Shown here in pieces: positions 1 through 27,999 of a DNA stretch of 27,999 bases. The DNA is taken from contig CAYSRH010000001.1 in assembly GCA_964433245.1 (NCBI GenBank), positions 1 to 27,999 of the forward strand. Reading direction: 5' to 3'. Position 1 is the stretch's first letter, and each line of letters opens with the position of its first letter. Below the pieces are notes generated by a model. It made no database searches. It was not told where the DNA came from and saw nothing but the letters and a program-made list of their open reading frames with translations. The translations under genes and the position numbers were made by a program. The stretch comes from an uncultured Bacteroidales bacterium. GTDB lineage: Bacteria; Bacteroidota; Bacteroidia; Bacteroidales; JBBRXJ01.

Positions 1-1
1 C

Positions 2-784
2 ATACTGCTTACATACAACCTGGCCAAAAATCTCGAAGCAGACATAGGAGATACGCTCGTTCTACTTAGCCAGGGCTATCACGGCGCCAGCGCCGAAGGG
101 CTTTTCCCCCTGAGAGGCATTCTTAAATTCCCCTCTCCACAGCTAAATAACATGGGCGGTTACACCTCTCTTGAAAAAGCACGTGATTTCTTCTGGGCTC
201 ATGGTCAAGCCACCTCAATTGTAATTATGTTACAAAATTATGATGATATGCAAGAGGTGAAAAACCAGCTACAATCGGAGTTTGGTGAGCAATATGGTGT
301 TCTTACCTGGGTTGATATGCAGCCTGAACTAAAACAGATGATTGAAGGCGACCGGGCAGGAGGTCTTGTGATGAAAGCCATCCTCTACCTGTTGATCGGT
401 TTTGGCATCCTGGGGACCGTAATTATGATGCTGGCCGAACGAAGAAAAGAGTTTGGCGTAATGGTGGCTATTGGGATGAAAAAAATAAAACTGGTCTCTA
501 TCGTGATTTACGAAACAATATTGATAGGTATCTTAGGTGTAGCTGCCGGGTTTATTGTCAGCATCCCTGTTATTTCAATATTTGTACATAACCCCATACA
601 GTTGCCATCGGAAGTAGCAGAAGCCTATGCCGACTTTGGCATGGAGCCGGTGATCTATTTCTCTTCGGCGCCGGATATCTATATCAACCAGGCATTAACC
701 GTTTTTCTGATCACATTGATCATCGCTTTATATCCTATCATTAATATCGTTAAACTACAAGTGGTGAAAGCGCTAAAAGCATAA
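2..784 (+). CDS. FtsX/LolE-like ABC transporter permease, 5'-truncated by the window edge
   Basis: The frame is open from base 2 (ILLTYNLAKNLEADIGDTLVLLSQGYHGASAEGLF...) into the ORF-track Met at 152, so the true start lies upstream. The C-terminus has the FtsX signature (ERRKEFGVMVAIGM ... YETILIG) and several TM helices ending ALYP. Confidence 0.88.
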   Translation: MLLTYNLAKNLEADIGDTLVLLSQGYHGASAEGLFPLRGILKFPSPQLNNMGGYTSLEKARDFFWAHGQATSIVIMLQNYDDMQEVKNQLQSEFGEQYGVLTWVDMQPELKQMIEGDRAGGLVMKAILYLLIGFGILGTVIMMLAERRKEFGVMVAIGMKKIKLVSIVIYETILIGILGVAAGFIVSIPVISIFVHNPIQLPSEVAEAYADFGMEPVIYFSSAPDIYINQALTVFLITLIIALYPIINIVKLQVVKALKA

Positions 785-811
785 TCAATCAATAACATAA
801 AATTTAGAATT

Positions 812-2032
812 ATGATATTATTAATTTCATGGAAAAACATATGGCGAAGCAAAGTAAGAAGCACTGTCATCCTTGTTGCTATATCGCTGGGTATTACTGC
901 GGGCATTTTTAATATGGGGTTTTATTATGGTATGGGCAACCAACGTGTCGAAAATGCTATAAAAACCGAAGCGTCACATATCCAGATACATGACACCAGC
1001 TACATGACCAATCCCGACATCAAACTCTATTTTCGTGATGCTGATAAGATGAAGAGCGAGATCGAGTCTTTGCCTAAAGTAAAATCTGTATCAAACCGAC
1101 TCGTGGCAAACTCCATGGCCACTACAGCCGAGACAGGGGCAGGTGTTCAGATCATTGGCATAGACCCGGAAGCCGAAAAACAGGTGACAGACTTGTATGC
1201 CAAACTAATCTCCGGCAGTTATTTTGAAGGCACCAAAAGCAAGCCTATCCTTATCGGGGAGAAACTGGCAAAAAAACTCGATGCCGATGTAAAAAACAAG
1301 ATTATTCTGCACCTCCAATCCGTTGACGGGACAATGGTACGTGCCCGCTTTAAAGTAGTTGGCATATACAAAACATCCAACTCGCAATATGACGAGACCA
1401 ATGTTTTTATCAGAAAAACAGATCTTTCCAATCTGATCCATATAGACAAAACAGCTGCACACGAGACAGCCATATTCCTGCATAACAATGAAGATATAGA
1501 TGCTGTAACAAAAAATCTCTCTGAGAAATACCCGAACCTGTCCGTGCTAAGCTGGAAAAAAATCATGCCGGAAGTAGGGCTGGTAGAAGGCAGCATGGAC
1601 ATATCCATGTATATTATCATGGTGATTATCCTGTTGGCGCTTTGTTTTGGTATCATCAACACCATGCTGATGGCGGTGCTGGAACGGGTAAAAGAGATAG
1701 GGATGCTAAAAGCCATCGGGATGAATAAATTAAAAGTTTTTACAATGATTATGTACGAAACAGTTATGATCTCTTTAACAGGAGGGGTTGTCGGGTTAGG
1801 ACTCGGCTATCTTACAATTGTCTTAACCCAAAAAACAGGAATAGACCTCTCGATGTACAGCGAAGGGTGGGAAGCCCTGGGTTACGACCCTGTCATCTAC
1901 CCCACCATAGAACCGTCAAAGCTGTTGGTTGTGACCTTAATGGTGATCGCCACAGGAATGATCGCTTCCATCTATCCGGCTATTAAAGCAATAAAACTTA
2001 ATCCGGCGGAAGCCATAAAAGTAGATATGTAA
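812..2032 (+). CDS. FtsX/LolC-like ABC transporter permease (MacB-type periplasmic domain)
   Basis: N-terminal WKNIWRSKVRS followed by a TM helix and a large periplasmic domain; C-terminal ERVKEIGMLKAIGM and SIYPAIKAIKLNPAEAI motifs. Confidence 0.9.
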   Translation: MILLISWKNIWRSKVRSTVILVAISLGITAGIFNMGFYYGMGNQRVENAIKTEASHIQIHDTSYMTNPDIKLYFRDADKMKSEIESLPKVKSVSNRLVANSMATTAETGAGVQIIGIDPEAEKQVTDLYAKLISGSYFEGTKSKPILIGEKLAKKLDADVKNKIILHLQSVDGTMVRARFKVVGIYKTSNSQYDETNVFIRKTDLSNLIHIDKTAAHETAIFLHNNEDIDAVTKNLSEKYPNLSVLSWKKIMPEVGLVEGSMDISMYIIMVIILLALCFGIINTMLMAVLERVKEIGMLKAIGMNKLKVFTMIMYETVMISLTGGVVGLGLGYLTIVLTQKTGIDLSMYSEGWEALGYDPVIYPTIEPSKLLVVTLMVIATGMIASIYPAIKAIKLNPAEAIKVDM

Positions 2033-2073
2033 CATAAAAAATGATTGAATAATAAATATAAAAATATAAGACC

Positions 2074-2751
2074 ATGAGTATCATAGAAATCAGCAACCTG
2101 AAAAAAACATACCAGGAGACAGATGTCCCGGTACACGCCGTAAATGGCATTACCATGAACATCGAAGAAGGCGAATTTACAGCAGTGGTAGGTCCCTCGG
2201 GATCGGGAAAAACCACTTTCCTCAATATGGTAGGAGGTCTCGACACCCCAACAGAAGGTAAGATAACCATTAACGGCACAGAGATCACCCGTTTTAAGCC
2301 ATCTCAGCTGATTGACTTCAGGCTGCAAAACATAGGATTTATTTTCCAGGCCTACAACCTGATACCCGTATTAACAGCCAAAGAGAATGTTGAGTTTATT
2401 ATGAACCTGCAAAAATGGCCTAAAAAGAAGAGGGAAAGTCGCACCATGGAGATGCTGGAAGCCGTAGGGCTTGGTGATCGTGGGGGGAGCAGACCGAACA
2501 AATTGTCCGGGGGACAACAACAGCGTGTGGCCGTGGCAAGGGCGCTGGCCTCAAAACCTAAATTCGTGCTGGCTGACGAACCAACAGCAAACCTCGATTC
2601 AAAATCGACCGAAAACTTGCTGACGATCATGGAAAAACTAAACAAAGAAGAGAATATCACTTTCATTTTTTCCACACACGATCAAAGGGTTGTTAAGAAA
2701 GCAAGACGCGTTGTGACTATTGAAGATGGCAAAGTGAAAAGTGATGATTAA
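2074..2751 (+). CDS. ABC transporter ATP-binding protein (LolD/MacB-like)
   Basis: Walker A GPSGSGKTT, signature LSGGQQQRVA, Walker B VLADEPT, H-loop STHD. Confidence 0.95.
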   Translation: MSIIEISNLKKTYQETDVPVHAVNGITMNIEEGEFTAVVGPSGSGKTTFLNMVGGLDTPTEGKITINGTEITRFKPSQLIDFRLQNIGFIFQAYNLIPVLTAKENVEFIMNLQKWPKKKRESRTMEMLEAVGLGDRGGSRPNKLSGGQQQRVAVARALASKPKFVLADEPTANLDSKSTENLLTIMEKLNKEENITFIFSTHDQRVVKKARRVVTIEDGKVKSDD

Positions 2752-3913
2752 AGTTTCTCAAATATTGATCTTGTTTTTTATCCCGTTCATGATGAAAGCG
2801 CAGGATAAATTTGAACTTAATGGCTACCTGTCAGACATGCAGACTATTATTTTCCGGGATTTCGAGAAAGAGTGGACGATTGACAACCTCATCCATAACC
2901 GCATGAATTTCTTTTGGTATCCCATGGATAACCTTACAGGTACCGTTCAGTTCCGTAATCGTTTTATGTATGGAGATAATTTTCGCATGAATCCCGGTTA
3001 TGCTTCTTCTTTTAACAAAGATAACGGTTATATCGATGCCACTGAAAACATTATTGATGGCAGCATGTATGCATTAAATACAAGTGTTGACCGTTTTTGG
3101 TTTCAATATACGCTTGGCAGTTTTGAAGTAAAGGCAGGAAGACAACGAATAAACTGGGGGCACACTTTTGTATGGAACCCGAATGATATATTCAATGCCT
3201 ATTCTTTCTTTGATATAGATTATCCCGAAAGACCGGGAAGCGATGCTTTACGCCTGACATATTACACAGGTATGACTTCGTCTATTGAAGCAGCAATGAA
3301 AATGAATCACAAGGAAGAAATTACTGCTGCCGCCTTATGGCGTTTCAACCAATGGAACTACGATTTCCAGTTGATGGCAGGTATTGTTAATGAGCAAGAT
3401 TATGTTGCCGGAGGCGGATGGAGCGGATACATCAAAGGGCTCAGCATCAGGGGTGAAGGAAGCTATTTCAGACCGATGGAGAACTTTGAAGACACAACAG
3501 GAACGGTATCAGTAAGCATATCAGCAGACTATACTTTCTCTAACTCACTGTATCTGCAGGCCGAAGCCTTGTATGATGAACAACCGGGTAAAGGCGGTAT
3601 CAGTAGTTTTAACGATTTTTACGGATTATCATTATCAGCAAAAAACCTGTCATTCACCGAGTTTAATTATTTTGCGCAAGCCTCTTATCCCATCAATCCT
3701 TTGCTGAACGGAGGCTTAGCAGTTATTTATTACCCTGAATTTAAAGGATATTACATTGGTCCGAACATCAGTTATTCATTGCGGGATGACATGGACTTGT
3801 CTTTTTATTTGCAGTCATTCAGTGGGGAATTTAAACAACAGGTTATGAATACCACTATCAAAAAAAGGATTGATTTTAATCTGGCATTTATAAGGTTTAA
3901 ATGGAGCTTTTAA
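2744..3913 (+). CDS. Probable outer-membrane beta-barrel protein of the ABC operon
   Basis: The ORF track starts at a GTG at 2741; an ATG at 2744 overlaps the ATPase stop. Signal peptide ending MKA-Q, alternating aromatic strands, a GRQRINWG motif and C-terminal FKWSF (BAM-type terminal Phe). Confidence 0.7.
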   Translation: MIKVSQILILFFIPFMMKAQDKFELNGYLSDMQTIIFRDFEKEWTIDNLIHNRMNFFWYPMDNLTGTVQFRNRFMYGDNFRMNPGYASSFNKDNGYIDATENIIDGSMYALNTSVDRFWFQYTLGSFEVKAGRQRINWGHTFVWNPNDIFNAYSFFDIDYPERPGSDALRLTYYTGMTSSIEAAMKMNHKEEITAAALWRFNQWNYDFQLMAGIVNEQDYVAGGGWSGYIKGLSIRGEGSYFRPMENFEDTTGTVSVSISADYTFSNSLYLQAEALYDEQPGKGGISSFNDFYGLSLSAKNLSFTEFNYFAQASYPINPLLNGGLAVIYYPEFKGYYIGPNISYSLRDDMDLSFYLQSFSGEFKQQVMNTTIKKRIDFNLAFIRFKWSF

Positions 3914-3927
3914 GGGTTATCTGGGTT

Positions 3928-3948
3928 TTTGATAGGGTTCTTATCAAA
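3928..3948. terminator. Weak hairpin between convergent genes, possible bidirectional terminator
   Basis: TTTGATA (3928-3934) and TATCAAA (3942-3948) are inverted arms in the 64-nt convergent gap. Confidence 0.3.
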
Positions 3949-3977
3949 TTAAACTTTTTAGAGAATGCCTATTTTTA

Positions 3978-4556
3978 TCATTCAACATCCTCCTTGTCAA
4001 TAATTCCATTCAGGACTGCATAAATGGTAAGGGCAGGGACAGACTTGATATTGAGTTTGGCACAGATGTTTTTTCGGTGCGAAATAACTGTGTGCATGCT
4101 GATGTTAAGTTCGTCGGCGATCTCTTTATTGAGTCTGCCTGTGCAAACCAGTTTCAATACTTCCTCTTCTCTTAGAGACAAAACCTTATCGTGCTGACGT
4201 TTATTCTCCGGCTCTTTTCCCCAGTATTGCTTGAGAAAATTTCCAATTTCATGGTAATTGGCAGAAACAGGGATTACCAGATGGGTGTCATGCTCATATA
4301 TTTGGGGTTTGGTAGGCACCTCGGCGACCAAAACAACTGTTTTATCGGTTTGGGATCGCAACATATCAGCATGTTGAAGCCAGGTGGAAGCATCGACAAA
4401 AAGCAAACCCACAGCCTCGCCATCCTCTTCGAAATCAGCAACGGTTTCATACGCTACCACTGTTTGCACGTTGAGATACTCTTTGCAAAGTGCTTTCAGC
4501 GCAAAAACAAACAGGCTGTTGCGGGAAATAATGGCGACATTGCTATTTCTTTCCAT
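3978..4556 (-). CDS. LuxR C-terminal HTH regulator with a degenerate receiver-like N-terminus
   Basis: C-terminal LSLREEEVLKLVCTGRLNKEIADELNISMHTVISHRKNI is a LuxR HTH. The N-terminal beta1 reads VAIISRNSLF and lacks the usual acidic pair. Confidence 0.88.
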   Translation of the reverse strand: MERNSNVAIISRNSLFVFALKALCKEYLNVQTVVAYETVADFEEDGEAVGLLFVDASTWLQHADMLRSQTDKTVVLVAEVPTKPQIYEHDTHLVIPVSANYHEIGNFLKQYWGKEPENKRQHDKVLSLREEEVLKLVCTGRLNKEIADELNISMHTVISHRKNICAKLNIKSVPALTIYAVLNGIIDKEDVE

Positions 4557-5283
4557 ACTTGCGTTTTATTTGTTTTTCCAGATCACGCACCAAAGGCACC
4601 ATAATCTTTTCTTCAACCTGTGTATGATTTCTTAAATCCTTATCAAAACGAGATAACTCAAATATCAGCGTATGCATTTCCCTTTCTGAAAAGTCGCAAC
4701 TCAGATAGCGAATTATCAGGCTCTTTAAGTCCGAAATTTTGGTTTCCACATCATCATGTTCGTCCCGGAAGCGATCCATGCTGTAGTTGCTGTATTGCTT
4801 TGCATGTTGCTGAAACCCGGCTTCAGATAAGTCTGCTTTTTCCAGACTAAGAATATAGGGAAAAGTAGTATCTTCTTCTTGTTGCAGATGAGTAAATAAC
4901 TCTGTTTTATAGTCATTAAAAAAAACACGAATCATATCATGGCTTTTACATTGGTCCTTACAATGCGCAAAAATGCTTTGCAGCATCGCTTCAATACCAA
5001 TTACATAAACCTCACGAAAATAATTATGCGCCTGTTGCAAAAATGCAATGATGTCATCTAAGCGAAAACGCTTACGGGTTAGGTCCGGCATGTATTGCTC
5101 GTTGAGGTAGGTGTTTAACATGGCCAGAAAGAAATCATGGTCAATGTCATACCCACGACAAATTTCCTCTATTGTTTTATCCCCAAAATTAAAACGCACA
5201 CCAAAGCGGTTAATAAAGGGCAGGATAAAGCTATCCCTGTCGATGACTTCCGCTATCTTATCTTTGGACTGTATGAGGTTCAT
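4543..5283 (-). CDS. Hemerythrin-domain protein (RIC/ScdA-like)
   Basis: N-terminal ScdA_N-like segment (RFGVRFNFGDKTIEEICRGYDIDHDFFLAMLN) and di-iron motifs AHNY, HLQQEE, EHDD and HTQVEE. Confidence 0.85.
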   Translation of the reverse strand: MNLIQSKDKIAEVIDRDSFILPFINRFGVRFNFGDKTIEEICRGYDIDHDFFLAMLNTYLNEQYMPDLTRKRFRLDDIIAFLQQAHNYFREVYVIGIEAMLQSIFAHCKDQCKSHDMIRVFFNDYKTELFTHLQQEEDTTFPYILSLEKADLSEAGFQQHAKQYSNYSMDRFRDEHDDVETKISDLKSLIIRYLSCDFSEREMHTLIFELSRFDKDLRNHTQVEEKIMVPLVRDLEKQIKRKYGKK

Positions 5284-5325
5284 CTACTGTGCTTTTATGA
5301 ATTGAAACGAACTAAAACGATTGGG

Positions 5326-5333
5326 CAAAAATA
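5326..5333 (-). promoter_or_regulatory. Bacteroidota primary-sigma -7 element for the hemerythrin-LuxR pair
   Basis: The minus strand reads TATTTTTG (consensus TAnnTTTG) about 43 nt upstream of the ATG at 5283. No clear -33 TTTG was seen. Confidence 0.55.
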
Positions 5334-5367
5334 CGGATCTTTTGTGTTAAACGATGAAGAATCGGAT

Positions 5368-6051
5368 TTATCTGGCATAGGCACAATCTTTCTGATTACA
5401 TAAGTGGCAGGTATAGTTGTTATACTTAACATTCCGTCCGACGCCAATCATCCCGCTTACCGACTTAATAGGAGTCATCAAAGCTGAATCGTTCAAGGTG
5501 ATTCCTGATCTGTTATTCGGAAAATAGCGAAATAATTTATGCTGCTCATCTACTGGCCACTTACAATATCCGGGGCTGTATTTATTGGTGGTTTTCAGAC
5601 CTTGTTTTGCTGCCTCTTCTGCGATGACGTTGTGTGCATAGGTTGCCACTTGTTCGGCCAATACAGAACCTATCGTATCAGCCACATAAGCAATGGCAGG
5701 ATCATTCTGTAAGTGACATTGTTTGATGTATGCCTCTGCTTTACTGCCGGTGGTACTGATAAAGAAGACAACTTTTTCAGACTTCTTCAACAAACTGAAA
5801 ATGACCTTGTTAACAGAGAATGAGGCCGTAGGAGTAATAATTTGATGTGTTTCTTTCTCCCACCTGACTTCATTTTCTTCAATCCACTCGACATGAAATT
5901 CAGTTAGCGAGAATAACTTCTTCGCTACAGTCTCAATATAAGACGAAAAAGGTTCTGTTACAGATTCAAGGTTCTCAAAACCCATAATCTGAGCTATCTC
6001 ATGCAAAGGAATGTTATGAGCATGACCTTTTATATACTTTGGTTTTTCCAT
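5368..6051 (-). CDS. Stand-alone B12-dependent methionine synthase activation (reactivation) domain protein
   Basis: KYSPGYCKW...EQHKLF and GITLNDSALMTPIKSVSGMIG match the SAM-binding SPGY and LT...MxPxKSVS motifs; C-terminal CHLCNQKDC. Confidence 0.85.
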   Translation of the reverse strand: MEKPKYIKGHAHNIPLHEIAQIMGFENLESVTEPFSSYIETVAKKLFSLTEFHVEWIEENEVRWEKETHQIITPTASFSVNKVIFSLLKKSEKVVFFISTTGSKAEAYIKQCHLQNDPAIAYVADTIGSVLAEQVATYAHNVIAEEAAKQGLKTTNKYSPGYCKWPVDEQHKLFRYFPNNRSGITLNDSALMTPIKSVSGMIGVGRNVKYNNYTCHLCNQKDCAYAR

Positions 6052-6950
6052 TGTTTATTTAGTAAAAAAATATCAGCAAGCATCTGCTGATGTCCTGCTT
6101 CACTAATGGCAACGAGCTCTGTTCCACCTGTATAAGCACTTAAAGGAACGTTCGTTTCCTGATCAAAACTTTTTTGTACCATAAGCGCACTGTCCCTGCC
6201 AATCTTGACTACTCCTTTCACCCTCAAACAAGACGAAGGAATTTGACTAAAAAACACATCTGCATTAAAAGAGGGGTATATATAAGGAGTTTGGTACACA
6301 GCAGTACAAATGAGAGGTCTTTTTTCAGGAACTCCCTCTATTTTGTGTTGACTTAATCTTTTTTCCCAGAGTGATTCCATTTCATGAGCTGGTATTTTAC
6401 ACCAGTCTGTAACACACTGTCTGGCCAAAGGATTAAGTTGAGACAATAAAGTTTGTAAAGGTTCCACAGGATTAATCCCTTCTGCCTTATTGATAATGAT
6501 CAGGTCAGCCACCTGGATCTGATGCTTTACACGCATGTTAACACGTGCCAGATTCTGTATATGGTTGGCATCAACAAGAGTCCATACTTGTTGTAAATAA
6601 GCCTTTTGGCTGAGTGGTTTTTGTGCGAAAGATTCTGTTACAGCGATGGGGTCAGCCAGCCCGGAAGCTTCAATAATCAATAAATCCGGCTTATGTTTGT
6701 CGATAAAATCAGCCGATTGCGTAATAAAGGAAGCCAATTTGCAAACACAAAAAAGCGAGCCGTTATTTACTTCCAGCACTGTAAGTTCATCAAATTCTCG
6801 ACTTAGCTCAGCACTGTCAACATTGACGGGTGCAAAATCATTTTGTACAATGGCAATTTTTTTATTGTTTCCATAGCTGCGCAATATCTCTTTTAAAAGT
6901 GTTGTTTTACCACTTCCTAAAAACCCTGTAACCAACAAAATAGGAACCAT
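6030..6950 (-). CDS. COG0523/CobW-like G3E P-loop GTPase (putative metallochaperone)
   Basis: LVTGFLGSGKTT (Walker A), metal motif NGSLFCVC, IEASGLADP (Walker B ExxG), QIQVADLIIINKAE, and CobW_C-like LRVKGVV. Confidence 0.88.
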   Translation of the reverse strand: MVPILLVTGFLGSGKTTLLKEILRSYGNNKKIAIVQNDFAPVNVDSAELSREFDELTVLEVNNGSLFCVCKLASFITQSADFIDKHKPDLLIIEASGLADPIAVTESFAQKPLSQKAYLQQVWTLVDANHIQNLARVNMRVKHQIQVADLIIINKAEGINPVEPLQTLLSQLNPLARQCVTDWCKIPAHEMESLWEKRLSQHKIEGVPEKRPLICTAVYQTPYIYPSFNADVFFSQIPSSCLRVKGVVKIGRDSALMVQKSFDQETNVPLSAYTGGTELVAISEAGHQQMLADIFLLNKQWKNQSI

Positions 6951-8314
6951 TATTTGGTCTTGTTTTTGATGTAATTGTTAATTGTTTCTTGCAGCTTATT
7001 CATTGTGGGAATCTGTGAGATAAACTCAACATTTCCATCAATGCAGATTGTGGGAATATTTTTCACCCCGAGAGAAGCCATCATTTGCACACCATCACGA
7101 GACTTGATGCTGTGCTCCTGCCAGCTTACATGCTCCTCGTTTCCTTTTATCGCATTTTTCACAGCTTCTACCATATACTGACAAGGTGCGCAAGAAGAAG
7201 AATCCAGCGTAATAATATCCACCACCACTTTTTTGTCTTTCCACCTCTGCGACAAATCAAGCATTTCCACCTTTTGTTGTTCTGTTATTTTCTTCGCTCT
7301 AACCACATCTTGCAAGTACGGGTCTTTGACCAATTCTGATACCGCTTTCAGGTTTTTAACCGGCGTATCCATAGGCAGATCACATCCAGGAGCAAGTACA
7401 AAGCCTTTAGCTCCTGCCAGGTCCATGCATTCCAGAGCATCTCTTCGGGAGTCATCCTCGTCACCCATTAACAAAACAACTGTCAGTTTCATGTTACCGC
7501 CAAAGCTGACATTGCTTTTTATTGCGATATCCCTGACATAGTCGAGAGGGATATTCTCATCAATAGATATATTGTCAGGTTTACAGGCGCACATGGCTTC
7601 AATGTTATGCTGTGCATGTCCGCAAACAAAAAAAGAACTTAATGCTTTGGCTTTTCTGATGTGCGAAAACAAGGCGACAGCATGGGGCGACACATAGGTT
7701 TCGAATGAAAAGGGATCAATCTGGCTGGTCATTGGATCCACCACGGCAATGATATCGCAACCCGCTTCAATGTACCAGTCAGCCATAGACATCGCCACAT
7801 GATTACAAAAATCAAGCACGGCATTTGTTTTCTCGGGATCCTCCATCATCTTGATGAATATGTCTGTGCCCATAAGATGGAGAGCCAGGGTAAAAGGACC
7901 CGTAATCAATCCATATATTGCCAGGTCAGGGTAAGCTTCACGGATTCTTCTTGTTGCCTCCATGACAAGTCCGATACGACCTGTTTTACTATCGGGCAAG
8001 TTTAGGCTGCTCAATTCTCTGCCTTCCATCAAAGGATGAGATATTACTGCAGGCGGATTGTCATCAGCCCAGGCCAATGCACATCCCAGGGCTTCGGCCT
8101 CAATCTGCAAATCAAATGTAACCGGGATTCCATCAGGTTTATAAAGATTTACTGCTTCTGTCACCGCATCAACTATATAATCCGAAGATTGTAAATATTC
8201 GGTTGCTGTTTTGTTTATCAGCTTAGCTCCATGGACACCAATAAAAGGCACCCAAGGGGTTCTATCCACATCCTCTAACTTAAATGCTTTGTGTATTCTC
8301 TGTTTTCCAGTCAT
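6950..8314 (-). CDS. MtaA/CmuA-like (URO-D superfamily) corrinoid methyltransferase fused to a C-terminal thioredoxin-like CxxC domain
   Basis: MTGKQRI...DRTPWVPF, DLQIEAEALGC, ITGPFTLA, VVDPMTS, FVCG, GGN and LAPGCDLP are MtaA/CmuA-type motifs. The last ~90 aa contain CAPC and NIPTICIDG (thioredoxin fold). Confidence 0.85.
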   Translation of the reverse strand: MTGKQRIHKAFKLEDVDRTPWVPFIGVHGAKLINKTATEYLQSSDYIVDAVTEAVNLYKPDGIPVTFDLQIEAEALGCALAWADDNPPAVISHPLMEGRELSSLNLPDSKTGRIGLVMEATRRIREAYPDLAIYGLITGPFTLALHLMGTDIFIKMMEDPEKTNAVLDFCNHVAMSMADWYIEAGCDIIAVVDPMTSQIDPFSFETYVSPHAVALFSHIRKAKALSSFFVCGHAQHNIEAMCACKPDNISIDENIPLDYVRDIAIKSNVSFGGNMKLTVVLLMGDEDDSRRDALECMDLAGAKGFVLAPGCDLPMDTPVKNLKAVSELVKDPYLQDVVRAKKITEQQKVEMLDLSQRWKDKKVVVDIITLDSSSCAPCQYMVEAVKNAIKGNEEHVSWQEHSIKSRDGVQMMASLGVKNIPTICIDGNVEFISQIPTMNKLQETINNYIKNKTK

Positions 8315-8333
8315 GATTTTCTTTTAGTTTTAC

Positions 8334-15795: not shown

Positions 15796-16956
15796 ATGCT
15801 CGATTTTTTTAAAACGTTCAGCATTATTGCCACCATTTATGCTTGTTTATTTTGGGCTGTTGCTATGTTCATTCCTGCAATAAAAAGATATGGGGCACGT
15901 CTGTTTGTGTTTTTTATTTTCCTTTTTTCTACTTTTGTTTTTATCATGATGTATGCCAAAATACATCAACATTTTGATTTTTATAGCAGTTATCTTCCCA
16001 TCCATGGGTTTTTCACCTTTTCTTTGTTTCCTCTTTTTTTTCTTTATGTATATACGCTAACAAAAAGCACCTCTTCATTCAACAAAAAACACCTTTGGCA
16101 TTTTCTGTTTCCTCTTATATATGCTGTTTTGGTATATTTTGTTTTACACGTGTGGATGGACAAACAAGAGCGATATTTTTTTGTTTCCGAAGCAGTCGGG
16201 GGGCATATATTGCCCGGATTGCGATTTCAGTTTGCCTTCTATACCTATCGTATCGGCAAGATGATTTATGTAATACTTAGCATTGTCTATGTCATCTATA
16301 TTTACAAGATATACAAACGTCACATGAAGCGTAGTGCCGAGTTGTTCTCCAACGAAGAATCCGCTAATATAAAATGGATTCGTACATTGGCGGTCCTTTT
16401 TGTTGTGCTGTTTATGGCACACCTTGCCATACAGATTCCCGGAGATGCTTTTGTTGCGGAGAATAAATTGCTCGTGGGGGGATCCTATTTATCGTTTGCT
16501 GTTTTTTATTTTACCCTGGGATATTACAGTTTTCAACAAAAACAATTGTATTTGCCTTTTTCGGAACAATATGACAAGGAACAAACAAGGACAAAAGTAC
16601 TGAAGAAACGAAATATTATTGAATATTTCAGTCTTAATAAGCCTTATCTGGATCCTGATTTTAGTTTGTATGATATGTGTGCATTTTTTGATACCAACCG
16701 GACGTATTTATCAAGTCTGATTAATCAACAGTTTGGAATGAATTTCCGTTCGCTTGTAAATACCTATCGACTTGAAGAAGCAAAGACCTTGTTGTTAAAA
16801 AGTCGCCTCGCCAGCCAACCTGTTTCATTAGAATACATCACCTACAAATCAGGATTTAACTCGTACGCTACTTTTGCACGGTTTTTTAAACAGTCGGAAG
16901 GAATTTCCCCATGCGATTACAGGGAAAAGATAGCAAATTCATCTCATAAGAGTTAA
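15796..16956 (+). CDS. Membrane-anchored AraC-family regulator, tandem paralog
   Basis: Same architecture and near-identical length; KPYLDPDFSL...NRTYLSSLINQQFGMNFRSLVNTYRLEEAK and SGFNSYATFARFFK. Confidence 0.9.
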   Translation: MLDFFKTFSIIATIYACLFWAVAMFIPAIKRYGARLFVFFIFLFSTFVFIMMYAKIHQHFDFYSSYLPIHGFFTFSLFPLFFLYVYTLTKSTSSFNKKHLWHFLFPLIYAVLVYFVLHVWMDKQERYFFVSEAVGGHILPGLRFQFAFYTYRIGKMIYVILSIVYVIYIYKIYKRHMKRSAELFSNEESANIKWIRTLAVLFVVLFMAHLAIQIPGDAFVAENKLLVGGSYLSFAVFYFTLGYYSFQQKQLYLPFSEQYDKEQTRTKVLKKRNIIEYFSLNKPYLDPDFSLYDMCAFFDTNRTYLSSLINQQFGMNFRSLVNTYRLEEAKTLLLKSRLASQPVSLEYITYKSGFNSYATFARFFKQSEGISPCDYREKIANSSHKS

Positions 16957-16973
16957 AGAATCAATTACATCTG

Positions 16974-17666
16974 TTATTGATATTCTGCTTCTCCTCCCAG
17001 TCTGGTTTTTAATGTTTGCATTTCGGGGGATCCCGTGATCACAGTATATCCTCCTGTAGAAACTTTTCCTGTGAGCTCTTTTGTTGTGTTTACTTTGGCA
17101 AGCCCGTTTCTGACAACAGAAAGTATGGTTTTTTCAGATGTGAGTTCCAGGGCATCATATACACCTCCACCTCTTGCCGTTACTTCCTGACTTCTGACCG
17201 ATCCTTTGATCATGATCAATGAACCGGCTACGACATCTGCTTCAATTTCGGATGCTTCAATTTCTATGTCCATATTTCCTCCATTAAGTGCTGAAAGTTT
17301 GATGATATCTGTTACAAGAGGTGTTTGTGTAAATATTTTTGCTCCATTGGCTGACCGGACTTCAAAGATCGGTTCGGCATAAATAAGGGATATCCTGATA
17401 GGAATATCTTTGGTAAAACTGACTTTTGTGCGAATGTAAAGGATTCCTTCTTTTACTTCAGCCTCAAAATCGTTGAGGTCAATCCCAGAATCAATGCTTC
17501 GTATTTCAACTTTGTTTGTTTCTCCCGGAATCATATCAACACTGATATTTCCATATACAGAGATGTAGTTGAAAGGATTGAGCTCTTTACCCGGAACGGA
17601 AGCCTGCAAAAGAAAAGGAATGCACAATAAAAGATAAAACAAGGTGTTTTTTTCGAGTATTTTCAT
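16974..17666 (-). CDS. DUF2807 (head GIN domain) putative secreted beta-helix protein
   Basis: Signal peptide, then PFNYISVYGNISVDMIPG, KVEI, LYI, and repeated A..GG/GA/GS beta-solenoid units ending ITGSP...GG. Confidence 0.8.
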   Translation of the reverse strand: MKILEKNTLFYLLLCIPFLLQASVPGKELNPFNYISVYGNISVDMIPGETNKVEIRSIDSGIDLNDFEAEVKEGILYIRTKVSFTKDIPIRISLIYAEPIFEVRSANGAKIFTQTPLVTDIIKLSALNGGNMDIEIEASEIEADVVAGSLIMIKGSVRSQEVTARGGGVYDALELTSEKTILSVVRNGLAKVNTTKELTGKVSTGGYTVITGSPEMQTLKTRLGGEAEYQ

Positions 17667-17984
17667 TTTTTTTGTTTTTAAGTGGTTGATTTTTTTGTGT
17701 CTATAAAATTATACTCTTTTGAACATAAACTTTATTGCAATTGCATAAACGTAAATATTTTTATTTTGTTATTAATTATGGTTCTACCCTTATTTTAATG
17801 GTTAAATATTTAAATTATATAAGACACTGTTAAAATATTGTTGTAAATATAAACAAAGACAAGCTTTCATTAAATTTTGCTTCGCAAGAGATAAATGTTC
17901 GTGGTAGAACCTTAATTATATTGATGGTAATTAAGTAAAAAAGGTTTTACTGTTTGACAAATAATTTTTTTCGGACGAAATCGT

Positions 17985-17992
17985 TAACTTTG
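17985..17992 (+). promoter_or_regulatory. Bacteroidota -7 promoter element for the S41 protease
   Basis: TAACTTTG, an exact TAnnTTTG match, 26 nt upstream of the ATG at 18019. Confidence 0.6.
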
Positions 17993-18018
17993 AACATTCA
18001 TTAATTTAAAAACGGATT

Positions 18019-19620
18019 ATGCATTATAAAAAGAAATTTTGTTTTTATGTACTCTTTCTTCTGTCCGGAATCGTATCAGCCCAACAGATGTTTTTTGATC
18101 AGAACACGATAAAAATGGCTCGTGTGATTTATAGCATCAATAGCCTTTATGTTGATTCGACCAATATAGATAAATTGGTGGAAGCAGGAATTGTTAAAAT
18201 GCTGAAGGAACTGGACCCCCACTCAACTTATGTTGATAAGGAAGAAGTGAAAGAGATGACAGAATCTCTTGAAGGAAATTTTGAAGGGATTGGGGTAACT
18301 TTTAATGTGTTGCAGGACACAATATATATTATTTCGCCTATTTCCGGAGGACCTTCAGAAAAAGTAGGGATCATGGCGGGAGACAGAATCATTGAAATTG
18401 AAGGGGAGAATGTAGCGGGTGTCGGAATTACCGGGAAAGGAGTGCGGGATAGATTGTTGGGGGAAAAAGACACAAAGGTGGAAGTCGGAATTAAACGTAA
18501 GGGAATAAAAGAATTAATTTATTTTACAATTACCAGAGATAAGATACCGATATACAGCAGGGATGCCTATTATATAACACATGATAGCATAGGGTATATA
18601 AAATTAAACCGTTTTTCTAAAAATACCATTGATGAATTCCTTGAAGCAATAGATGAGTTGCAGGATTTGGGGATGAAGCATTTGATTCTTGATCTTAGCG
18701 GGAATGGTGGCGGGTATCTTGAAATAGCATTTATGCTGGCGGATCAGTTTCTGAGAAGTAAACAATTGATCGTATATACGGAAGGGCTTAACAGTCCCCG
18801 GCAGGATTTGTATGCGACCGGAAAAGGGGTGTTCAAAAAAAATAAAGTTGTTGTTATGATTGATGAAGGTTCTGCTTCTGCGAGTGAAATTGTGGCAGGC
18901 GCTGTTCAGGATTGGGATAGAGGCGTTATTGTTGGCAGAAGGTCTTTTGGTAAAGGACTGGTACAAAGACCTGTCGAGCTTCCGGACAGTTCCCTGATAA
19001 GGCTTACTGTAGCAAGATACCATACTCCCACCGGAAGAAGCATACAGAAACCTTACGAGGAAGGTATTGAAGCTTATAGTAAAGATATCATCAATCGGTA
19101 TAATTCAGGAGAACTTACTTCGCGGGATAGTGCACATTTTCCGATTGATGAAAAATATGAAACCCTGATGAATAAGCGGACAGTTTATGGTGGTGGAGGT
19201 ATTATGCCGGATTACTTTGTTCCGCTGGATACGACAAAAGCAACAGTTTTTTATCGAAATGTTGTTTCTAAAGGTCTCCTAAACAGGTTTACACTGAATT
19301 ATGTTGACAGAAACAGGAAAGCATTACAAAAAAAATATCCGGACTTCGATATGTATGATGAAAAGTTTCAGATTGATGATACTATGTTTGAGGAATTTTT
19401 AAAACTTGCAGAAGAAGAAGATGTTGATGTTACAGATCTGGAAGATATCGATGAGTCAAAGGAATATATTGTAATGGTGTTTAAAGCATTTATAGCGAGA
19501 GATCTTTTTGATAACAATGCTTTTTACCGGGTGTTTAATCGTGACAATGATATTTATTTGAAAGCTGTTGAGATATTGACAACTCACAACCTGTATGAGA
19601 ACAAGCTCCTAAGACAATAA
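18019..19620 (+). CDS. S41 family carboxyl-terminal processing protease (CtpA/Prc-like)
   Basis: Signal peptide ending SA-Q, LDPHS, PDZ entry FEGIGV, DLSGNGGG, catalytic Ser in GSASASEI, catalytic Lys in SFGKG, and GGGIMPD. Confidence 0.95.
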   Translation: MHYKKKFCFYVLFLLSGIVSAQQMFFDQNTIKMARVIYSINSLYVDSTNIDKLVEAGIVKMLKELDPHSTYVDKEEVKEMTESLEGNFEGIGVTFNVLQDTIYIISPISGGPSEKVGIMAGDRIIEIEGENVAGVGITGKGVRDRLLGEKDTKVEVGIKRKGIKELIYFTITRDKIPIYSRDAYYITHDSIGYIKLNRFSKNTIDEFLEAIDELQDLGMKHLILDLSGNGGGYLEIAFMLADQFLRSKQLIVYTEGLNSPRQDLYATGKGVFKKNKVVVMIDEGSASASEIVAGAVQDWDRGVIVGRRSFGKGLVQRPVELPDSSLIRLTVARYHTPTGRSIQKPYEEGIEAYSKDIINRYNSGELTSRDSAHFPIDEKYETLMNKRTVYGGGGIMPDYFVPLDTTKATVFYRNVVSKGLLNRFTLNYVDRNRKALQKKYPDFDMYDEKFQIDDTMFEEFLKLAEEEDVDVTDLEDIDESKEYIVMVFKAFIARDLFDNNAFYRVFNRDNDIYLKAVEILTTHNLYENKLLRQ

Positions 19621-19636
19621 AAAAATACCGGATTTG

Positions 19637-20848
19637 ATGCAAAGGAAATGGCTCCCTCTTTTAATTACCAACTATCTTGGGGTCTTTAATGATAATTTTT
19701 TAAAGATCATTATTTGCTTGGTGTCAGTACTTTGGTTATCTGATCAGAAAAATTCCGGACTTTTAATCTCGGGTGCTTCCGGACTATTTGTTTTGCCTTA
19801 TTTGCTTCTTTCTCCTTTGGCAGGGAGGTACGCAAAGTTGTATGCCAAAGTACGGATACTCAGGCTGGCAAAACTTGCTGAAATTCCTATCATGTTAATC
19901 GCTTCGATTGGATTTTTAACAGAATCGCTTTTTCTTGTGTTGTTGTCTCTTACTTTCATGGGGATTCAAAGTGCACTTTATTCCCCATCAAAATATAGCC
20001 TGATAAGGGATACCGGAGGTGAGAAGGAGGTTCCCTTTGGTACGGGAAGTATGGAAATGACCACTTTTTTCGGGGTTCTTACCGGTACAATTGCTGCATC
20101 TCTTCTTTCAGAAAAAAATAATGCATGGGTATTTCTTTTGGTTTTTATGGGATTTGCTTTTTCCGGATATTTGGGAAGCCGCTATATAAAAGCCGGAGAG
20201 CCAAAACCAAAAAAACATGATGAGACAACAGTCAACCCCTTGCTTTATCTTATTCGGGCATTTAAAGAGGCCAGGCAAATAAAAGGTTTAAATACCGTTA
20301 TTTTTTCTCTTGGTTTTTTTTGGTTGATTGCGCTTATGTTACAGATGAATATTCTTGAACATTGTCCTGTCCATTTTGGCATGAATCCCACGGAAACAGG
20401 ATTGGTGATGGCAATGGCAGCCGTTGGAATAGCCATAGGAAGCTATCTTGCCGGGGTAATCTCCGGAGAACAAATAAACATGAAGTTATCAGAAATAGGC
20501 TTGATGGGAGTCATTGTTTCTATTACCACCTTGTTGTTTATTTCTCTTTCACCGCTTGGCTTTACAATCCTGATCTTTTTCACAGCTTTTTTCAGTGGGT
20601 TGTTCAAAATACCGCTCAACGCATGGATACAGGTACAGGTAAAAGGAAGAGAACTTGGGGGCATGATCGCTTACCAAAATATGGTGGAATTTCTTTTTCT
20701 TCTTGTGGCTTCAGTTCTTTTTGGAATTCTTATTCATTTTTTTGATACGACTGTTATTTTTGGTGCTGTTTGTGTAATAGCCCTTGCTGCTTTTTTTCTC
20801 CTGAAGAAAAAAAAGCAGGTCATGGCAAAAAAACAATTTTGTAATTAA
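19637..20848 (+). CDS. MFS transporter, LplT/Aas-N-like (putative lysophospholipid flippase)
   Basis: The track starts at a TTG at 19634; an ATG follows at 19637. YLGVFNDNFLK, AGRYA, LAKLAEIPIM, QSALYSPSKYSLI and IPLNAWIQ match the LplT/Aas MFS domain. Confidence 0.8.
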   Translation: MQRKWLPLLITNYLGVFNDNFLKIIICLVSVLWLSDQKNSGLLISGASGLFVLPYLLLSPLAGRYAKLYAKVRILRLAKLAEIPIMLIASIGFLTESLFLVLLSLTFMGIQSALYSPSKYSLIRDTGGEKEVPFGTGSMEMTTFFGVLTGTIAASLLSEKNNAWVFLLVFMGFAFSGYLGSRYIKAGEPKPKKHDETTVNPLLYLIRAFKEARQIKGLNTVIFSLGFFWLIALMLQMNILEHCPVHFGMNPTETGLVMAMAAVGIAIGSYLAGVISGEQINMKLSEIGLMGVIVSITTLLFISLSPLGFTILIFFTAFFSGLFKIPLNAWIQVQVKGRELGGMIAYQNMVEFLFLLVASVLFGILIHFFDTTVIFGAVCVIALAAFFLLKKKKQVMAKKQFCN

Positions 20849-20945
20849 AAACAACTTTTGTTTTTTCGGGTACCATAATGTTATTTTTTTCGTTACATTT
20901 TAGAATATATATTGATAAACTTGATTGTAGGTAATCTATACAGAA

Positions 20946-22385
20946 ATGTTAAAACAACAACTCAAACAAAAACAACTTCAAAAGCTGACACCCCAACAGA
21001 TTCAGGTGATCAAACTTTTGGAAATTCCAACCTTTCAACTTGAGGAAAAGATCAAGCAGGAACTGGAAGAAAATCCTATATTGGAAGAAGGGAGAACGGA
21101 AGACGACACTGAAATTGAAAAAGAGGAAGAAGATAATAATGATAATGGGGAAGAATTTAGCCTTGAAGATTATATGCAGGATGATGAAATACCTCAATAT
21201 AAAACACGTTCTAATAATTATTCCGAACATGATAAAGGAGAAGGGATTCCTTTTTCTGTGGATTTGACTTTCCATGAATTTTTGAAAGAACAAGTATGTT
21301 TACTGCCTCTTCGGGAACATTCCAAACGCTTGATTTCTTACCTGATTGGAAATATTGATCATGATGGCTATTTAAGAAGAAACCTGCAGGCGATAGCTGA
21401 CGATTTGGCGTTCAATGAAGGAATTGAAGCTTCTGCAGAAGAAATAGCAGATGTCTTGACCACATTACAGGAATTAGATCCTCCGGGGGTTGGTGCCCGG
21501 AATTTGCAGGAATGTTTGCTTCTTCAAATACAAAGAAAAGACAGATCTGAAAAAGATGTTGATCTTGCTTGTGATATCTTGGAAAATTATTTTGATGAAT
21601 TTACAAAAAAACATTATGATAAAATATTGGATCGTACCGGTGTTACCGAAAAAAGGTTGTCTGGTGCTTTGAATGAAATACTAAAACTTAATCCGAAACC
21701 CGGTACTTCATTTGGTGATAGTGCAAGAAATGAAAACCATGAAAATATCATTCCTGACTTTATTCTGAATAACCAGGATGAGATTATGACACTTTCACTT
21801 AATGCAAAAAACATTCCTGACCTGCAGATAAATCGTTCTTATGCAGAAATATTACATAAGCGAGGAAAAAAAATTTCATCAAAAGAGAAAGAAACAATGA
21901 TGTTTGTAAAGCAGAAGATGAATTCAGCCCAATGGTTTATCGAAGCCATCAGGCAGCGTCAGAAAACGATGATGGATACCATGAATGCCATATTGGATTT
22001 TCAGCATGATTATTTCGTGGAAGGAGATGAGGCTTTGTTAAAACCAATGATACTTAAAGACATAGCAAACATAACAGGATATGATATATCAACTATCTCA
22101 CGTGTTGTAAGTAGTAAATATATTCAAACGCATTTTGGTACGTTTAGTCTTAAATATTTTTTTTCCGAAGGACTCCAAAAAGAAGATGGGGAAGAAGCTT
22201 CTTCGAGAGAAATTAAGTATATTCTCAAAGAGAGTATTGAAAAAGAAAATAAAAAACGCCCACTAACAGATGAAAAACTGACGTCTATATTAAGAGAAAA
22301 AGGCTATGCCATAGCAAGACGGACTGTAGCAAAATATAGGGAACAAATGCAAATTCCGGTGGCAAGGTTGAGAAAAGGATTATAA
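20946..22385 (+). CDS. rpoN: RNA polymerase sigma-54 factor
   Basis: Gln/Leu-rich region I (LKQQLKQKQLQKLTPQQIQ), LDPPGVGARNLQECL, DISTISR HTH and the RpoN box IARRTVAKYRE. Confidence 0.97.
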   Translation: MLKQQLKQKQLQKLTPQQIQVIKLLEIPTFQLEEKIKQELEENPILEEGRTEDDTEIEKEEEDNNDNGEEFSLEDYMQDDEIPQYKTRSNNYSEHDKGEGIPFSVDLTFHEFLKEQVCLLPLREHSKRLISYLIGNIDHDGYLRRNLQAIADDLAFNEGIEASAEEIADVLTTLQELDPPGVGARNLQECLLLQIQRKDRSEKDVDLACDILENYFDEFTKKHYDKILDRTGVTEKRLSGALNEILKLNPKPGTSFGDSARNENHENIIPDFILNNQDEIMTLSLNAKNIPDLQINRSYAEILHKRGKKISSKEKETMMFVKQKMNSAQWFIEAIRQRQKTMMDTMNAILDFQHDYFVEGDEALLKPMILKDIANITGYDISTISRVVSSKYIQTHFGTFSLKYFFSEGLQKEDGEEASSREIKYILKESIEKENKKRPLTDEKLTSILREKGYAIARRTVAKYREQMQIPVARLRKGL

Positions 22386-22388
22386 AGG

Positions 22389-22769
22389 TTAATTTTTTGA
22401 AGAGACAAGCTCCGGTAAATCTTTCCTGGCAACTAACATGTATTTATTGTCTCCCATGGGAAAATATCCCAGATCATAACAAAATTTGACTGTTTTGCCG
22501 TTTTCATTGTAAAGGGTGTTCGTGAAATAGTCAAACCGAAATCCTTTATATGCAAATTCATCATGATGAAAAATTGTTTTTTTTTCCTCTGTTTTCAGTG
22601 TATATAGAATTCGCCGGTTTTTCCTTAAAGTATTATTAATATTTCTGATGTAATTTGTTTCGTCTCTGTTTAAGAAATTGTTGTAAAGGGTTCTGCAATA
22701 ATCACAACAAAACTTCTTGTCAGATCGCCCGGTAAAAGGATCACCACAATGCAAGCACTGCTTTTTCAT
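22389..22769 (-). CDS. Conserved Bacteroidota hypothetical protein with an N-terminal Zn-ribbon (DUF2116-like)
   Basis: CLHCG...GRSDKKFCCDYCRT.YNN, INNTLRKNRRIL and GFRFDYFT...FCYDLGY. Confidence 0.75.
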   Translation of the reverse strand: MKKQCLHCGDPFTGRSDKKFCCDYCRTLYNNFLNRDETNYIRNINNTLRKNRRILYTLKTEEKKTIFHHDEFAYKGFRFDYFTNTLYNENGKTVKFCYDLGYFPMGDNKYMLVARKDLPELVSSKN

Positions 22770-22804
22770 AATAATTTTAGTATGTCAGGTTAATAAAGGA
22801 TATA

Positions 22805-22835
22805 CAAAAATAGTGAACAGGAAGAAACTACCAAG
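22805..22835 (-). promoter_or_regulatory. Bacteroidota promoter for the Zn-ribbon gene
   Basis: Minus-strand TATTTTTG at 22805-22812 (-7) and CTTG at 22832-22835 (one mismatch to the -33 TTTG), with a 19-nt spacer. Confidence 0.55.
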
Positions 22836-22911
22836 AAAAAAATAATTTATTTTTAATTGTGGGGAGATGCACATTGTAAATAGTGGGTCTTAAAAGTAAT
22901 GAAACAAAACC

Positions 22912-25900
22912 TTACCTGATAAGCGTAATTGTTCCTGTTACAGGATTATCAAACCCTTCAACATGTAGAAAATAAAAATAGCTTCCATCAGGAAGAGGTT
23001 TTCCTCCCTTTGATCTGCCATTCCAGTCATTTGCATAGGCATTGCTGAAATAAACCAACCTTCCGTGCCTGTCAAACACTTCTAAGTGTGCCGGAGGATA
23101 ATGTTCCAGGTCTTTGAAAATCCAATGATCATTATACCCATCATTGTTCGGACTAAAAGCATTGAAAATTTTTAAACAATGGTCTTTTTTTGTATGTATT
23201 GAAAAGGAGAGCGGATAGGAACATTCCATACTGTCAATAAGTGTCAATTTATATTTTTTTGCCAACAGGTCATCAATATAAAGGGTACTGTCAAATATAT
23301 GGGTATAGTAATCCACTTCAAGAGCGTAAGGGGCGGTTCCTCCTTTCGCCCGCAAAGATAATTTTCCGTTTGGTTTTTGTGCACAAGACGATTTTGCTGT
23401 TTCCAATTCTATGGTAATTGGTTCGGGACAAGGAACTTCAACAATAGTATCTTTGGCACAAAGATTCTTATCATAAACAGTAACAGCATAGAATCCCCGG
23501 GAAAGATTATAGATTGCTGAATCTTCGCTATGTCCATAGCCATCCCAATGATATGTATAGCCGGGAACACCGCCTGAAGCAGATGCCCATACCATTCCAT
23601 CATTGGTTTCATAACAATATGTTGAAATACCTTCGGCTTTTATCTTTAGCTTTTCCGGTTCATTAAGGCTTACGGAGCCGCTTGCTGTACAACCCCGGTC
23701 ATCGCGTACAAGAAGCTCATAAACACCGGCTTTCATGTTTTCACGTAAAGGGTGGTGCATCAATGTATCATTCCAGATAAAATCAACAGAATCAGATGCG
23801 TCTGTCAGATCAACAAAAACACTTCCGCTGGCAGAATCTTTACAGGAAACATCATACCCGTTAAAATCAGATACAACATTAATTTTCAGATCGATAGGCA
23901 GAGGTTTGCCAATAAGGGCACTATCGCTTATAGAACAGTTGTTATTGTCTGTAACAGTAACAAAATAAGTGCCGATTGTTAATTGCGTGTTTTTTGCATT
24001 ACTTGTGTTGTCACACCAAAGATAATTATAGCCACCTGACCCGCCTGATGCTTCGGCCAACGCACTGCCTGCAGAATCATCCACACAAGAGATATTATGA
24101 GATTGTATTGTGATTTTTAAGGAATCAGGTTCATTCAGTGATATTTCTAAGATATTTGAACAATTGGCAGTGTCCGTTACCGAAAGGGAGTATAAACCTG
24201 CTTTCAGTGAATAAATATCTTCTTCATATGCTTCAAATCCATCAGGTCCTGTCCATTGATAATCGAATAAATATGAAGGTCCCGAACCGTAAATATCAGG
24301 GGTAATGTATCCGTCATTATCTCCATGACAACTTATTGCAAAGCCGTTGTAATCTGATGTTGTCGGTCCCCATTGTATAGGATCAGGGGCATTGACAGCA
24401 ATGCCTGAGAGTTGAAAAGAACAATTATTCTCATCTGTAATGGTTACAGAGTAACTGCCTTTGATCAAGTTGTCAATATCTTTTCTTTCAGCATAAAAAC
24501 CACTGGGACCATTCCATACGTAAAAATATTCCGGTGTTCCTCCACCGGGGTGCAGTTCAATTTGTCCGTCTGAACCACCGCTGCAGTCAATTTCCGTGAT
24601 ACTCGTGTTTGCTGTGAGTGCAGAGGGTTGTGCTAAGATTATTGTGTCAGACACAGTACACCCAAAAAAATCTGTGATACTTACAGTATAAGTCCCTGCT
24701 TGTAAGCCATGGATAATATTCCCGCTTTGTCCGTCAGACCAAACAAATTCTGTGTTTCCATCATCAAAATGAGGATATCCATAAGCACCTCCATTTACAA
24801 AGGCTTCAGAAGAACCTGTAAAGGCATTGTGACAGGTAATATTCCATCCTCCATTATAAACAGAAGGCGTTATATCACTTTGTAAAGCCGCCGTTACTTC
24901 TATATGGACAATTTTATCAAATTGTGTTCCATAAGAGCAGTTACCTGCACCTGAAACAGGTTCAATATAAGGGTGATATCTGTATTGAATCCATTGGATG
25001 TTTTCTGATTTGTTGTGTAAAAACTGTGTTGATGAAGACAATTCGTTAAGTGCATTCTCAGCATAATAACCGGATAAAAGAGAGGTGTCTGTGGATACTG
25101 TATCAACAGATAGGTCATACATAAGCGTTCCTGTTGTTTGTGAAAGTTCTGTCAGCGACAGAAGAAGCGATTCTTTATGGCAGAGGGTGTCTCTCGAAAC
25201 AATGGCATCTATCTCAGGATAAGGATCCACAGTAACAGAAATACTGTCAGTTTCCCCTTCGCAAACAGAACCGTTAGAGAGAATGCTATAACTTGTTATA
25301 ATATATTGAAGATTTTGTGGTGTATCCCGGTGATTGATCAATTGTTGGCTTGTTGTATCAGAAAGACCAAGAGATGAGACTTGTTCATGTCCTGATATAA
25401 TGGTGGGGTCAGTATTGTTTACCGTAACATCATAGCGAAACTCGTTCGAATAATTTGATGAGGTTTGGACAAACAATCTGATCTGGTCTTCATTGCACAA
25501 AGTATCAAAGGACAAAAGAGGAGTAACCTTTACTTCCGGGTCGATCCAAATGGTTGCTGTATCTGTGTAGCCGTCATATATATTTTCATTATTAGATGCC
25601 TGGCAATATCCTGTTATTAGATATTTCACTTTTTTAACGCTGTCCGAGTGGTTGCTTATCATGTCTGTGATAATGGTGTTGGAAGCTAACTCTGAGGTGT
25701 CAGATTGGATGACAGATAATCCGTTATCCGGCAGGATAGAATAACGAAAAAGGGCTTCCTGTGTAAGTGCGGTACTGGTTGAGATTTCTAAACCGGTAGT
25801 CCCTTCACTGCAGATGGTATCAGTAAGGGGAGAAATAACCGGCTGGATGGAAGGCTCAACCCATACCCGAATGGTATCTGATATTGCAGAATAGCAGGTA

Positions 25901-27924
25901 GGTGAACCATCTTGTCCTATCAGATAAGATTTATATGCATAGCGTATTTTTTGAGATTGTGCAGTGTGATTTGATAATACCTGGAAAATAGTGTCTGTTG
26001 TTCTGTAATCCGACACATCTGAATAACCTGATAAATGAGCAGGATTGTCAGGAATGGCTTCTACATTATAATGAATGCCAATGGTTGGGGATATTTCTGT
26101 TCTTGCTATTAAAGATGTTGGTGCATTATTGCAGATTGTATCGTTTAAGATTGGGAATAAGAGAGCAGGGTCAGGTTCTATATGCAGTTCTGTATTGACA
26201 GGTGTTCCATAACATGTGGAATGAGAAAGTTCGATAAAAGGTGTTGCTGTGTATTGGATTTTTTGTGATCTTGGTGAAATATTGTACAAGCTGTCTGTAA
26301 AGACACTGTCGATAAAAATGTTTTGTGAAGGAGAAATGAAAGCAAAAGAATCGGGGTTCTCAGCTGTTCCGGAAATTTCAAGAAAAGCTTTCCCTGATTT
26401 ATGCGAAGAAACTTCAGAATAGCTGAGTGTGAAGGGAGAAAGGTTACAAAGGGTGTCAGCCAAAAGGTCGGGAGTTACAGTTATTGTAGGCTCAACCCAT
26501 ACATCAAAATAAATAGTTGGTCCGGTGCAAACATCTTCTACATCGGTATTATGGTAGTGGGGCGTGATTGCATAGACTACTTTCTCAGGATTGTTGCTGC
26601 TGTTTTGAAGTGTCTGGGATATGGTGAATGGTGCTGATACGGAGGCATGTCCGGTGTGACCTGTTACATTAACAGATGCGATTGTGTTGATAAGTAAATA
26701 AGTTTTTAGGGTTGAAGTGGTTTCCGGTGTGATGGTGAAAGAAATTTCGCTATTGTTACAGATGGTATCTATTGCTCTGTCTGTTATCACTTCGGGAACA
26801 GGATCAACCAAAACAAGAAGGTTCGTATCCAACACTTTACATCCATTGGGAGCATGCCCTTGAATATTATATTCGAATAAGATACCATGCGTTGTATCGT
26901 TTGATAATGTTTGACTACCTTCTCCGGAATTCACAAGGGATCCATTCAGGTCGCCATTTAATCCCGGATAACTCCCGACAGGTTCCCAGTTATATGATAC
27001 GGAACCAATGTTGGCCTGTAGCCAAAAAGTGTTGGTATGACCACTGCAAAGTGTATCATGGTATTGATCTGCCCAACTTGGAGTAGTTGCGTAAGAAAGT
27101 GTTACTATAGCAGAGGCACTGTCTGTTTTGCCATGAATATCTGTGACATACATCCAAACTTCATTGATCCCGATATGATTGCAATCAAAAGTGGCTTGAC
27201 TTAGTATAACAGTATCTATAGGACAGTTGTTTTGGATGCTTTCTGTCAGATCCAGCCCTGAAATGGTGATTTCACTATTGGGATCAGAAAGGGATCGGGA
27301 AATATCTTTTGTGTTAATAATTATTTTGTGTGTATCAAGGACGTGCACTTCACTTGTACATGTTGCCTGATTGCCTGTTGCATCTTCAATAGTTAAGATG
27401 ATATGATTGATACCAAGGTGATTACAATTGAAAGTGTATTGTGATAATGTCCTGAAGGTGACGTTGCAATTGTCAGAACTTTCGTTATTTATTTTGTCAG
27501 CTGAAATTGAGGCTTCCCCTGTATCGTCAAGATAAATATTTAAAGAAGAATGACACAGCGCAATAGGGTTCGTTGTATCTACAAATACTGTTGGCTTATT
27601 TTTCAATATGACGGTGAGGGTGTCTTCCCTTGTTGCTTTCAGATAGTAAATTGAGGAGGAAAGTGGAGCAACTTTAAAAGCAAGATCACCTCCTGTCCCT
27701 GTTTTTGAAGAGCTAACAGAATCATCTGTTGATTCAATGAATAATTGGTAAGAAACATCAGCTTCGGATAAGGATACAACAATCTCACCAGTATCAGCCG
27801 GACAAATTTCGGAATCTGATACCTGTAAGGTACTGTCAGGTAACTGACCGGATATCAGGAGCGCATTGCTCATAAATATTAAGACAGTTGCCAACAAATA
27901 AAACTTCCCGTTCGTTATTTTCAT
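22912..27924 (-). CDS. Large T9SS-secreted surface protein: HYR-like, PKD-like and SprB repeats plus a type-B ('gliding motility-associated') CTD
   Basis: Signal peptide ending SG-Q and C-terminal NAFSPNNDGYNDHW...VFDRHGRLVY...WNG...LPDGSYFYFL...TGTITLIR (type-B CTD). Confidence 0.92.
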   Translation of the reverse strand: MKITNGKFYLLATVLIFMSNALLISGQLPDSTLQVSDSEICPADTGEIVVSLSEADVSYQLFIESTDDSVSSSKTGTGGDLAFKVAPLSSSIYYLKATREDTLTVILKNKPTVFVDTTNPIALCHSSLNIYLDDTGEASISADKINNESSDNCNVTFRTLSQYTFNCNHLGINHIILTIEDATGNQATCTSEVHVLDTHKIIINTKDISRSLSDPNSEITISGLDLTESIQNNCPIDTVILSQATFDCNHIGINEVWMYVTDIHGKTDSASAIVTLSYATTPSWADQYHDTLCSGHTNTFWLQANIGSVSYNWEPVGSYPGLNGDLNGSLVNSGEGSQTLSNDTTHGILFEYNIQGHAPNGCKVLDTNLLVLVDPVPEVITDRAIDTICNNSEISFTITPETTSTLKTYLLINTIASVNVTGHTGHASVSAPFTISQTLQNSSNNPEKVVYAITPHYHNTDVEDVCTGPTIYFDVWVEPTITVTPDLLADTLCNLSPFTLSYSEVSSHKSGKAFLEISGTAENPDSFAFISPSQNIFIDSVFTDSLYNISPRSQKIQYTATPFIELSHSTCYGTPVNTELHIEPDPALLFPILNDTICNNAPTSLIARTEISPTIGIHYNVEAIPDNPAHLSGYSDVSDYRTTDTIFQVLSNHTAQSQKIRYAYKSYLIGQDGSPTCYSAISDTIRVWVEPSIQPVISPLTDTICSEGTTGLEISTSTALTQEALFRYSILPDNGLSVIQSDTSELASNTIITDMISNHSDSVKKVKYLITGYCQASNNENIYDGYTDTATIWIDPEVKVTPLLSFDTLCNEDQIRLFVQTSSNYSNEFRYDVTVNNTDPTIISGHEQVSSLGLSDTTSQQLINHRDTPQNLQYIITSYSILSNGSVCEGETDSISVTVDPYPEIDAIVSRDTLCHKESLLLSLTELSQTTGTLMYDLSVDTVSTDTSLLSGYYAENALNELSSSTQFLHNKSENIQWIQYRYHPYIEPVSGAGNCSYGTQFDKIVHIEVTAALQSDITPSVYNGGWNITCHNAFTGSSEAFVNGGAYGYPHFDDGNTEFVWSDGQSGNIIHGLQAGTYTVSITDFFGCTVSDTIILAQPSALTANTSITEIDCSGGSDGQIELHPGGGTPEYFYVWNGPSGFYAERKDIDNLIKGSYSVTITDENNCSFQLSGIAVNAPDPIQWGPTTSDYNGFAISCHGDNDGYITPDIYGSGPSYLFDYQWTGPDGFEAYEEDIYSLKAGLYSLSVTDTANCSNILEISLNEPDSLKITIQSHNISCVDDSAGSALAEASGGSGGYNYLWCDNTSNAKNTQLTIGTYFVTVTDNNNCSISDSALIGKPLPIDLKINVVSDFNGYDVSCKDSASGSVFVDLTDASDSVDFIWNDTLMHHPLRENMKAGVYELLVRDDRGCTASGSVSLNEPEKLKIKAEGISTYCYETNDGMVWASASGGVPGYTYHWDGYGHSEDSAIYNLSRGFYAVTVYDKNLCAKDTIVEVPCPEPITIELETAKSSCAQKPNGKLSLRAKGGTAPYALEVDYYTHIFDSTLYIDDLLAKKYKLTLIDSMECSYPLSFSIHTKKDHCLKIFNAFSPNNDGYNDHWIFKDLEHYPPAHLEVFDRHGRLVYFSNAYANDWNGRSKGGKPLPDGSYFYFLHVEGFDNPVTGTITLIR
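23190..24845 (-). repeat. Seven SprB-type repeats (approximate bounds)
   Basis: Each unit follows the pattern C....G.......GG..Y...W...L..G.Y...(V/I).D...C; units start at ITCH, IDCS, ISCH, ISCV, VSCK, TYCY and SSCA. Confidence 0.75.
24880..27060 (-). repeat. Seven ~100-110-aa PKD-like modules, each starting DT(I/L)C (approximate bounds)
   Basis: DTLCSG, DTICNN, DTLCNL, DTICNN, DTICSE, DTLCNE and DTLCHK recur, most ending in a (V/L)x(V/I)(D/E)P motif. Confidence 0.75.
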
Positions 27925-27999
27925 AAACGGTATTTTGTTATAATATTCTTCAAATTATTAACTGTAGAAGAATAAAATATTAAGATACAATAAAGATAC

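Follow-up and report, generated by a model that had tools for sequence, protein, structure and literature searches.

The window analysed here, a stretch of 27,999 nucleotides at the start of contig CAYSRH010000001.1 from an uncultured Bacteroidales bacterium, contains a six-gene co-directional run that extends on the minus strand from position 11321 to position 5368. Its last gene encodes P0001, the protein under study. The genes of the run and two motifs within P0001 are:

10305..11321, minus strand: GntR-HTH regulator, the first gene of the cluster (PF00392, 54 bits; a weak periplasmic-binding-protein-like match to PF13377, 20.6 bits, is below the cut-off)
9037..10293, minus strand: divergent URO-D-family methyltransferase of 418 aa, candidate substrate-side enzyme (PF01208, 62 bits)
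8334..8999, minus strand: corrinoid protein of 221 aa with B12 cap and B12-binding domains (PF02310, PF02607), the presumed client
6950..8314, minus strand: MtaA-like URO-D methyltransferase fused to a thioredoxin-like domain (PF01208, 204 bits, and PF13192)
6030..6950, minus strand: CobW/COG0523-like GTPase (PF02492, 129 bits)
5368..6051, minus strand: P0001, stand-alone short MetH-type activation (AdoMet-binding) domain of 227 aa, the last gene of the operon (PF02965, 1J6R by sequence and fold, homolog clusters)
5563..5586, minus strand: (R/K)xxxGY AdoMet motif and fourth conserved Cys of P0001, K156-Y-S-P-G-Y162-C163 (alignment with the genome's MetH)
5383..5409, minus strand: C215-x2-C218-x4-C223 tail of P0001 (same spacing in 190 of 191 homologs)

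The open reading frame of P0001 (5368-6051, minus strand) gave a stop-free translation of 227 aa and is overlapped by the CobW-like gene (6030-6950) by 22 nt. The corrinoid protein carries the D-x-H-x-x-G motif, present as GDLHDIG in its translation, and is the only stand-alone B12 cap-domain protein of the genome. The URO-D enzyme at 9037-10293 occupies an orthologous position in two Sunxiuqinia loci (L078 and L082), and the URO-D::thioredoxin fusion also occurs in related operons. Scanning for sigma-70 promoters and terminators yielded nothing above shuffles. The hemerythrin/RIC-like and LuxR genes downstream of the run (3978-5283) were considered as conserved partners and rejected, as a hemerythrin homolog adjoined the activation-domain gene in none of the 86 related loci and a LuxR homolog lay beside it only in L017; these genes were treated as a separate unit. 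A TAnnTTTG-like box is present in the 84-nt gap after the activation-domain gene.

P0001 matched the Pfam family Met_synt_B12 (PF02965) over residues 90-214 with 41.8 bits (cut-off 25), and the same family was matched by all 19 members of an alignment of homologs that are 30-42% identical to P0001 (alignment A1). None of the curated cut-offs of NCBIfam was reached, the best results being weak partial matches to whole-MetH models, and the P0001 subfamily is without a curated family model. The sole sequence match in the PDB was 1J6R, which is TM0269 of Thermotoga maritima (E 1.2e-5). An AlphaFold2 model built from 19 homologs had a mean pLDDT of 88 and was weak only in the last ~17 residues, where the Cys tail was of low confidence (pLDDT 60 and 49). 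When this model was submitted to Foldseek, 1J6R was again the top match (E 8.5e-11, TM 0.67/0.75), followed by 6BM5, 1MSK, 8SSD, and 2O2K, all of which are MetH activation domains (E. coli, Thermus, human).

The SPGY of P0001 comprises residues 159-162, and the segment K156-YSP-G161-Y162 aligned with R-P-A-P-G-Y-P of the genome's own MetH. The AdoMet-binding motif of the MetH activation domain, R-x-x-x-G-Y, begins with Arg in most homologs and with Lys in P0001; RYSPGYC or RFSPGYC was found in 152 of the homologs. Considering that P-G-Y, E169, L-F, and S-V-S-G are common to the subfamily and canonical MetH in the alignment, the AdoMet pocket has probably been retained. As regards membership in the radical SAM family, P0001 gave no PF04055 match and its cysteines are spaced C-x2-C-x4-C, not C-x3-C-x2-C. 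Nor did the Pfam search find in P0001 an ASKHA ATPase domain (PF14574) with an Fe-S ferredoxin domain.

The cysteines of P0001 proved to be a constant property of its relatives. Among the 191 homologs retrieved (~30-50% identical), 190 carried C-x2-C-x4-C in the C-terminal half, every one of them with the x4 spacing, and the single homolog without it has a truncated C-terminus. The conservation of the Cys tail is far beyond chance. In alignment A1, the invariant columns include S-P-G-Y, C163, C215, C218, and C223. The residue after (S/G/A)PGY was Cys in all but three of the homologs examined, C163 being replaced by Ser in P0139, Trp in P0152, and Ile in P0191. These three sequences have an extra Cys located 6, 15, and 4 residues past the third tail Cys, respectively, and such an extra downstream Cys was thus present in 3/3 homologs lacking C163 versus 3/185 others (Fisher 1.8e-5, the sequences being kin). 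In a FastTree tree of 184 members, all three were placed within one 9-tip clade, and each grouped with sequences that have C163 and lack the extra Cys, with moderate supports (0.31-0.89); these separate groupings suggest three independent relocations of the fourth ligand. In the canonical activation domain of MetH from the same genome (L001), the C163 position holds Pro and the Cys tail is missing. From the invariant tail, together with the loss of C163 being matched by a new tail Cys, we conclude that C163, C215, C218, and C223 form one predicted four-ligand metal site.

A preliminary description of this DNA had taken the 227-aa product for a stand-alone MetH activation domain, which is borne out by PF02965, 1J6R, and Foldseek, and the translation confirms the positions it gave for SPGY and the three tail cysteines (C215, C218, C223; 5383-5409). 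It had also described a Cys triad and named an alignment of homologs as the check on it. The alignment agreed with that description as far as the tail is concerned, which is conserved in 190/191 homologs, but the set is a tetrad that includes C163 beside the AdoMet motif.

The source assembly is a MAG of 579 contigs that is 88% complete. A search of the genome returned just two B12 cap domains, those of MetH and of the corrinoid protein at 8334-8999. MetH is broken by the assembly: the Hcy and B12 portion is cut off by the end of C326, and the activation domain, which is canonical (393 bits), starts at the first base of C88. Relatives encode a full-length MetH in open frames of 1225-1250 aa that include the activation domain. 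Therefore, the sole stand-alone corrinoid protein and the sole stand-alone activation domain of the genome stand in one operon, and MetH, which has its own domain, does not need the latter.

The distribution of the four-Cys protein was then surveyed in 151 Bacteroidales genomes, which were searched with the A1 profile, the RACE domain PF14574, and the corrinoid protein; as these genomes are kin and form a sample, the counts are descriptive. A stand-alone corrinoid protein (open frame of 218-241 aa) was present in 29 of the 151 genomes. The four-Cys protein was found in 23 of these 29 genomes (in six of them together with RACE), RACE only in three, and neither in three, so that 26 of the 29 had one or the other. 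When no stand-alone corrinoid protein was present (122 genomes), the four-Cys protein occurred twice, in both cases in a genome with a B12-binding domain in a long ORF, and RACE was found in none; all three RACE-only genomes have corrinoid proteins. The proportions of 23/29 and 2/122 indicate that the four-Cys protein follows corrinoid proteins. The survey shows that it is the commoner of the two candidate activators in this order and is not exclusive of RACE.

It had been claimed in the preliminary description that the domain belongs to the corrinoid operon and that it apparently replaces the ATP-dependent activase. The presence of MetH's own activation domain (C326/C88) supports the former claim. 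The latter agrees with the finding that no RACE ASKHA domain (PF14574) was found in this 88%-complete genome, nor was RACE detected in 19 of the 25 Bacteroidales carriers, several of which are 99-100% complete. However, RACE co-occurs with the four-Cys protein in 6/25 carriers and in one operon (L085), and the replacement is not universal.

Relatives of P0001 are numerous. A phmmer search of 1.84 billion cluster representatives returned 158 clusters at E<=1e-30, a number that rose to 1,222 at E<=1e-10, with homolog lengths of mostly 205-260 aa. A motif-seeded scan of GTDB species genomes gave at least 591 confirmed loci, of which those listed were mostly from Bacteroidota (Prolixibacteraceae, Rikenellaceae, Odoribacter, Bacteroides, and Sunxiuqinia), and Ignavibacteriota, Chloroflexota, and Cytophagales were also represented among the matches listed. 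Where the sources gave a name, it was 'methionine synthase', 'activation domain-containing protein', or 'hypothetical protein'.

In the 86 related loci, ORFs were called and labelled by phmmer against the window proteins, and unlabelled neighbours were assigned by Pfam. The activation-domain gene was callable in 82 loci and was typically the last in a same-strand run, with a gap to the upstream gene of commonly -4 or -13 nt. A gene for a corrinoid protein of ~222 aa was present in 59 of the 82 runs, and such operons begin with it; most runs without it were cut by contig ends or by the 400-nt gap rule, or contained only a methyltransferase gene. At least five kinds of methyltransferase were found among the operons, which were of the following types:

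Type a: Hcy S-methyltransferase (PF02574), often followed by a URO-D enzyme
Type b: URO-D::thioredoxin, with or without Hcy S-methyltransferase, followed by CobW
Type c: pterin-binding protein (PF00809) and MTHFR with DUF5981
Type d: SusC/SusD, followed by the corrinoid protein and then a pterin-binding protein
Type e: the type of the window, also found in cultured Sunxiuqinia elliptica and S. rutila (L082 and L078), with a rhamnose mutarotase gene inside the run
Type f: methanol-type system with MtaB (539 bits), one case (L085)

The occurrence of one accessory gene across operons with such varied methyl donors and acceptors is consistent with a generic role in cofactor maintenance. A redox partner encoded nearby was considered and rejected, as neither a ferredoxin nor a flavodoxin gene was found among the annotated flanking genes of the related loci; the genome itself has flavodoxin-like genes.

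Several of these operons had further features of their own. The type f run (L085:2238-8663, a Bacteroidales MAG) contains the corrinoid protein, an MtaA-like URO-D protein, MtaB, CobW, RACE, and the four-Cys protein. The type c operon, with the corrinoid protein, the pterin-binding methyltransferase, MTHFR with DUF5981, and the four-Cys protein, recurred in L025, L041, and ~25 similar loci, which often lie beside genes for a sugar kinase (FGGY), a GFO/IDH/MocA oxidoreductase, and DUF6807. In L014, a corrinoid-related B12-binding domain (L014:1325-1906, G027:C2:48839-49399) lies inside an open frame of ~1000 aa, 8 kb from the URO-D and activation-domain pair, and may belong to a fused corrinoid enzyme.

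Genes of carbohydrate metabolism flank many of the operons, as in L014, L013, L016, L030, L078, and L082, including those for GH141, L-fucose isomerase, GH43, GH97, and SusC/SusD, and these loci are further flanked by rhamnose mutarotase, sulfatase, and GH76-like genes. The GntR regulator of the window has a weak match to a sugar-sensor-like domain. The substrates of the methyltransferases may be methylated sugars.

Fusions of the four-Cys domain were also encountered. P0113 (530 aa, a single cluster) joins a CobW-like GTPase with GCVCC to a four-Cys activation domain; it may represent a genuine fusion, or else two overlapping genes joined through a frameshift artefact. In P0192-P0195 (~650-660 aa, one of them from Prevotella sp.), the four-Cys domain is fused to a HemW-like radical SAM haem chaperone through a low-complexity linker, with SPGYC and the CxxCx4C tail intact, and one of these clusters has 1165 members. 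PF04055 in the Prevotella fusions was confined to the separate HemW half. The HemW fusion was rejected as a functional clue, HemW and the four-Cys protein being unlinked in 151/151 Bacteroidales genomes.

Corrinoid methyltransferases stop when Co(I) is oxidised. Repair is known to proceed by two routes, one through the AdoMet domain of MetH, acting in cis with flavodoxin, and one through RACE/RamA at the expense of ATP. Judging from the features shown above, namely family and fold, conserved motifs, place in the operon, and phyletic association with corrinoid proteins, we propose, with a probability of roughly 0.6, that P0001 is an in-trans factor of AdoMet-dependent reductive remethylation with a built-in metal site, which acts on the 221-aa corrinoid protein of its operon. 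When the cobalt of this client is oxidised to Co(II), P0001 would dock on the uncapped B12 domain, and AdoMet would be bound through the (R/K)xxxGY pocket. With the methyl group of AdoMet and one electron, methyl-Co(III) would then be regenerated, as in MetH, where the C-terminal domain performs this task in cis; the predicted route of the electron would lead through the four-Cys metal site (C163, C215, C218, and C223), perhaps an Fe-S centre. In MetH, Co(II) is converted to methyl-Co(III) with an electron from flavodoxin and the methyl group of AdoMet, the B12 domain being uncapped, His-off, and docked to the AdoMet domain (PMC10293825). As the core motifs are kept in P0001 and its client has both the cap domain and the His of D-x-H-x-x-G, the same chemistry may be expected on the corrinoid protein of the operon.

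Three clustered cysteines and one remote Cys are a common 4Fe-4S pattern (FNR, WhiB). The C-x2-C-x4-C spacing of P0001 is that of the first three cysteines in the RnfB-like PF04060 domains of its own genome, which holds four true domains of this family (C-x2-C-x4-C...C 4Fe-4S, RnfB/CoFeSP type). The tail gave no profile match to PF04060 even at E 10; its identity as a PF04060 FeS domain was therefore rejected, and the spacing of the first three cysteines is an analogy only. Since the site adjoins the AdoMet motif, a relay of electrons to cobalt would be useful there, which is a point for Fe-S. The COG0523 GTPase family is known for the delivery of Zn or Co, and the adjacent GTPase of this type leans toward a mononuclear metal. 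We slightly favour a low-potential Fe-S site that brings in the electron, with a structural Zn(Cys)4 site nearly as likely.

A full alternative can be built on zinc, and we regard it as somewhat unlikely. P0001 would have the same reactivation role, but the four cysteines would bind Zn in a structural site, taking the place of the C-terminal helices found in canonical MetH. The electron would be supplied by an external flavodoxin or ferredoxin, in the manner of E. coli MetH, and the CobW-like GTPase may load the Zn. This alternative is favoured by the position of the CobW-like gene, which immediately precedes the activation-domain gene in 19 of the 20 loci having one, and by the fused arrangement in P0113. 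The only Pfam match to the tail was a weak one to the zinc-knuckle (E 0.02), PF04060 being unmatched as noted, and the flavodoxin-like genes of the genome are also in its favour. However, the clustering of three cysteines with one remote Cys resembles the 4Fe-4S pattern, 62 of the 82 operons are without a CobW gene, and the local CobW subfamily has lost CxCC: the GTPases of the window and the 19 related loci have GS(V/L)FCVC in place of GCxCC. The CobW copy in the RACE-containing operon L085 retains GCICC.

In-trans remethylation by P0001 also admits a bolder, tentative version, in which the four-Cys subfamily might represent a third type of corrinoid reactivase, one that is self-contained. 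An electron taken directly from a low-potential donor would reach Co(II) through an Fe-S cluster next to the AdoMet pocket, and AdoMet would trap the Co(I). If this were true, many modular B12 methyltransferases of anaerobic Bacteroidota and other phyla would be repaired independently of ATP and flavodoxin, and the divergent COG0523 GTPase might gate or mature the four-Cys protein in some operons.

The four-Cys protein could instead be an adaptor or co-factor for another reductase, namely RACE where it is present, holding the corrinoid uncapped and His-off or trapping Co(I) with AdoMet while carrying no electrons. In L085, RACE (ASKHA ATPase and ferredoxin domain, L085:6424-7908) adjoins the four-Cys gene, and RACE is enriched in carriers of the four-Cys protein (6/25 vs 3/126); its presence in this operon and in these six carriers would be odd if the four-Cys protein were self-sufficient. 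The 19 carriers without RACE, among them the nearly or fully complete genomes, indicate that the protein must work without RACE in most cases, and a mere adaptor is thus improbable.

It is more improbable still that the AdoMet site is degenerate and that the protein serves in redox or metal sensing or as a chaperone loading the corrinoid cofactor. The change of the motif Arg to Lys in P0001, the MetAct::HemW fusions in Prevotella, and the G3E-type GTPase neighbour would suit such a role; the conservation of P-G-Y, E169, L-F, and S-V-S-G with canonical MetH speaks against it. Least probable of all is a detached reactivation subunit of methionine synthase itself, as in the TM0268/TM0269 arrangement, merely lying beside the operon: TM0269 is the closest solved relative and a stand-alone Hcy S-methyltransferase occurs in many related operons, but a spare part for MetH was rejected because the genome and its relatives have a MetH with an activation domain of its own, the operon of the window has no Hcy-binding or pterin-binding module, and the four-Cys protein tracks stand-alone corrinoid proteins.

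Compared with known systems, P0001 is closest to TM0269 (1J6R), which is likewise a short (~200-230 aa), stand-alone MetH AdoMet domain with xxxGY kept. In TM0269, the C163 position is occupied by Gly and the Cys tail is absent, the chain stopping 8 residues beyond the last strand in the alignment. It reportedly adjoins and serves the core MetH gene TM0268, acting in trans in a split methionine synthase, whereas P0001 is encoded in a URO-D/corrinoid operon of a genome that has a complete MetH, activation domain included. The C-terminal activation domain of MetH (E. coli 1MSK/1K7Y, Thermus 8SSC, human 2O2K) has the fold core and the AdoMet motif in common with P0001; the latter is smaller by ~100 residues, lacks a fused B12 domain, and bears the four-Cys site where MetH has its C-terminal helices. 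RACE/RamA/RACo fills the same niche as P0001, that of an accessory gene in corrinoid methyltransferase operons, but RACE is an ASKHA ATPase with a ferredoxin domain, while P0001 is an AdoMet-domain protein with no ATPase and no homology to RACE.

Stand-alone activation domains (TM0269) are already known, and so is their clustering with non-MetH modules. A stand-alone AdoMet activation protein was noted from genomes in MttB-type clusters of other phyla in 2022 (PMC9324843). The passage concerned deals with MttB-type clusters and makes no mention of cysteines; in the operons described here, the partners are a CobW-like GTPase and enzymes of the URO-D family. The modular systems that have been characterised rely on RamA, with DUF1638 in addition in the proteobacterial case (PMC12478193). 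Our search of the literature, of incomplete coverage, returned no description of the Cys tetrad and no biochemistry on the four-Cys subfamily. The idea is directly testable, as cultured carriers of the four-Cys protein exist (Sunxiuqinia elliptica and S. rutila).

These results suggest that many anaerobes, especially Bacteroidota, may rely on a detached MetH-type module, equipped with a metal centre of its own, for the repair of their stand-alone corrinoid proteins. Reconstituting the host pathways, possibly including O2-independent demethylation of sugars, will probably need the four-Cys factor.
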